From the NCBI GenBank assembly GCA_041608535.1, contig JBFISM010000002.1, positions 10,918 through 74,917 of the forward strand: DNA of 64,000 nt. Reading direction: 5' to 3'. Position 1 is the stretch's first letter, and the number at the start of each line of letters is the position of its first letter. The notes under the pieces were generated by a model. That model saw nothing but the letters and a program-made list of their open reading frames with translations. It did no database searches and was not told the DNA's origin. Of the stretch, positions 1-64,000 are shown one piece after another. The stretch comes from Acidimicrobiia bacterium. GTDB lineage: Bacteria > Actinomycetota > Acidimicrobiia > Spongiisociales > UBA5794. Position numbers and translations under genes: made by a program.

Positions 1-47
1 GCACCACTGTCGTGGTGACGTTACCGGTTGCACCCGACACCGATTGA
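1..47 (+). CDS. C-terminal end of a probable sensor histidine kinase (partial)
   Basis: Frame from base 3 reads TTVVVTLPVAPDTD-stop, resembling the final HATPase_c strand (GTTVxVxLP). Only 14 codons are visible. Confidence 0.4.
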   Translation, partial: TTVVVTLPVAPDTD

Positions 48-104
48 TCCGCAGCGCAGCCGGGCTCTCGTACACTCCCGGAGGGCACGAACGGGAAGAA
101 CGAC

Positions 105-2378
105 ATGAGCGCGATACGCCCGCTCAGAGACATGGGTGGCGGCAGCTACGGCCACAAGGCCCGGAACCTGCGCTGGCTGTTCGACGAGGGCGAGCCGATC
201 CCTGCCACCTGGTTGATACCTGCCGGAGCGAAACCGAGCGAGCAGGAGATCGCCCGGTTCTTCGATGGCTCAAAGCGGTATGCGGTGCGCTCTTCGGCTG
301 ATGTGGAAGACGGGGCATTGCTGTCGTTCGCCGGCCAATTCACGACCAGGCTCGACGTGGAAGGACTCGCTGCGATCCGCGATGCGATCACGGACGTGCA
401 GCTCTCGGTGTCGAGCGAAACGGTGCGGGCGTATCTGGTTCATGCCGGGGCACCGGACAAGTCGATCCAGATGGGAGTCGTGGTTCAAGAGATGGTGCAG
501 CCGGTGGCGTCCGGCGTGGTTTTCTCCCGAAACCCGATCACCGGCCTCAACGAAGTCGTCATCGAGGCGGTTGCCGGACGTGGCGACCGTCTCCTCAGCG
601 AGGGAGTGACCCCAGATCGCTGGATTCATCGCTGGGGTACCTGGACCGAGAAGCCGGAATCGCCTGTGGTTCCCGACGCTGTCGCCGGCGGCATTGCCGC
701 GGCCGCACGCCGGATCGCCGAGGAGTACGGCAAACCGGCCGATCTGGAATGGGTATGGGATGGCGATCAGGTGTGGTGGGTGCAGCTCCGTCCGATCACC
801 GGCATCGACGATGTCGTCGTCTACTCGAATCGGATCGCCAAGGAGGTGATGCCGGGGATCATCAAGCCGCTGGTGTGGAGCGTCAACGTGCCCGTCGTGA
901 ACACTGCGTGGATCGAGCTGTTCACCGAGGCCATCGGTCCCAACGATCTCGAGCCGGACGCTCTGGCCCGCTCGTTTGCGTACAGGTCGTACTTCAACAT
1001 GAGTGCGGTCGGCGACATCTTCGAGCTGTTCGGCATGCCCCGGGACTCCCTAGAGCTGCTTCTCGGTCTGGACGGCGGTGACGGCGGGCCCTCGATGCGG
1101 CCCACTGCGGCGACGCTGCGCAAGCTGCCCAGGCTGCTCAACGTGGCCCTGGGCAACGTCCGCTATGCGAAGAAGGTTCCCGGATATCTGGATCGACTGG
1201 AACGACGGTACGAACCATATGCGTCGAGGGCGCTTCGTCCACTCTCCGAAGGCGAGCTGCTGCGCGATGTCGACGAGCTGATGCCGCTGACCACGGCGGC
1301 GGCGCTGATCAACATCAAGGTTCCCCTGCTGGCCAACCTGCGGAGCGCCTTGTTGCGCAGAAAGGTCGCCAACGCGGGGTTCGATCCCGAGGACGTGGCG
1401 ATTACCTCGGTCACCGATCTGGGCAACATCAACCCACAAGCGGCACTAGAGAAGCTGGGGGCGGTGGCCGCCAAGCTCGACGACGATGCGCGCACCCGCA
1501 TCACCGAGCGTGGTCTTGCGGCGGCGCCAGACCATTTTCGCAACCAGGTGCTCGACTTTCTCGACACGTTCGGCCATTTCAGCGCCAGCGGCAACGACTT
1601 CTCGGTGGCGCCGTGGCGCGAATCGCCGGACACGATCGCCCGGCTGGCCCTCAACATGCCTGCCAACGGGTCCACCCGGGGTAGTATGGACTGGGAGGCG
1701 GTCGAGGCGTCACAGCCGTTGTTGAAACGGCTCCGGTTGCGCTCGGCGCAACGCCGCACCGCACACCTCATCCAGCTGCGCGAGTCGGTGAGCTCGGTGT
1801 ACACCTTCGGATACGGTGTCTTCAGGCGCTATTTCCTCGAGCTGGGTAGGCGGCTGACGGAGCGCGGCCTTCTCGATGACCGGAACGACATCTGGTACCT
1901 CACGCTGGAAGAGGTTCGCCAAGCGGTGCACCTCGGATTGGCGGAAGCCGGCGAGATCGCAGCGCAACGCAAGCGCGAGATCGACCAGCTCGCTGGGGTC
2001 GACATGCCCGACATCATCTACGGCGACGACTTCGTCCCGGCTGCGCGTTCCTCCGAGGTCGCATCGCAGCTCTCCGGGGTTCCCACGTCGCGAGGCCGCT
2101 ATCGCGGACGGCTCCGCATCGTCCGGGAGCTCGCGGACTTCCCCACGGTGGAGCAGGGTGACGTGATCGCCGTGCCCTTCTCTGACGTGGGGTGGACACC
2201 GGTGTTCGCCAGGGCCGGTGCGGTTGTGGCCGAGTCGGGTGGCATGCTGTCCCACGCCTCGATCGTCGCCAGGGAATATGGCATTCCGTGCGTCGTGTCG
2301 GTGCCGGGGGCGACCCGGCTCCCAGAGGGTGCGACGGTGATCGTGGACGCCTATGCAGGGACCGTGACGGTCGAGTGA
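105..2378 (+). CDS. PEP/pyruvate-binding + PEP-utilising His-domain phosphotransferase (rifampin-phosphotransferase-like architecture)
   Basis: N-terminal ATP-grasp motifs (AVRSSADVED, SFAGQF, VVQEMV, DLEW, QLRPIT), a large central domain, and a C-terminal phospho-His swivel motif GGMLSHASIVAREYGIP. Confidence 0.85.
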   Translation: MSAIRPLRDMGGGSYGHKARNLRWLFDEGEPIPATWLIPAGAKPSEQEIARFFDGSKRYAVRSSADVEDGALLSFAGQFTTRLDVEGLAAIRDAITDVQLSVSSETVRAYLVHAGAPDKSIQMGVVVQEMVQPVASGVVFSRNPITGLNEVVIEAVAGRGDRLLSEGVTPDRWIHRWGTWTEKPESPVVPDAVAGGIAAAARRIAEEYGKPADLEWVWDGDQVWWVQLRPITGIDDVVVYSNRIAKEVMPGIIKPLVWSVNVPVVNTAWIELFTEAIGPNDLEPDALARSFAYRSYFNMSAVGDIFELFGMPRDSLELLLGLDGGDGGPSMRPTAATLRKLPRLLNVALGNVRYAKKVPGYLDRLERRYEPYASRALRPLSEGELLRDVDELMPLTTAAALINIKVPLLANLRSALLRRKVANAGFDPEDVAITSVTDLGNINPQAALEKLGAVAAKLDDDARTRITERGLAAAPDHFRNQVLDFLDTFGHFSASGNDFSVAPWRESPDTIARLALNMPANGSTRGSMDWEAVEASQPLLKRLRLRSAQRRTAHLIQLRESVSSVYTFGYGVFRRYFLELGRRLTERGLLDDRNDIWYLTLEEVRQAVHLGLAEAGEIAAQRKREIDQLAGVDMPDIIYGDDFVPAARSSEVASQLSGVPTSRGRYRGRLRIVRELADFPTVEQGDVIAVPFSDVGWTPVFARAGAVVAESGGMLSHASIVAREYGIPCVVSVPGATRLPEGATVIVDAYAGTVTVE

Positions 2379-2391
2379 TCGGACCGGCACC

Positions 2392-3030
2392 TCACCCGGG
2401 ATCGGAAAACACGAGGTGCCGCGAGTAGTCCTCCAGAATCCCGTACTGGCCGTCGTACTCGTATCCGAGGAAGTCCTCGAACACGAAGAGCCTGGGTGGG
2501 AAATAGGTGAGCGACACGAACGCCACCGTCAGGGTGAGCAGCACGATCCGGCCTGTGTTCTCCCGCCGGCGGGGATGTGACGTGAGCAAGCGATAGGCGA
2601 CGATGTTGCCCAGCAGGACACCGAAGACCCCGGTGGAGATGTCCGCCCAGAGAAACCCTCGACCATAGATCGGCAGAGCAATACCGAGGTAGAAGTAGAA
2701 CGAGGCCAGGACCCCGAGCGGTGTCACCAGCAGCGCCATCGCTTTGCCAAACCAGTAGTTGGCGGCGAAGTCCTTGACGAAGGCGTGCTGGACCAGCGTA
2801 TAGACGAGACCGGGCCAGAAGAACAGCTTCAGGTGCTCCCACGAGCTCTCGTTCACCGAGCCGAACAACGCCGCAACCGGGTGGAAAGCGGACAGCTCGT
2901 ACACGAAGTGGAGCGCCGATCCGGCGAGCATGATGAAGAAGAAGGCACCCACCTCCCACCACAGGAGACTGCGCCTCTGCTCTCTGGTCTGAGCCGGCCC
3001 GGCGACGTCGGTGGTCGGCGTCGTCACCAC
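2392..3030 (-). CDS. Multi-pass membrane protein (DUF6512-like)
   Basis: HFVYE...SVNESSWEHLKLFFWP motif and hydrophobic helices. GTG start overlaps the hupE stop (TAGTG). Confidence 0.65.
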   Translation of the reverse strand: MVTTPTTDVAGPAQTREQRRSLLWWEVGAFFFIMLAGSALHFVYELSAFHPVAALFGSVNESSWEHLKLFFWPGLVYTLVQHAFVKDFAANYWFGKAMALLVTPLGVLASFYFYLGIALPIYGRGFLWADISTGVFGVLLGNIVAYRLLTSHPRRRENTGRIVLLTLTVAFVSLTYFPPRLFVFEDFLGYEYDGQYGILEDYSRHLVFSDPG

Positions 3031-3653
3031 TACAGCACACCGCCGAGGAAGAGTGCCCCGATCGCAACGAAACCGGCTCCACCGGCACGAAGCACGCTGC
3101 GTCCCGCCGAATAGCGACGTGCGATCTCGCCGATGAGCACACCGACGAGATGGATCATCGCCGTGCCGATGAGGAACCCGGCCGCATACGCAACGGGACC
3201 GGCGATCTCGGGGATCTCGGCCCCGTGTGCGTAGCCGTGAAAGAATCCAAAGAAGGCCACCGCAGCCATCACGGCACGCACCGGGAGCCGGCGATCCACC
3301 GCCATCGCAGCCCCGAGCAGAACGACCGAGACGGCGATCCCGGTCTCGATGGCGCCGGTTCCGAGCCCGATCCCGATCCTCCCGACCGCTCCACCGATGG
3401 CCATCGCGGCGACAAAGAGCCCAGGCACAGTGAAGATGGCACTCCCGCCGAGCATCGAGCTGACGATGCCGACGCTCATCATGGCGATGAAGTGGTCGAG
3501 CCCGAGCACCGGATGCAGGAAGCCCCCGAAGAACGACCCGAGGCGGATGACCTGGTTCTCGTGAGCCAGGGCAGCGGAGGGCAGCGACAGCCAAGCCGCG
3601 GCGAGCGCAACCACGGCACCGGTGCGAACCACCGTCCAACGTGATGTCGACAC
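3030..3653 (-). CDS. HupE/UreJ family Ni/Co transporter
   Basis: Signal peptide ending ALAH, GFLHPVLGLDH, FHGYAHGAE, final helix with H. Confidence 0.9.
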   Translation of the reverse strand: MSTSRWTVVRTGAVVALAAAWLSLPSAALAHENQVIRLGSFFGGFLHPVLGLDHFIAMMSVGIVSSMLGGSAIFTVPGLFVAAMAIGGAVGRIGIGLGTGAIETGIAVSVVLLGAAMAVDRRLPVRAVMAAVAFFGFFHGYAHGAEIPEIAGPVAYAAGFLIGTAMIHLVGVLIGEIARRYSAGRSVLRAGGAGFVAIGALFLGGVL

Positions 3654-3780
3654 GACGTCTCCCAGCTCTGTCTCGTCCGTACGGCGCTGACCCGCCGTGC
3701 GGATGAGGGCACCTCACGCCCGGCATCGTTTTGCGGTGTGAAGGACGCTAGCGTCGCTGTCGCCGCTTGCGGGAGGGAAC

Positions 3781-4479
3781 GTGGATCTGTTGCCGGCCGT
3801 TGCGCTGGGAGTAGCTGGATACTTCGTCGGAGCGGTCTCGTTTGCCCGGCTCATCGCAGCCAGAGTCATCCCGGGCGAGGACATCCGTTCGACGACCATG
3901 GAGCTGGTTGGTGGAGCCACGTTGGAGTACGGCGGGGTGAGCGCCACTGCCGTGGGTGCGAGGACGGGCCCGAGGTGGGGTCTCGTCGTGGGAGTGCTGG
4001 ACATGCTCAAGGCGTTCGTTCCCGTGCTGGCGGTGCGCCTGATCTGGCCCGACGAGTGGTGGCACCTCGTGGTTGCGGTCATGGTGGTGGCCGGTCACAA
4101 CTGGCCGGTCTACTACCGGTTCCGAGGTGGGCGGGGGCAGTCGCCTCTGTACGGCGGGCTGGCAGCGGTGGATTGGGTCGCCATACCGGTGACCACGTTG
4201 GCCGGTTTGTTCGTCGGGCTCGTCGTGTTGCGAGACATGTTCTTCGCCTACACGCTGGGTCAGTTCCTGCTCATCCCGTGGTTCTGGTGGCAGGGCACGC
4301 CCCAAGAGGTCGCCTATGCCGTGGCGATCAACCTCTTGTTCGTGTTGGCCACCATCCCCGAGATCACGGCATACTTCGCCAAGCGCCGCACCGGGGAGCT
4401 CCGGCAAGTGACGTCGTGGCGCGACTTCCGCTCCTCCCACCCGGCGATGGGCTCGGGGAGGGACACGCCGGATGGCTGA
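3781..4479 (+). CDS. plsY: Glycerol-3-phosphate acyltransferase PlsY family
   Basis: GYFVGAVSF, DMLKA, GHNWPVYYRFRGGRG motifs; membrane protein. Confidence 0.8.
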   Translation: MDLLPAVALGVAGYFVGAVSFARLIAARVIPGEDIRSTTMELVGGATLEYGGVSATAVGARTGPRWGLVVGVLDMLKAFVPVLAVRLIWPDEWWHLVVAVMVVAGHNWPVYYRFRGGRGQSPLYGGLAAVDWVAIPVTTLAGLFVGLVVLRDMFFAYTLGQFLLIPWFWWQGTPQEVAYAVAINLLFVLATIPEITAYFAKRRTGELRQVTSWRDFRSSHPAMGSGRDTPDG

Positions 4480-4876
4480 AATCCTGGAGTCGGGCGAGAC
4501 CCACGAGTTTCGTCCCCGCCACCCGCAGTGGCGCTGGCTGGCGCTCGATGCCGTCGCCATCGGTGCCTTCGTCCTCATCGGGCGCGACACCCACAACGAG
4601 GGCAATGCCCTCGTCGACGTCGTGGGTACCGCAGCGCCGTTGCTCGCCGGGCTGGTCGCCGGGTGGGTCGCCGCCGATGCCACGCACCGCCCGCTGCTTC
4701 CGACAACAGGAGTCGTCGTGGCGGCGATGTCGCTCCTGGCCGGGTTGGGGATTCGCCGTCTCGTGTTCGGCGACGGTATCGCGGGTCCGTTCGTCCTCGT
4801 AGCTGCGGGCTACTACCTGGTCACGTTGGTGGGCTGGCGCATCGTGGCGCAGCGATTGGCGACGATACGAGATTGA
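4472..4876 (+). CDS. DUF3054-like small membrane protein
   Basis: ALD...FVLIGRDTH...TAAP...LVGWR pattern; 4 TM helices; overlaps the plsY stop. Confidence 0.7.
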   Translation: MAEILESGETHEFRPRHPQWRWLALDAVAIGAFVLIGRDTHNEGNALVDVVGTAAPLLAGLVAGWVAADATHRPLLPTTGVVVAAMSLLAGLGIRRLVFGDGIAGPFVLVAAGYYLVTLVGWRIVAQRLATIRD

Positions 4877-4998
4877 CCCGGCTCGCTCCGGGGCTGTGTG
4901 AGCAGGACGGCGAAGCGGCCGAACGGCGTTGCCGGCTATCGATGAATGTTCACCCACCGGTCGTCCGCATGCTGCAGCATCGCCGACACTGTGGCGGT

Positions 4999-5805
4999 AT
5001 GTTCTCCGGTGTGTTCGCTGCGGAGATAGCACCCGAAGTCGATCGTCTCGTGTGGACGGTCAACCACACCGCCCGCGACGTCGGGAAATACCGACCGGCG
5101 TTCGAGGACGCCGGGATCGGCGATGTCGAGTTCACCAGCCTGGCGAATCTCGCGCCGGCGCTTCGCACCGGCCCGGTTCCGGAGAGGATCTTCCTCCGGC
5201 GCTACCGCTACCGCCGGCCCGACGTGGTGCGTGAGCTGATCGCGACGTTACTGGAGGCGGACTGTCTGGCTGCCGAGGACGATGGCTATGCGGCCACGGA
5301 TCGGCTGGCGCCCGTGCTCTCCGCCATCGAGGCCAGTTGGGTCGCCACCGCAGACGAGGTGTGGGACGGCCATGAGGAAGCAGTCGCAACGCTGTCGCCG
5401 CTCGTCCGCCGCATCCTGGACACTGCCCCCGACTCGCCGTTGCTGGCTGCGTATCGTCTCGCACCCGAGCCTCCCTCTCCGAGGGCGACGTTGTTCCAAC
5501 GTCTCGCCGTGCAGCGTCTCATCCGCAACGAAGCGCACGCTGCGGCGTGGAAAGCGCGTGGTCTCTCCGCAGAAGACATGGTGGTCCTCACCGCACTGTG
5601 GCTGGGTGAGGTGCCCGCAGCGTCGTGGACGGGTCCCCCCACCTTCGTCAACGAAGGCCTGCTCACGGAGGAGGGTCGGGAAGTCCGTAGGGAGATCGAG
5701 GCCGACACGAACGACCGCAACGAGCTCGCCTTCGTGGTGCTCGGCGATGAGGACCGGCGTACGTATCTCGCGACCGTGAGAGCGCTTCCGGGCACCCCGC
5801 CCTGA
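4999..5805 (+). CDS. SCO6745-like hypothetical protein
   Basis: RNEAHAAAW and LTEEGREVRREIEADTN resemble the actinobacterial SCO6745 family. Start uncertain. Confidence 0.55.
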   Translation: MFSGVFAAEIAPEVDRLVWTVNHTARDVGKYRPAFEDAGIGDVEFTSLANLAPALRTGPVPERIFLRRYRYRRPDVVRELIATLLEADCLAAEDDGYAATDRLAPVLSAIEASWVATADEVWDGHEEAVATLSPLVRRILDTAPDSPLLAAYRLAPEPPSPRATLFQRLAVQRLIRNEAHAAAWKARGLSAEDMVVLTALWLGEVPAASWTGPPTFVNEGLLTEEGREVRREIEADTNDRNELAFVVLGDEDRRTYLATVRALPGTPP

Positions 5806-5856
5806 GCCCCCCCGCAGGTCAAGGTCTGCGGCCGGCCAGATTCATGCGATCTGGTT

Positions 5857-6216
5857 TCACGCCTCCTGGGCGATATCGAACACGTTCCCCTCGGGATCTT
5901 CGAGGGTCGTCCAGCGTGTCCCGTACTCGTCGTGATCGGAGATGCGGCTGGCGCCGAGGCCGACCAGCCGCTCCACTTCGGCCTCGCGGTCGCTGGCGGA
6001 GAAGTCGACATGCACCCGGTTCTTCGCAGACTTCCCCTCCGGAACCTTGATGAACATCCAGATCGGGTGGAGGGGCGGGTCTTGGGAGCGGCCGATGGAT
6101 GCGAAGAACGGGTTGGCTCCCTCATCCACCGCCACGTCGAGCGCTGCGGCCCAGAAGCCGGCCAATGTTGCGGCGTCATGACAGTCCGTGGTGATTGCAT
6201 GTGGCGTTATCGCCAT
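5857..6216 (-). CDS. VOC/glyoxalase-like protein
   Basis: [30 protein letters not shown]. Confidence 0.9.
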
Positions 6217-6692
6217 CGGCGCTCCTCGCCTTGTTGGTCATGCGATTGTTGGTTATGTGATTGCGGGGGGACCCGGGCGACGGTCTTGACCTCGATCCGG
6301 AGGTCAGGATGGGGCAGTTGATGGACGGCCACCGTGGTGCGCGCCGGCCGGGGTGAGATGTCTGCGAACACGGTTGCGTAGGCGCGGTTGTAGGCGTCGA
6401 AATCGCTCATGTCCACGAGGAAGGTGGTCACGTCGACCACGTCCTCCAAACCCGCGCCCACTGCAGCCAGGATGTCGCGGATGTTGTCGAAGACCGCACG
6501 TGTCTGGGTGGCGACGTCGAACCGAACCCGGCCACCATCGTCGGGCTCGGCGCCGGCAATGGAACCGTCGGGGCGGCGGCTCGACGTTCCCGACACGAAA
6601 GCGAAGCCGTCGACGACCCGCACGTGCGGATAGAGCCCGAGCGGCTGGGCCCGCTGCTCGAGGGTGTGGCTCTCCCCGTGGCTGGTCGTCAC
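6207..6692 (-). CDS. RidA family protein, probable 2-aminomuconate deaminase
   Basis: [37 protein letters not shown]; divergent from 3-HAA dioxygenase; GGAG RBS before GTG at 6692. Confidence 0.8.
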
Positions 6693-6772
6693 CGTCGTCG
6701 CTCCTGCGGAGGTGCACTGGTCTCCCGTCACGGACCATACTTGGCGACGAGACGACGCAGCAGGAGGATTCG

Positions 6773-7294
6773 ATGGCTGATCGGTTGGTGCCTTTCAACT
6801 TCAAGCAGTGGATCGATGATCACCGTGGCCTGTTGAAGCCACCCGTCGGCGCCAAGCAGGTGTGGGATGAGTCCGACGACTACGTGATCATCGTGGTGGG
6901 TGGGCCCAACGACCGGCCCGACTTCCACAAGAACGAGACAGAGGAGTTCTTCTACCAGCTGGAAGGTGACATGGTCCTCAAGGTGAAAGACGACGATGGG
7001 ATCCGGGACATCACCATCCGGGAAGGCGACGTGCTGCTGCTGCCGCCGAACACGATCCACTCCCCACGCCGGCCTGCCGACACCGTCGGGCTCGTCGTGG
7101 AGCGCAAACGGGATGCGCATCACATCGACACGGTGCTGTGGTTCTGCGACAGCTGTGGCGCCGAGCTGCACGAGGAAACGATGCACGTCACCGATCTCGC
7201 CGGGCAGCTCAAGCCGCTCATCGAGAACTTTTATGCCTCGGAGGAGCAAAGGACCTGCGAGCAGTGCGGCGATGTGATGGCGGTACCTGATTGA
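6773..7294 (+). CDS. nbaC: 3-hydroxyanthranilate 3,4-dioxygenase
   Basis: [32 protein letters not shown], rubredoxin-like CDSC...CEQC; AGGAGG RBS. Confidence 0.95.
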
Positions 7295-8343
7295 CGGAAG
7301 CCGGCCACACCACCGCAAGCACCCCGTCGGCGGCCTCCGGGGCGGTCGACATCCACACCCACATCCTTCCCCGGTCGATCCCGGACTTCTCAGCTCGGTT
7401 CGGCTACGGCGCCTTCATCTCGCTCGCTGAGGAAGGAGACGAGGCGATCATGTACCAGGGAGGTGAGTTCTTCCGGCGGGTCGACCGCAGGCTCTTCGAT
7501 CCGGAAGCGCGGCTCGCGCGCTGCGATGAGACCGGCGTGGCCGTGCAGGTGCTGTCGACCGTGCCGGTGATGTTCAGTTACTGGACCAAACCCAAGGACG
7601 GCGCCGTGGTAGCCGCCTTCGTCAACGACGACCTCGCCGCCACCGTTGCCGCCCATCCCGATCGTTTCACGGCATTGGGGACGTTGCCGATGCAAGACCC
7701 AGATCTCGCCGTGGCCGAGCTGGAGCGATGTGTCGACCAGCTCGGGTTTCCCGGTGTCGAGATCGGCACCCATGTGGGTGGGCGCAACCTCAGCGACCCG
7801 GCGTTGTTTGCCGTGTTCGAAGCGGCCGCGGACCTCGGAGCCGCCCTCTTCGTACATCCCTGGGACATGATGGGTCAAGATGACATGCCCGAGTACTGGC
7901 TGCCCTGGCTCGTCGGCATGCCTGCGGAGACTTCCCGCGCCATCTGCTCGCTGATCTTCGGAGGTGTGTTCGAGCGGCTGCCCGGTTTGCGGGTTGCTTT
8001 CGCCCACGGCGGGGGTTCGTTCCCCGCCACCGTGGGTCGGATCCAGCACGGCTTCGAGGTGCTCCCCGAGCTGTGCGCCGCCGACAACCCGGTTCCCCCG
8101 CGTACCTATCTCGGGCGCTTTTGGGTGGATTCGGCGGTGCACGACGCAGCCGAGCTGCGCCACGTTGCATCGGTGGTCGGAACCGACAAGGTGTGTCTCG
8201 GCTCGGACTTCCCATTCCGGCTCGGCGAACATCGTCCCGGATCCACCATCGCCGCAGCCGGGTTCGACGACGAGACTGAGCGCAGGATGTTGACGAGCAA
8301 TGGGATCGCCTGGCTCGGGATGGAGGTGAGCGCCAGTGTCTGA
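7291..8343 (+). CDS. 2-amino-3-carboxymuconate-6-semialdehyde decarboxylase (ACMSD, amidohydrolase family)
   Basis: DIHTH, LSTVPVMFSYW, FVHPWDM, WLVGMPAET, FAHGGGSF, GSDFPF. Confidence 0.92.
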   Translation: MTEAGHTTASTPSAASGAVDIHTHILPRSIPDFSARFGYGAFISLAEEGDEAIMYQGGEFFRRVDRRLFDPEARLARCDETGVAVQVLSTVPVMFSYWTKPKDGAVVAAFVNDDLAATVAAHPDRFTALGTLPMQDPDLAVAELERCVDQLGFPGVEIGTHVGGRNLSDPALFAVFEAAADLGAALFVHPWDMMGQDDMPEYWLPWLVGMPAETSRAICSLIFGGVFERLPGLRVAFAHGGGSFPATVGRIQHGFEVLPELCAADNPVPPRTYLGRFWVDSAVHDAAELRHVASVVGTDKVCLGSDFPFRLGEHRPGSTIAAAGFDDETERRMLTSNGIAWLGMEVSASV

Positions 8344-9616
8344 TGCCATGGTGGTGACCGGCGACGTCGCCGAAGCCCACGCCCTCGATGCGGACGACGA
8401 GCTGGCCTCTTTCCGGGACCGGTTCGAGATCCCGCACTCCGCCGCTGGAGACCCGCTGGTGTATTTCGCCGGCAATTCGTTGGGTCTGCAGCCGAAGACG
8501 GTTCGCACCCTCCTGCTCGCCGAGTTGGACAAGTGGGCCGAATGTGGGGTGCGGGGTCACTTCGAGGGGGAGCGCCCGTGGGCCCCTTTCCACGAGTTCG
8601 TTGCTGGGCCCATGGCGAACATCGTCGGGGCCGAGGTGGACGAAGTGGTGACCATGAACGCACTGACCGTGAACCTCCATCTGATGATGCAGAGCTTCTA
8701 TCGACCCACGGCGGATCGCCACAAGGTGCTCATCGAGGATCACGCCTTCCCGTCCGACCACTTCGCAGTCGAATCGCAGGTGCGCAGTCGTGGCTTCGAT
8801 CCTGCCACGTCTGTGGTCACCGTGGCGCCGCGGCCCGGTGAGGAATCCATCAGACCGGACGACTTGCGCCAAGCGATCGAGAGCAACGCCGATGAGCTGG
8901 CGTTGCTCATGCTGCCCGGTGTGCAGTACTACACGGGCCAGGTGTTCCCGATGCGTGACGTCGTTGCCTGGGGGCATGCCGCCGGCGCCACGGTGGGGCT
9001 CGACCTCGCTCATGCCGTCGGCAACGTGCCGCTGGCGTTGCACGAGTGGGGTCCCGACTTTGCGGTGTGGTGTACGTACAAGTATCTCAACGCTGGTCCG
9101 GGCGCGACCGGCGGTGCGTTCGTGCATCGCCGCCATCTCGGCAACGGCGTTCCCCGTCTCGAGGGTTGGTGGGGTCACGACAAAGAGACCCGGTTTCACA
9201 TGGAGAACACCTTCGTGCCGATCCCCACCGCCGAGGCGTGGCAGCTGAGCAATGCTCCCGTGTTCTCCATGGCTCCGCTCATCGCATCGCTCGAGGTCTT
9301 TGCGGACGCCGGTGGTATGGGGCCGCTGCGGGAGAAGGCGGAGAAGATGATCCGCTACCTGGATGCTCTGCTCGATTCGCAGCTCGCAGGGAGGGTGACC
9401 CGGGTCACACCGGCCCCGCTGACCGAACGGGGGTGTCAGCTGTCGCTGCGGGTCGAGGCCGGCAAGGGGCCCGACGTCTTTGCGGCGCTACAACAAGCCG
9501 ACATCGAGTGCGACTGGCGATATCCCGACGTGATTCGCGTCGCCCCCGTGCCGCTGTACAACACCTTCACCGACATCCATCGGTTCGTCGACATCATGAG
9601 TGGGATCCTGCGTTGA
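8336..9616 (+). CDS. kynU: Kynureninase
   Basis: YFAGNSLGLQP, MNALTVNLH, FPSDH, DLAHAVGN, WCTYKYLNAGPG (PLP Lys), PVPLYN. Confidence 0.95.
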   Translation: MSDAMVVTGDVAEAHALDADDELASFRDRFEIPHSAAGDPLVYFAGNSLGLQPKTVRTLLLAELDKWAECGVRGHFEGERPWAPFHEFVAGPMANIVGAEVDEVVTMNALTVNLHLMMQSFYRPTADRHKVLIEDHAFPSDHFAVESQVRSRGFDPATSVVTVAPRPGEESIRPDDLRQAIESNADELALLMLPGVQYYTGQVFPMRDVVAWGHAAGATVGLDLAHAVGNVPLALHEWGPDFAVWCTYKYLNAGPGATGGAFVHRRHLGNGVPRLEGWWGHDKETRFHMENTFVPIPTAEAWQLSNAPVFSMAPLIASLEVFADAGGMGPLREKAEKMIRYLDALLDSQLAGRVTRVTPAPLTERGCQLSLRVEAGKGPDVFAALQQADIECDWRYPDVIRVAPVPLYNTFTDIHRFVDIMSGILR

Positions 9617-10959
9617 TGCGGCCGGTGTGCGTGGTTGGTGGTGGTCTCGCCGGAGCGATGCTGGCGACGTATCTCGGCCGGCGTGGCCATCCCGTCACGG
9701 TGTTCGAAGCCCGACGTGATCTGCGGATCGCAGACATCGACGCCGGCAAGTCGATCAATCTCGCATTGGCGACGAGGGGGATGGCCGCGCTCGACGAGTT
9801 GGGGCTCATGGCGGAGGTCGAACCGCTCTTGACCCCGATGCGGGGCAGGATGGTGCACGCAGATGACCGCAAAGCGAGCCTGCAGCCGTACGGCATACGC
9901 GAGCACGAGGTGATCCACTCGGTGTCACGGCCGGGCCTCAATGCGGTGCTGCTCGACGCCGCTGAAGCCACCGGCAACGTGGAGGTGCGATTTCAGCATC
10001 GCTGCGTGGGAGGAGATCTCCCGTCTCGTACGTTGCGCTTCGAGCATGTCGACAGCGGTGATGAGATCGATTTCGCCTCGACGGCCTTCTTTGGAGCCGA
10101 CGGGTTCGGATCCACGGTCCGCAAGATGATCTTGCCGCTGTCCGGAGGGACGCTCGACGTCGATCCGCTCGATCATGGGTACAAGGAGCTCACGCTCCCG
10201 GCTGCCGACGACGGTTCGCCACGCCTCGACCCGAATGCGCTGCACATCTGGCCCCGGGGCGAGTCCATGCTCATCGCACTTCCCAACATCGACAGCTCCT
10301 TCACGTGCACGCTGTTCATCGCAGAGCAGGGTGAGCCGTACAGCCTGCAGTCGCTCAGGACACCGCAGCGGGTGCGCAGCTTCTTCGAAGCCGAGTTCCC
10401 GGAGTTCGCCTCGCTCATGCCCGGGCTCGAAGCGGAGTACCTGCAGAATCCGGACGGCAGGTTGGCGACGCTGCGCTGCAGCGGATGGCAGTACGAGGAT
10501 GCGGCTGTGATCCTCGGAGACGCTGCCCACGCCATCGTGCCGTTTCACGGGCAAGGTATGAACGCTGCGTTCGAATCGTGCTCGGTGCTGATGAGCGCGC
10601 TGACCTTCCATGGTGATGATTGGGCAGAGGCATTTCTGCAGTTCGAGGCGCTCCGCAAACCCGATGTGGATGCGATTGCCGACATGGCGCTCGACAACTA
10701 CATCGAGATGCGCAGCGGTGTCGTCGACGATCGGTACGTGCTGCAGCGCGAGTTGGCCCTCGATCTGGAGCGGCGCTGGCCGGATCGGTTCATCCCTCGC
10801 TACTCGATGGTCATGTTCTCGACGATGCCGTACGCCGAGGCCCAGCGCCGGGCGCGTCTGCAGGCCGCCATCCTGCAGCAGCTCACCGCAGGGGTGTCCA
10901 CGGTCGACGACGTCGATCTGGAGCGTGCCGAAGAACTCGTCATGGGTCTGCCCGAATGA
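9616..10959 (+). CDS. kmo: Kynurenine 3-monooxygenase (FAD)
   Basis: GGGLAG, GKSINLALATRG, HGYKEL, ALHIWPRG, GDAAHAIVPFHGQGMN, PRYSMV; TGATG overlap with kynU. Confidence 0.93.
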   Translation: MRPVCVVGGGLAGAMLATYLGRRGHPVTVFEARRDLRIADIDAGKSINLALATRGMAALDELGLMAEVEPLLTPMRGRMVHADDRKASLQPYGIREHEVIHSVSRPGLNAVLLDAAEATGNVEVRFQHRCVGGDLPSRTLRFEHVDSGDEIDFASTAFFGADGFGSTVRKMILPLSGGTLDVDPLDHGYKELTLPAADDGSPRLDPNALHIWPRGESMLIALPNIDSSFTCTLFIAEQGEPYSLQSLRTPQRVRSFFEAEFPEFASLMPGLEAEYLQNPDGRLATLRCSGWQYEDAAVILGDAAHAIVPFHGQGMNAAFESCSVLMSALTFHGDDWAEAFLQFEALRKPDVDAIADMALDNYIEMRSGVVDDRYVLQRELALDLERRWPDRFIPRYSMVMFSTMPYAEAQRRARLQAAILQQLTAGVSTVDDVDLERAEELVMGLPE

Positions 10960-11780
10960 CCGAGCAGTCGATGCGGGACGACGAGGTGACGCCGCACGAG
11001 AAGCCGGTCACTTACGGCAGCTATCTGAAGATCCCTGAATTGCTCAGCCTGCAGCAGATCCGCTCCGAGCCTGCCGAGCACGACGAGATGCTGTTCATCA
11101 TCATCCACCAGATCTACGAGCTGTGGTTCAAGCAACTCCTCCATGAGCTCGACCGCCTGGCCGAACACATCGACGCAGACCTCCAGGCACATGGCGAGCA
11201 TCAGTTGAAGCGAATCCTCAAGATCTTGAAGACGCTGGTGGCTCAGCTCGACGTCCTCGAGACGATGACTCCCGTGGAGTTCCTCTCGTTCCGATCTTTC
11301 TTGGGGTCGGCCAGCGGCTTCGAGTCGGCGCAGTTCCGCTCGCTCGAGTTCCTCCTCGGTGTGAAGGACGAGGCTCATGTAGAGCGTTTTCGTGGTCTCG
11401 GGATCGTCGCGGAGCTGGAGCGGCGCATGAACGAGCCCTCGCTGTGGGCCCGCTTCGTCGCTTCCCTGGCCCGGCACGGATACGACATTCCCGATGACGT
11501 GCTGTCTCGTCCCGTGCGGCACGCCAACCAGCCATCGCCGGCGGTGCAGGATGCTCTCATCCAGGTGTACCGGAGCAACCCCGATCTCGCCGGATTCTGT
11601 GAGCTGCTCATGGACATGGACGAGGGCATCATGGAGTGGCGATACCGTCACGTGATGATGGTGATGCGCACCATCGGGACCAAGCGGGGCACCGGGGGGT
11701 CGGATGGAGCCGAATACCTGAGGACGACGCTCTTCCGCCCGGCCTTTCCGGATCTGTGGGAGATCCGGGCGCGTTTGTGA
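10956..11780 (+). CDS. kynA: Tryptophan 2,3-dioxygenase
   Basis: YGSYL, HDEMLFIIIHQIYELWFKQ, ASGFESAQFR, WRYRH, GTGGSDG; ATGA overlap. Confidence 0.95.
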   Translation: MTEQSMRDDEVTPHEKPVTYGSYLKIPELLSLQQIRSEPAEHDEMLFIIIHQIYELWFKQLLHELDRLAEHIDADLQAHGEHQLKRILKILKTLVAQLDVLETMTPVEFLSFRSFLGSASGFESAQFRSLEFLLGVKDEAHVERFRGLGIVAELERRMNEPSLWARFVASLARHGYDIPDDVLSRPVRHANQPSPAVQDALIQVYRSNPDLAGFCELLMDMDEGIMEWRYRHVMMVMRTIGTKRGTGGSDGAEYLRTTLFRPAFPDLWEIRARL

Positions 11781-11882
11781 GCCGCACCCGTGGCCGCAGA
11801 GAAGGGCCGGGCGACCCATGTCTCCACCCAGGATCACCCATTAGCGTCGTGCCGCACATGCGTCCGATCCGTAGGGGGTCAC

Positions 11883-13619
11883 ATGGACGAGCACTCCGAC
11901 CCGGTGGGCCAGCCGGGTGTCATGGCCGACGCCGATCCGGCCGAGCGCGCCGTGCGTCCGTTGGACGACGCGGGCAATCCCATTCTCGAGACGGTCACCG
12001 AGACCGGGTCGCGCCGTGGCCGGCTCATCGCCGGCGGCATCGTCGCCCTCGTGGCAGTGCTCGCCCTGGGAGGTGTACTGGCATGGCGCAATCTCGTGGG
12101 GAGTCCCCATGGCGCCGCCGAGGCCGTACCCGCGGATGCGGACATGGTCTTCACGTTCGATTTCCTGCAGATGCGCGACACCGAGCGGTTCGATCGGCTG
12201 GTGCGGGCGTTTGCCACGCCGATGGCCGAGCACGGGCTGATCGACGAGGCTCCCGATTTCGAGGGCATGCTGCGCGAGTTCGACGACGAGGCCGAGCAGG
12301 AGCTCGGCTTCCGCTTCGCCGAGGACGTGTTCTCGTGGATGGGCCGGAGTGGCAGCCTGGCGATGTGGTTCCCTCGCGCGATGTTCGACTTCGACGCCGT
12401 TGACTCGGACGCACTGCCGTCGGTGCTGGCAACCCTGCAGGTGCGCGACGAAGCCGCAGCGGCGGCATTTCTGGATCGTCTCCTCGTCAAGGCTGCGGAG
12501 GACGGCGACGAGTTCGAGCAGATCCAAGTGGGCGGGAAACCTGCGTATTACTTCCCCGATGAGACCGACGAGTTCTACATCACCCTGCGGGACGGTCGGT
12601 TTCTGCTCGCCGATTCGCTGACGTTGTTGCGTCGGGCGGTGGAGACCGACGCTTCCGAGTCCGTGGCGGAGCTCACTGATTTCCAGGCGCTGAGCAGCAC
12701 GCTCGGCGGCGAGCCGCTCATGACGGCGTACGTCTCCCCGTCACTCGGTGAGGAACTGGCCGCTTCGTACGAGCGACTGGGGATCGACTTTCCGTACGCA
12801 GAGGAGTTGGCCCGGACCAGCGCCATGATGACGGTGGAGCTCGACGACGCCGGATTCCTGGTGCGCACCGCAAATGCGGTGCCGGACAACTATCCGATCG
12901 GCCCTGGAGTATGGGGACCGACGCTTCCCGAAGGAACCTACGGTTTTGTCGATGTTGCGCTACCGGCCGGCTATTTCGCCAAGATGGCGTCGTTCTACGA
13001 GGACACCGTGGCCAGCGCCGGCTTGACCGAAGCGGATATCGCTGCACTGATCGAGCCGGTCGACCAGGTGATCGGGATGTCGTTGCTCGACGACCTGGTA
13101 CCTGCGCTCGGTGGCGAGATACTGCTCGCGGTGGCGCCGGCCCGGGACGGGGTGATCCCGCTCGAAGCCGGCATCGATCTCGGAGTGCTCCTGGGAATCG
13201 GCGTCGACGACTCCGCCCTCGTCGCCCAGGCCCTCGACAACGCTCTCCGCGAGCTGGAAAACCAGGGGATCACCGTGCGGGACCGCAACGGCACCAGAGT
13301 GATAGCCGTGGACGGTGTCGACTACGGGGCCCTGGCGGTGACGAACGACGCATTCGCGGCATCTTCCTCACCGGAGCTGCTGGAGACCTTCGTCGCCGAG
13401 TCCGGTTCCCTCGGTGCGACTCCGACCTACCAGCGGGTCGACAGCTCGGTTGCCGGCGACGGGCTCGCGGTGTACGTGGACATCACCCGCATCCTCGGCG
13501 ACTTCGTGGACGACGCCACCATCAGCGACGTCCTTTCGCCGCTGGCCGCGGCCGGCGGTTCTTACACCGTGGAGAATGGCTTCCAGCTCTCCGAGTTCCG
13601 TCTGCTCATCGACTACTGA
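11883..13619 (+). CDS. Membrane-anchored DUF3352-like protein
   Basis: Single N-terminal TM, AAEAVPADA, DVFSWMG, large acidic extracytoplasmic region. Confidence 0.65.
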   Translation: MDEHSDPVGQPGVMADADPAERAVRPLDDAGNPILETVTETGSRRGRLIAGGIVALVAVLALGGVLAWRNLVGSPHGAAEAVPADADMVFTFDFLQMRDTERFDRLVRAFATPMAEHGLIDEAPDFEGMLREFDDEAEQELGFRFAEDVFSWMGRSGSLAMWFPRAMFDFDAVDSDALPSVLATLQVRDEAAAAAFLDRLLVKAAEDGDEFEQIQVGGKPAYYFPDETDEFYITLRDGRFLLADSLTLLRRAVETDASESVAELTDFQALSSTLGGEPLMTAYVSPSLGEELAASYERLGIDFPYAEELARTSAMMTVELDDAGFLVRTANAVPDNYPIGPGVWGPTLPEGTYGFVDVALPAGYFAKMASFYEDTVASAGLTEADIAALIEPVDQVIGMSLLDDLVPALGGEILLAVAPARDGVIPLEAGIDLGVLLGIGVDDSALVAQALDNALRELENQGITVRDRNGTRVIAVDGVDYGALAVTNDAFAASSSPELLETFVAESGSLGATPTYQRVDSSVAGDGLAVYVDITRILGDFVDDATISDVLSPLAAAGGSYTVENGFQLSEFRLLIDY

Positions 13620-13898
13620 CCACGCAACGCCGCGATGTGCCCGAGTACCGCTGTATGGAGCGGGCAGCGGCAGGCTTCGTGCCCTCGGGTGTGTACTCGG
13701 TGTGTGGCGTCATCGTGGGTGCGGCGATGTTCGAAGGTGAGCGCCGCGACTGCATCGACCGTGCTCCGCCGGTGACGCTCGTGCGCACCTGAGGCGCCCT
13801 GCGCTGCCTGGCCGGCATCGGTATGTTTGGCGACAGGCTCGCCGTACCCCCCCGAAGCCGATTCCCGGCCTGACGGCAAGCCGGAAGGATGGTGCTCC

Positions 13899-15608
13899 AT
13901 GGTCTCCGGTTTCGGCGTCTCCCGTCGCACATTCCTCAAGTCCGGTGTCGTGACCGCCGCAGCCGCCGCCGCAGCCACGACCCCCGGCCTCGCCGCTGGG
14001 CAACCGACGCATGCTCGACCACATCGCGATCTCGAGGAGCTGACCATCGCCGAGATGCAGGCTGCGATGGCCGCCGGCAACCTCACTTCTCGGGAGCTGG
14101 TCGGCGGCTATCTCAATCGCATCGGCGTTTTGGATCGCGGCAGGACCGACCTCCGCTCCATCATCGAAACCAATCCCGACGCACTGGCGATCGCAGGAGC
14201 GCTCGACCGCGAGCGGCGAGCCGGCCGAGTGCGCGGGCCGCTGCATGGCGTGCCGGTCGTCATCAAGGAGAACATCGACACCGACGATGCCATGCTGACG
14301 ACGGCCGGGTCGTTTGCGCTCGCCGACTCGACACCTGGACAGGACGCCACAGTGGCGGCGCACCTTCGAGCGGCCGGTGCCGTCATCATCGGCAAAGCGA
14401 ACCTGTCGCAGTGGGCGAACTTTCGCTCGTTCCAGAGCTCGAGTGGTTGGAGCTCTCGGGGCGGCCAGTGCCGCAACCCCTACGTCCTCGACCGGAACCC
14501 ATGTGGATCGAGCAGCGGCTCTGCGGCCGCCGTCGCCGCCAACCTCGCCGCGGCTTCGCTCGGCACCGAGACCGATGGCTCCATCGTCTGTCCCGCGACG
14601 GCCAATGCGGTCGTGGGCATCAAGCCAACGGTGGGTCTCACCAGCCGCGCCGGAGTCGTGCCCATCTCGCGAAGCCAGGACACGATCGGACCCATCGGCA
14701 GAACCGTGGCCGATGCGGCTGTGGTCCTCGGGGCGCTCACCGGCGTCGACCCGCGCGACCCTTTCACCGCAGACAGCGCAGGCAACTCCCACACGGACTA
14801 CACGCAGTTTCTGGATGCGAACGGGCTCGCTGGAGCGCGGATCGGAGTAGCGCGGGAGCGCTTCTTCTTCAGCCCGGAGACGACGGCCATCATGGAGGAA
14901 GCCATCACGGCGCTTGCGGCGCTCGGTGCGATCGTGGTCGATCCGGTGTCATTCCCGTCGTTCCCAGAGTTCTCGACTGCGTCACCAGAGTTCGACGTGC
15001 TGTTGTACGAGTTCAAGACAGACGTGGCGCTCTACCTCGCCACCCGCAACGGTGGTCCCAAGACACTGGCGGACCTCATCGCTTTCAACGATGCCAACGC
15101 CGACGTGGAGATGACCTATTTCGGTCAAGAGATCTTCGAGCTCTCTGAGACGTTTGGCGACCTCACCGATCCCGACTACCTGGAAGCGCTGGCGGACTCA
15201 CATCGCATCTCGCGCGACGAGGGGATCGATGCCGTGATGGACAGCAACGACCTCGATGCGATCGTGGCCCCCACCGGGTCGCCGGCGTGGCCGACGGATC
15301 TGGTCAACGGCGACCATTTCCTGGGCGGCACGTCATCGTATGCTGCGATGGCCGGCTACCCACTCGTCACCGTTCCAATGGGATTCTCGTTCGGCTTGCC
15401 GGTCGGGCTCACGTTCATGGGCCGTCGTTGGGCGGAGCCCACCCTGATAAAGCTCGCTTCTGGTTTCGAGGCCGGGACATCGGTACGGCGCCCGCCGGAG
15501 TTCCTCGCCACGTTGCCGGACGGCGGTGGTGCACGGTCCGCAGGAGCCACTCGGCAGACGCCGGCGGCGATGAGCCTCGAAGAGGCGCGTGCGCTGTGGC
15601 GGAGGTGA
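13899..15608 (+). CDS. Tat-exported amidase (amidase signature family)
   Basis: SRRTFLK twin-arginine signal; LHGVPVVIKEN, GSSSGS, GTETDGSIVCP. Confidence 0.92.
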   Translation: MVSGFGVSRRTFLKSGVVTAAAAAAATTPGLAAGQPTHARPHRDLEELTIAEMQAAMAAGNLTSRELVGGYLNRIGVLDRGRTDLRSIIETNPDALAIAGALDRERRAGRVRGPLHGVPVVIKENIDTDDAMLTTAGSFALADSTPGQDATVAAHLRAAGAVIIGKANLSQWANFRSFQSSSGWSSRGGQCRNPYVLDRNPCGSSSGSAAAVAANLAAASLGTETDGSIVCPATANAVVGIKPTVGLTSRAGVVPISRSQDTIGPIGRTVADAAVVLGALTGVDPRDPFTADSAGNSHTDYTQFLDANGLAGARIGVARERFFFSPETTAIMEEAITALAALGAIVVDPVSFPSFPEFSTASPEFDVLLYEFKTDVALYLATRNGGPKTLADLIAFNDANADVEMTYFGQEIFELSETFGDLTDPDYLEALADSHRISRDEGIDAVMDSNDLDAIVAPTGSPAWPTDLVNGDHFLGGTSSYAAMAGYPLVTVPMGFSFGLPVGLTFMGRRWAEPTLIKLASGFEAGTSVRRPPEFLATLPDGGGARSAGATRQTPAAMSLEEARALWRR

Positions 15609-15646
15609 CCCGACCGGGCCGCACAGCGCTGGGCTAGGTTGCGCCG

Positions 15647-16627
15647 ATGCGATTTGGTGCTTTCGTTCCGCAGGGCTGGCGACTCGACCTCGTCGATATT
15701 GCTCGCAGCGATCATTGGCCGGTCATGCTCGACGTCGCCCGTACGATCGAGCAGGCCGGTTACGAGTCACTGTGGGTGTTCGATCACTTCCACACGGTGC
15801 CGGTGCGGACGCAGGAACCGACCTACGAGGCGTGGAGCCTCATGGCGGCACTCGCTGCCGCCACCGACACGGTCCGGCTCGGGCAGATGTGCACCTGCAA
15901 CAGCTACCGGCCTCCGGCGTACCTCGCCAAGGTGGCCAGCTCGATCGATGTGATCTCGGGTGGGCGGATCGAGATGGGGATCGGTGCGGGGTGGTATGAG
16001 CACGAGTATGCGGCGTACGGTTACGAGTTCCCCAAGCCGGCGGTGCGGATCGGTCAGCTTCGGGAAGGCGTCGAGATCATGTATCGCATGTGGACCGAGG
16101 ACGAGGCCAGTTTCGACGGGGAGCACTACCGCATAGAGGGCGCCATCTGTCGTCCGAAACCGGTGCAGACACCCCACATACCCTTCTGGATTGCCGGCGG
16201 TGGCGAGCAGCTCACCCTGCGGGTGGCTGCGAAATATGCGGCGTACTCGAACTTCGGGACTTCTCCGGACGAGTTTGCCCACAAGAACGGGGTCCTCGAT
16301 GGCCATTGTGCCGACATCGGCCGCGATCCGGGGGAGATCGTGCGCACGAGCAACTTCACGGTGATGTGCTGCGAGACGGAGGCCGAAGTCGCCGAGAAGA
16401 AGCGGTGGATTCGTTCGATCCTGGAGCGCTTCGTATCCGACGATTCGATCGAGCCTCGGCTCGAGATGGTGACCAAGGATGCCGGAACTCCCGAGCAGGT
16501 CGCAGCGAAGCTGCGGACCTGGCGCGAGCGCGGTCTCGAGTACGCCATCGTGAACTTCCCGGACGCCGCTTACGACCGTAGTGGCATCGAGCTCTTCGCA
16601 CGCGAAGTGATACCCGCATTGCGCTGA
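15647..16627 (+). CDS. F420-dependent LLM-class oxidoreductase
   Basis: FVPQGWRLDL, WVFDHFH, LGQMCTCNSYRPP, AGGGEQLTL. Confidence 0.88.
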   Translation: MRFGAFVPQGWRLDLVDIARSDHWPVMLDVARTIEQAGYESLWVFDHFHTVPVRTQEPTYEAWSLMAALAAATDTVRLGQMCTCNSYRPPAYLAKVASSIDVISGGRIEMGIGAGWYEHEYAAYGYEFPKPAVRIGQLREGVEIMYRMWTEDEASFDGEHYRIEGAICRPKPVQTPHIPFWIAGGGEQLTLRVAAKYAAYSNFGTSPDEFAHKNGVLDGHCADIGRDPGEIVRTSNFTVMCCETEAEVAEKKRWIRSILERFVSDDSIEPRLEMVTKDAGTPEQVAAKLRTWRERGLEYAIVNFPDAAYDRSGIELFAREVIPALR

Positions 16628-16682
16628 GCAACAGCCAGCCTCGCAACCAACTCCTTGGTATTTTTGACATGGAGTCAGATAC

Positions 16683-19600
16683 ATGCACTTTGCAGTGTTG
16701 GGGCGCCTGGAAGTCCGTGACGATGCAGGCACGATCGTCCCGATCACCGCGCCCAAACAACAGGCACTCCTGTCGCTGCTCTTGATGCGAAGCAGTCGCG
16801 TCGTATCGAGCGACGCCATCGCCGACGCATTGTGGGCGGATACACCCCCGGCAAGCGCAGCCACGGCGATCCGGTTCCACGTCTCCAAGCTGCGCTCTGT
16901 CATCGAGCAAGACGACGCCCCCGAACTCATCGTCACCATCTCGCCGGGCTACCGGATGATGCTCGCCGGACACTGGTTCGACGCACATCGATTCGAGACG
17001 CTCGTCGAGGAGGGACGTGTGCTGCTTCAGGCCCATCCGGATCGGGCGTACCGGGCATTCGTCGAGGCGTTGTCGCTGTGGCGGGGACGGGCCTACGAGA
17101 CGGTGGAGGGGGAGGAGTTCGCCGGCGCAGAGATCGCCCGGCTGGAGCGGCTGCGCGACGCAACGGTGCGTGACCGGATCGATGCCGAGCTTCGGCTCGG
17201 CCGGTCTGCGGCACTGGTCCATGAGCTGGAAGCACTCGTGGAATCCAGCCCCACCGACGAGCGGCTGGCAGCGATGCTCATGCGGGCGCTGTACGCATCC
17301 GGCCGTGCGGCCGATGCTCTGCATGCGGCCACGGCGCTGCGCCACGAGCTCGGTGCGCTGGGACTCGAAGCGAGCCCTTCTCTCACCGAGCTCGAGGACA
17401 AGATCCTGCTGCACGATTCAGTGCTGCCGGCCTCCACGGAACAGGGGCGGGCAGGTTCGCTCCCGATACCGCTGTCACCCTTCCTGGGCCGTACCGAAGA
17501 AGCGGCCTCCCTCGGTGCGACGATCCTGGAGCGTCGCTTGGTCACCGTGGTCGGGCCCCCGGGGTGCGGCAAGACGCGACTCGCCCTGGAAGTGGCGAGG
17601 TCGGCGGCAGCCGACTTCGACGCGGGGGCCCATCTCGTCGAGCTGAGCGAGATCATCGACCCCGACCTCGTGGAACGGAAAGTCGGCGGGGTATTCGGTG
17701 TCGCCGAGATGTGGGGGGGCGATTACCTCGCCGTGCTGGCAGAGCGCTTGCGCAGCGATTCGGTGCTGCTCGTCATCGACAATGCGGAGCACCTCCTCGA
17801 CAGCGTTGCTGCCCTCGCCCGATATCTCCTCGAGCGATGTCCCGACGTCCGCCTCTTGGTGACGAGCCGGATTCCGCTCGGTGTGCCCGGGGAGGTGGCA
17901 TGGCATCTGCAACCGCTAGCAGTGCCGTCGCCGGCGGTGGCTCTCGATGAGGCGCTCGATTATCCGGCGGTGAGGCTCTTCGTCGATCGTGCTGCGGTGG
18001 CTCGCGCCGGTTTCGAGCTGACCGAAGAGAACAGAGCTGCGGTCGTCGAGATCTGCCGGCACGTGGACGGGCTCCCCCTTGCCATCGAGCTGGCGGCTGC
18101 GGGCACGGCTGGGCTGAGCGTGACCGAGCTTGCGTTGCGCTTGCGGTCGGTCCACGCCTCTCTGCCCGCCATGTCGCGAAGCGGAACACGACGGCAACGC
18201 ACGATGGAGGAAGCCGTGCGGTGGAGCGTCGATTTGTTGGAGCCGCTGGAGCGGGCGGTGTTCTTCAGGCTGGCCACCTTCAGCGGCGGGATGACCATGG
18301 CGGCCGCCGAGCAGGTCGCCGGGTTTGGCGATGTGCCCCAGGCCAGCGTCTTCGACATCGTGCTGCGGCTGGTCCACACCTCACTCCTCGTTGCGGAGCG
18401 CCATGGGGAGGAGGCCACCCGATATCGGATGTTGACGGTGGTTCGCGACTTCGCCATCGGGGCGGCTGAAGACGAGGAGTGGGCCGAGGCGGCCAGTCGT
18501 CATGCGGACTACTTCGCCGACATCGCGGCGGCGATCGGACCGCACATGGAAGGTCCCGATGCCGAGCAGTGGCGGTGCCGTGGCGATCTCGAACTGGACA
18601 ACTTCCGGGCAGCGCTGGAGTGGTCGCTCGGTGCGGGCGATCCGAGTGTCGCCTTCCGTCTCGTGCCGTCCCTGACGTGGTATTGGTACTGGCGCTCGCA
18701 TTTGCGAGAGGCTCACCGCTGGACAGCCCGCACCCTGGAGGAGACAGTGGGGTCGGACCACCCAGGTCGCACGGCGACCCTGTATGCGGCGGGCCTGTTC
18801 AACGACGTCATCGGCAATCTCACCGATGCGGAAGATGCGTTCGAAGCCGCGCGGAAGCTGGCGGTCGAAGGCGGCAACGTCGAGCTCGAAGCACGAGCGC
18901 TCACCGGGCTCGGGGTCGTGGCCCGCGATCGAGGCGATCTGCGCGATGCGCTGAGCCGCTTCGGTGCTGCGCTGGATCTCGAAGGAGAATCGCCGAGAAC
19001 CAATCGAGCGATCTCGCTGCGCATGGGAGGGATCACCAAGGCTATGACCGGCGATCCGGACGCAGCACGTCACGATCTCGACGCAGCCCGGCGCTTGTAC
19101 GAACAGCTCGGCAACGACGGGGGCGTGGTGTGGTCGATCCTCGGGCTCGGTTACGTGGGGCTTCTCATCGGGGACCGGCGTGCCGTCGAGCTCGTCGACA
19201 CGGCGGTGGCCCGGTTTGGGGAAGCCCATGACGTGCGCGGGTTGGGATGGGGTCTGGTGGTTCGCGCCCAATTCGATGTGGATGCGGCCGATTTCTCCGC
19301 AGCCACTGATGGTGCAACCTCCGCCAGACAGCGCTTCACCGACGTGGGCGATCGGCGTGGTCTCGGTTACGCCAACTTGGCGCTCGCGGATGCTGCGTTG
19401 CGCACCGACGACATCGCCGCCGCATCGGGCGCCGCTGCAGAGAGCCGCCGTCATTTCGAGGCATTGCCGGACACGGTCGGGCTGTGTCGTCTCGCCTGCG
19501 CCGCGGCATCGCTTGCCTTTGCGCAGCGTCGCCGCCAGGAGCAGAGGAGGCGCCTGGTGGAAGCGGTGCGCTTCGCCGATCGTGCGCTGTATCCCTGGGG

Positions 19601-19742
19601 CTTCGTCTCCGTCCTCGCCAGCGAAGGGGCAACTGAGCTTCTCGGCGACCTGACCGATCCGGAGGCGTTGCGTGCTGCGATTGCCGCGCATCCGACCGGC
19701 GCCGCCGCGACCATGGCCACGATCCGCGGGGTTCTCGCCTGA
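16683..19742 (+). CDS. AfsR/SARP-type regulator (wHTH-BTAD-ATPase-TPR)
   Basis: FAVLGRLEV, LWRG, MRALYASGR (BTAD), P-loop GPPGCGKT, LVIDNAEH, DGLPLAIELAAA, TPR-like C-terminus. Confidence 0.92.
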   Translation: MHFAVLGRLEVRDDAGTIVPITAPKQQALLSLLLMRSSRVVSSDAIADALWADTPPASAATAIRFHVSKLRSVIEQDDAPELIVTISPGYRMMLAGHWFDAHRFETLVEEGRVLLQAHPDRAYRAFVEALSLWRGRAYETVEGEEFAGAEIARLERLRDATVRDRIDAELRLGRSAALVHELEALVESSPTDERLAAMLMRALYASGRAADALHAATALRHELGALGLEASPSLTELEDKILLHDSVLPASTEQGRAGSLPIPLSPFLGRTEEAASLGATILERRLVTVVGPPGCGKTRLALEVARSAAADFDAGAHLVELSEIIDPDLVERKVGGVFGVAEMWGGDYLAVLAERLRSDSVLLVIDNAEHLLDSVAALARYLLERCPDVRLLVTSRIPLGVPGEVAWHLQPLAVPSPAVALDEALDYPAVRLFVDRAAVARAGFELTEENRAAVVEICRHVDGLPLAIELAAAGTAGLSVTELALRLRSVHASLPAMSRSGTRRQRTMEEAVRWSVDLLEPLERAVFFRLATFSGGMTMAAAEQVAGFGDVPQASVFDIVLRLVHTSLLVAERHGEEATRYRMLTVVRDFAIGAAEDEEWAEAASRHADYFADIAAAIGPHMEGPDAEQWRCRGDLELDNFRAALEWSLGAGDPSVAFRLVPSLTWYWYWRSHLREAHRWTARTLEETVGSDHPGRTATLYAAGLFNDVIGNLTDAEDAFEAARKLAVEGGNVELEARALTGLGVVARDRGDLRDALSRFGAALDLEGESPRTNRAISLRMGGITKAMTGDPDAARHDLDAARRLYEQLGNDGGVVWSILGLGYVGLLIGDRRAVELVDTAVARFGEAHDVRGLGWGLVVRAQFDVDAADFSAATDGATSARQRFTDVGDRRGLGYANLALADAALRTDDIAAASGAAAESRRHFEALPDTVGLCRLACAAASLAFAQRRRQEQRRRLVEAVRFADRALYPWGFVSVLASEGATELLGDLTDPEALRAAIAAHPTGAAATMATIRGVLA

Positions 19743-19801
19743 GCGAACACGGCCGGTGGTGCCCCCATTGCGGCACGACGGTTCTTGCGGTTAGAACGGC
19801 G

Positions 19802-19828
19802 CTAACGGCCTCATAAGCAGCTGCTGAC
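19802..19828 (+). promoter_or_regulatory. 11-bp-phased repeats, candidate SARP/OmpR-type binding site
   Basis: CTAAC (19802), ATAAG (19813), CTGAC (19824), between the SARP gene and the ECF sigma gene. Confidence 0.3.
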
Positions 19829-19880
19829 ATGCTCTCCCCACAATCGGTCCTGACGGCTCGAAGTCGAGCAAGGGGAGAGC

Positions 19881-20483
19881 ATGACGACCGAGACCCGACG
19901 GTGTGGCGAGGCTACCGCGCTGCTGACCGACATCGCCGCTGGGGATCGAGACGCCTGGCGCACCGTGATGGAGAAGTACGACGGCGCCGTCTCCGGGACG
20001 CTGGCCAGTTTTCGCTTCGACGAGGCGACCCGAGCCGATGTCGTTCAGATCGTGTGGGTCAAACTATGGGAGAACGCCCGGTCGATTCGAGACGCTCGCT
20101 GTCTGGGGAGCTGGCTGCGTACCACCACCCGACGGGTGGCGATCGAAGTCGTGCGCCAGAGAAGACGTACGGTGCTCGTCGCCGACCACGGCGTGTTTGA
20201 CGCACGCTACGTCGACGAGCCGGACGTGGGCCCGGACACAGCGGAGAGAGCAGCGTTGTGTGCCGGCTTCCAGGCGCTCAGCCCGGAAGCCCAGAAGCTG
20301 CTCAGCCTGGTGTTTGCCCAAGAGCCATTGCCCTACACCGAGATAGCCCGCCGCCTGGAGCGGCCCGTGGGCAGTCTGGGGCCGACCCGGGCGAGAGTGT
20401 TACGGCAGCTCCGCAGCAACTATGAGACCGCTCTCGACTCAGGGCAACGCCGCCGCCGCTCGGGTTCGATCGCCGCTGCCTGA
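19881..20483 (+). CDS. ECF RNA polymerase sigma factor
   Basis: Region 2 DVVQIVWVKL...GSWLRT; region 4 YTEIARRL...GSLGPTRAR. Confidence 0.88.
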   Translation: MTTETRRCGEATALLTDIAAGDRDAWRTVMEKYDGAVSGTLASFRFDEATRADVVQIVWVKLWENARSIRDARCLGSWLRTTTRRVAIEVVRQRRRTVLVADHGVFDARYVDEPDVGPDTAERAALCAGFQALSPEAQKLLSLVFAQEPLPYTEIARRLERPVGSLGPTRARVLRQLRSNYETALDSGQRRRRSGSIAAA

Positions 20484-20526
20484 TCAGCGCCGCACAACGC
20501 ATGGCGCCGGCGGGACACACGCTGGC

Positions 20527-21852
20527 TCAGTCGAGTGCCGGAAGACGCAGCACGAAGCGAGCGCCGCTCGTGTACGCCATGTCGACCGAGATCGTGCCAC
20601 CGTGGGTGGCGAGAACTTCGCGAGCAATCGCCAGCCCGAGCCCCGTGCCACCGGTGACGCGGGTCCTCGCCTCGTCGGTCCGCACGAACCGATCGAAGAT
20701 CGCCGGCTGGAGTTCCGCGGGGATCCCCGGACCGTCGTCCTCGACCGCGATCACCGCATACCCATCCTCGGTGGAGAGAGTCACCCGGACAGCGGTCGCA
20801 GCATGGCGCCGGCCGTTGGCAATGACGTTGGCAATCGCACGACGCAAGCTCCGTTCGTGGCCCGCGACCATCACTGGTGCCAGCCGAGTTGTCACCGGCC
20901 GACCGTCCTCGGTGGTCGAGATGGCGGCTCGCACGACCTCGTCGAGGTCGAGCGGTGTTGCACCGCCCGGATGGCGGCCGGCGTCCATGCGAGCCAGCAG
21001 CAGTAGATCCTCCACGAGGTGCTGCATGTCGTCGACCGTCTCGAGCAGGGCTCGATGGTCGACGTCGTCCGCTTCGATCTCGAGTTGACTGCGCAGGCGC
21101 GTCAACGGGCTTCGCAGCTCGTGCGACGCATCGGCCACAAAGCGTTGGGTTGCCGAGTGGGCAACGGCGATGCGCTCGAGCATCTCGTTCATGGTGATGG
21201 CGAGCTGGCTGATCTCATCGTCGTGGTCGGGCACCGGGACCCGCCGGTCCAGATCCGTCCCGTCGATCCCGGCGGCCATGGCGCGAATCGCCTCGACGGG
21301 GGCCAGCGTGCGACCCACCATCGTCCACACCACGATGGCGAGCAGTGCGGTCACGATCGGTAGCCCGATCGCAAGGCTGGCCACCAGAACCGCCATCGTC
21401 TCGTCGATGTCCTCGAGGGACATGCCAACCTGCAAGACGGGGTCGTTGGATTCGCTGCCAAGCGGCCGGTTCAGCACCCGTGCGGGGCCTTCCAGCACGT
21501 CCAACTCGATCGAGACGACTCGCTCCGTCGTGGCGGGCGGCGCCAGCGGTGGACGGCCGGCGACATTGTCGCTGCCCGCCACTGCCATACCCCCGGCGAC
21601 GATCTGCCAGAAGCTCTCGTCGGGGTCGCCTTCGGCCGCGACCGGTCGGTCGCCGCCGGCCCACACGGTCTCGATCGTTTCCGCACGATTGCGCAGCTGG
21701 TCGTCCAGCCCGTCGACCAGCGTGGTGCGCACGGTCGCCACCAGGACGACACCCATCAGCGAGAGGACGACGGCGACAGCGAGCGTCGCCAGCGCGGTGA
21801 TGCGGACGCGTATGCCCCGGCGCATGGAGCTCGGGCTCGTCCGGTCAGCCAC
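20527..21852 (-). CDS. Sensor histidine kinase (HAMP-HisKA-HATPase)
   Basis: FVADASHELRSPL, VEDDGPGIP, GGTGLGLAI; two TM helices. Confidence 0.93.
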   Translation of the reverse strand: MADRTSPSSMRRGIRVRITALATLAVAVVLSLMGVVLVATVRTTLVDGLDDQLRNRAETIETVWAGGDRPVAAEGDPDESFWQIVAGGMAVAGSDNVAGRPPLAPPATTERVVSIELDVLEGPARVLNRPLGSESNDPVLQVGMSLEDIDETMAVLVASLAIGLPIVTALLAIVVWTMVGRTLAPVEAIRAMAAGIDGTDLDRRVPVPDHDDEISQLAITMNEMLERIAVAHSATQRFVADASHELRSPLTRLRSQLEIEADDVDHRALLETVDDMQHLVEDLLLLARMDAGRHPGGATPLDLDEVVRAAISTTEDGRPVTTRLAPVMVAGHERSLRRAIANVIANGRRHAATAVRVTLSTEDGYAVIAVEDDGPGIPAELQPAIFDRFVRTDEARTRVTGGTGLGLAIAREVLATHGGTISVDMAYTSGARFVLRLPALD

Positions 21853-22522
21853 CGTCGTCGACCAGGCGGTACCCCGCTCCCCGAACCGTCTCGATGGAAT
21901 GCCGGTCGAACGGTTCGTCGATGCGGCGGCGGATGCGGCCGATGTACACCTCCACGATGTTGGGATCACCGTCGAAGTCGAACTCCCACACGCCGTCGAG
22001 GATGTCCCGTTTCGAAAGCACCTGGCCCCGGCGGCGCATCAGGAACTCGAGGACGTCGAACTGGCGAGCCGTCAGTGCGATCTCCTCGTCCCCGCGCCAC
22101 ACCCGACGCTGCCCAGGTTCGAGGCGCAGATCACCGGCCTGTACCGGTGGCAGGCTGCGACCGGCCGATCTGCGCAGCAGTGCCCGCACCCGCGCCACCA
22201 GCACCGCAAAGGAGAACGGCTTCGTCAAATAGTCGTCGGCGCCCGTGTCCAGCGCTTCGGCCTCGTCGAGGTCCCCGTCCTTCGCGGTGAGCATCAATAT
22301 GGGCGTCCAATCGCCGCGACTACGAAGATCGCGGCACACCAGGTAGCCGTTGCGACCGGGGATCATGATGTCGAGCACGATGAGGTCGTAGCTGCTCTCG
22401 CTCGCCAGCCACAGCGCATCCGGTCCGGTGGTGGCGACGTCGACCGTGAAGCCTTCAGCTTCGAGACCCCTCCGCACATAGCGTGCGATCTTGGGGTCAT
22501 CCTCCACCACGAGCAGCTTCAT
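21845..22522 (-). CDS. OmpR-family response regulator
   Basis: LLVVEDD, LDIMIPG, GADDYLTKPF, ETVRGAGY. Confidence 0.95.
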   Translation of the reverse strand: MKLLVVEDDPKIARYVRRGLEAEGFTVDVATTGPDALWLASESSYDLIVLDIMIPGRNGYLVCRDLRSRGDWTPILMLTAKDGDLDEAEALDTGADDYLTKPFSFAVLVARVRALLRRSAGRSLPPVQAGDLRLEPGQRRVWRGDEEIALTARQFDVLEFLMRRRGQVLSKRDILDGVWEFDFDGDPNIVEVYIGRIRRRIDEPFDRHSIETVRGAGYRLVDDGG

Positions 22523-22576
22523 CGGGGCGTCCTTCGTCTCGATGCGATCGTCCCGTCCACAGTATTGGCGGAGAAC

Positions 22577-22632
22577 CTGACTCCTTGCTGAACGCCGAGT
22601 TCCCGCGGATTGGCGGTCAGCGTGGTGTCAGC
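22577..22632. promoter_or_regulatory. OmpR-type direct repeats in the divergent promoter
   Basis: GTCAGC at 22616 and 22627, and CTGA at 22577 and 22588 (opposite orientation); both pairs are spaced 11 bp. Confidence 0.45.
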
Positions 22633-22714
22633 ATGCCCCCGGCATGATGGGTCCACCAAGCCAAACCACATGACGAGACCACATGGTGACTCGTAGGAGA
22701 AAGGAGGTTGGCGG

Positions 22715-23038
22715 ATGAGCAAGTCCAGGATGATCAGGTGGGCCGTTGCCGCAGCTGCGGCGGTGGCGCTCATCGCCACGGCCGGCGTGGCAATCGCCGG
22801 AGGTGACGATACCGATACCCCGATCACCGGTCCGGCTCTGGAGCGTGCCAGCGAAGCGGCCATCCAGCACCTGGGCGGGGGGAACGTCACCGACACGGAG
22901 GTCGGGGACGAGGAAAGCCTTTACGAGGTAGAGGTCACGATGGACGATGGCCGCCAGATCGACGTGCAACTCGACGAAGCGTTCGTCGTGGTCGGCACGG
23001 AGACCGAGGACGGTCCCGACGACGTGGACAACGACTGA
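22715..23038 (+). CDS. Secreted PepSY-domain protein
   Basis: Signal peptide; YEVEVTMDDGRQIDVQLD; AAGGAGG RBS; divergent from the two-component system. Confidence 0.85.
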   Translation: MSKSRMIRWAVAAAAAVALIATAGVAIAGGDDTDTPITGPALERASEAAIQHLGGGNVTDTEVGDEESLYEVEVTMDDGRQIDVQLDEAFVVVGTETEDGPDDVDND

Positions 23039-23117
23039 TCGGTGCCCCCATGCGGTGAGTGCGGCGTCGCCGGGAGCGGCGCCGCATTCTGCGCCCCGAC
23101 TCTGCCGCAATTCCCTC

Positions 23118-23148
23118 TTGACTTCAAGCACGCTTTAAGTTCTACCGT
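23118..23148 (+). promoter_or_regulatory. MerR-family (SoxR/NmlR-like) promoter-operator, leaderless
   Basis: TTGACT-19 bp-TACCGT, with dyad ACTTCAAGC-AC-GCTTTAAGT (23121-23140) across the spacer; ATG lies 6 nt after the -10. Confidence 0.8.
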
Positions 23149-23154
23149 GCGGGG

Positions 23155-23877
23155 ATGACCTATCCCATACACGACACACCTCACGCACTGATCACCGGTG
23201 CGTCCCGCGGTCTCGGCCGCGCAGTCGCCCAGACGCTGGCCGAACGGGGTTGGGCCCTCGTTCTCGACGCTCGTCATCCCGATCTCCTCGAAGATGTCGG
23301 TGCCGAGCTCCGTCGCATCACCGACGTCGCCGTCGTGGCCGGCGATGTCGCGGATTCCGCGCACCGTATGGCGCTCGCCGCGCTGGTGAAACGCCGCGGG
23401 GGGCGACTCGACCTTTTGATGAACAATGCCAGCTCGCTCGGGCCCACCCCGCTGCCGGCTCTGCTGCGATCGCCGCACGGAGCGCTCGCCGCCACCCTGG
23501 CGGTGAACACGATCGCACCGCTCGAGCTGACCCGGCTGACCGCGGCCGCCCTACGAGCCACCGGGGGCGCAGTGATCAACGTGAGCTCCGATGCCGCCGT
23601 GGAGGCATATGCCGGCTGGGGGGTGTACGGAGCCAGCAAAGCGGCGCTCGACCAGCTGACCCGGGTGTTCGCCGTCGAGGAGCCCGAGTTGTCGTTCTAT
23701 GCCTTCGATCCCGGCGACATGCGGACCGACATGCATCGAGCTGCGTTTCCGACCGAGGACATCTCCGACCGCCCGCTTCCCCACACCGTGGTGCCGGCAC
23801 TGCTGCGACTCGTCGACGAGCGACCACCCAGCGGTCGCTACACCAAGTCCCAGCTCGAAGAGATGGTCGTCTCATGA
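23155..23877 (+). CDS. Short-chain dehydrogenase/reductase
   Basis: TGASRGLG, NNAS, NVSS, YGASK, DPGDMRT. Confidence 0.92.
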   Translation: MTYPIHDTPHALITGASRGLGRAVAQTLAERGWALVLDARHPDLLEDVGAELRRITDVAVVAGDVADSAHRMALAALVKRRGGRLDLLMNNASSLGPTPLPALLRSPHGALAATLAVNTIAPLELTRLTAAALRATGGAVINVSSDAAVEAYAGWGVYGASKAALDQLTRVFAVEEPELSFYAFDPGDMRTDMHRAAFPTEDISDRPLPHTVVPALLRLVDERPPSGRYTKSQLEEMVVS

Positions 23878-24947
23878 CGACATCGCTGCTGTCCCCGTAC
23901 CAGGTGCCGGTCGAGCGCTTTGCGAGCGAACCTCCCGAGGAACGTGGCGCCGGCCGGGACGATGTCGCACTCATGGTGGTCTCGCTCGCGGGGATCGAGC
24001 ACACCCGGTTTCCGCACCTCGGCGACCACCTCACACCCGGCGACCTGCTGGTCGTCAACACCAGTCCCACGCTCCCGGCTGCGCTTCCCGGGTCGTACGC
24101 CGGTGCGCCGGTCACGGTTCATCTCGCCACGCCTTCGCCGTCTGATGACGCGCCGCTGCGCTGGACGATCGAAATCAGGCAACCCGATCGTACGGGTCCG
24201 GTGCTCGACGCCGCAGCCGGGGAGATGATCGAACTCCCTGCAGGAGGCGCCGCCGTGCTCGTCGCACCGTCGGATGGTCGGACCGGGGGAGGGGTGCGAC
24301 TGTGGTCGGCCGTGCTCGATCTGCCTGGTCCCTTGCCCGGCTACCTCGACCTGTACGGTGCGCCGATTCGCTACGCGTACGTTCCACGGCCCTGGCCACT
24401 CGAGCGCTACCAGACGGTATTTGCCCTACCGGCGCGGCACGGACTCGGCAGCGCCGAGATGGCGAGTGCAGCCCGGCCGTTCACGCCACGGCTGGTCACC
24501 AGCCTCGTCGCCCAAGGTGTCAACTTCGCACCCATCACATTGCACACTGGTGTCTCGTCGCTCGCGGCGGGCGAGGACCCGCAACCGGAGTGGTTCGAGG
24601 TGCCGCCGGGGACGGTGCGAATGATCGAGCTGGTGCGGCGCGCCGGTGGCCGGGTGATCGCCGTCGGCACGTCCGCAACCCGGGCGCTGGAGAGCGCAGC
24701 CGCAGGTGGAGAGGGGTTCCGCCCCATGTCGGGTTGGACCGACCTCGTGCTGGAGGCCGCAACGCCGGCCACCGTCGTGGACGGCTTGATCACCGGATGG
24801 CACGAGCCCGACGCATCTCACATGAGGCTGCTGGCTGCGGTCGCCGGGGAGGAGCTGGTGGCTGCAGCCTACGCCGCGGCGCTCGCCGGCGAATACCGGT
24901 GGCACGAATTCGGGGACTCGTGCCTCCTGCTCCCCGCACGTGGTTGA
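23874..24947 (+). CDS. QueA-like protein (SAM:tRNA ribosyltransferase-isomerase fold, non-canonical paralog)
   Basis: GDLLVVNTS, YQTVFA, TLHTG, IAVGTS, WHEPDASH, WHEFGD; ATGA overlap with the SDR. Confidence 0.8.
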   Translation: MTTSLLSPYQVPVERFASEPPEERGAGRDDVALMVVSLAGIEHTRFPHLGDHLTPGDLLVVNTSPTLPAALPGSYAGAPVTVHLATPSPSDDAPLRWTIEIRQPDRTGPVLDAAAGEMIELPAGGAAVLVAPSDGRTGGGVRLWSAVLDLPGPLPGYLDLYGAPIRYAYVPRPWPLERYQTVFALPARHGLGSAEMASAARPFTPRLVTSLVAQGVNFAPITLHTGVSSLAAGEDPQPEWFEVPPGTVRMIELVRRAGGRVIAVGTSATRALESAAAGGEGFRPMSGWTDLVLEAATPATVVDGLITGWHEPDASHMRLLAAVAGEELVAAAYAAALAGEYRWHEFGDSCLLLPARG

Positions 24948-24986
24948 CACGGCCGGAACGCCGCTTCGGCGGGGAGCCCTGCCCGA

Positions 24987-26090
24987 TCAGGTCGGCTTCG
25001 TCTCTCCGGGTGACGTGTTCAGATAGATGGCGACTCCGTCGGGATCGTGGAACAACGCCCCGACGGATCCGTCGGATTCCTCGTGCGGTGGCGTGTCCAT
25101 CGCCAGTCCGAGCTGCTCCAGCTCGGAGACGAGGGTGCGGACGTCGCGTCCCCGGAAGTTCAGTGTCGGTGCATCCACACCGTCCTCGAAGAACCCCAGC
25201 CTGACCTCGTCGTTGGTCATCACGAGCCAACCAGACCCGGCGTCTCCAGCAACCCTGCGGAACCCGAGCCTCTCGTAGAACGACTGCGACCGAGCGGCGT
25301 CAGCGACACCGAAGCAGACATCGCACCAGCCGAGATCGACCGATGTCTCCGGGTCACTGCCGTGGATCAGCGCCGTGGCTTCTTCCATGGCGAACCGGCC
25401 TTCGGTGACCTCCCTGCCGACGACCACCCCGCCGAGCCGCCGGCCCGACTCTTGAAGTTCCAGCAACTGCTGGAGATCGTCCAGGTTGCGCACGCCGCCG
25501 GCGGCCACGACCGGTTCGGCGACGATGGCCAGGGCACTACGCAGGGCGTCGTAGTTGGGCGGCTCGCTCAAGGCATCGCGTCCCACCTCTTGGACCATGT
25601 AGCCGGCGACACCGGCCGAGGAGAGCTCGATGAGCACCTCTTCGAGAAACCGCCCACTGTTCTGAGTCCACCCTCGCGTCGCCAGCTCGTAATCGGTCCG
25701 GACGTCGACGCTCACCACGACCCGGTCCGGATTCGCCCGGCAGATGTCCCACAGCAGCACTTGGTCTTCGATGGCGACCGTGCCCATCACCACCCGCCAC
25801 GCCCCCGCATCGAGGAGCCTCTTCACCTCGAGCGCGGACCGAACCCCTCCGGCCACTTGGACCGGTGCATCCACCGCCGCGATGAGATCGTGAATCAGGC
25901 TGCGGTTGCGGTAGTCACCGTATGCCGCGGCGTCCAGATCGACGATGTGCAGCTTGTCGATGCCTTTGTTCACCCAGCCGACGGCGCGCTCGATGGGGTT
26001 GGCATCGAGCGAGATCGCATTCTCCACGTCGCCTTTCGGGAGGCGCACCGCACGACCACCGAGGATGTTCACCCGTGCGTACAGGTCCAT
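24987..26090 (-). CDS. HisA-like TIM barrel fused to a C-terminal VOC domain
   Basis: GGRAVRL, LHIVDLDAA, QVAGGVRS, VVMGT, AAGGV, then SQSFYERLGF...FHDPDG. Confidence 0.8.
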   Translation of the reverse strand: MDLYARVNILGGRAVRLPKGDVENAISLDANPIERAVGWVNKGIDKLHIVDLDAAAYGDYRNRSLIHDLIAAVDAPVQVAGGVRSALEVKRLLDAGAWRVVMGTVAIEDQVLLWDICRANPDRVVVSVDVRTDYELATRGWTQNSGRFLEEVLIELSSAGVAGYMVQEVGRDALSEPPNYDALRSALAIVAEPVVAAGGVRNLDDLQQLLELQESGRRLGGVVVGREVTEGRFAMEEATALIHGSDPETSVDLGWCDVCFGVADAARSQSFYERLGFRRVAGDAGSGWLVMTNDEVRLGFFEDGVDAPTLNFRGRDVRTLVSELEQLGLAMDTPPHEESDGSVGALFHDPDGVAIYLNTSPGETKPT

Positions 26091-26209
26091 GGAAACAGCA
26101 TATGGATCTCCGCCCGAGAGTGCGGCTGGCTCCTGAATCGGCATGTATCAAGCCGTGGCGTTGCCCGTCCCTACCCGTGTATGCACCATCCCATCGCTGG
26201 GTGTCGATC

Positions 26210-26563
26210 GTGAAACCGGAACAGGGTCGTGCCGCCGGTATCGACCTGTCTCACGCCGAAGGGTTGATCGCAGCCGACATGGCTCGCACCAATCCGAGTC
26301 TCTTGTCCGTCCTCGGCGATCTCGTCGACGAACAGCCACTGCACCAAGGCCTGGCGGCCTTCCAGATGCTTGCACTCCATCGCCACGGGCGGACTGCTGC
26401 GGCGCTACGTGCCTATGAGCGCCTCCGGCGCGACCTGGCAGACGCGCTCGGCGCCGCACCGTCCCGCCACCTGGCGCAGTTCGCTGCGGAGCTGCGTGCG
26501 CTGGCCCATGGCGACGGGCGTGGCGGGTCGAGCTCCGGGTCGCCGTTGCTCAACCGCACCTGA
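26210..26563 (+). CDS. Stand-alone BTAD-domain fragment protein
   Basis: QPLHQGL...MLALHRHGRTAAALRAYERLRRDLADALGAAPS matches the C-terminal half of BTAD. Confidence 0.6.
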   Translation: MKPEQGRAAGIDLSHAEGLIAADMARTNPSLLSVLGDLVDEQPLHQGLAAFQMLALHRHGRTAAALRAYERLRRDLADALGAAPSRHLAQFAAELRALAHGDGRGGSSSGSPLLNRT

Positions 26564-26647
26564 CTTCCAGGTCGAGTCCGCGCCAGTCCGGCAGTGCGCA
26601 GCGGCGGCACCGTGAGCTCCGCAGCGATACGCTGGGGAGACGACACA

Positions 26648-27700
26648 GTGGAGGCACGCACGACCACGGCGCTGGCCATCGGGACCATGAAGGGCGCCTG
26701 GATCGCTTGGTCCGACGATTCGGTCGACTGGCAACTCGATGGGCCCTACCTCAAGGGATGGCAGGTGACCACCTTCGGCCGCGCCGCGGACGGGAGCCAT
26801 CTGCTCGCCACCGGCAGCAGCTGGTTCGGAGCGGCGATCCATCGCAGCACCGACCTCGAGCAATGGGACCAGGTGGTTGCCGGCCCGGCATTCGACGAAG
26901 CGGACGGGCGCAAACTCGAGCAGGTGTGGACGTTCGCCGACTCCGGGGAGCGGCTGCTCGCCGGCGTCGCAGAGGCGGCACTCTTCACGAGCGACGATTC
27001 GGGGGAGACGTGGTCGGTGGTGGCCGGTCTCGATGCCCATCCCACCCGCAAGCAATGGGAGCCGGGTCTTGGTGGGTTGGCTGCTCATCGTGTCCTCGTC
27101 GACACCAGCAACCCGCAGCGGATGTGGACGGGGATCTCGGCAGTCGGTGTGTTCGCGACCGAGGACGGTGGCGAGACCTGGGAGCTGCGCAACGAGGGGG
27201 TCGAGGTGACGTCGCCGAGCGACGGCGGCGACATCGGGTACTGCGTGCATGCCCTGGTGGCGCATCCGGACGATGCCGACACGATATGGCGTCAGGATCA
27301 CCGCGGGGTGTATCGCACCGATGACGGTGGTGTGTCCTGGGAGCGCATCGAACGCGGTCTTCCCGGCGCCGGATTCGGCTTTCCCATCGATCGTGACGCC
27401 GCATCGGGAGCGCTCTTCGTGGTTCCTCTCGAATCGGATCAGTACCGCATGCCGGTTGACGGTCAGTTCGCCGTCTACCGGTCGACAGACGACGGCGATT
27501 CGTGGCATCGTTGTGAGGCGACGGCCGACAGCTACACGAGCGTGCTTCGTGACGCCATGGCCACAGACTGCCGAGGTGGCGTCTACATCGGCACGACCGG
27601 GGGCGAGGTGATCCACAGCCCCGATGGCGGCGACGGGTGGATCGGGCTGCCGTGGCGATTCCCACGGATCCTGTCCACCCATGTGCTGCCGGTGGCATGA
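26648..27700 (+). CDS. BNR/Asp-box repeat beta-propeller (sialidase-like) protein
   Basis: IGTMKG; repeated S/TxDxGxT/SW boxes (SDDSGETW, TEDGGETW, TDDGGVSW, STDDGDSW); CVH; GFGFPI. Confidence 0.85.
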   Translation: MEARTTTALAIGTMKGAWIAWSDDSVDWQLDGPYLKGWQVTTFGRAADGSHLLATGSSWFGAAIHRSTDLEQWDQVVAGPAFDEADGRKLEQVWTFADSGERLLAGVAEAALFTSDDSGETWSVVAGLDAHPTRKQWEPGLGGLAAHRVLVDTSNPQRMWTGISAVGVFATEDGGETWELRNEGVEVTSPSDGGDIGYCVHALVAHPDDADTIWRQDHRGVYRTDDGGVSWERIERGLPGAGFGFPIDRDAASGALFVVPLESDQYRMPVDGQFAVYRSTDDGDSWHRCEATADSYTSVLRDAMATDCRGGVYIGTTGGEVIHSPDGGDGWIGLPWRFPRILSTHVLPVA

Positions 27701-27981
27701 GCCGGGTCGAAGTCACCATTCCTGCCATGCTCGCCACGCTGGTTGGCGAGGAGCGCACGTTCCAGGTCGACGGAGAGACGGTGCGTGATGTGCTCCATGA
27801 GCTTTGCGTCAGGCATCCCGAGCTGCGGGTTCATCTGTTCGACGAGATCGGTGCGCTCCGACCTCACGTGTCGGTGTTTCACGACGATCGCACGGTCCAC
27901 GACCTGGATGCATCGGTCGCCGACGGCGCCAGGATCGTCGTCCTGCAGGCGGTGAGTGGCGGTGTGGCATCCCGCGAGTGA
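27697..27981 (+). CDS. MoaD/ThiS family ubiquitin-like protein
   Basis: VTIPAML, TVRDVL, LRPHVSVF, LQAVSGG followed by a VASRE extension; ATGA overlap. Confidence 0.85.
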   Translation: MSRVEVTIPAMLATLVGEERTFQVDGETVRDVLHELCVRHPELRVHLFDEIGALRPHVSVFHDDRTVHDLDASVADGARIVVLQAVSGGVASRE

Positions 27982-28019
27982 GCGTCTGCTCCCTCGCGGA
28001 CACCGGTCGACACCCACCA

Positions 28020-28742
28020 TCAGCCACGGACGAGCGCAACCGCCCCTGCCGGTGAACCCGGCCACGGCTCACCGTGGCCGGGCAGGATGAGAGATGCCTC
28101 GAGATCGATGATGCGATCGAGCGAAGCGTGCGCCATGGCGTCGTCGAGGTTGAAGCGGCGCTCGATCATCTGTGGCCCCCGCTCCGGCCCGATGAGGTCC
28201 ATCGTGATGAGACCGTCACCGGTGAAGAGCAGCCCCCGATCCGGACTGTGGAACATGGTGTGGCCTTCAGTGTGACCCGGAGTGTGGATGGCCACGAGAC
28301 TGCCTGGAAGGTCCAGCGTCTCACCATCCTCGAATGTTTCGACAGCGGCCACGTGATCCAGCTTCAAAACGCCGGCGACGATCATGGGGAGAAACGTCCG
28401 CAGTGCGTGGATATTGAACAGCGGCAGCTCGCTGGCAGACACCGCATAGCGACCTCGGTAGGTACCGGCTGCTCTCGTCGCCTCATCCTCATGGACCGCG
28501 ACCACCACCCCGTTGTCGGTAGCCCTCTTGGCGAGCCCGAAGTGGTCGGCGTGGGAGTGGGTGGCGACGATCCCGGCCACCGCAGCCAAAGAGAGCCCAA
28601 CCGACTCCAAGGCTGCGATCAGCTTTTTCCACTCGTTGCGGCACCCTGCGTCCACGATGGTGGCCCGATCGCCCTCCTTGAGCACGTAGAAGTTGTGCCC
28701 GCGGGTGCCAAGCCGGTAGGTATCTGCGGCGACCTGTTGCAT
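28020..28742 (-). CDS. MBL-fold metallo-hydrolase
   Basis: VDAG, THSHADH, TPGHTEGH, FTGD, PGHG; TAGCCT -10 lies 7 nt before the ATG (leaderless). Confidence 0.9.
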   Translation of the reverse strand: MQQVAADTYRLGTRGHNFYVLKEGDRATIVDAGCRNEWKKLIAALESVGLSLAAVAGIVATHSHADHFGLAKRATDNGVVVAVHEDEATRAAGTYRGRYAVSASELPLFNIHALRTFLPMIVAGVLKLDHVAAVETFEDGETLDLPGSLVAIHTPGHTEGHTMFHSPDRGLLFTGDGLITMDLIGPERGPQMIERRFNLDDAMAHASLDRIIDLEASLILPGHGEPWPGSPAGAVALVRG

Positions 28743-28818
28743 GCAGCCGAGGCTACCCGGGCATTGGGCCGGGATGCTCGGTACCGGCGCTGAGTGCATT
28801 CGGTGCGTCGTCGAGCGT

Positions 28819-28849
28819 GGGGCGGGTCGGTGGGCGTCCGACCCGCCCC
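28819..28849 (-). terminator. GC-rich hairpin downstream of the OsmC-like gene
   Basis: GGGGCGGGTCGG / CCGACCCGCCCC 12-bp inverted repeat. Confidence 0.55.
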
Positions 28850-28873
28850 CAGCTCGTCTGCAGCCGGCTCGAC

Positions 28874-29407
28874 TCAGCCCAGCTCGATTGCCAGCGGTAT
28901 CGCTCTGCTCAGGGTGTGACCCACTGGGGAGGTCGAAGTCACCTTGTCGTGGAGATCGGCGATGGCTGCCGGATCGCCGTCTGCGTCGATGTGCACGGTT
29001 GCCCGAATCCCCGAGTAGCCGGCATGGCCGTCGGCGAGACCGAGGAACGTCTCGAGGTTGAGGTCGCCCTCCAGCTCGATGCGCAGATCGCGCAGCTCGA
29101 GGCCGAGGGCAGTGGCGTTGGCGGCGTAGCCGACGGCGAGGCAATTGCCCAGAGCCGCAAGCAGCTGCTCCACGGGGTTGGGCGCCGTGTCGGTGCCCCC
29201 CAGCCCGGTCGGCTCGTCCGATGCGATCGGGTCGAACTCGCGGATGCTCGCCTCGGAGCGGAAGCCGCCGCTCCACGCAACCGATGCCGCCCACCTCGTG
29301 TCGCCGGCGTCGGGGTTCTCTGTGATGTGGTTGGCCAGCTCGCCGACGGTGGCGATGTCGACATCGTTCAGCCGCACGTCGGCCGAGCTGGATGCAGTCG
29401 TTGTCAT
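28874..29407 (-). CDS. OsmC-like protein (single-Cys subfamily)
   Basis: DEPTGLGGTDTAPNPVEQLLAALGNC; SPV where the second Cys normally sits; AGGAG RBS. Confidence 0.88.
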   Translation of the reverse strand: MTTTASSSADVRLNDVDIATVGELANHITENPDAGDTRWAASVAWSGGFRSEASIREFDPIASDEPTGLGGTDTAPNPVEQLLAALGNCLAVGYAANATALGLELRDLRIELEGDLNLETFLGLADGHAGYSGIRATVHIDADGDPAAIADLHDKVTSTSPVGHTLSRAIPLAIELG

Positions 29408-29497
29408 CTCGTTCTCCTGTGGTCGATGGTCAGGTGGCGTTGGGAAACGGTCACCCGGTGCTCTGCGGAATCCTCTCGGGTCGGTGCAGAAGCCGTG

Positions 29498-29575
29498 TCA
29501 GCGAAGGACCCGAGAGCGCATACAGCGCATGACGGCCGTAGCGCCCGCTGAGCGGGTCGGAGAGAGGTTGGTCAT
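29498..29575 (-). CDS. Putative Met/Cys leader peptide MTNLSPTRSAGATAVMRCMRSRVLR (25 aa)
   Basis: GGAG RBS; lies between the SAM riboswitch and the OsmC-like gene; M-R-C-M cluster immediately before a hairpin arm. Confidence 0.55.
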   Translation of the reverse strand: MTNLSPTRSAGATAVMRCMRSRVLR

Positions 29576-29638
29576 GTCGGGCTCCGTTCTGCTGCGACGC
29601 GCTCTGCGAGCGCCTCGAGCGGAGACCGCCGAGGGCAA

Positions 29639-29718
29639 CTCATCGTGCAGGCATTGGCACCGTGCGTCGCCGGTTGCCGCGGTTTCGAAGGGCCTGTCCC
29701 TCCACCGCTCTGGATGAG
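29639..29718 (-). ncRNA. SAM-I (S-box) riboswitch, with P4 reduced
   Basis: Minus strand CTCATCCAGAGCGGTGGAGGGACAGGCCCTTCGAAACCGCGGCAACCG...CGGTGCCAATGCCTGCACGATGAG. P1 CTCATC/GATGAG, kink-turn P2, pseudoknot CAGGC/GCCTG; TATACT -10 at 29733-29738. Confidence 0.9.
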
Positions 29719-29827
29719 CGCGTACCGGGGCGAGTATACGGGCGGCTGTAGCGGCTGGAAACAGGTCGATCGCATCGGATCTCCGACCAGCGAGGCCCTC
29801 ACCAGACGCTGCCAGACTGCCCGGGAC

Positions 29828-30775
29828 ATGGCCTCACATCGACTCGCTGCCGGCCTCTGGATGGGGATCGCCGCCCACACCATCTGGGGGCTCAGCCCGA
29901 TCTACTGGAACCTGGTCGACGGCGTCGCTGCCGTGGAGATTCTGGCGAACCGAGTCGTTTGGTCGATCCCGGCCTTGCTCGTGGTCCTCGCTGCAGCTCG
30001 GCGTCTGCGGTCGTGGCGCGCCGGCTTCCGCAGCCGGCGCACCGTGGCGCTCACTGTTGCGGGTGCGGCGCTGCTGTCTGTCAACTGGGGGTTGTTTCTG
30101 TGGGCGGTGGTCAGTGAACGGATCGTGGAAGCGAGCCTCGGGTACTTCATGACTCCTCTGGTGTCCGTGGCCCTCGGCGTCCTCGTGCTGGGGGAGCGGC
30201 TCAACTGGTCGCAGCGAGTCGCACTCACGGTGGCAACCATCGGTGTTGCGGGGATGACCATCGTCCACGGCGGACTGCCGTGGGTGTCGCTCGCCCTGGC
30301 CATGTCGTTTGGTACCTATGGGCTGCTCAAGAAGCTGCCGGCCGCCACCGGTGCGCTCGAATCGCTGTTCGGAGAGGCAGCGATCGTCGCCGTGCCCTGC
30401 ACCGGATACCTCGTCGTGCTGGCCGCGGCGGGGAGCGGTTCGCTCGGCGCCGGCCCTGGCATCACGATGTGGTTGCTGGCGGCCGGGATCGTCACCGCAG
30501 CGCCGCTGTGGCTCTTCGGAGCCGGGGTGCAGCGCATCCCGCTCTCCACCATGGGGCTACTGCAGTACATCGCACCCTCGCTGCAGCTGCTGGTTGGTGT
30601 TTTGCTCTACGGCGAGGTCCTCGATGCGGGCCGACTCCTCGGGTTCGTCGCCATCTGGATCGCTCTCGGCCTCGTGGTGCGAGATCAGTTGAGCCGGTTT
30701 CGTCGCGACATCGCACCGGCTGCCGAAGAGATCGCATCTCTCCCCATGTCCGTCGATCCCGATCGCCTGCGCTGA
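29828..30775 (+). CDS. rarD: EamA family transporter RarD
   Basis: IWGLSPIYW, EILANRVVWS, NWGLF, EASLGYFMTPL, GLLQYIAPSLQ. Confidence 0.9.
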   Translation: MASHRLAAGLWMGIAAHTIWGLSPIYWNLVDGVAAVEILANRVVWSIPALLVVLAAARRLRSWRAGFRSRRTVALTVAGAALLSVNWGLFLWAVVSERIVEASLGYFMTPLVSVALGVLVLGERLNWSQRVALTVATIGVAGMTIVHGGLPWVSLALAMSFGTYGLLKKLPAATGALESLFGEAAIVAVPCTGYLVVLAAAGSGSLGAGPGITMWLLAAGIVTAAPLWLFGAGVQRIPLSTMGLLQYIAPSLQLLVGVLLYGEVLDAGRLLGFVAIWIALGLVVRDQLSRFRRDIAPAAEEIASLPMSVDPDRLR

Positions 30776-30856
30776 CGTTGTGCGGCCAGTGAGTCCGCGC
30801 CTGGAGCACAATCTGTGTTGTTCGCACAGGCTCTAGCCTCTGTCGAGGAGATCAAA

Positions 30857-32818
30857 ATGCAGCTGACCCAACGGAACCTCGACACGTTCACGACGGTCGT
30901 CGACACGATATTGCCGTCGGTGCCCGGTGGCGGACCCGCGTGGACCACGCCGGGTGCGCAGCTCGGTCTCGCCGAACGGCTCCCTCGGCTGTTCGCCTCA
31001 TTGCCCCACGACCAGGACCGCAAGGACTTCAAGCAGCTCCTGTGGCTCCTCGACTCGCATATCGGAGGCGCACTGCTGTTTGGTCGTCCGCAGCGGTTCA
31101 CCTCGCTGTCGCCATTGGCGAGAGCGGATGCGTATCGCACGATGGAGAGCAGCAGGCTCGGCCTGGTACGAAATGGCGCACGAGCGCTCAAGACGCTCGT
31201 GGCGTATCTGTGGGTCACCACCGAGGATGTCAGCCGTCCCCCGCCGGCATGGCAGCCAATGGGCTATCCCGGTCCGGACGGGCCACCGCTGCCGCAGCCC
31301 AAACCGATCTCGGTCGAGACCGTCGCCACCGACACCGTACTGCGAGCTGATGTTGTCGTCGTGGGGTCCGGTGCCGGTGGCGGCACGGTGGCCGGCGTGC
31401 TCGCCGCGGCCGGCTTGCGGGTCATCGTCGTGGAACGCGGCGGCTATCACAACGAAGGGGACTTCAGCCATCTCGAAGCCGATGCCTACCGGTCGATGTA
31501 TCTCGATGGGGCTCTCGGCACCACGGCTGATGGCGGGATCCTCATGCTGGCGGGTGCCACGCTCGGCGGGGGGACTGTGATCAACTACACCACGTCATTT
31601 GCGACACCACAGCAGGTGCGGCGGGAGTGGGACGAGGTTGCCGGGTTCCACGGCGTCTTCGAGGATGCTCGCTACCTGGCGTCGGTGGAAGCCGTGCAGG
31701 CGCGCCTCAACGTGAATCGCGACCACGGCTGGCCCTCGTCGCGGGCCCGTTTGATGGAGAAGGCCATGCGCGACCTCGGATGGCACGTTGACGAGATGCC
31801 ACGCAACGTCGATGGATGCACCGAGTCGGCGTGCGGCTACTGCACCATGGGTTGTCGGCTCGGTGCGAAGCGCTCGACGCTCACGACGTACCTGGAGGAT
31901 GCCGCTGCCGGGGACACGTCTTTCGTGGTCGGGGCCAATGTACGCGCCGTCGAGATCGAGGATGGTCGCGCCACCGGGCTCGTCGCCTCCGTCGGTCCGC
32001 ACACCGTACGAGTACGCGCCCGAGCGGTGGTGCTCGCCGCCGGCGCCCTCAACACCCCGGCGATCCTGCTCCGCAGCGGTATCGATACTCCGGCCGTCGG
32101 CGACTACTTGCGGTTGCACCCGGTGACTGCGGTGTGGGGTCGCTACGACGACGAAGTCGCACCCTGGACCGGCATCCTGCAGACGCGTTACACCGACGAG
32201 TTCGCCGATCTCGACGGACGGGGCTACGGCTTCAAGTTCGAGACGGCACCGGTGCACCCGCTGTTTCCGGCGGCTTTCATCGGCTGGGACGACGGGGCGT
32301 TGTTCAAACGCGACGTGCTGGGTCTCGGCCACCTCAATGTCGCGGGGATACTGCTCCGCGATCGGGATCACGGTCGAGTGGCCATCCGCAAGGACGGTAG
32401 CCCGGTGTGGAAGTACTCGATCTCCAAGCGCGATCAGAGCCACATCCGCGAAGGGGTACTACGTGCCGCAGAGTGGCTGGCGGCGTCGGGAGCCACCGAG
32501 GTGATCGCATCCACCATTCGCCCCGTGCGGTGGATCCCGGGAGTGACGTCGCCGGAGGCGTTCGTTGCCGATGTCGATGCCATCGGCTACGGCTCGAACC
32601 AGACCGGCTACTTCTCATTCCATCAGATGGGCAGCGCCCGAATGGGTGCCGACCCGCTGACCTCGGCTGTCGCCGCCAACAACGAGGTGCACGGCACCAA
32701 GGATCTCTTCGTCATGGACGGTTCGTGTTTCCCCACGGCGTCTGGCGTCAACCCGATGCTGACGATTGCATCGATTGCGCATCGGGGAGCAACGCTGCTT
32801 GCCGAGCGATTGGCCTGA
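30857..32818 (+). CDS. GMC oxidoreductase (long-chain alcohol oxidase-like)
   Basis: VVGSGAGGG, LGGGTVINY, CGYCTMGC, HQMGSARMG, FPTASGVNPM. Confidence 0.9.
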   Translation: MQLTQRNLDTFTTVVDTILPSVPGGGPAWTTPGAQLGLAERLPRLFASLPHDQDRKDFKQLLWLLDSHIGGALLFGRPQRFTSLSPLARADAYRTMESSRLGLVRNGARALKTLVAYLWVTTEDVSRPPPAWQPMGYPGPDGPPLPQPKPISVETVATDTVLRADVVVVGSGAGGGTVAGVLAAAGLRVIVVERGGYHNEGDFSHLEADAYRSMYLDGALGTTADGGILMLAGATLGGGTVINYTTSFATPQQVRREWDEVAGFHGVFEDARYLASVEAVQARLNVNRDHGWPSSRARLMEKAMRDLGWHVDEMPRNVDGCTESACGYCTMGCRLGAKRSTLTTYLEDAAAGDTSFVVGANVRAVEIEDGRATGLVASVGPHTVRVRARAVVLAAGALNTPAILLRSGIDTPAVGDYLRLHPVTAVWGRYDDEVAPWTGILQTRYTDEFADLDGRGYGFKFETAPVHPLFPAAFIGWDDGALFKRDVLGLGHLNVAGILLRDRDHGRVAIRKDGSPVWKYSISKRDQSHIREGVLRAAEWLAASGATEVIASTIRPVRWIPGVTSPEAFVADVDAIGYGSNQTGYFSFHQMGSARMGADPLTSAVAANNEVHGTKDLFVMDGSCFPTASGVNPMLTIASIAHRGATLLAERLA

Positions 32819-32835
32819 CACGGCGAGGTAGCAGG

Positions 32836-33504
32836 ATGCGCCAGATGACACAGCTGCTGTGGGCGGATCAGGATCGCCACCCCGGTGACAGACACCGGCT
32901 GTTCACGGCCGTTGGTGCGACGTTTCCGGCGGCGACCGTCTTGTACCCCGGCTCCTTCGTCGATGTTGCGGCCTCGTTCGTGTTCGACGACGTGACGTAT
33001 GTCGACAACGACCCGCGAGCCGCCGAGTTCTTCGCCGATGCCGCGGGAGTCGATGAGATCATCGCCACGCATCGCGACTCCGTCCAGCCGGCGAGTTGGC
33101 GGTTCCTCCCGGACGACTACCGCCGCCGGCTCGATGTCGACTTGGAGAGTATCGATCTGCTGGTGTCGTTCTATGCGGGATTCGTCAGTGAGCACTGCAC
33201 TGAGTACCTGCGTACCGGCGGGATGTTTTTGGTGAACCCATCCCACGGCGATGCCGCCATGGCGTCGCTCGATCCTCGCTACGAGCTGGCAGGTGTGGTG
33301 ACGTCGCGTGCGTGGGACTATGCCGTCTCCACGGAGGGGCTCGAGACGTATCTGATCCCGGTTCGCAACGACGAGATCACCCTCGACACGATCCGGCGAA
33401 GCCGACGCGGCGTGGCCTATACGCGATCGCCATATGCCTATCTCTTTCGGAAACACCGCGCATCCATTTGGGGTGAACCGCCGATTTCACACGGAGGTGA
33501 ATGA
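32836..33504 (+). CDS. Hypothetical protein, possible class I SAM-methyltransferase fold
   Basis: VLYPGSFVD, VTYVD, DLLVS, YLRTGG strand pattern. Confidence 0.55.
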   Translation: MRQMTQLLWADQDRHPGDRHRLFTAVGATFPAATVLYPGSFVDVAASFVFDDVTYVDNDPRAAEFFADAAGVDEIIATHRDSVQPASWRFLPDDYRRRLDVDLESIDLLVSFYAGFVSEHCTEYLRTGGMFLVNPSHGDAAMASLDPRYELAGVVTSRAWDYAVSTEGLETYLIPVRNDEITLDTIRRSRRGVAYTRSPYAYLFRKHRASIWGEPPISHGGE

Positions 33505-33567
33505 GCGCACGACGCGGTGCCTCCGGCAGCCGAGAATCGCATGGAAGTGGGCTTGAGGTCCTGCCGT

Positions 33568-33640
33568 TCATCAATGTTGATGATTGACAGCATTGTCTTC
33601 GTGCGGTCCAATACTTGCCACACGTGGGGGACACGTGGGG
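33568..33640 (+). promoter_or_regulatory. Candidate promoter/operator of the TadG-like gene
   Basis: Palindrome TCATCAA-TG-TTGATGA abutting TTGACA (33584); ACACGTGGGG repeated at 33620 and 33631. Confidence 0.45.
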
Positions 33641-33659
33641 CCATTTTGGGGGAAAACAA

Positions 33660-34820
33660 GTGGTGGGGAATTCTCGTATTTGGCGTGCTGTGTCACGTCG
33701 ATCGCAGCAGACGCCTCCGTACCTGCCCGTAACTGGGAGCGACGGTGAACGAGGCGCGTCGCTGATCTTCATCGGCCTCATGCTCGTGATGCTCATCGGC
33801 TTCGGTGCCTTCGTGTTGGACATCGGCCGGGCGTATCTGGCCCGAGCCGAGCTGCAGAACGCCGTCGATTCAGCCGTGATCGCGGCTGCGAGCGAGCTGC
33901 CAGATCCGGTTGCCGTGCTCACCGCCGCCACCGATTACGCCAACGCCAACGACTACGGGTGGGGACCGCTGGTGGATCCTGCAGATGTCGACATGGGCTT
34001 CTGGGAGGCTCCGACGAAGACGTTCTACCCGGGAGTGCCGCCCTTCAACGCCGTGCAGATCACGGGGCGGCGTCATCAGGTCTCCGGCAACCAGGTGGAC
34101 ACCGTGCTCGCCAGGGTGCTCGGCTTCGACCACTTCGAGATGAGCGCTACTGGTGTAGCGTCTCGCGAGGTGGTGGCAGATGTGGTGATCGTGCAGGACA
34201 TCACCGGGTCGTTCGAGGACGAGTTGCCGATCGCCATCGATGCGGACAAGGCGCTCATCGACACGTTTGCCGCCGAGCACGCCCAGGGAGTCCACCTCGG
34301 TGTCGTCACGTTTGCCCGGGAGGCGTATGACATCGCACCGCTCGACTCGCTGCTGAACAACCAGGCATCGGCCAAGGCGGCGCTCGACGCCGTGGTCGGG
34401 TGCTCACCGACCGGCAACTCGCCGGGGGACCCGTGCTACGGCACCGACCAATCGGTGGGTATCGACCTGGCCGTGGACATGCTCGTGAATGACGGACGCC
34501 CGGGCATCGAGGACGTGATCATTCTCGTGTCCGACGGGGTGCCGTGCATCGCCGAGCTTCCCATGCCCGGCAAGATCGATACCGGAAAGGCGTGGGCGGT
34601 TGCTTCGGCGGACGCCGCCGCGGCCGCCGGTGTGAGCATCTTCACCATCACTCTCGATCAGATGTCGACGTCGACGTCGCCGTGTCTCAGCGCCGACGTG
34701 ACCTTCAACGAGTCGCTGGCGCGGGGCTTCGGCTGGGGGACAACCACCACTGATCCTTTCCAGCTCGAAGCCCTGCTGGCGTCCATCGTGGGCGAGATGC
34801 CGGTGCATCTGGTGCAGTAA
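33660..34820 (+). CDS. TadG-like pilus-associated protein with vWA domain
   Basis: ERGASL prepilin-like motif, TM, DIGRAY...LQNAVDSAVIAAA, MIDAS-like DITGSF and VSDG. Start uncertain. Confidence 0.8.
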   Translation: MVGNSRIWRAVSRRSQQTPPYLPVTGSDGERGASLIFIGLMLVMLIGFGAFVLDIGRAYLARAELQNAVDSAVIAAASELPDPVAVLTAATDYANANDYGWGPLVDPADVDMGFWEAPTKTFYPGVPPFNAVQITGRRHQVSGNQVDTVLARVLGFDHFEMSATGVASREVVADVVIVQDITGSFEDELPIAIDADKALIDTFAAEHAQGVHLGVVTFAREAYDIAPLDSLLNNQASAKAALDAVVGCSPTGNSPGDPCYGTDQSVGIDLAVDMLVNDGRPGIEDVIILVSDGVPCIAELPMPGKIDTGKAWAVASADAAAAAGVSIFTITLDQMSTSTSPCLSADVTFNESLARGFGWGTTTTDPFQLEALLASIVGEMPVHLVQ

Positions 34821-34864
34821 CCCGGTGCGCCGGCATCGACGGGCCGGTTTCGAAGCTTCGCAGG

Positions 34865-35980
34865 TCAGGTCCTCGGTCCGAGCGGGGCAGCCATCTCAGC
34901 AGGGTCCCGGCCTGCGATCCTGTCACGTGCTTCTTCTGGCATCTTCCACTGCTTGTTGGTGCGCCACAGGAGATAGGACGCGGCTCCCAGCGGGATGGGG
35001 AGCAGGTAGGTGACCCCGCGAAAGACCAAGATCGCAGCCACCACCTGCGCCGAGCTCGCGGCATCGAGACCGAGGGTGAGCACTGCCGCATAACCGAGTT
35101 CGACGACACCCACCCCACCGGGTGTGATCGGTAGCGCAGAGATGAGTCTGACGAAGGCGAACGCAGCGAGGACGGTCACCCACGACAGCTCGTCATCGCC
35201 GACCCCGACGTGGCGCAGGGCCACGAGCAGTACCAGATAGAGCGACGCGTGACTCAGCAACGTGGCGGAAGTCAGGGCGATCCAACGGGCGCCGAGCAAA
35301 CCGGCAGCATCGCGACGGAAGCCCACGGTGCGCTCCCCCCAGTCACCGAGCGCCGGCCTGCGGAACCAACCCCGAAGCCGATCGATGGCACGTCCCACCG
35401 TTCGCCCGATGGCGAACGCCAGTCGCTCGCTGCGGAGCAGCAACACCAAAGCGAGGGCGGCGCCGGCGAGCACGCCGAGACCGACTATCGCTGACGTGAT
35501 CCGGGCCGGGGTGACGTCGCCCTCCAAGGCCAGCAGAGCCAGAGCGAACACCGGCATACCGAGCTTCACGAAGTTGTTCCAGATCCCGGTGATGAGCGCA
35601 GAGCGGCCGATATCGGTCACCCGGAAGCCCCACGAGGTCAGCATGGCAACGGTGACACCGACACCGATGGCGCCTCCGGCGGGAAGCGTGTTGGACACCG
35701 CTGTCGACGCCTGGTTCACCACCGCGGCCTCACGTAAGCGCAAGCCGGGGAGGGCGGCGACGAGCACGAACCAGTATGTCGCCAGGTTCCACAACCCCAC
35801 GAGCACGAGGGAGCCGATCTCGAGGCCGGTCATCTGGCCGATCGTGGAGAAGACGTCGCCGTAGTCGGCGATCTGCGGCATGATTCCGGCAAAGATCCCG
35901 ACCACGACGGCCGTGGAGACGACTCCCTGCAGTATCCGTTTCCATCGCGCCCCAGGCTCCCCCGAACCTGCGTGAGTCAT
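34865..35980 (-). CDS. YbhN / lysylphosphatidylglycerol-synthase TM (flippase-like) protein
   Basis: SNTLPAGGAIG, PITPGGVGVVE, LVFRGVTYLLP. Confidence 0.85.
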   Translation of the reverse strand: MTHAGSGEPGARWKRILQGVVSTAVVVGIFAGIMPQIADYGDVFSTIGQMTGLEIGSLVLVGLWNLATYWFVLVAALPGLRLREAAVVNQASTAVSNTLPAGGAIGVGVTVAMLTSWGFRVTDIGRSALITGIWNNFVKLGMPVFALALLALEGDVTPARITSAIVGLGVLAGAALALVLLLRSERLAFAIGRTVGRAIDRLRGWFRRPALGDWGERTVGFRRDAAGLLGARWIALTSATLLSHASLYLVLLVALRHVGVGDDELSWVTVLAAFAFVRLISALPITPGGVGVVELGYAAVLTLGLDAASSAQVVAAILVFRGVTYLLPIPLGAASYLLWRTNKQWKMPEEARDRIAGRDPAEMAAPLGPRT

Positions 35981-36816
35981 GGCAACTCGAACCCGGCGTC
36001 GCGGAATTCCGCACGCAGCGGTTCGACGGCCACCAGCCCGAGAGCATTTCGCACGTCGGATTCGATCGTGGCCACACCGGCGCCGGAGGCGGCGAAGTCG
36101 TAAACCGCGCACCCGCCATCGAATACGTACATCCACTGCCCCGTGTAGGTGGGTGGTGACGTGACGTCCTCGATCTCGTCGACCGCATCGTCCACCGACA
36201 GCAGCTGTTGCTCGAAGTCTTCACCGGCGAGATACATTCCGAGGGTGCGCTCCTCGGCGTTGCGGAGATCGACGGTGATGACGTGGGCGCCGTCACGGCG
36301 TGCGGCGGCGATCCGCTCGACGGTGCTCCTGACCGAAGCGTCCACCTCGACGTCGAGCGTCCGGCCGGCCACCACCAGGGTGGCGAGTTCGGCGACGATC
36401 TCCACGGCTCTCGCAGCCGTCGCTTCCGCCTGGCCTTCGGGAACGACGACGACCTGGACGGAGGTGGACTCGGCGACGTCCCTGAAGAGGATCGCCCCGG
36501 GCTCGTCACTGGGTGATCTCGGAAGGTGACCGGGATCACAACGGGAGACCATTTCCACGGTGAGGAACGGATACCCGAGCCGGTCGGAATCGATCTCGAA
36601 CGATGCGCCGCGGCTGTTCGCCTCCATGTCGCGGTACTGCCACTCCGGGTGGAGCGATTCCACGCACGGGACGAACTCGGCACCCGGCACCGACTGGATC
36701 TCCAGGATCAAGGTGGCGCCTGGGTCGTCACAGGCAGGCACGGTGCGCCCCAGCTCCGCGCTGCACCCCGCAACGATCATGGCGAGTGAGGCCGTGAGCA
36801 CACCGAGCCGTTTCAC
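35977..36816 (-). CDS. Putative lipoprotein
   Basis: Lipobox IVAGC after a hydrophobic stretch; several Cys; 4-nt overlaps with both neighbours. Confidence 0.7.
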   Translation of the reverse strand: MKRLGVLTASLAMIVAGCSAELGRTVPACDDPGATLILEIQSVPGAEFVPCVESLHPEWQYRDMEANSRGASFEIDSDRLGYPFLTVEMVSRCDPGHLPRSPSDEPGAILFRDVAESTSVQVVVVPEGQAEATAARAVEIVAELATLVVAGRTLDVEVDASVRSTVERIAAARRDGAHVITVDLRNAEERTLGMYLAGEDFEQQLLSVDDAVDEIEDVTSPPTYTGQWMYVFDGGCAVYDFAASGAGVATIESDVRNALGLVAVEPLRAEFRDAGFELP

Positions 36817-38570
36817 AGCACACCCGACTCGATGTTGGTCACGATCAGATCGAGCAGCGCAAGCGCACCGATCACCGCGGCGATCGTGAGACCAACACGG
36901 CGCAGTGTCCACCGCTGGATACTGATGTTCTCGCGGTGAGGCGAGAGATCGCGGAAGCGGGCGACGAGGTCGATCCCTTCGGTGCGGCGCAGCGTTGCCA
37001 GTGCGGTGCGGGATTGTGTGGGTATGGTCACGCCTTTGGTTGCAGCGAACGCCTCGGCGATGTCGTCGGCAGAGAAGTAGTGCAGGGCTCGCTGGTAGAC
37101 GTACTCCGGCGAGCTACGCAGCGCCAGGATGATCATCATGTTGGCCAGGTCGACCGCCTGACGCCACGGCGAGGGTCGGATGGTGGCGAAGGCGGGGTCG
37201 ATGAGGACCACCCGGCCGTCCTGCACCATGACGTTGGCAGGTTTGATGTCGCGGTGCGCCATGCCGGCGTCCCACAACTTGCGAACGATCTCCAGTGCTT
37301 CATCGATGATGGCGTCGGTCATCTCCACCTCGCTCATCTCCTCGGCGCCCTCGAGGAACTCGGTCACGATGGCGTACTCCCGAGCGGGGGTGATCTCCAC
37401 GAAGCCAAAGGTGCGCGGCGACGGGAGGCCGGCGTTCTCCAGCTTGAGCAGGATGTAGTCCTCGTACTCGACGAGCTGGCGCACCGAGGAGAAGCGAGCT
37501 TCGTCTTCCAGTGGTCCGTACAGGATGGTCCGTGCGATCTTGTACCAGCGGTCGGCTCGCAGATGACTTCGGGCATACAGCTTGGCGAACACGTACGGAG
37601 CCTCCTCGCCGGCGCACTTGATCCGCAGCGGCGTCGAGCCACCCGATCCAGCGAGGCCATGGGGCTCGATCGTCTCGACGACCAAACCGAGCTGGTCTCG
37701 CAGAGCCGTGGTGAGGGCTTGGGCCCGGCGTCCGGTCACGTCGAGGTGGGCCGTTCGCCCACGCCGGTAGCTCACCGGGAACATGTCCTCTGGAACGAAG
37801 ATCCGAAACACGAGCACCCCGACGGCAGGTGCGAACAACGCGCCGACCACGACATCGGTCGGATGGTCGGTACCCAAATAGACCAGCGACGTCGCGTGCA
37901 GCATCACGATCGCCGCCGCGACCGCAAAGAAGACACTGCGGACGCGGCCCTTGGGCACCAGCGCCAGCCCCATCACGACGAGAGTCACCGCAACGACTGC
38001 GACCGGCCGTGACGGATGGCTGTATCCGGACCACTCGCCGATGATCTCGACAAAGGGCCTCGGCCGTCCCAGCTGCTCGGCCAGAGCTCTCACTACCGCA
38101 TCGACGACGACGAAAGCGGTGAGCGCACCGAACACGAACCGCCACCGGCGGAACGCGATGAGGATCAGCAGCGTGGCCCAGCGGAGAGGACGGATCGCCC
38201 AGAACGAGCCGAGGGCATGGATTGCCTCCATGGTGACGGTGGCGCTGTCGCTGCGAAGAGCCGCCAACCAGCGGAGGATGGCGTGGTCGACCCGGAACCA
38301 GAAGTCGGTCGTGGCGGGGAATGTGAAGAGCGATGCCCAGACGAGCACCACGACGACGGCAGTACCGAGCCAGATCTTGCCACTGAGGTGGAGCTCCCTC
38401 GGGAGCGGGGGTTTCTCGCCGGAGGGCCGTCGCCGCCGACCGGCCACGGTGATCCCGGCGAGTCGGAGCTGCCGCTGCTCTCCGATGCCGCTCAGATCGC
38501 TGCGCAACGGCGGAGGTCCATCGCCACCGGTATGGGGCCGCTGCGTGACGCTCTGCCGATGTCCGGTCAT
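36813..38570 (-). CDS. Membrane protein: degenerate PAP2 domain fused to a protein-kinase-like domain
   Basis: TM PAP2-like part (RPRP, HPSRP, YLGTDHPTD), then GSGGSTP, FAKLY, VTEF, HRDIKPANV, LIDP. Confidence 0.8.
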   Translation of the reverse strand: MTGHRQSVTQRPHTGGDGPPPLRSDLSGIGEQRQLRLAGITVAGRRRRPSGEKPPLPRELHLSGKIWLGTAVVVVLVWASLFTFPATTDFWFRVDHAILRWLAALRSDSATVTMEAIHALGSFWAIRPLRWATLLILIAFRRWRFVFGALTAFVVVDAVVRALAEQLGRPRPFVEIIGEWSGYSHPSRPVAVVAVTLVVMGLALVPKGRVRSVFFAVAAAIVMLHATSLVYLGTDHPTDVVVGALFAPAVGVLVFRIFVPEDMFPVSYRRGRTAHLDVTGRRAQALTTALRDQLGLVVETIEPHGLAGSGGSTPLRIKCAGEEAPYVFAKLYARSHLRADRWYKIARTILYGPLEDEARFSSVRQLVEYEDYILLKLENAGLPSPRTFGFVEITPAREYAIVTEFLEGAEEMSEVEMTDAIIDEALEIVRKLWDAGMAHRDIKPANVMVQDGRVVLIDPAFATIRPSPWRQAVDLANMMIILALRSSPEYVYQRALHYFSADDIAEAFAATKGVTIPTQSRTALATLRRTEGIDLVARFRDLSPHRENISIQRWTLRRVGLTIAAVIGALALLDLIVTNIESGVL

Positions 38571-38636
38571 CCATGCTCCGCAAGGGTCTTTTGGTCAAGT
38601 GTGCCAAACAGGGAGCCTGATTGATACGGCCAAACG

Positions 38637-39365
38637 TCAGCGGACCGGGGACAATCCGCCCCGGAGGCGTTCGCGCCGCTCGTCGATGCGGTGGATGACG
38701 GCGGCGGCTGCAATGGCGATCGCGGCGCCGAGCGCCGCCCCGGCGAGAACGTCCGAGAACCAATGCGCCCGCAGATAGACCCGGCTCAGGGCCATCGTCA
38801 CCGCAACGGCCGCGGCCAGCATCTCGAGGTTGCGGCGCTGCGGTCCGGGTTTGACGAGCACGATGACGAGGCTCACCGCCACCGTTGCGCCGGCCACGGA
38901 GTGGCCCGACGGGAAGGAGAAGCCCGACGTCGCCACTAGTCCCTGGGGTGGCCGCATCCGCTCGTACAGGATCTTCAGAGGACCAATCGACAGTTGCGAG
39001 ACGATCATGGCGGTCACCCAGGCGGCGAGTGCCCCGTAGCGACGCAACCAGATCAGCCACCCGCTGACGCCGACCATGAGCGGCGCCGTGACCCATGCGC
39101 TGCCGATGAAGTCGAGCACCCGCGCCAGCAGCACGGCAGGCGTCCACTCCGCAGCCAGTACGGCGTCAAAGACCACCTCGTCGACACGGTCGACGACCTG
39201 CCGCAAGGGCCCAACGGCGACTGCGACGAACAGCAGGGCCGCCATGACCCACAACACGCGGGCAATCCGCCATGCCGTGGGATGGTCGTGCAGGATCGGC
39301 TCGCTGAGGAACCCTCCCTCGCGCCGGGATGGTGGATGACTCTTGGGCATGTCGTTGGTAGACAC
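38637..39365 (-). CDS. PAP2 family phosphatase
   Basis: Intact KILYERMRP, FPSGH, SRVYLRAHWFSDV. Confidence 0.9.
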   Translation of the reverse strand: MSTNDMPKSHPPSRREGGFLSEPILHDHPTAWRIARVLWVMAALLFVAVAVGPLRQVVDRVDEVVFDAVLAAEWTPAVLLARVLDFIGSAWVTAPLMVGVSGWLIWLRRYGALAAWVTAMIVSQLSIGPLKILYERMRPPQGLVATSGFSFPSGHSVAGATVAVSLVIVLVKPGPQRRNLEMLAAAVAVTMALSRVYLRAHWFSDVLAGAALGAAIAIAAAAVIHRIDERRERLRGGLSPVR

Positions 39366-39476
39366 TAGATCTCATCGAACGCCACGGATTCTGCCTGAGT
39401 CCGACATCCGAGGACCGATGGCACGACCAAGGCGCGCTGGTGGCCGGATTGAGTGTCCTGGTGCGCACGCACCGAC

Positions 39477-39500
39477 GGGGTGCCGGACGACCGGCACCCC
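39477..39500 (-). terminator. Hairpin terminator
   Basis: GGGGTGCCGG-ACGA-CCGGCACCCC, about 30 nt after the stop at 39529. Confidence 0.6.
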
Positions 39501-39528
39501 CCGTCTGCAGCTGTTCGCCTGATGTGCG

Positions 39529-40116
39529 TCAGCGTCCGACGTTGTCGAGATCGAAGCTGAAGCTGGCATCGATGCCGTCGGAGGTGTTGTGACCGAGCGT
39601 GATCTGCGTCACATCGCCTCGCACCGACGAGTACTTGCCGGTGCCGCCCACCACAGCGCGAACCGCAGGTCCGGCCAGTTGCGGCGTCTCGAAGCCCTGG
39701 GTGACGATCGTGTGCCCGCCCACCGTGTCAGAGGTGAATTCGAAGATCTGGGCAGTGACCACCCAGGCTCCCTCCTCGGTGTGCCCCCCATCGCCGACGA
39801 AGTAGCCGTAGCACGTCCATGTGCCCACGACATTGGCCGGAAACTCCGGCGAGCCGTCCGGGTTGATCCCGTCGGTGCCGGTGAGCGTTCCCGCTTCGTA
39901 GATGTAGCCCTGGGTCACGAAAGCGTTCCCATAGGCGGGAAGACCGTCGTCGAACACCGGATCTTCGTCCCACACGAAGTCGAAGCCGTTCTCGGCGACA
40001 TCGACGCGCAACGTGGTCGACCGGTCCGGTCCGGCGAGCGCGATCCCGGCGATGGCCAGGACCACCGTCGTGGCGATCAGCGCCAGCAGTAGAGATCGGG
40101 TACGTGAGGTTCGCAT
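39529..40116 (-). CDS. Secreted protein, allene oxide cyclase/dirigent-like
   Basis: Signal peptide; beta-rich; AVVGGTGKY..RG motif; GAGG RBS. Confidence 0.6.
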   Translation of the reverse strand: MRTSRTRSLLLALIATTVVLAIAGIALAGPDRSTTLRVDVAENGFDFVWDEDPVFDDGLPAYGNAFVTQGYIYEAGTLTGTDGINPDGSPEFPANVVGTWTCYGYFVGDGGHTEEGAWVVTAQIFEFTSDTVGGHTIVTQGFETPQLAGPAVRAVVGGTGKYSSVRGDVTQITLGHNTSDGIDASFSFDLDNVGR

Positions 40117-40336
40117 GGTTCCCTCCTCTTCTCGAGCCTCGTGATACGGGCGTGAGGCTCCACCTCACAGACGTGAGGTGGCACCGATCCTTCGTGGTCG
40201 ATGCGGATCGCTCGGGTGGCTGCGACGTGGTGGTGGCGGAGCCGGGCCGGGACGTGTCTTTTCAGCTCGGGTTGTGCTCGTAACTTCGATCGGGCGGCGT
40301 AGCATGTGGCGATCGGGCAGGAGGAGGAGTCCCACG

Positions 40337-41653
40337 ATGAACCGGACAAGGCGCTGGGTGAACTTGCTGGCCATGCTGGTCGTACTGGCGTTGCTCGCCG
40401 CCGCCTGCGGCGACGGTGACGATGACGCAGCGACGACTGCGAGCGGTGGCGACGAGCCGACCACCACTCAGGCCGACACCGGCGGTGACGATGAGGGCGA
40501 CGCCGGTGGGGGCGAGGGTGTGCCCCTCGAGGACTTCAAACTCGGTATCTTGCTCGTCGGGCCGAAGACCGATCAGGGCTACAGCCAGGCCCATTTCGAG
40601 GGCGCTGAATACGCGATCGAGCAGCTCGGCCTGCCCGAGGATGCTCTGATCAGCCTCGACTTCATCAACCCGGCCGACAATCCCGGTCTCACTCCAGAAG
40701 GTGTCGCCGCCGACATGATCGACCAGGGCGCCGATCTGATCATCTTCAACTCCGACGACATGCGCGATGGAGCCTTCGCTGCTGCGGAACAGAATCCGGA
40801 TGTTCCGATGATCTGGGTGTCGGGCGACAGCGCCTGGGCGGATGGGAAAAACCATCAGGCCGACCTCACCAATCTGGGCAACGTCTGGGGCAGGATGATC
40901 TTCGGCAAGATGATCGCCGGCTGCGCCGCCGCACTCGAATCGCAGACCGGCAAGCTCGGGTATCTCGGACCGCTCACGAACGACGAGACTCGCCGGCTCG
41001 TCAACTCTGCTTACCTCGGAGCCAAGTACTGCTGGGAGAACTTCCGTGGCGAGGATCCCGACTCGCTCGAGTTCAGTGTGACCTACATCGGATTCTGGTT
41101 CGAGATCCCTGGCGTGACGCTCGATGCCACGCAGGTGGTGAACGACCTCATCGACGGAGGCGCAGACGTGGTGCTCTCCGGGATCGACACGACGCAGGCA
41201 CTGGTGCGGAGCAACCAGCGAGCCGAAGCCGGTGAGCAGCTGTGGGCGGTCCCGTACGACTACATCGACGCCTGTCAGGAGGCGCCCGGCATCTGCCTCG
41301 GCGTCCCGTACTTCAACTGGGGCCCGGCGTATCTCGACCTGGCCCAATCGGTCATCGACGGGACCTATCAAGCCGAGTGGCAGTGGATCGCTCCGGATTG
41401 GAGCGACATCAACAATCCCGATACGAGCATCATCGGTTACGCCAAGGGCGATGGGCTCTCGGCGGACGCGTCGGCAACCCTCGACGACTTCATCGCGGGG
41501 CTCGGTGACGGCTCGATCCAGCTCTACACGGGCCCGCTCAACTGGCAAGACGGCACCCCATTCCTCGGCGATGGGGAGGTGGCCACCGATTTCCAGATCT
41601 GGTACTCCGAGCAGTGTCTCGAAGGCATCGAGGGGGTCTGCGACCTCGAGTAG
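40337..41653 (+). CDS. BMP family ABC substrate-binding lipoprotein (nucleoside-type)
   Basis: LAAAC lipobox, VGPKTDQGYSQAH, YLGAKY, GFWF, YFNWGP. Confidence 0.9.
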   Translation: MNRTRRWVNLLAMLVVLALLAAACGDGDDDAATTASGGDEPTTTQADTGGDDEGDAGGGEGVPLEDFKLGILLVGPKTDQGYSQAHFEGAEYAIEQLGLPEDALISLDFINPADNPGLTPEGVAADMIDQGADLIIFNSDDMRDGAFAAAEQNPDVPMIWVSGDSAWADGKNHQADLTNLGNVWGRMIFGKMIAGCAAALESQTGKLGYLGPLTNDETRRLVNSAYLGAKYCWENFRGEDPDSLEFSVTYIGFWFEIPGVTLDATQVVNDLIDGGADVVLSGIDTTQALVRSNQRAEAGEQLWAVPYDYIDACQEAPGICLGVPYFNWGPAYLDLAQSVIDGTYQAEWQWIAPDWSDINNPDTSIIGYAKGDGLSADASATLDDFIAGLGDGSIQLYTGPLNWQDGTPFLGDGEVATDFQIWYSEQCLEGIEGVCDLE

Positions 41654-41678
41654 GGGAAACGAGCCTCGGTTCGGTCAA

Positions 41679-41705
41679 CAGGGGAGGGTCCTTGGCCCTC
41701 CCCTG
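41679..41705 (+). terminator. Intra-operon hairpin after the substrate-binding protein gene
   Basis: CAGGGGAGGG / CCCTCCCCTG. Confidence 0.5.
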
Positions 41706-41765
41706 CCGCACGACCACGACTTGGCCGAGACATCGGCGCACTCGATTCTCTAGCCTCGGAGCGCC

Positions 41766-43256
41766 ATGAGCCTCGAGCTGCGCGACATTCACAAGCACTT
41801 CGGTCCGGTACGCGCCAACGACGGCATCACCATCACCGTCGAAGCGGGCACCTTGCACGGTCTGCTCGGAGAGAATGGGGCCGGCAAATCGACGCTGATG
41901 AAGGTGCTCTCCGGGTTCCACGCCGCCGATTCGGGGGAGATCGTGCTGAACGGTCGGGAGATTCGTCTGGCTTCGCCGCAGGATGCCATTGCCGCCGGTA
42001 TCGGGATGCTGCACCAGGACCCGCTCGTCTTCCTCCCGTTCACCGCCCTCGACAACTTCGTCCTGGGAAGCCCGGGTGCGATCCGACTCGACCGTAGATC
42101 GGCGGCGGCGGAGTTCAAGGAGCTGTGCTCCCGATACGGCTTCAATCTCGATCCGGACACTCCCGCCCGGCTGCTCACGGTGGGGGAACGACAGCAGCTC
42201 GAGATCGTGCGGTTGTTGTGGCTGGGCGCCAAGGTCTTGATCCTCGACGAACCAACCACCGGTATCTCAGCGGACCAGCGTGCCAAGCTGTTCGGCACGC
42301 TGAAGGAGCTCGCCACAGAAGGCATGAGTGTCATCTTCGTCTCGCACAAGCTCGAGGAGGTCGACGAGCTGTGCGATCGGGTGACCGTGATGACCCGGGG
42401 AAAGGTCGTCGGCGAGCTCGATCTGCCGGTGCCGCCGCAGCAGCTCGTCGAGCTGATGTTCGGTCAGGCAGTAGAGATGCAGGACCGGGCGGAGGTGGAT
42501 CTCGGTGGGCCCCACCTGCGACTGAGCGGGGTTCGCACCGCCTCTGGCCTGCTCAGTGAGCACTCTCTCTCGATCGATGTCCATGCCGGGGAGGTGATCG
42601 GGCTCGCCGGGATGGAAGGGAGCGGGCAAGACACGTTTCTCCGCTTGTGTTGCGGGATGCGCGCCCCCAAGGAGGGGAAGGTCACGATCGCCGGCCGTGA
42701 TCTCACCGGCAAGCACTATCACGATTTCCTGGATGCAAACCTGAAGTACCTACCGGCCGGCCGCCTGGAGGAAGGTCTCATCCAGGGACTCACCGTCACG
42801 GAGCACTTCGTCCTGACCGGCGACGACACCAGCTTCTTCATCGACTGGGACAGAGCGCGCGGGGTGGCCAAGCGCCAGGTCGAGCACTTCACCATCAAGG
42901 GGACCGAGGCTTCGACCGCCGAGTCACTTTCCGGTGGCAACCAGCAACGTCTGCTGCTCGCCATGCTCCCGCCGCGGCTGTCCGTGCTCCTCATGGAACA
43001 TCCCACCCGAGGTCTCGACATCGAATCCGCCGATTGGGTCTGGAGACAGCTCCTGGCGAGGCGGGAGGAGGGAACCGCGATAGTCTTCGCCTCGGCCGAT
43101 CTCGACGAGCTGCTGCGCTACAGCGATCGCATCCTCGTCTTCTTCTCCGGGGCGATCATCGGCGAGCTCGACGCCGGCGCAACCAACGTCGACGAGATCG
43201 GCATGCTCATCGGTGGGCGGACGGCGCCGATTCACCGCGGTGAGCTCGCACCGTGA
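41766..43256 (+). CDS. ABC transporter ATP-binding protein (double domain, CUT2/nucleoside type)
   Basis: GENGAGKST, LDEPT, LSGGNQQ, PTRGLD. Confidence 0.93.
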   Translation: MSLELRDIHKHFGPVRANDGITITVEAGTLHGLLGENGAGKSTLMKVLSGFHAADSGEIVLNGREIRLASPQDAIAAGIGMLHQDPLVFLPFTALDNFVLGSPGAIRLDRRSAAAEFKELCSRYGFNLDPDTPARLLTVGERQQLEIVRLLWLGAKVLILDEPTTGISADQRAKLFGTLKELATEGMSVIFVSHKLEEVDELCDRVTVMTRGKVVGELDLPVPPQQLVELMFGQAVEMQDRAEVDLGGPHLRLSGVRTASGLLSEHSLSIDVHAGEVIGLAGMEGSGQDTFLRLCCGMRAPKEGKVTIAGRDLTGKHYHDFLDANLKYLPAGRLEEGLIQGLTVTEHFVLTGDDTSFFIDWDRARGVAKRQVEHFTIKGTEASTAESLSGGNQQRLLLAMLPPRLSVLLMEHPTRGLDIESADWVWRQLLARREEGTAIVFASADLDELLRYSDRILVFFSGAIIGELDAGATNVDEIGMLIGGRTAPIHRGELAP

Positions 43257-44314
43257 ACCGGTTCAATGCGGCGAGTTTCGTCATCCCTGCGGCCGTGGTC
43301 GTGGTCAGCGCCGTCGCCCTTCTCTGGTTGGCGGGCACCAACCCTTGGGAGCCGATCCAGCTGATCATCGAGGGATCCATCGGATGGCCGCCGTTCGAGG
43401 AGGGCTCGGCCGCCAAGGTCGGTGACACCGTCATGGTGTGGGTGCCCATCGCGCTGGCCTCTGCCGGGCTGATCGTGACGTTCGCTGCCGGGATGTGGAA
43501 CATCGGCATCGAAGGACAGATCATCATGGGTGCCATCGCCGCTGCCTTCGTCGCCAGAGAAGTGAGCACCGCCCGCCCGCTGCTGATCGCACTCACCATC
43601 GTCGCGGGTGTGCTCGGCGGGCTGTTGTGGGGGCTGCTCGTTGGATTGCTGCGCACCGTGGGCGGGGTGAATGAGATCTTCGGAGGGCTCGGACTCGACT
43701 TCGTTGCGATCTCCTTGACGACGTATCTCATCATCGGTCCGTGGTCACGCACCGGAGTGGCATCGACCAGCGGCACCGACGTGTTCGCCGACGCTGCGTT
43801 GCTCCCCTCGCTGGAGCGAACCCGGCTCTCGCCGCTCGCGGTGGCACTGGCCCTCGTCGCCATTGTCGGTGTGTGGATCCTGTTCCGGGGCACGCTCTAC
43901 GGGCTGAAGCTGAAAGCCGTTGGCGCCAACCGCGTGTCAGCGTTCTTGATGGGCATTCCCACGAACCGCTATCTGCTCGGAGCGTTCATGATCTGTGGCG
44001 CTCTCGCCGGAATCGCTGGTATGTCGCAGGCCACCGGGTTTCACTACAAGCTCATCCCGGCGATCTCGGGCAACTACGGGTTCCTCGCCATCCTCGTCGT
44101 CCTGTTGGCACGGTTTCGTGCTTTCTGGGTGATCCCGATCTCGTTCTTCTTCGCCATGATCGCGGTGGGTAGTTCTCAGCTCGACCTGCGGCTCGACGTC
44201 AATTCTGCTCTCGGCGGGGTGCTGCAGGGTGTGCTGGTGCTGTCTGCGATGTTCGGGTTGGGTTGGGCGGTGCACCGCAGCCGACGTCGGGCCGAGCAGG
44301 AGATGGCGCCATGA
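43253..44314 (+). CDS. ABC transporter permease
   Basis: WNIGIEGQ, GFLAILVVLL; multi-TM. Confidence 0.9.
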   Translation: MNRFNAASFVIPAAVVVVSAVALLWLAGTNPWEPIQLIIEGSIGWPPFEEGSAAKVGDTVMVWVPIALASAGLIVTFAAGMWNIGIEGQIIMGAIAAAFVAREVSTARPLLIALTIVAGVLGGLLWGLLVGLLRTVGGVNEIFGGLGLDFVAISLTTYLIIGPWSRTGVASTSGTDVFADAALLPSLERTRLSPLAVALALVAIVGVWILFRGTLYGLKLKAVGANRVSAFLMGIPTNRYLLGAFMICGALAGIAGMSQATGFHYKLIPAISGNYGFLAILVVLLARFRAFWVIPISFFFAMIAVGSSQLDLRLDVNSALGGVLQGVLVLSAMFGLGWAVHRSRRRAEQEMAP

Positions 44315-45288
44315 GTGGGGTGTGGGCTGCGTTCGTCGGGCTATTTGACACGGCCACAATCGCCTCCATAGTCGCCGGTGCGTCGGGTCTGCTGTTCGCC
44401 ACGATGGGAGAGACCATCAGCGAGAAGGCAGGAGTCATCAACTTGTCGGTCGACGGGAGCATGATGCTGGCCGCTCTCGCCGGATTCGTGGTCGCATTCG
44501 AGACCGGCAACGTCTGGCTCGGCTTTCCTGCGGCGGCGGCGGTGGGCGTCATCGTCGCCTTGCTCATCGTGTTCGGCAACATCGAGCTGGACCTGAATCA
44601 GGTCGCCGTCGGCTTCGTCCTATTTGCTCTGTGCACCGAACTCAGTCGCTTTCTGGGCAGCTCGTATGTCGGGCGGCAACCCGTGGCCGTCCCGGCGTGG
44701 GACATCCCACTGTTGAGCGAGATCCCCTTCCTCGGCCGGGTGCTGTTCAGTCACAACGTGGTGGTGTACCTCAGCTTGCTCACCGTCGTCGTGACCTACC
44801 TGTACATGTATCGCACTCGCGCCGGCCTCGATCTGCAAGGTATCGGGGAGCGACCCGAGGCGGCCCATGCCCGCGGGGTGCCGGTGAACCGGCTGCGCTA
44901 CTGGTACACGGCGCTCGGGGGAGCGCTCATCGGGATCGGCGGTGCGGCGTTCACCCTCGACGTGAAGCTGGGCTGGTCGGACCGGCCCACCCGCAATTTC
45001 GGGTGGATCGTGCTCGCCATCGTCATCTTCGGGGGCTGGCACCCGCTCCGTGCCGCAGTGGGTGTGCTGCTGTTCGGTGCGCTGCAGGCCTTTGCGCTCA
45101 ACCTCCAGCCCGAGTTCCCGGGTCTGTCCCAGGTGCTGCCCAGCATCCCCTTCCCCCTCATGATCTTGGCGTTGGTGATCGTGAACTGGAAGACGATGCT
45201 GCGGTGGCTGGATCGATACCCATTCTTACGAGCCGTCTTGCGCAGTGACCCGCCGAGTGCCATCGGCACTCGCTTCGAAGTCAATTGA
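44311..45288 (+). CDS. ABC transporter permease
   Basis: GETISEKAGVINL, GERPEAA, GWIVLAIVIFGGW. Confidence 0.9.
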   Translation: MSGVWAAFVGLFDTATIASIVAGASGLLFATMGETISEKAGVINLSVDGSMMLAALAGFVVAFETGNVWLGFPAAAAVGVIVALLIVFGNIELDLNQVAVGFVLFALCTELSRFLGSSYVGRQPVAVPAWDIPLLSEIPFLGRVLFSHNVVVYLSLLTVVVTYLYMYRTRAGLDLQGIGERPEAAHARGVPVNRLRYWYTALGGALIGIGGAAFTLDVKLGWSDRPTRNFGWIVLAIVIFGGWHPLRAAVGVLLFGALQAFALNLQPEFPGLSQVLPSIPFPLMILALVIVNWKTMLRWLDRYPFLRAVLRSDPPSAIGTRFEVN

Positions 45289-45297
45289 GGGCGAAGG

Positions 45298-46158
45298 TCA
45301 GCTCGGCTCCAGTGCGGAGTCACGCTCGGCGATGATGACGACCCGCTGCGGGAACGGAATCTCCACAGCCGCGTCTCCGAGGGCAGCGTGGGTTGCCTTG
45401 ATCACTGCGTCGCGCACCCGCCATTCGTCGCCGATCGGCGGATCGTGCCAGAAGCGCAGAGCGAAGTTGATGCTCGACGCACCGAACTCGTAGGCGAGGG
45501 CTTCCGGCGGGGGATCGTCGAGCACACCCTCGATGTTGCGCAGCACGCCGCGCAGCAGCTCGCCGACGTCACCGAGCTCGCTGTCGTAGGCAACTCCCAC
45601 CTCCACGGTGGTGCGGCGTACACCGCGGATCGTGTGGTTGATGATCGGGTTGCGCCACACCTCGGCATTGGGGATGTAGATCAGCTCGCCGTCATAGGTG
45701 CGCACCGTCAGCTCTCGCAGACTTATGTCCTCGACGACGCCGCGATGATCGGCGGTGGAAATCTCGTCGCCTTGGTTGAAGGGGCGCCGTGCCGACAGGA
45801 AGACGCCGGCGATGAAGTTCTCCAAGACCTCTTGGAACGCAAACGCCAGGGCGAGACCGAGCAAACCCACCACACCGAGCAGCGGTGCGAGCGATACCCC
45901 GACCCGCTGCATGGCATAGAAGAAGACGAGCACGAAGACGACGATCGAAGCCAGCCTTGCCAGCAGTCTGGCGACGAAAGGGGCGAGTTGCGCGGCAGAC
46001 ACCCTCTTGACGATGCGGAACGTGATCAACGCCGCCACGATGGCAGCGAGGGTCAGCCCACCCGCCCACAACCAGTCCGCAAGCGTGAGCGCCCCGAGCT
46101 GCTCCAATGCTTCACCCGCATCCGCATCGGTGGTTGCGGCCAGCAGCGACGATGCCAT
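45298..46158 (-). CDS. Small-conductance mechanosensitive channel, MscS family
   Basis: AFAFQEVLENFIAG, RPFNQGD, YIPN, VGVAYDS, IPFPQR. Confidence 0.92.
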   Translation of the reverse strand: MASSLLAATTDADAGEALEQLGALTLADWLWAGGLTLAAIVAALITFRIVKRVSAAQLAPFVARLLARLASIVVFVLVFFYAMQRVGVSLAPLLGVVGLLGLALAFAFQEVLENFIAGVFLSARRPFNQGDEISTADHRGVVEDISLRELTVRTYDGELIYIPNAEVWRNPIINHTIRGVRRTTVEVGVAYDSELGDVGELLRGVLRNIEGVLDDPPPEALAYEFGASSINFALRFWHDPPIGDEWRVRDAVIKATHAALGDAAVEIPFPQRVVIIAERDSALEPS

Positions 46159-46307
46159 GAATTCGCTCCTCGAGTTCGTGCACCGCCGTGGCGACCGGTG
46201 CGTTCCGACTGCATCTTGACAAACCCGTGCGTCGGGTTCACGTACCTCTGCCGCCACCTCCGCGGCCGGCGACGGTGTTCCGATCGCCGGCAACCGGATG
46301 GCGCGTC

Positions 46308-46333
46308 GTTTCCCGATGGCAGACATCGGGTAG
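46308..46333 (+). promoter_or_regulatory. SigB/SigF-type promoter
   Basis: GTTT-N16-GGGTAG, 9 nt upstream of the GTG at 46343. Confidence 0.65.
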
Positions 46334-46342
46334 CTTCGTGGC

Positions 46343-47599
46343 GTGAAGCCTCGCCGTCTGCTCTACCGGCTGCGCGACAGCCAGTTCCTCATTCCCGTGC
46401 TGTTCATCGGTGCGAGCTTGCTGCTCGTCTATGCCACCAATCAGCTCGATGACAGCGGGATCTCCGGACCGCTCCTCATATCATCGGAGGCACCGGCGGC
46501 GCGCACACTGCTGGCAACCATCGCCGGATCGATCATCACGGTGGCCGCCCTGGTCTTCTCCTTGAGCGCCGTCACCGTGCAACTCGCCGGTAGCCAGTAC
46601 TCGCCACGCGTGGTGCACGGCTTTCTCCGGGATCGCTTCCAGCAGATGATCGTCGGCGTCGTGATGGGCTCTTTCACCTATGCACTCACTGCGCTCGCCG
46701 TGCTCGGCAGTGCCGAGGCAGAGGCGCAGCGGGTCGATTGGTCGGCGTCCGTTGCGGTTGTTCTCGCTCTCTTCGCCGCCGTTTCCATCGTTGCCTACAT
46801 CGATCACATCACCCGGAGGGTGCGTATCGACGACACGATCAGGCGCATCGCGGTGTCCACCGAGGAGGTGTTCCGCGAGCTGGCTGAAGCCACGTCCTCG
46901 GGGCACGCTCCCGGTGGTGCCGCCATGAACATCCCCGTGGCGACCGACTCGTGGAACATCGTGCCCGATACCGACACCTGTGCGGTGCGAGCTGCAGCAT
47001 CGGGTTTCGTCCAGGGCATCGACGTCGAGGGAGCGGTCGATGCATTGCCCGATGGAGCGATCGCCCGTCTCGACATCTGGGTGGGATCGTACGTGACTGT
47101 GGGCCACCGGCTGTTCACGGTGTGGCTCGAGGAAGACCGCAGCCTGGGCGAGGAGGAGATACGCCGCCTCGTTGATACGGTGGCACTCGACGAGAGCCGC
47201 ACGATCGAAGCCGATCCTGGGTTCGGAATCCGTCAGCTCGTCGACATCGCACTGCGGGCGTTGTCTCCCGGAGTCAACGATCCGGCCACCGCCGGCGACG
47301 TCGTCCGCCATCTCGCCGGACCGCTCCGAGCTGCCTACCTGTACACCGACCCGCATCGTGTCGTCGCCACCGACGGAGTGCGGCTTGCGATGCCGCACGC
47401 CCCCACCGCCGCCCAACGTGTCGAGGCGGCTCTGGAACCCATCCGCCGAGCAGCGGCCGACCAGCTGTTCGTACTGGAGACAATCGTCGCCACGGTGCGC
47501 GCCCTCGTCGACGACCTCGAGGAGCAGGGGTTCGACGGCTCCGCCTTGGTCGAGGTGGAGCTGGCCGCACAGAAGGACCTCGATCTGGTGCTGGGCTGA
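46343..47599 (+). CDS. DUF2254 family membrane protein
   Basis: QLAGSQYSPR, SGFVQ, DPGFGIRQLVDIALRALSPGVNDPATA. Confidence 0.9.
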   Translation: MKPRRLLYRLRDSQFLIPVLFIGASLLLVYATNQLDDSGISGPLLISSEAPAARTLLATIAGSIITVAALVFSLSAVTVQLAGSQYSPRVVHGFLRDRFQQMIVGVVMGSFTYALTALAVLGSAEAEAQRVDWSASVAVVLALFAAVSIVAYIDHITRRVRIDDTIRRIAVSTEEVFRELAEATSSGHAPGGAAMNIPVATDSWNIVPDTDTCAVRAAASGFVQGIDVEGAVDALPDGAIARLDIWVGSYVTVGHRLFTVWLEEDRSLGEEEIRRLVDTVALDESRTIEADPGFGIRQLVDIALRALSPGVNDPATAGDVVRHLAGPLRAAYLYTDPHRVVATDGVRLAMPHAPTAAQRVEAALEPIRRAAADQLFVLETIVATVRALVDDLEEQGFDGSALVEVELAAQKDLDLVLG

Positions 47600-47622
47600 C
47601 GGGCGGCGGGGCCTGCCGGGGC

Positions 47623-49131
47623 TCAGCCGCTTCGGGAGATGGTGAGCACGGCGACATCATCGGCTCGCTCCGGATCTGCGCCGACGATGACGGCTTCGGC
47701 CACCGAACGCACATCGCGATCGGTGGTGGCGAGCCTGGCGGCCAGGCTCGCCAGCCCCCGCCCGATGCCGGCGGTTCGCTCGTCGAGAGCGCCGTCGGTG
47801 AACATCACCAGCACCTCACCGGTGTGGAGTCGAGCGGTGGACTCGGTGGCCGGAGGTTCCGGCTCACGAAACGCACCAAGTGGTGGTGCCGGATGGGCAT
47901 CCACATAGCGCACCCCTCCATCGCCTGCGATCAGAGGGGGAGGGTGGCCGGCAGTGACCATGGCAACATCGCCGGTGTCCGCCTCGATGTCGACCACCGC
48001 CGCGGTCGCCACGATTCCCTCCTCACGACAGAAGGTGTCGGCATCGGCCACGACGAGGGGCAGCGCCTCCCCCGTCGCCAGCTGGGCGTGGAGGTGCGCA
48101 CGTAAGAGACCCATCTCGGCGGCGGCGCGGAGACCCTTGCCCACCACGTCACCGATCACGAGTCGCACTCCGCCGGGAACCTCGATGGCGTCATACCAGT
48201 CGCCACCTGCCTGCTCGGTCCGGCGGCTCGGCACGTAGCGCACGACGGTGGCGAAGCCAGTCAGATCGAACTGATGTGGCGGGGAGAGGACCCGCTGCAC
48301 AGCGATCGTCTCCTGTCGGCGCTGAGCGATGGAAGCAAGGGCGCCGAGCCCGGTGGCAGCCGTCGTTGCGAGATCGGTGAGGTGATCCATTGGTACCAGT
48401 CGCTCCGAGGTTGCGTCGAGGCCTCCAACCACGACCCCACCGGCGATTCCCGGGAAGGGCACCACGATCTCGCGGCCGTGTCTGTGGCTGACGGCCGCTG
48501 GGTTGCGGTGCTGACGCAGCAGTGCGGCGAATCGGTTGCGCTCCTCCGGGTTCGTGGCAGGGAACACGTTGGTCGTGCGAAGGTGTCTCGTGATAACGCT
48601 GCACTGGCCGGCGAGCAACACGCCATCGACGGCTCTTTTGATGTGGCCGGCGAGGAGATCGGCCGCAACGTTCGGATCGTCGTGGTCGGCCAGGGCAATC
48701 GCTGCAGTCCCCAAGGTGCGCTCTGCGGTGCGCAGCCGTTGCTCCTGGCGCACGGCGGTTACGTCGTACTGGATGGCGATGAAGTGGGTGCACGAGCCGA
48801 AGGCGTCGACCACCGGATCGATGGTCCAGTACATGACGAACGGCGAGCCGTCGGCTCGGTAGTTGATCGTCTCCCCCTCGAAGCGCTCCGCATGGCTCAG
48901 GCGGTTGCGCAGCTCGGCGAGCACCAGGCGATCGGTGAGCGGGCCCTGCAGCACGCGCGGGTTCTTCCCGATGATCTGCGTCGGGTGATATCCGGTGAGC
49001 TTGGTGAACGCGTCGTTGACGAACAGCACTGTGGGGCCCGGTGCGTCGAGCGCGCTGTCGGTGATGCACACGGCATCGCCGTGATTACGAACCGCGATTT
49101 CGAACACCTGCGAGGGTATGTTGGTCTTCAT
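47623..49131 (-). CDS. PAS (LOV-like) domain PP2C/SpoIIE phosphatase, RsbP/RsbU-like
   Basis: VNDAFTKLTGY, GKNPRVLQG, NYRADG; GGDWYD, IGDVVGKG, AGHPPP, FTDG, DDVA. Confidence 0.9.
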   Translation of the reverse strand: MKTNIPSQVFEIAVRNHGDAVCITDSALDAPGPTVLFVNDAFTKLTGYHPTQIIGKNPRVLQGPLTDRLVLAELRNRLSHAERFEGETINYRADGSPFVMYWTIDPVVDAFGSCTHFIAIQYDVTAVRQEQRLRTAERTLGTAAIALADHDDPNVAADLLAGHIKRAVDGVLLAGQCSVITRHLRTTNVFPATNPEERNRFAALLRQHRNPAAVSHRHGREIVVPFPGIAGGVVVGGLDATSERLVPMDHLTDLATTAATGLGALASIAQRRQETIAVQRVLSPPHQFDLTGFATVVRYVPSRRTEQAGGDWYDAIEVPGGVRLVIGDVVGKGLRAAAEMGLLRAHLHAQLATGEALPLVVADADTFCREEGIVATAAVVDIEADTGDVAMVTAGHPPPLIAGDGGVRYVDAHPAPPLGAFREPEPPATESTARLHTGEVLVMFTDGALDERTAGIGRGLASLAARLATTDRDVRSVAEAVIVGADPERADDVAVLTISRSG

Positions 49132-49142
49132 CGACTCGTCAC

Positions 49143-49167
49143 GTTTGTCTCGGGGCAGGTCGGGTAG
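49143..49167 (+). promoter_or_regulatory. SigB/SigF-type promoter
   Basis: GTTT-N15-GGGTAG upstream of the anti-sigma gene. Confidence 0.6.
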
Positions 49168-49295
49168 AGGCATGATGTCAGAATCAGGCCGGGCACTCAT
49201 CACCAACGCAACGACGAGAGATGAAGCCGCTGCATCACAACTGGACACTGCCAGGGGTCAGCTCCAACCGATGGAAGCCAATTCGATTGAGAAAC

Positions 49296-49688
49296 GTGGG
49301 TCGCGCTGAACGAACGCTAACTGCCGACAGCTCCGCACCGGCCATAGCCAGGGAGCTCGTCGAGGAGTTCGCCACCGCGAGCTCCCGCGGTCGGGTCAGC
49401 GAAGACGTGCTCGATCGAGCCAAGCTGGCGGTGAGCGAATTGGTCACCAACGCCGTCATCCACGGGTCCGATCCGGGCGCCGATCTGGTGGTCACGTTGC
49501 GCTGCGAGAAAGACAACCTCATCGTGGACGTGGTCGATCGGGGTAGAGCGGCGCCTACTCCCGCCGACGGCAAGGGTGGATACGGCCTGATCATCGTGGA
49601 GGAAATGGCGGATACCTTCACCATCCATCGCGGAGACACTTGGCGAGCGACCGCCGCGTTCACACCTCGCCGAGCTGACGACGCATAA
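49296..49688 (+). CDS. RsbW-like anti-sigma factor / Ser kinase
   Basis: SELVTNAVIHG, VVDRG, GGYGLIIV. Start uncertain (49221 or 49296). Confidence 0.85.
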   Translation: MGRAERTLTADSSAPAIARELVEEFATASSRGRVSEDVLDRAKLAVSELVTNAVIHGSDPGADLVVTLRCEKDNLIVDVVDRGRAAPTPADGKGGYGLIIVEEMADTFTIHRGDTWRATAAFTPRRADDA

Positions 49689-50382
49689 CGTCGAGCGACG
49701 CCCGGAGCAATCGAGAAACGTGCATCTGCGAGATGCCCATGCTCTCTGCGATCTCCGATTGGGTCTTGCCCTCGAAGAACCGCTGGTACAAGATCGCATG
49801 CTCTCGGGGTGGCAGCTTCTCCATCAGCGCCGCCGCGGTCACCCGGTCTGCGCTGCGCTCCAGTTCCTCGTCGTCGCCACCCAGAACCCCACCGAGGGTG
49901 CCGCTGTCGGCGTCGTCTCCAATCGGCGCATCCATCGACGCCGCCGTGAAGGCGCCCCCCGCCTCGAGCGCTTCGATCACTTCCTCGACGTCGCAGTCGA
50001 TGTCGGCGGCGATCTCACGCAGCGTGGGGGAGCGTCCGAGGCGCTGGGTGAGATGCTGCACCGACTTGCCCACCTCGAGAGTGCGTTCCTGGAGCGAGCG
50101 CGGCACGCGTACCGACCACGCCTTGTCGCGCAGGTGTCGCTTCAACTCGCCAACGATCGTTCGGGTGGCGAAGGTGGCGAACGCAAAGCCACGCTCCACC
50201 TCGAAGCGGTTGATGGCGTTGACCAAACCCAGGCGAGCCACTTGGGTGAGGTCGTCGATCGACTCGCCACGACCGGCAAAACGTCTAGCCAGTCTCGTGG
50301 CTAGATGGTCGTAACGCTCGGCGATCTCGGCCATCGCCCGTGGCTCGCTGCGCCTGGCGAACAGGTCGGTTTCTTCGATCAC
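49660..50382 (-). CDS. SigB/SigF/SigG family sigma factor
   Basis: DDLTQVARLGL, IVGELKRHLRDKAWSVRVPR, TQSEIAESMGISQMHVSRLL. Confidence 0.95.
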   Translation of the reverse strand: MIEETDLFARRSEPRAMAEIAERYDHLATRLARRFAGRGESIDDLTQVARLGLVNAINRFEVERGFAFATFATRTIVGELKRHLRDKAWSVRVPRSLQERTLEVGKSVQHLTQRLGRSPTLREIAADIDCDVEEVIEALEAGGAFTAASMDAPIGDDADSGTLGGVLGGDDEELERSADRVTAAALMEKLPPREHAILYQRFFEGKTQSEIAESMGISQMHVSRLLRASLDVMRRQLGEV

Positions 50383-50753
50383 GGAGTCGCGACAGACGCT
50401 CCAAACGGAATCACCAGACGGTGCGCTTGGTCGTCGATGTGGGCTGCGGCGAACAGGGCTGAGATGACATCCATGCCGATCGATCCGGGGGGCAGGATGG
50501 ACGCATCGAGCGGTTCGACCTCGAGCATTCCGGCCGCAGCGTCGAGACGAACGGTGGCGGTGGTCCCCGGCGCGGCACCGGTGATGGCGGTGATGGCCTC
50601 GGACACCACCAGCTTGAGATCCTCGATTCGATCCTCGTTGCCGAGTGCCCGGAGCACGGCCCCGATGAACAGGCGAGCTGTGGCCGGGGCGGAGGCGCTT
50701 GCAGAGACCTCCAGCGAGAACCGGTCGGCGTCGCCGGGTGACGCCTCAGCCAT
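50379..50753 (-). CDS. Degenerate RsbW-like anti-sigma protein
   Basis: ARLFIGAV, IEDLKLVVSEAITA (no N-box Asn), GMDVISALF; sits between STAS and sigma genes. Confidence 0.65.
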   Translation of the reverse strand: MAEASPGDADRFSLEVSASASAPATARLFIGAVLRALGNEDRIEDLKLVVSEAITAITGAAPGTTATVRLDAAAGMLEVEPLDASILPPGSIGMDVISALFAAAHIDDQAHRLVIPFGASVATP

Positions 50754-51081
50754 CGGCCAGGGCTGCAGACCGATCGGGGTATACGTGCAGACGCTGGGAC
50801 AATCCGGTTATCTCGAGAAGCTTGACGACTCGCGGTCCGCTGACGACACGGAGCTGCTTCCCGGCGCCCTCGGCTTGATCGTGAGTGTTGACGATGGCGC
50901 GGAGACCGGTCGAGTCGATGAACGAGACATCGGCGAGGTCGAGCACGATGACGCTGGCATCATGTTGGAAATCGATCCGGTCCTCGAGCTCCGGTGCGGT
51001 CGCAAGATCGATCTCGCCCGTCACGGAGTAGACGCATGCGGCATCGGACTCGATCGTCTCGACGTTGATGGTGGCTGGCAC
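50746..51081 (-). CDS. STAS anti-sigma-factor antagonist (RsbV-like)
   Basis: GEIDLATAPEL, VSFIDSTGL, LLEITGL. Confidence 0.92.
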   Translation of the reverse strand: MPATINVETIESDAACVYSVTGEIDLATAPELEDRIDFQHDASVIVLDLADVSFIDSTGLRAIVNTHDQAEGAGKQLRVVSGPRVVKLLEITGLSQRLHVYPDRSAALADG

Positions 51082-51127
51082 AGGCGCCCATTCCTCAGCT
51101 GGCAGTGAGCGCCGTAGTATACGAACC

Positions 51128-51496
51128 ATGTCGCCCGCCATGACCAGAGTCACTGTGCCGGCGCGATCCGAATACGTTCGCGTCCTGCGCACGATGGCCG
51201 CCGATGCCGCCGTCTCGGCCGATCTCAGCTTCGATCGGTACAGCGATCTCGAGCTGGCGGTGGGCGAGGCGAGCGCCATGTTGCTGGAGCTGGGTCCGGA
51301 GAACCTGAGCTGCGAGTTGCATCCGAGCGCCGGGCGGGTCGAGGTCGAGCTCGACGGCGCCGGAGCCGAGGCCACCTCGACCCCCGACGAGCTGGCACAG
51401 CTCGTCATCGAGGCTGTCGCCGACGAGGTCGCCATCGATCTGGCTGCAACGCCGCCGACGGTTCGAGTCGTGGTCGGTGCGGTCCCCGTTTCCTGA
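51128..51496 (+). CDS. Degenerate RsbW-like protein
   Basis: VPARSEYVRVLR, DLELAVGEA, VIEAVADEV. Confidence 0.7.
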   Translation: MSPAMTRVTVPARSEYVRVLRTMAADAAVSADLSFDRYSDLELAVGEASAMLLELGPENLSCELHPSAGRVEVELDGAGAEATSTPDELAQLVIEAVADEVAIDLAATPPTVRVVVGAVPVS

Positions 51497-51531
51497 AGCG
51501 GCAGGGCGCACCGCGACCTGATCCATCCGGT

Positions 51532-51556
51532 GTTTCCATCGGCACCGAATGGGTAG
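51532..51556 (+). promoter_or_regulatory. SigB/SigF-type promoter of dps
   Basis: GTTT-N15-GGGTAG, 40 nt upstream of the ATG. Confidence 0.7.
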
Positions 51557-51595
51557 GTACGACACGTCGCACGCACGAGATTGGAAAGAACGCGC

Positions 51596-52159
51596 ATGAT
51601 CGAGACCTCTTTTCGCCCTGCCGGCCTGTCCCAAGACAGCGCTGCCCAGCTCAATGAGCGCCTTCAACAACGCCTGGGCGGGCTCCTCGATCTCGCCATG
51701 ACCTTGAAGCACATTCATTGGAACGTCGTTGGACCGGGCTTCATGGCCGTGCATGAAATGCTCGACGACCAGGTCGAAGCGGTGCGAGAGATGGCGGATG
51801 AGGTGGCGGAACGCATCGCCACTCTCGGTGGCATCGCCAACGGTCTCCCCGGTCATCTCACCCGGACGCGATCCTGGGACGACTACTCGCTGGGTCGTGC
51901 CGTCGTCGAGGCCCATCTCGGCGCTCTCGACAAGGTGTACGAAGGTGTCATCGCCGACCACCGATCCGCCATCCAATTCGCCGGCGAACGCGATCCTGTG
52001 ACGGAGGATTTGCTCGTTGGCCAAGCCGGCAAGCTCGAGCTGTATCAGTGGTTCGTGCGAGCCCACATCGAGAACACCTCCGGTGAGCTGATGAGCGGGG
52101 ATGCCAGGACCGAGCTCGATGCCGCGGCCAACGCAGCGACCGGCGATCCTCTGGAGTAG
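51596..52159 (+). CDS. dps: DNA starvation/stationary-phase protection protein Dps
   Basis: LKHIHWNVVGPGFMAVHEMLD, DEVAERI, DPVTEDLL, WFVRAH. Confidence 0.95.
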   Translation: MIETSFRPAGLSQDSAAQLNERLQQRLGGLLDLAMTLKHIHWNVVGPGFMAVHEMLDDQVEAVREMADEVAERIATLGGIANGLPGHLTRTRSWDDYSLGRAVVEAHLGALDKVYEGVIADHRSAIQFAGERDPVTEDLLVGQAGKLELYQWFVRAHIENTSGELMSGDARTELDAAANAATGDPLE

Positions 52160-52253
52160 AGGCAACCGAAGCAACACTCCAAGAGCCGAGTACGGGCGCA
52201 TCGGCACGAGATCCACACAGCGTCTCCGCAACGCCCGGGCGGAGGCGCACGTC

Positions 52254-52299
52254 GACGGTGGTGGCCTGCCTCTGGCACAGGGGGGAGGCCACCACCGTC
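52254..52299. repeat. 14-bp perfect inverted repeat (intergenic hairpin)
   Basis: GACGGTGGTGGCCT ... AGGCCACCACCGTC. Confidence 0.7.
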
Positions 52300-52438
52300 C
52301 TTCGTTGGGCGTACCACCTCAGCGGCGGGAGCGCCGCGAGTCGCACACGCATCGACGCCCCGGCCGTTGACGCATGCCGGGTGGCATGATGAGATGGCCG
52401 GAGCGACGCGGTCGCATGCGCACAGTTGGGAGGCGGGG

Positions 52439-53458
52439 ATGGCGAAGGTGCTCGTCACCGGAGGAACGGGTTTCGTTGGGTCGCACACGGTGGCTGCGTT
52501 ACTACGCGCGGGTCACGAGGTTCGACTGCTGGTCCGGCAGCGTGACCGTGTCGCAGCTGCGCTCGATCCCCATGGGGTCGAGGTGGCCGACGTCGTCACC
52601 GGGGATGTGACCGACGCCGATTCGGTACAGCGGGCGCTCGACGGCCGCGACGCACTCGTTCACCTCGCCACCGTGTTCAGTTTCGACCCGCAGGACGAAG
52701 CGACGATGTTTCGAGTGAACGTCGGCGGGACCCGGATCGTCCTCCACTCGGCAACCGAGGCGGGGCTCGATCCGATCATCCACGTGTCGACGACGCTGGC
52801 TCTCATCCCGTCTGCCGTGCCCCTCACCAACATGTCCCCGGTCGGCGATCCGGAACCCCCATACTCCCGTTCGAAGGCCAAAGCGGAGCACGTCGCCCGC
52901 AGCCTGCAGCGCGACGGCGCCCCGGTGATCATCACCAACCCCGTGTCCGTCTGGGGACCACACGACCCTCATCTCGGCGAGTCGGCAACGCTCGCCATAA
53001 CCGCACTCAAGGGGCAGATGCGGCTGGTCAACGATGGTGTGATCGGTGTCGTGGATGTTCGCGACGTGGCCGATGTTCACGCCCGGCTGATAGATCCTGC
53101 GTATGCCGGACGCCGCTTCATCCTGGCCGCCCACAACCTGCCAATGCGGGAGCTGCTGACGATCATCGGACGCCTGACCGGAAGGAACTTGCGGCCCGTC
53201 ACCGTCCCCCACGGAGCCTCGATGGCGCTGGGCAAGGCGATGGATTGGCTGGCGCAACGCACCGGGGCGACGATGCCGATATCAGCTGAACCGCCGTGGA
53301 TCCTCGCCAACAACGCACCTGCCGACGCCAGCGCGACAGAAGAGGCGTTCGGCATCGAGTGGCGGCCGCTCGAGGAAACGATCGAAGCCACCTTGCGCTG
53401 GCTGGTGGCGAAGGGACATGTGACGGCGCGGCAGGCGGGAATGCTCGCTGCAGTGTGA
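52439..53458 (+). CDS. NAD-dependent epimerase/dehydratase (dihydroflavonol-reductase-like)
   Basis: VTGGTGFVG, HLA, YSRSK, VDVRDVA. Confidence 0.9.
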   Translation: MAKVLVTGGTGFVGSHTVAALLRAGHEVRLLVRQRDRVAAALDPHGVEVADVVTGDVTDADSVQRALDGRDALVHLATVFSFDPQDEATMFRVNVGGTRIVLHSATEAGLDPIIHVSTTLALIPSAVPLTNMSPVGDPEPPYSRSKAKAEHVARSLQRDGAPVIITNPVSVWGPHDPHLGESATLAITALKGQMRLVNDGVIGVVDVRDVADVHARLIDPAYAGRRFILAAHNLPMRELLTIIGRLTGRNLRPVTVPHGASMALGKAMDWLAQRTGATMPISAEPPWILANNAPADASATEEAFGIEWRPLEETIEATLRWLVAKGHVTARQAGMLAAV

Positions 53459-53501
53459 TAGTGGGTGAAACGGAACCGAGCGATCCGGACATGAGATCCG
53501 T

Positions 53502-54113
53502 GTGATCGAACTCGACGAGTTCCGCGCCGTCACCGGGAAGGGAGCTGCGAGCGTGAACGACGCCGAGCGGCGCCGTCGCTTCGAGCGGCTCTTCGATGAG
53601 AACTTTCGCAAGCTGTTGGGCTATGCGCTGCGTCGGGTGGCGGACAAGACGATCGCCGCCGACATCGTTGCCGAGACCTTTCTCGTCGCCTGGCGCCGCC
53701 TCGACGACGTGCCGCACGGTGACGAAGCCAGGCTGTGGCTCTACGGCACGGCACGGCGCGTGCTGGCGAACCACCATCGTGGTGAGCGACGCCGCAGCGG
53801 TCTCGTCGACAAGCTCGGCGCTCACCTCGATCTCACCCTGCCCGAGGCCAGCGAGGAGGCTCTCGACGTGCGGGCGGCGCTCGACAGGTTGGACGACGCC
53901 GACGCCGAACTGCTCCGGTTGTCGGTGTGGGAGGGCTTGACGCCGGCGGAGCTGGCCACCATGTACGGCGTGCCGCCGGCGACCATGAGGACGAGGTTGC
54001 ATCGGGCCCGGGCCCGGCTTCGCGAGCAGCTCGACGCGAAACGATCCGTTGCGAGCGGACATGAAGGGTACGACGGGAGACCTCCCGTCCGAGACACCGA
54101 GGAGGAGTCGTGA
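53502..54113 (+). CDS. ECF sigma factor
   Basis: DIVAETFLVAWRR, WLYGTAR, WEGLTPAE, RLHRARARL. Start may be 53553. Confidence 0.9.
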   Translation: MIELDEFRAVTGKGAASVNDAERRRRFERLFDENFRKLLGYALRRVADKTIAADIVAETFLVAWRRLDDVPHGDEARLWLYGTARRVLANHHRGERRRSGLVDKLGAHLDLTLPEASEEALDVRAALDRLDDADAELLRLSVWEGLTPAELATMYGVPPATMRTRLHRARARLREQLDAKRSVASGHEGYDGRPPVRDTEEES

Positions 54114-55171
54114 ACGACCGGCAGCTCGACCGGCTGCTCGAGACGGCAGCGCTGATCAGAGACGATGCCATCACCACGCTCGACCTCCGTGATCTCGAAG
54201 TCGAGACCAAGGAGCTCATCATGTCCACACCGGTGCTCACTCCGGTGTCGCCTCCGTCCGCCCCAGGATCGGGACGGCATGAGCGAGGCATCGTGCCTCG
54301 GCTGGTAGCGGCTGTGGCCGTCGCGGCGGTCGTCGTCGCCGGCATCGTCGTGATGCCCTTCGGGGGGAGCGACGACACGGCCTGGGCGGCCGAAGCGCTC
54401 GCCGTCGCCGAAGCATCCTCGCGGCTGCTGGTCGAGCTGCCTGGCTGGGAGGTCACACGAGCGCACACGTTCACCGTGGCGGAGGGCGAGATGACCTTTT
54501 CCGATGGGAACCAGTCGCTCGATCTCCACTGGCGTCCGGCTGCCGAGCACGACGGCTACGTCGCCGATCGTCTGGCGTCGGCCGCGGAGAGCCACGAGGT
54601 GACCGTCAACGGTCGCCGCGGCGTGCTGGTGCGATACCTCGATTCTTTCGACTTCACCACGTTGTGGCGGGATGGGCGGCATTCCTATGAAGCGCGCGGG
54701 GTCTTCCCCGACCGGGCTGCCTACGAGGCCGTGCTGGCGGCGCTGACCCCGACGGACGTGGACACGTGGCTGCGCGCGATGCCCGAGTCGGTCGTCAGGC
54801 CCATCGCTCGGGCGGCGGCTGTGGCCGAGATGATCGCTGACATGCCGCTGCCGGATGGCTTCGATGTTGGCGCCGTGGGGGACGGGCGAGATGTGAGTGA
54901 CCGCTACCAGCTCGGAGCTGCGGTCAGCGGTGCCGTGGCGTGTGGGTGGATCGGGCAGTGGTTGGACTCCAGGACAAGCGGTGACACTGCTGCCGAAGCG
55001 GAGGCTCTGGAGGCGATGCAGACATCACGCAACTGGGCCATCCTGCTCGAGATGGAGCAATCGGGGGCCTACCCGCAGGTGCTGTGGCTTCATGTGGACG
55101 CCATGGAGGCGGACGACCGCGTTCCCGACGTGATCTCAGTCCGCAACTACCGCCAAGCCCTCGGCTGCTGA
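54110..55171 (+). CDS. Putative membrane anti-sigma factor
   Basis: Translationally coupled to the ECF gene; short cytoplasmic N-terminus, one TM, extracytoplasmic domain. Confidence 0.65.
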   Translation: MNDRQLDRLLETAALIRDDAITTLDLRDLEVETKELIMSTPVLTPVSPPSAPGSGRHERGIVPRLVAAVAVAAVVVAGIVVMPFGGSDDTAWAAEALAVAEASSRLLVELPGWEVTRAHTFTVAEGEMTFSDGNQSLDLHWRPAAEHDGYVADRLASAAESHEVTVNGRRGVLVRYLDSFDFTTLWRDGRHSYEARGVFPDRAAYEAVLAALTPTDVDTWLRAMPESVVRPIARAAAVAEMIADMPLPDGFDVGAVGDGRDVSDRYQLGAAVSGAVACGWIGQWLDSRTSGDTAAEAEALEAMQTSRNWAILLEMEQSGAYPQVLWLHVDAMEADDRVPDVISVRNYRQALGC

Positions 55172-55239
55172 ACGACGTCGGCGGGGTCTGCCTCGGCGCA
55201 GACCCCGCCCACGTTGCGATCCGAGTCGCTCCCGAAGTG

Positions 55240-55292
55240 CCGACCGAGTGTCGGTTTTGCTTCGTCTGGCGCCGATCGACTTCCTGTCGGTT
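55240..55292 (+). promoter_or_regulatory. Paired palindromic operator candidates
   Basis: CCGAC-N5-GTCGGTT (55240) and TCGAC-N5-GTCGGTT (55276). Confidence 0.4.
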
Positions 55293-55328
55293 GAGTGACG
55301 TGTTTGGGTGGGCGAGACCGCCGGAGGA

Positions 55329-56072
55329 GTGACGTTGTCGTCCAATCTGATTCACTATCTGCCCATCGTCTCCACAGCCGTCGCGGCGGCGTTCGGCACC
55401 ATGTTGTGGAGGCATTGGCGTCGCAAGCCGGGTGCGCGATACCTGTTGTGGTGGATGATCGGTGTGATCCTGTACGGCGTGGGGACGGCCACGGAGGCGC
55501 TCACCACACTCTTCGGTTGGCACGAGCCGATCTTCCGCAGTTGGTACGTGGCCGGAGCGCTGTTGGGTGGCGCCCCACTGGCGCAGGGCACGGTGTACCT
55601 GTTGCTGAAACGCAAGACCGCCGACCGGCTCACCGTTGCGATGCTCACCTACATCGCAATCGCCGCCGCCTTCGTCGTCGCTACTCCGCTCGAGCTCAGC
55701 CTTGTTGAGCCCAACCGGCTATCCGGCGAGGTCATGGCCTGGCAGTGGGTACGTCTCTTCTCGCCATTGGTCAACCTCTACGCCGTGGTCTTCTTGGTGG
55801 GCGGCGCCATCTGGTCGGCGGTGCGATATCGCCGCAGCGGTGGCCAGCGCTCCCGCATCGTCGGCAACGTGCTGATCGCTATCGGGGCGATCTTGCCCGG
55901 GATCGGCGGGGGTTTCGCCAGGGCTGGTCTCGTCGAAGTTCTCTATGTGGGCGAGCTGGTGGGTCTCGCCCTCATCTGGGCCGGGTACCGCGCCATGACC
56001 AAGGACACCGCACAGTCGATTCACGAGGTGCAACGGCCAACCACCGTGCGCCAGCTCATGACAACCAGCTGA
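55329..56072 (+). CDS. Hypothetical 7-TM membrane protein
   Basis: About 7 hydrophobic helices, WYVAGALLGGAPLAQGTVYLL; GGAGG upstream. Start uncertain. Confidence 0.75.
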   Translation: MTLSSNLIHYLPIVSTAVAAAFGTMLWRHWRRKPGARYLLWWMIGVILYGVGTATEALTTLFGWHEPIFRSWYVAGALLGGAPLAQGTVYLLLKRKTADRLTVAMLTYIAIAAAFVVATPLELSLVEPNRLSGEVMAWQWVRLFSPLVNLYAVVFLVGGAIWSAVRYRRSGGQRSRIVGNVLIAIGAILPGIGGGFARAGLVEVLYVGELVGLALIWAGYRAMTKDTAQSIHEVQRPTTVRQLMTTS

Positions 56073-56088
56073 TCAGGAGACCCTTGCG

Positions 56089-57150
56089 ATGCACCGATCT
56101 CTGACCGCGCTCGTCCTGTTCGCCGCACTCGCCCTGGGGGCTTGCGGCGGAGGCGACAGCGAATCCGCAACGACCAGTACGACCCAGCCACTTTCCACCA
56201 CCGTCGCCACGACGTCGACCGTGGCGACAACGGCTGCTCCGACCACGACGACAGCCCCGGCGACGACGACCGCGACAGACACCACGGTCGCCGAGGCCGT
56301 AGCGCGAGTCTTCGTGGGCGCCGATGGCGTGGAGACCGTCATCGCCGACACGTCACGGATCGTCTCGCTCAACGGCGATCTCACTGAGATCATCTTCGAG
56401 TTGGGATTGGGGAACAACGTGGTGGGAGTGGACGTGACCACGACCCATCCGCCGGAGGCGGCAGCGCTCAACGACCGGGGGCAGACCGTCGGGTTCGCCC
56501 AGCAGCTGGCTCCCGAGGCCGTACTTCGGTTCGAGCCAACACTGGTTCTCGGCGACCAGCAGGTGGCGCCTCCGGAGGCGATCGAGCAGCTCCGGGCCGC
56601 CGGTGTTCCGGTGGTGATCCTGGAGACGCAGACCACTCTCGATGGCGTCACCACCAAGATCGAGCAGGTTGCCGAGATCCTCGACGTTCCTGAGGAAGGT
56701 GCCGCCTTGGCGGAGCGGGTGCAGGGAGAGATCGACGACGCACGTGCCATGGCCGCCGAGCAGGAAGGCGATCCCAAAGTGGCGTTCGTATATGTGCGAG
56801 GTCCTCAGGTGGTCTTCCTCTTCGGCGAAGGCACACCCACGCAAGCGATGATCGAAGGGGCCGGAGCCATCGACGCCGGCGCCGCGACCGGTGTTTTCGG
56901 CCCGGCGCCACTCACGCCCGAGGCGCTGGTTGCCGCCGCACCGGAGGTCATCGTGCTGCCCGAGGCCGGGCTGGGCGCCCTCGGCGGGGTCGAGGCGTTC
57001 ATGCAGCTTCCCGGAGTCGCAGAGACACCGGCTGCGGCCAACGAGGCCTTTCTCGCCTACGACGAGGCATATTTCTTCAACCTGGGTCCCCGTACCGGGC
57101 AGGCGCTGGCGGAGTTCATCGGCGACCTCTACGACCTCACCGGGGGGTGA
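56089..57150 (+). CDS. Heme/iron-chelate ABC substrate-binding lipoprotein (HmuT-like)
   Basis: LGAC lipobox, Thr-rich linker, RIVSLNGDLTEIIFELG, FVYVRG, LGPRTG. Confidence 0.85.
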   Translation: MHRSLTALVLFAALALGACGGGDSESATTSTTQPLSTTVATTSTVATTAAPTTTTAPATTTATDTTVAEAVARVFVGADGVETVIADTSRIVSLNGDLTEIIFELGLGNNVVGVDVTTTHPPEAAALNDRGQTVGFAQQLAPEAVLRFEPTLVLGDQQVAPPEAIEQLRAAGVPVVILETQTTLDGVTTKIEQVAEILDVPEEGAALAERVQGEIDDARAMAAEQEGDPKVAFVYVRGPQVVFLFGEGTPTQAMIEGAGAIDAGAATGVFGPAPLTPEALVAAAPEVIVLPEAGLGALGGVEAFMQLPGVAETPAAANEAFLAYDEAYFFNLGPRTGQALAEFIGDLYDLTGG

Positions 57151-58184
57151 CGCCAGAGACGGTCATCGAGCGTGAGAGGATTCTCTCCAGCCGGCGCCGG
57201 TGGGCGGGCGCCGGGTTCGGTGTCGGTCTGGCCGCCATCGCGTGGATGGCTCTGTCTCTCGGCGCCGTGCGCATCCCGGCTGCCGAGGTCGTGGGTGTTC
57301 TCGGCGAACGGATCGGTCTGACCGTCGGTGACCCTCCCGGACGGCAGGCAGACGCCGTCGTCTGGGGCATCCGCATGCCTCGGCTGCTCCTCGGCGTCTC
57401 GGTCGGTGCGGCGCTCGCTCTGGTGGGTGGTGTCCTGCAAGGTCTGCTTCGCAACGAGCTCGCCGACCCGCATCTGCTTGGCATCGGCCCGGGCGCCGGC
57501 ATCGGTGCTGCGCTCGGGTCGGCGGCCGGCGGGGTGCAAGGTGCGATCGCCGGGGGTGTCGCCGCCGGCGTGATCACCGCGTTTGCCATTCGACGGCTCG
57601 CCAGCCGGGCGGCCATCGATCCCACCCGCATCGTCCTCTCCGGGGTTGCGTTGGGTGCGGTGCTCAGCGCCTGGGTGGGTTTCATCGTGTTCGCTGCAGA
57701 CCGGGCCACGGTGCCACCCATCGAGTTCTGGCTGTTGGGGAGTCTCACCGGTGCGACGTGGCGCGCCTTCGGCACCACGGTCGTCTTCGTGGTCATCACT
57801 GCCGTCGTCATGCTGGCATCCGGCCGGATGCTCGACGTTCTCGCCCTCGGCGACGCCGACGCCAGACATCTCGGCATCGACGTCGATCTCGTGCGCACCG
57901 TTCTGCTCATCGCCGCCGGTGGTGCGGTGGGCGCCACGGTGGGCGCAGTCGGCGTGGTGGTCTTCGTGGGCCTTCTCGTCCCATTCGTGGTGCGGCGCAT
58001 CGCGGGTCCCGTGCACCGTCATCTGCTCCCGATGGCGATGCTGGGTGGGGCATGTTTCGTGGTGGCGTCGGACCAGGTGGCTCGGCTCGCGCTGGAACCG
58101 ATCGAGATTCCGGTTGGCCTGGTGACGGCCGCGGTGGGAGGTCCCCTGTTCTTGTGGCTGTTGACGAGGCGCCGCAATGGCTGA
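57147..58184 (+). CDS. FecCD/HmuU family ABC permease
   Basis: IRMPR, LQGLLRNELADP, FWLLGSL, FVGLLVP, EIPVG. Confidence 0.92.
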   Translation: MTPETVIERERILSSRRRWAGAGFGVGLAAIAWMALSLGAVRIPAAEVVGVLGERIGLTVGDPPGRQADAVVWGIRMPRLLLGVSVGAALALVGGVLQGLLRNELADPHLLGIGPGAGIGAALGSAAGGVQGAIAGGVAAGVITAFAIRRLASRAAIDPTRIVLSGVALGAVLSAWVGFIVFAADRATVPPIEFWLLGSLTGATWRAFGTTVVFVVITAVVMLASGRMLDVLALGDADARHLGIDVDLVRTVLLIAAGGAVGATVGAVGVVVFVGLLVPFVVRRIAGPVHRHLLPMAMLGGACFVVASDQVARLALEPIEIPVGLVTAAVGGPLFLWLLTRRRNG

Positions 58185-58998
58185 GTCCTTCGTGCAGGTG
58201 GAGGCGGTGAGCTTTCGCATCGGCGATGCACTGCTCGTACGGGACGTCTCCTTGGACGTGCGGCCGGGGGAGCGGGTGGCCATCGTCGGTCCCAACGGTG
58301 CGGGTAAGTCCACTCTGCTGCACCTCGTCGCCGGGGATCTCGCCCCGAGCACGGGTCGGGTGCTTCTCGACGGCGCCGACGTCGCCCAGCGGTCGTTCGA
58401 TGAGCTGGCGAGGCTGCGGTCGATGCTCACGCAACGGAGCGTCATCGACGTCCCCTATACAGCTGCTCAGATCGTCGCCATGGGTCGTTTTCCGCACCGT
58501 CACGATGCCAACAACACGAGCAGCCTCGACCAGGCGGCCGTCCGCAGGGCCATGGCCGTGACCGACACCACCCGTTTCTCCACACGTGTTTTCGGCACCC
58601 TCTCGGGCGGCGAGAAAACGCGTGTGTCCCTGGCGAGAGTGCTGGCCCAGGAGGCTCCGATCGTGCTGCTCGACGAACCGACCACGGCGCTCGACCTGGC
58701 GCACCAGCAGCGGGTTCTGCGGACGGTTGGTTCGCTTGGCGCAGAGGGGCGGGCGGTCATCGCCGTGCTGCACGACCTGAACTCGGCAGCAGCCTTTGCC
58801 GACGTGATCCACATCATGCACGGCGGGTCCATCGTCGCCTTCGGCGACCCCAAGGCCGTGTTGTCCACCGCGCTGCTGAGCGACGTGTTCGCCACCCCGT
58901 TGATCGTCGTAGATCATCCCTTGCACGATGGACCGCTGGTGCTCCCGGCTCGACACCAAGGCACCCATGACCGGTCTCGGCGAGACGGGTCGCGCTAG
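58177..58998 (+). CDS. Heme ABC ATP-binding protein (HmuV-like)
   Basis: GPNGAGKST, LSGGEKTRVSLARVLAQ, LDEPTTALD, LHDLN. Confidence 0.9.
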   Translation: MAESFVQVEAVSFRIGDALLVRDVSLDVRPGERVAIVGPNGAGKSTLLHLVAGDLAPSTGRVLLDGADVAQRSFDELARLRSMLTQRSVIDVPYTAAQIVAMGRFPHRHDANNTSSLDQAAVRRAMAVTDTTRFSTRVFGTLSGGEKTRVSLARVLAQEAPIVLLDEPTTALDLAHQQRVLRTVGSLGAEGRAVIAVLHDLNSAAAFADVIHIMHGGSIVAFGDPKAVLSTALLSDVFATPLIVVDHPLHDGPLVLPARHQGTHDRSRRDGSR

Positions 58999-59948
58999 GC
59001 GACTCTCGAGGTGCGGAAGCTGGTGCGGTATGTGCCCGGCGGGACGCCCACCACCCTGCGGAAGTGCAGCCGCATGTTGGTCGCCGTGCCGAAGCCGCTG
59101 TCGACGGCGATCCAATCGATGGTCGCATCGGTGGTCTCCAGCATGCGCTGTGCCAACCGGACCCGCTCCAAGACGAGCCACTGATGTGGCGTCGTTCCGG
59201 TGGTCTCCCGGAAACGGCGGGCGAAGGTGCGGGGACTCATCGCGGCCTGGCGGGCCATATCTTCCACCGTGATCGGTTCGGCGGCATTCGCCCGGGCCCA
59301 ATCCAGGGTCTCGTTGAGGAGATCTGCGTCAGGTGGTGAGGCTATCGGCTGCTCGATGTACTGTGCCTGGCCGCCGTCGCGATGGGGTGGAACGACGAGC
59401 CGGCGCGCCAGGGAGTTGGCGACTTCGGCACCGTGGTCCTTGCGGACGAGATGGAGACAGAGGTCGATACCGGACGCCGCCCCGGCAGACGTGGCGATGC
59501 CGTCTTCGTCGATGTAGAGCACGTTGGGATCTACCTCGATCCCGGGATACTTCTGGAGCTCCGTGACACGTCGCCAGTGCGTGGTGGCCCGGCGGCCCTC
59601 GAGCAGACCCGCCTCGGCGAGGGCGAACGCACCGGTGCAGATCGACACGATCTCCGCTCCGCGCTCGTGCTCCCTAACCAGTGCATCCAGCAGCTCGGCC
59701 GGATATGGCCCGTCGAGGATCGGGGGGACGATGATCCGGTCGACTCCGGAGAGATCTTCGAGGCCGTAGGGCGTATCGATTGTGAAACCCGCTGCGGTCG
59801 TGACGGGCGCCGGCCCTGCGGCAACGAGCTTGAAGTCGTACCACCCCTCCGCCAGGTCGTGCCGGGGGGTACCGAACACCTCGATGGTGACGCCCAGTTC
59901 GAAGAGCTCGACACCCTCCGGCAGCACTGTCGCCACGGTTCGGACCAT
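58995..59948 (-). CDS. GlxA-family AraC regulator (DJ-1/PfpI + HTH)
   Basis: SICTGAF, ATTHW, TSAG, PPHRDGGQAQY, MSPRTFARRF. Confidence 0.93.
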   Translation of the reverse strand: MVRTVATVLPEGVELFELGVTIEVFGTPRHDLAEGWYDFKLVAAGPAPVTTAAGFTIDTPYGLEDLSGVDRIIVPPILDGPYPAELLDALVREHERGAEIVSICTGAFALAEAGLLEGRRATTHWRRVTELQKYPGIEVDPNVLYIDEDGIATSAGAASGIDLCLHLVRKDHGAEVANSLARRLVVPPHRDGGQAQYIEQPIASPPDADLLNETLDWARANAAEPITVEDMARQAAMSPRTFARRFRETTGTTPHQWLVLERVRLAQRMLETTDATIDWIAVDSGFGTATNMRLHFRRVVGVPPGTYRTSFRTSRVA

Positions 59949-59982
59949 GGCAGGATTCTTACGTATATTGGCGTTTCTGTCA
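59948..59982. promoter_or_regulatory. Candidate AraC/GlxA operator in the divergent promoter
   Basis: TGGC repeated 21 bp apart (59948, 59969); outer dyad TGGCAGGA...TTCTGTCA; AT-rich island. Confidence 0.5.
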
Positions 59983-60040
59983 ATAGCGGATCGCGGTGGG
60001 TCATGAGAGATTGCGCACAAGACGCCAAAGGAGCCTCACC

Positions 60041-60529
60041 ATGCTGCTGCACCCACTCCTCGCCACGGACCTTGCCGCCACGATCATCGACGATCGCCTT
60101 GCACATGCGGCTCGACTGCGAGAGGGCAGTGTGGGTGCGCTCCCGGCCCCGACTCCCACCGTGGCGTCCCCGCTCGCGGTCGTGGCCGATCCCGACGGTG
60201 CGAACACCGACTTGGTGGGATTGCTGCGTCGAACCGGCGACCTGTTGGTGCGAGCCCCGGCGGCGCCGGCGCATGCGGAAAGAATCGAGGACGTTGTCAA
60301 TCAGCTGCTCGCAGCCGTCGAAGCCACCGGTCGGGTGGTGCCACCACGGGTGCATCATCTCGACCCCCCGATCGTCATCGCCCGCACGCTCGGACGACTG
60401 GCGGAAGCGGTCGCCGGGGGCAACCTGGAGATCGACAAGCACCGGGCCAAGGCGATCGAAGCGGCGTTGTTCGACCAAGCTGCCGGCGAGATCGTGGCGG
60501 CCACAGCCAGTCACCACAGAGCCGCCTAG
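60041..60529 (+). CDS. Hypothetical protein, divergent from the GlxA regulator
   Basis: AAGGAG RBS, open frame, predicted helical. Confidence 0.65.
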   Translation: MLLHPLLATDLAATIIDDRLAHAARLREGSVGALPAPTPTVASPLAVVADPDGANTDLVGLLRRTGDLLVRAPAAPAHAERIEDVVNQLLAAVEATGRVVPPRVHHLDPPIVIARTLGRLAEAVAGGNLEIDKHRAKAIEAALFDQAAGEIVAATASHHRAA

Positions 60530-60607
60530 CTCCCAGGCCACTCGACGGCCATCCCCGTGCAGGCGCCGGCGAGATCGGCCGCCCAGAGTTCCCGGTAGCC
60601 TTCCGGG

Positions 60608-61690
60608 ATGGCACCGCTGCCCACAGAAGACATCATCCGCCAAGCACCCAAGGTCGTGCTCCACGATCACCTGGATGGCGGGTTGCGTCCCGGAACGATC
60701 GTCGACCTCGCCGAAGAAGCCGGATACGACCAGCTCCCAACGCACGACCCGGCTGAGCTGGCGGCGTGGTTCACCGAGGGGGCCAACCGGCGCGACCTCG
60801 TGCTCTACCTGGAGACGTTTCAGCACACCGTCGCCGTGACGCAGACCAAGGATGCGCTCGCTCGTGTGGCACGAGAGTGCGCCGAGGATCTCGCCGCCGA
60901 TGGCGTGGTGTACGCCGAAGTGCGCTTCGTCCCAGAGCTGCATCTCGAGGGTGGGCTGACGCTGGACGAGGTCGTCGAGGCAGTGCTCGCCGGCTTCGCC
61001 GAGGGTTCGGCGGCAACGGGCATCACCGTTGGAGTGCTGTGCACCGCAATGCGGACCGCGGCTCGCTCCACGGAGATCGCCGGGCTGGCCATCCGTCACC
61101 GCGACGAAGGCGTGGTGGGATTCGATATCGCCGGTGCCGAGGCGGGGTTTCCACCAACTCGTCATCTCGACGCCTTCCAGCTCATCCAGCGCGAGAACGG
61201 GCACATCACGATCCACGCCGGTGAGGCGTTCGGGCTGCAGTCGATCTGGGAAGCGGTCCAGTTCTGCGGCGCCGAGCGGCTGGGTCACGGAGTCCGCATC
61301 GTCGACGACATCAGTGTGGCCGACGACGGCACCGCAACACTGGGGAGGCTGGCGAGCTTCGTGCGCGACCGCCGCATCCCGCTCGAGATGTGCCCCTGGT
61401 CCAACGTCCACACCGGTGCTGCGGAGTCGATCGAGACCCATCCCATCAGACTCCTCGCCGACTTGCGGTTCCGCGTGACCGTCAACACCGACAACCGCCT
61501 CATGTCGGGAACGTCGATGACCAACGAGTTCGCATCGCTGGTCGAGGTGCACGGCTGGGACCTCGCCAAGATCGAGTGGCTCACCATCAATGCGATGAAA
61601 TCGTCGTTCTGGCCCTTCGACGAACGTCTCGACATCATCAACCACGTCATCAAACCCGGCTACGCGGCTCTTCGAGCTTTTGTGGTCTGA
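60608..61690 (+). CDS. add: Adenosine deaminase
   Basis: [41 protein letters not shown]. Confidence 0.95.
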
Positions 61691-61801
61691 TCACTCGCCG
61701 CACACAGGCTGCAACATCGGTGCTGTCTTACGATCGGCCCTGCTCGAGCCTTGATGGGTGTGAGAAGTCAGTCGCTTCAGCCCAACGGCGGCAGGTGGTC
61801 G

Positions 61802-62269
61802 ATGTCCTTCGATGACAAACCGATCGAGGCGTTCCGCAAGTTCGTTGCCGGCAACGAAGCCGGGCTGCGGCATGCCCTGACGGCTGCGTTGGGCGCCGAG
61901 CTGGGCCGGGAAGCCGCTGCCGAGGCGCTTGCCTACGGCTGGGAGAGTTGGGATCGGGTGGCGGCTATGGACAACGCCGCCGGCTATCTCTACCGGGTCG
62001 GACTCAACTGGGGCCGCAAACGAAGTCGGCGACGTCCCGTGTCCTTGCCAGAACTGTCGACGCCGGGTGTCCCGTGGATCGAGCCGGGTCTGTCCCTGGC
62101 GTTGGCGCAGCTGTCCGACAAGCAGCGCACGGCGATCTACCTGGTCCACGGTCACGAATGGTCACTTGCCGAGGTGGCTGAGCTGCTCGGTGTGGCCAAG
62201 GGCACCGTGCAGACCCATCTCGAGCGGGGCATGCAGCGCTTGCGCCGCGAGCTGGGTGTGGAGGTATGA
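61802..62269 (+). CDS. ECF sigma factor (SigE-like)
   Basis: EAAAEAL..GW..W, YLYRV, LSDKQR, EVAELLG..GTV. Confidence 0.88.
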   Translation: MSFDDKPIEAFRKFVAGNEAGLRHALTAALGAELGREAAAEALAYGWESWDRVAAMDNAAGYLYRVGLNWGRKRSRRRPVSLPELSTPGVPWIEPGLSLALAQLSDKQRTAIYLVHGHEWSLAEVAELLGVAKGTVQTHLERGMQRLRRELGVEV

Positions 62270-63876
62270 CGATGAAGCTCACCGATCAAATCCGCGAGTA
62301 TGCGGCGCTCGTCGACGCCGAGCAGACTCCGATCTCCGTTGAGGAGATCGTCGCCCGGCGAGACGATCTCGCCGTGGTGCGCACCCTTCCACGACCACGA
62401 GCCACAACGCAGTCGGGCGGTCTGTGGATTGCAGCCGCAGCCGCCGTGGTGACGATCGTGCTCATCGGTGCTGCTGCGCTCTTGCTGCGCGGATCGTCGA
62501 GCGTTCCTCCTGCCGACACAGTTCCCGATCCGATCCCACCGCTCACCGACTCGCTGTTCGCTCCTGTCGAGACGCCGACCGGTTTCGTGCTCCAATCAGT
62601 GGAGTTCAACCAGCAAGAAGACGACAGCCATTTCGTCTACTTGCGGGATACCGGCAGCCAGCGGTGGGTCCCGAGTGCCGGAGGGTTCTCTGTCGATGCA
62701 CGACCTCGGCTGCTCGCCGCCGACGGTGACGGAGCGCCGGGCAACGCGGTCGTCGCTGCTCGAGCACGGCTCGAGGCGGCGCTGGACACGGCCGGCGCTG
62801 AGGCCGTCGAGATCGCCGGGCAGGAGGCCGTCTTGCTGGAGACGACTTTCGAGCAGTCCGACGTCTCGGCAACCCACCTCTCGCTTCTCGTCCACGACGG
62901 ATCCGGTGGGATGTTCGAGGTGACCGCGGTCGGATTGAGTCGAGAAGAGGTGGTCGAGCTCGGCGCATCGATAGGCCGGGTGGATGCGGAGGAGCTCGAA
63001 GAACAGGCGCTTGCGCTGCCCTGGTCGCACCGTGCGGTGGTCTTCCACCGAGACTTCGTGTACGAGGTGCCACCGCAGCTGGAATCGGTCATGGCCGCGG
63101 GGTCGAGAGTTGTGCTGGGAGTCGACCTCTTCACACCGCGTCTGCTCAGCGGTGGCGCAGCAACGAGGTCGAATCTCGGCCACGTGTACGTGGCTGCGGA
63201 CGGCCGGGATGCGGGTTCGGTTGCGGCGACACTGGCCGGCGCCGCCGGGGTGTTGAGCGTCGTGCAATCCCCGGCGCTGGCTCGAGCCCATGTAAAGATG
63301 CTCGTCACCGTCGCCGAGAGTGGTCCCATCCTCGGCGAGGATCCCCTGGTCCGCCAGGCGGCGATGAGCGCCGAGCCGGGGTTCGACGCGAGCGAACTCG
63401 GGGTCGAGGTTCCGCTGGTGCCTCTCACCGCGGCACCGTCGCTGCCCGATTGGATACTCGCCGAAGACGATCCCGCCCGCTATCGGCCGGGTCCCACCGG
63501 GATCGTCGTGATCGGACGGGTGGTTGCTCCGGGCGCTACCGATGATCCGTTGCTGCTCTCGTGGATCACCGGAACCGACGAGTGGTGCCGGGCCACCGTC
63601 TTTGCCACGAGCGGTGGCACGGGGTGTACGCCTGTAGGGCCGTTCCAATACGGCGTGGTTGGAGAGCTCACCGGTGAAGGTGATGCCCTGACCTATGTCG
63701 TTCCGTTGAACACCGCGGTCGTTCAGTTCGTGACCAGGGATGGGTCGTTCTGGCAGCAGCCCGTGGCCGGCCTCGGTCTCTTCCCGTACGGCAACGGCGT
63801 ACTGCGACCGGTGGAGTTGATCGCACTCGACGCTACCGGCGGCGAGATCGGGCGCTGGACCGTGAGCGACGGTTGA
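62266..63876 (+). CDS. Putative membrane-anchored anti-sigma / hypothetical protein
   Basis: ATGA overlap with the ECF gene, single TM, large extracytoplasmic region. Confidence 0.65.
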   Translation: MTMKLTDQIREYAALVDAEQTPISVEEIVARRDDLAVVRTLPRPRATTQSGGLWIAAAAAVVTIVLIGAAALLLRGSSSVPPADTVPDPIPPLTDSLFAPVETPTGFVLQSVEFNQQEDDSHFVYLRDTGSQRWVPSAGGFSVDARPRLLAADGDGAPGNAVVAARARLEAALDTAGAEAVEIAGQEAVLLETTFEQSDVSATHLSLLVHDGSGGMFEVTAVGLSREEVVELGASIGRVDAEELEEQALALPWSHRAVVFHRDFVYEVPPQLESVMAAGSRVVLGVDLFTPRLLSGGAATRSNLGHVYVAADGRDAGSVAATLAGAAGVLSVVQSPALARAHVKMLVTVAESGPILGEDPLVRQAAMSAEPGFDASELGVEVPLVPLTAAPSLPDWILAEDDPARYRPGPTGIVVIGRVVAPGATDDPLLLSWITGTDEWCRATVFATSGGTGCTPVGPFQYGVVGELTGEGDALTYVVPLNTAVVQFVTRDGSFWQQPVAGLGLFPYGNGVLRPVELIALDATGGEIGRWTVSDG

Positions 63877-63902
63877 CCTGACCCTCTCCGCCGAGCCCGG
63901 CG

Positions 63903-64000
63903 TTACTGCGCCGGGGACGTGAGCTGCTCTGCCATGACCTCGCGCAGCAGATCCATGGCCTCGATGATCTTCGGTGAGGCGAGCGAGTAATACACGAAGT
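63903..64000 (-). CDS. C-terminus of an ArsR/SmtB-family regulator (partial)
   Basis: Minus strand reads FVYYSLASPKIIEAMDLLREVMAEQLTSPAQ-stop. Confidence 0.6.
   Translation of the reverse strand, partial: FVYYSLASPKIIEAMDLLREVMAEQLTSPAQ

What the first reader, a model, noticed from the sequence alone, without database searches (positions are those of the whole stretch)
28874..29738. Tandem sulfur sensor: SAM-I riboswitch, Met/Cys leader peptide and switchable hairpin upstream of an OsmC-like gene
Seen (minus strand): TATACT -10, then a clear SAM-I aptamer (29718-29639). Next is a 25-codon ORF absent from the ORF track (29575-29498, MTNLSPTRSAGATAVMRCMRSRVLR) with its own GGAG RBS. A CTCCG just after the aptamer (29624-29620) is complementary to the CGGAG containing that RBS. 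Directly after the M-R-C-M codons begins one arm of a 10-bp inverted repeat (CTCTCGGGTC / GACCCGAGAG, 29516-29473). A second GACCCG in codons 6-8 could compete for the same arm. Known: SAM-I riboswitches, and separately Cys-rich leader peptides, regulate sulfur genes in actinobacteria. Inference: the riboswitch gates translation of the uORF, and ribosome stalling at Met/Cys codons flips the hairpin. That would be a two-input gate (SAM plus charged Met/Cys tRNA) on a gene with no known role in sulfur metabolism. No U-tract follows, so output may be Rho-dependent or translational.
Basis: partly seen in the sequence, partly recalled or inferred. Interest (0 to 1): 0.82.

Follow-up and report, generated by a model that had tools for sequence, protein, structure and literature searches.

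The report
SAM riboswitch plus Cys/Met leader peptide
A known SAM-sensing RNA switch is followed here by a short reading frame rich in methionine and cysteine codons that belongs to a widely conserved, apparently undescribed family of sulfur-starvation sensors, so the pair may act as a natural two-input gate.

Summary
Rfam finds one SAM-I aptamer at 29720-29637 (-), 71.6 bits. The 25-codon uORF, its GGAG, the CTCCG/CGGAG pair and the 10-bp inverted repeat lie at the stated coordinates.

The uORF and hairpin are a diverged copy of a conserved leader element. All 30 OsmC-like orthologue loci read in the same family carry it. 14 of 30 have a SAM-I aptamer by BLAST; 12 of 30 have none within 520 nt.

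Evidence that the element is real:
- In 36 of 38 aptamer-selected leaders the start codon is in frame with arm 1, at 16 different distances.
- The third codon before arm 1 is Cys or Met in 96% of 71 distinct contexts.
- The arm 1:arm 3 helix covaries: 9 of 11 pairs, 0 of 500 shuffles.
- The window carries its own G-C to C-G swap.
- The element also precedes metY, rhodanese and cysteine-synthase-like genes.

The closest known system is the mycobacterial polycysteine sORF attenuator. The riboswitch-gated AND logic is inferred. How the window's copy controls OsmC is unresolved, because its SD is predicted open in every modelled state.

The parts
29733..29761 (-). Promoter-like -35/-10 (TTTCCA, 17 nt, TATACT)
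   Evidence: the only promoter-like site in 28700-29950, 9 of 12 matches, shuffle mean 0.0. It is a consensus match only.
29637..29720 (-). SAM-I (S-box) riboswitch aptamer
   Evidence: RF00162, 71.6 bits (gathering score 44.4), E 9.1e-15, model positions 1-108 of 108, not truncated.
29576..29636 (-). Expression platform. It is a three-part hairpin in which CUCC (29624-29621) pairs with the uORF SD GGAG (29585-29582). The middle helix is 29620-29615 with 29597-29591. The inner hairpin is 29613-29608 with 29604-29599.
   Evidence: local fold, -29.7 kcal/mol; the platform is homologous to the one that directly precedes the start codon of the paralogous OsmC-like gene in L003; conserved in 38 leaders; cognate against non-cognate anti-SD:SD test.
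29498..29575 (-). Leader ORF of 25 codons (MTNLSPTRSAGATAVMRCMRSRVLR)
   Evidence: Homologous leader ORFs occur in related loci. Frame is kept in 36 of 38 leaders.
29519..29530 (-). Met-Arg-Cys-Met codons, the presumed sensing codons
   Evidence: the third codon before arm 1 is Cys or Met in 96% of 71 distinct contexts. In the window this codon is Cys.
29507..29516 (-). Arm 1 of the conserved helix (CTCTCGGGTC), inside the uORF
   Evidence: the helix is 90.3% paired over 38 leaders, and 9 of 11 pairs show changes on both sides. The window carries a G-C to C-G swap at the last pair of the core.
29473..29482 (-). Arm 3 of the conserved helix (GACCCGAGAG), 15 nt after the uORF stop
29553..29558 (-). 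Upstream GACCCG in codons 6-8, a possible 6-bp competitor for arm 1
   Evidence: Seen only in the window; no systematic search was made in relatives.
29431..29457 (-). Predicted hairpin between arm 3 and the OsmC SD. It holds a CAACGCCACC stretch resembling the family's GAACGCCACC segment.
   Evidence: folds only. The family's GGAACGCC/GGCGTTCC hairpin itself is absent from the window.
28874..29407 (-). OsmC-like gene (177 aa), with SD AGGAGA at about 29418-29413
   Evidence: PF02566, E 2.7e-18; only a sub-threshold NCBIfam match to OsmC-related (seleno)protein.
28020..28742 (-). MBL-fold hydrolase gene, probably in the same operon
   Evidence: PF00753, E 1.7e-25. It lies on the same strand, 131 nt downstream of the OsmC stop. 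Operon membership is inferred.

Best explanation
The leader of the OsmC-like/MBL operon has two sensors in series.

1. A SAM-I riboswitch comes first. Its platform can pair a CUCC segment with the Shine-Dalgarno sequence of the first reading frame.
2. That first frame is not the gene. It is a 25-codon leader ORF belonging to a conserved family of Cys/Met-codon leader peptides found in Acidimicrobiia.
3. In the family, a cluster of Cys and Met codons sits two to seven codons before an RNA arm (arm 1). Arm 1 pairs with a second arm (arm 3) after the uORF stop.

Proposed working:
- When Cys- or Met-tRNA is scarce, a ribosome waits on these codons. It covers arm 1, which keeps the repressing fold from forming, and the downstream gene is expressed.
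- When SAM is high, the riboswitch hides the uORF's SD. No ribosome enters, the repressing fold forms, and the operon stays off.
- Expression therefore needs low SAM AND scarce Cys/Met.

Shown here: the aptamer, the conserved coding frame, the Cys/Met enrichment, the covarying helix, and the sulfur-metabolism regulon.

Inferred: stalling, the sign of regulation, and the gate logic.

The window's copy is remodelled. It has an early stop, no arm 2 and no GGAACGCC/GGCGTTCC hairpin. Its output step is not resolved and is possibly Rho-dependent polarity rather than SD masking.
For: - Aptamer.
- Platform: it is homologous to the one that directly precedes the start codon of the paralogous OsmC-like gene in the same genome (L003). 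The riboswitch therefore acts on whichever start follows it.
- Anti-SD:SD complementarity is lineage-matched: cognate -8.40 against non-cognate -7.50 kcal/mol, n=35, with 8 of 5000 permutations reaching the cognate mean.
- Conservation: all 30 OsmC-orthologue loci read in the family carry arm 1 plus arm 3. One is cut by a contig end. 14 of 30 have a SAM-I BLAST hit and 12 of 30 have none within 520 nt. cmscan of 20 of these loci agrees.
- Wider occurrence: 23 of 80 genome-contig loci have SAM-I upstream, 13 of those match my strict regex, and the other 10 show a Cys/Met uORF, 7 of them with covarying arms.
- Coding frame: 36 of 38 in frame and open, with 16 distinct distances of 42-93 nt.
- Cys/Met frequency at codons -7 to -3 is 46-96%, against 2.2% in this window's proteins.
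- Helix: 90.3% paired, 9 of 11 pairs changed on both sides, 0 of 500 shuffles, and slid controls 35-49% paired. The window has its own compensatory pair.
- L150 has its stop codon inside arm 1, yet the helix is fully compensated.
- Regulon: metY (PF01053), rhodanese, PALP+rhodanese, an NMT1-type binding protein and DUF1737+rhodanese.
- Fold modelling: a ribosome footprint on the Cys/Met codons raises the unpaired probability of the main SD from a mean of 0.37 to 0.49-0.53. 17 leaders go up and 1 down, of 31. A footprint at the stop codon gives 0.38.
- Mechanistic precedent: stalled ribosomes on Cys codons unmask a sequestered RBS in mycobacteria (bioRxiv 10.1101/834739; abstract and sections 6 and 9 read).
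Against: - No expression or ribosome data exist for this leader. No RNA run holding the stretch was listed.
- In the window the OsmC SD is predicted 0.54-0.57 unpaired whether the RNA is free, the aptamer is masked, or a ribosome sits on the Cys codon. In the shorter construct the value is 0.72-0.73.
- The Cys/Met region shows no complementarity to the OsmC SD in the window (z +0.6).
- Across the family that complementarity is significant in only 10 of 42 leaders.
- In one search about six gene starts were mis-assigned, so its averages are rough.
- The window has only one Cys and two Met codons, an early stop, and lacks arm 2 and the GGAACGCC/GGCGTTCC hairpin. It may be partly decayed.
- No second copy of the element was found in the window's own genome, which is 88% complete.
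- Related sequences are not independent, so the shuffle and binomial figures overstate significance.
- The loci found by the arm pattern were selected for both arms. They cannot support covariation at those positions.
Confidence: 0.62

Rival explanations
1. Relay only. The riboswitch controls translation of the uORF, and translation of the uORF merely keeps Rho from terminating in the 230-nt leader. On this reading the window's Met/Cys codons and hairpin are leftovers of the ancestral attenuator and no longer sense anything.
For: - The window's copy is truncated and lacks arm 2 and the GGAACGCC/GGCGTTCC hairpin.
- No fold connects arm 1:arm 3 with the OsmC SD.
- No intrinsic terminator was found.
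- The leader is C-rich: 87 C against 67 G in 229 nt.
Against: - The helix kept a compensatory G-C to C-G change in this lineage. That argues for continued selection on pairing.
- The Cys codon is still at the family's most conserved position, the third codon before arm 1.
Confidence: 0.2
2. Non-coding platform. The region after the aptamer is only structured RNA, either a long riboswitch expression platform or a second aptamer or protein-binding pseudoknot. The open frame would then be incidental.
For: - Arm 1, arm 3 and the adjoining CCACC are nearly invariant in sequence, more than pairing alone requires.
- Arm 1:arm 3 and the GGAACGCC/GGCGTTCC hairpin have pseudoknot topology.
- In L150 the peptide ends inside arm 1, so the SRV residues are not essential.
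Against: - 36 of 38 leaders keep the SD-proximal start in frame and open over 16 different lengths.
- Cys/Met enrichment is codon-phased.
- The element works as a unit without any riboswitch in at least 12 leaders.
- No Rfam family matches it.
Confidence: 0.08
3. The short frame encodes a functional Cys/Met-rich micropeptide, for example a metal- or redox-active one, that is co-expressed with OsmC. It would not be a sensor.
For: - The C-terminal residues after the cluster (S-R-V-A-H/R-P) recur in many copies.
Against: - Those residues overlap arms 1 and 2. His and Arg alternate in the way that U-A/U-G pairing predicts.
- N-terminal parts are unconserved and of variable length.
- The same element heads unrelated sulfur genes.
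- L150 ends before the SRV residues.
Confidence: 0.03

Closest known systems
Polycysteine leaderless short ORFs of mycobacteria (the 'Cys ribulon'; Canestrari et al., bioRxiv 10.1101/834739; abstract, sections 6 and 9 and term searches read)
   Same: Both are short ORFs with Cys codons upstream of cysteine/sulfur-metabolism operons in Actinomycetota. In both, a ribosome waiting on the Cys codons is thought to prevent an RNA fold that represses the downstream gene. In a subset of the family here, the Cys/Met codons pair directly with the main gene's SD region.
   Different: - Here the ORF has its own SD and a 5' leader. It is not leaderless.
- Cys codons alternate with Met (MCMCM, MC, CxC) rather than forming runs.
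- A conserved, covarying helix (arm 1:arm 3) and further hairpins follow.
- About half the copies sit behind a SAM-I riboswitch.
- The paper has no occurrence of 'riboswitch' or 'OsmC'.
- Its supplementary tables of sORFs could not be seen.
SAM-I / S-box riboswitch (Rfam RF00162)
   Same: The aptamer scores well above the gathering threshold over the full model. It controls sulfur-related genes, as is usual.
   Different: The start site it appears to gate belongs to a regulatory leader ORF, not to the enzyme gene. No terminator is present.
Salmonella mgtA and mgtCBR leaders (a riboswitch-like leader with embedded short ORFs). For mgtCBR, PMC3641672, only the search listing and the start of the abstract were seen. 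mgtA/mgtL is recalled.
   Same: One leader combines a ligand-sensing RNA with a short ORF whose translation reports the supply of an amino acid. The result is a multi-input decision.
   Different: The ligands (Mg2+/ATP), codons (Pro) and phylum all differ. In those leaders the ORFs act on transcription termination. Here the riboswitch seems to act upstream of the ORF, on its initiation.
SAM-V/SAM-II controlled bhmT-osmC-ordL region of Ca. Pelagibacter ubique (PMC5069961, passages read)
   Same: An OsmC-family gene is placed under a SAM riboswitch and induced by sulfur limitation (50-fold mRNA).
   Different: The riboswitch class and the phylum differ, and no leader peptide is described.
Cys leader peptides predicted upstream of cys/cbs operons in Mycobacterium, Propionibacterium acnes and Bifidobacterium longum (Seliverstov et al. 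2005, PMC1262725, passages read)
   Same: These are candidate leader peptides with Cys codons near the stop and no obvious terminator. The authors proposed a Rho-dependent output.
   Different: That paper reports no conserved hairpins for them, no Met codons and no riboswitch.

Membership tests
SAM-I riboswitch (RF00162) | Covariance-model score at or above the curated gathering score over the whole aptamer | tested here: met
   71.6 bits against 44.4, model positions 1-108 of 108, not truncated.
SAM-I riboswitch (RF00162) | An expression platform that converts ligand binding into gene control | tested here: inconclusive
   An SD-sequestering hairpin is predicted and is conserved with lineage-matched complementarity. 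How the aptamer's state selects between the alternative folds was not worked out.
SAM-I riboswitch (RF00162) | Binds S-adenosylmethionine | not testable with these tools
   Needs in-line probing or ITC.
Cys-responsive leader sORF attenuators (mycobacterial type) | A short translated ORF directly upstream of sulfur/cysteine-metabolism genes | tested here: met
   The ORF is conserved and frame-preserved. Downstream genes include metY, rhodanese and PALP enzymes. Translation itself was not observed.
Cys-responsive leader sORF attenuators (mycobacterial type) | At least two consecutive Cys codons | tested here: not met
   The window has M-R-C-M, with one Cys. Most family members alternate Cys with Met or other codons, and a few have CC or CCC.
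Cys-responsive leader sORF attenuators (mycobacterial type) | Leaderless mRNA starting at the sORF AUG | tested here: not met
   The uORF has an SD and lies 61 nt after a riboswitch aptamer. SAM-less copies also have an SD.
Cys-responsive leader sORF attenuators (mycobacterial type) | The sensing codons pair with the SD region of the downstream gene | tested here: not met
   Window: duplex -9.1 kcal/mol, z +0.6, and the SD is open in all modelled states. Family: significant (z below -2) in 10 of 42 leaders.
Classical leader-peptide transcription attenuator (trp/his type) | A cluster of codons for the regulating amino acid in a leader ORF | tested here: met
Classical leader-peptide transcription attenuator (trp/his type) | An intrinsic terminator hairpin with a U tract as the alternative structure | tested here: not met
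   0 terminator-like sites in the window leader. Weak terminator-like sites occur in two SAM-less relatives.
Composite riboswitch + leader-ORF leaders (mgtA type) | A ligand-sensing aptamer and a regulatory short ORF in one 5' leader | tested here: met
   The architecture recurs in 14 of 30 family loci and 23 of 80 wider loci.
Composite riboswitch + leader-ORF leaders (mgtA type) | Output through Rho-dependent termination | not testable with these tools
   Only the C-rich composition is available.

The most novel reading that the evidence does not exclude
In many Acidimicrobiia a SAM-I riboswitch does not control an enzyme gene directly. Instead it controls entry of ribosomes into a Cys/Met-codon leader ORF that is itself a tRNA-charging sensor. 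The pair would form a natural RNA-only AND gate, requiring low SAM and scarce Cys/Met. It would switch on a sulfur-starvation regulon headed by OsmC-like proteins. The leader-peptide element, with its covarying long-range helix and pseudoknot-like hairpin, would be a new, defined class of attenuator that works alone or behind the riboswitch.
Probability: 0.5. Interest if true: 0.82.

Novelty: new variant of a known kind. Interest (0 to 1): 0.72.

Why it matters
- Riboswitches and leader-peptide attenuators are usually treated as separate solutions. A conserved arrangement in which one gates the other would be a clear natural example of serial logic built from RNA and the ribosome alone. It would also provide ready-made parts for synthetic circuits.
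- The comparison defines a family of dozens of sequences with a testable helix and a testable codon cluster. It extends Cys-responsive attenuation from mycobacteria to Acidimicrobiia, which are abundant, mostly uncultured marine, freshwater and sponge-associated bacteria. It adds Met codons to the sensor.
- OsmC-like proteins of unknown role are the commonest cargo of sulfur-starvation signals in this family. This parallels the SAM-riboswitch-controlled osmC of Pelagibacter and makes their function in sulfur limitation a concrete question.

Tried and rejected
- **Whole-leader folding.** z was -1.14, which is not informative.
- **DNA search with the whole leader.** Among 133 family genomes no match extends past the uORF start, apart from the window itself. 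The uORF looked unconserved until the orthologous loci were read directly.
- **Frame count of ATG/TGY triplets**. ATGTGT also scores in the +1 frame, so I replaced this with the start-to-arm phase test.
- **Automatic start finder.** The finder that allowed TTG picked wrong starts in 5 of 38 leaders.
- **Arm 1:arm 2 local hairpin.** It is 76.7% paired, but covariation is not above the controls. I treat it as possible, not shown. It is absent from the window.
- **GGAACGCC/GGCGTTCC hairpin as a terminator.** U tracts are weak. The window has none, and one weak hit each was found on the leader strand in L045 and L049.
- **Promoter for SAM-less leaders.** The scan gave 0 sites in L045 and L049. 'Own promoter' is therefore unverified.
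- **Closer relatives.** The metagenome-contig scan found nothing above 69% identity. Its loci were used only in the codon census.
- **Expression.** No RNA holder was listed.
- **Laying four DNA runs.** Only pieces identical to the window cover 29331-29637, with no variants.
- **Own genome.** A fuzzy arm search and a scan for Cys/Met-rich small ORFs gave only the window's copy. The other hits lie inside coding regions.
- **Phylum sample.** The strict arm pattern hit 31 of 201 genomes. Outside the window's family the matched strings lack the GCCACCACCC context, and I read them as chance. The reversed control pattern also hits about ten genomes. They were not followed up.
- **Literature.** Six full-text searches found no paper describing a SAM riboswitch followed by a Cys/Met leader ORF.
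- **Not run.** Complex prediction, structure prediction and the protein database searches were not used. No covariance model was built.
Full report
**1. What is in the window**

All features lie on the minus strand.
- A promoter-like TTTCCA-17-TATACT sits at 29761-29733. It is the only such site in 28700-29950.
- It is followed by a full-length SAM-I aptamer at 29720-29637. This is RF00162 at 71.6 bits against a gathering score of 44.4, and it is the only Rfam hit in the 64 kb.
- The gene that follows (29407-28874) is an OsmC-family protein. An MBL-fold hydrolase gene lies next on the same strand.
- No U-tract terminator is present.

Taken alone, these features are not beyond chance.
- The window holds 27 perfect 10-bp inverted repeats with short loops.
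- The leader as a whole folds no better than shuffles.
- Three Cys/Met codons in 24 has P about 0.017.

**2. The riboswitch platform points at the uORF start**

The window's genome has three SAM-I aptamers. One precedes a metH-like gene. One precedes a paralogous OsmC-like gene followed by a pyridine-nucleotide-disulphide oxidoreductase (L003).

In L003 the roughly 60-nt stretch after the aptamer is homologous to the window's. It runs straight into AGGAG and the start codon of the gene. In the window the same stretch runs into GGAG and the start codon of the uORF.

A local fold of the window's platform pairs CUCC 29624-29621 with GGAG 29585-29582. These sit on top of a middle helix and a conserved inner hairpin.

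Over 35 leaders the segment holding CUCC binds its own SD region better than those of other leaders. The values are -8.40 against -7.50 kcal/mol, and 8 of 5000 partner permutations reach the cognate mean. Some relatives fold instead into a GCGGG/CCCGC hairpin that would free the SD, so two states exist. I did not work out how SAM chooses between them.

**3. The uORF and hairpin are a conserved element**

A DNA search with the whole leader found nothing beyond the uORF start in 133 genomes of the family. The orthologous loci tell another story.
- The OsmC protein has close orthologues (54-69% identity) in about 30 of the 133 genomes. I read 30 such loci.
- All 30 carry arm 1 and arm 3 upstream of the gene. 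One is cut by a contig end.
- 14 of 30 have a SAM-I aptamer by BLAST. 12 of 30 have none within 520 nt. 4 have too little upstream sequence to tell.
- cmscan of 20 of the loci agrees. It finds no other Rfam family except a chance sub-threshold miRNA hit.

In every complete case a short ORF with its own SD runs through a cluster of Cys and Met codons, then through arm 1, and stops shortly before arm 3.
- The SAM-less copies typically read M-C-M-C-M in the cluster.
- The copies behind a riboswitch are shorter and read M-C, M-M-C or M-A-M-M.
- The window reads M-R-C-M.
- The nearest orthologue's leader (L035) aligns with the window's peptide through the cluster and arm 1.
- After arm 1 the window has an early stop. 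It has lost arm 2 and the GGAACGCC/GGCGTTCC hairpin that encloses arm 3 in the family.

**4. Wider occurrence**

The 80 best OsmC relatives in the genome collection are mostly MAGs labelled Acidimicrobiia, Acidimicrobiales, Ilumatobacteraceae or sponge-associated candidate families.
- 23 of the 80 have a SAM-I hit upstream.
- 13 of those 23 match my strict arm pattern.
- The other 10 also have a Cys/Met-rich uORF. Seven show arms that have changed on both sides, for example CTTCCGGG with CCCGGAAG, or CTCTTGAGCGG with CCGCTCAAGAG. The other three have H/R-R-C-x-M clusters without canonical arms.
- In L150 the stop codon lies inside arm 1 while the helix is perfect. The RNA pairing, not the S-R-V residues, is therefore what is kept.
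- Loci labelled Proteobacteria have neither feature.

In an even sample of 201 genomes of the phylum, the strict pattern gave no convincing hit outside the window's family. I take the canonical form to be lineage-restricted.

**5. Tests**

*Coding.* I chose 38 leaders only by having a SAM-I aptamer upstream of an OsmC-like gene, and aligned them with MAFFT without regard to structure.
- The first ATG/GTG behind the platform's SD is in phase with arm 1 and open in 36 of 38.
- The start-to-arm distance takes 16 different values from 42 to 93 nt.
- The two exceptions are variants without canonical arms.
- Relatedness inflates the binomial figure, but the many length classes are hard to explain without translation.

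*Codon content.* Over 71 distinct 12-codon contexts from all loci held, including pattern-selected ones and ten metagenome contigs, Cys or Met occupies the third codon before arm 1 in 96%. It occupies the four codons before that in 46-58%. In this window's proteins the frequency is 2.2%. The three misses are wrong-strand or chance matches.

*Helix.* On the same 38-leader alignment arm 1:arm 3 is 90.3% paired.
- 9 of 11 pairs show changes on both sides.
- No shuffle of 500 reaches the observed values.
- Sliding the partner by 1-3 columns drops pairing to 35-49%.
- The window contributes its own G-C to C-G exchange (GGGTC with GACCC).
- The GGAACGCC/GGCGTTCC hairpin is 76% paired, with 4 of 7 pairs compensated.
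- That hairpin crosses arm 1:arm 3, so the two either exclude each other or form a pseudoknot.
- The arm 1:arm 2 hairpin is not supported beyond the controls.

**6. What the element controls**

A pattern search for the two arms hit 53 of 133 family genomes, with almost no hits for the reversed control. It brought in loci that are not OsmC. I fetched 16 regions. In L074 the frame shows no Cys/Met uORF and I read it as a chance match. The other 15, and L032, show a Cys/Met-rich frame before arm 1.

The downstream genes are:
- O-acetylhomoserine sulfhydrylase-type PLP enzymes (PF01053). Five loci were read: L063-L065 and L032 behind a SAM-I BLAST match, and L073 with a shorter match.
- A two-domain rhodanese.
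- A PALP enzyme fused to rhodanese.
- DUF1737 plus rhodanese.
- An NMT1-type binding lipoprotein.
- A RimK-like ligase (sub-threshold NCBIfam match).
- The second type of OsmC-like gene.

This is a sulfur-assimilation regulon, and it fits a sensor of Cys/Met supply. These pattern-selected loci say nothing about covariation at the pattern positions.

**7. How it may work**

With a ribosome footprint placed on the Cys/Met codons, thermodynamic models raise the unpaired probability of the main gene's SD region. The mean goes from 0.37 to 0.49-0.53 over 31 OsmC leaders, with 17 up and 1 down. A footprint at the stop codon leaves it at 0.38. About six gene starts were mis-assigned there, so the means are rough.

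In several minimum-energy folds the Cys/Met codons pair with the SD and spacer of the gene, with arm 1:arm 3 stacked inside. The duplex is stronger for cognate than for non-cognate pairs (-15.5 against -13.3 kcal/mol). It reaches z below -2 in only 10 of 42 leaders.

This is the logic shown by mutation for the mycobacterial polycysteine sORFs. There, stalled ribosomes block a fold that sequesters the RBS, and removing the start codon deepens repression (bioRxiv 10.1101/834739; abstract, sections 6 and 9 and one passage of section 5).

If the riboswitch hides the uORF's SD when SAM is high, no ribosome can stall. The tandem then reads as low SAM AND scarce Cys/Met. That is inference.

**8. The window's own copy**

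Here the model fails to give an output.
- The OsmC SD is predicted 0.54-0.57 unpaired in the free leader, with the aptamer masked, and with a ribosome on the Cys codon. Only arm 1:arm 3 changes (probability 0.49, 0.38 and 0.01).
- The Cys/Met codons have no match to the SD.
- The leader is C-rich and lacks a terminator, so Rho-dependent polarity is a reasonable alternative output.
- The compensatory change in the helix and the retained Cys position argue that the copy is still under selection.
- The early stop and the lost hairpins allow partial decay.
- No closer relatives were found to decide this.
- The genome holds no second copy.

**9. Comparison with what is known**

SAM-I riboswitches are textbook. 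Cys leader peptides in Actinobacteria were predicted in 2005 without conserved hairpins (PMC1262725, passages). They were shown to work in mycobacteria in 2020 (above).

An OsmC gene under a SAM riboswitch, induced 50-fold by sulfur limitation, is described for Pelagibacter (PMC5069961, passages).

Leaders that combine a riboswitch-like sensor with short regulatory ORFs are known from Salmonella mgt operons. For PMC3641672 only the listing and the start of the abstract were seen. mgtA is recalled.

In six searches I found no paper that puts a SAM riboswitch in front of a Cys/Met leader ORF, or that describes this Acidimicrobiia element.

**10. Verdict**

- I file the thing as a new variant of known kinds: a riboswitch plus a leader-peptide attenuator. 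It is a defined, conserved, structured Cys/Met leader element that occurs alone or gated by SAM-I.
- The window holds a remodelled member of that family.

Noticed in passing
L003 (G000:C4, aptamer at locus 1498-1581, gene 1650-2210, next gene from 2227): The same genome has a second SAM-I riboswitch in front of a paralogous OsmC-like gene (about 29% identical). A pyridine-nucleotide-disulphide/FMO-like oxidoreductase follows. This copy has no uORF. In other genera its orthologues do have Cys-rich uORFs (L009, L059, L060, L069, L078).
   Followed up: partly
window 27697-27981 (+) and 26594-27700 (+): A ThiS-family small protein (PF02597) sits directly after a BNR/Sortilin-like ORF. It is convergent with the OsmC-MBL operon and may be a sulfur-carrier context.
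   Followed up: no
window 29831-30775 (+): An EamA-family transporter gene is divergent from the riboswitch promoter. The intergenic region is short and shared.
   Followed up: no
L150:486-703: The leader ORF ends with its stop codon inside arm 1. The 12-bp helix is nonetheless fully compensated with a different sequence, which separates RNA pairing from peptide conservation.
   Followed up: partly
L034, L036, L039, L042-L049, L052, L055, L062 (upstream of the uORF SD): SAM-less leaders share a GTGCT(T/C)(T/A)ACT motif, with TTGAC(T/A) about 17 nt before it. The same motif precedes the aptamer in L003, L009 and L021. The sigma-70 scan scored 0 sites in L045 and L049, because the -10 lacks A at position 2.
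   Followed up: partly
L045:629-656 and L049:656-682: Weak terminator-like sites occur in SAM-less leaders. One is formed by arm 3's CCGAG with TTCGG and is followed by CGTTCCGTTT. The other is the variable hairpin just before the gene's SD, followed by TTCTTGATTA.
   Followed up: no
L098-L100, L104, L110, L112, L113, L115 and others: OsmC-like orthologues at 60-66% identity lie in MAGs labelled Alpha- or Gammaproteobacteria. They have neither SAM-I nor the leader element upstream. This could reflect transfer between phyla or binning errors.
   Followed up: no
window 29519-29531 (-): The Met-Arg-Cys-Met codons can themselves form a small 5-bp hairpin (CAUGC/GUAUG). This comes from a local fold only.
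   Followed up: no
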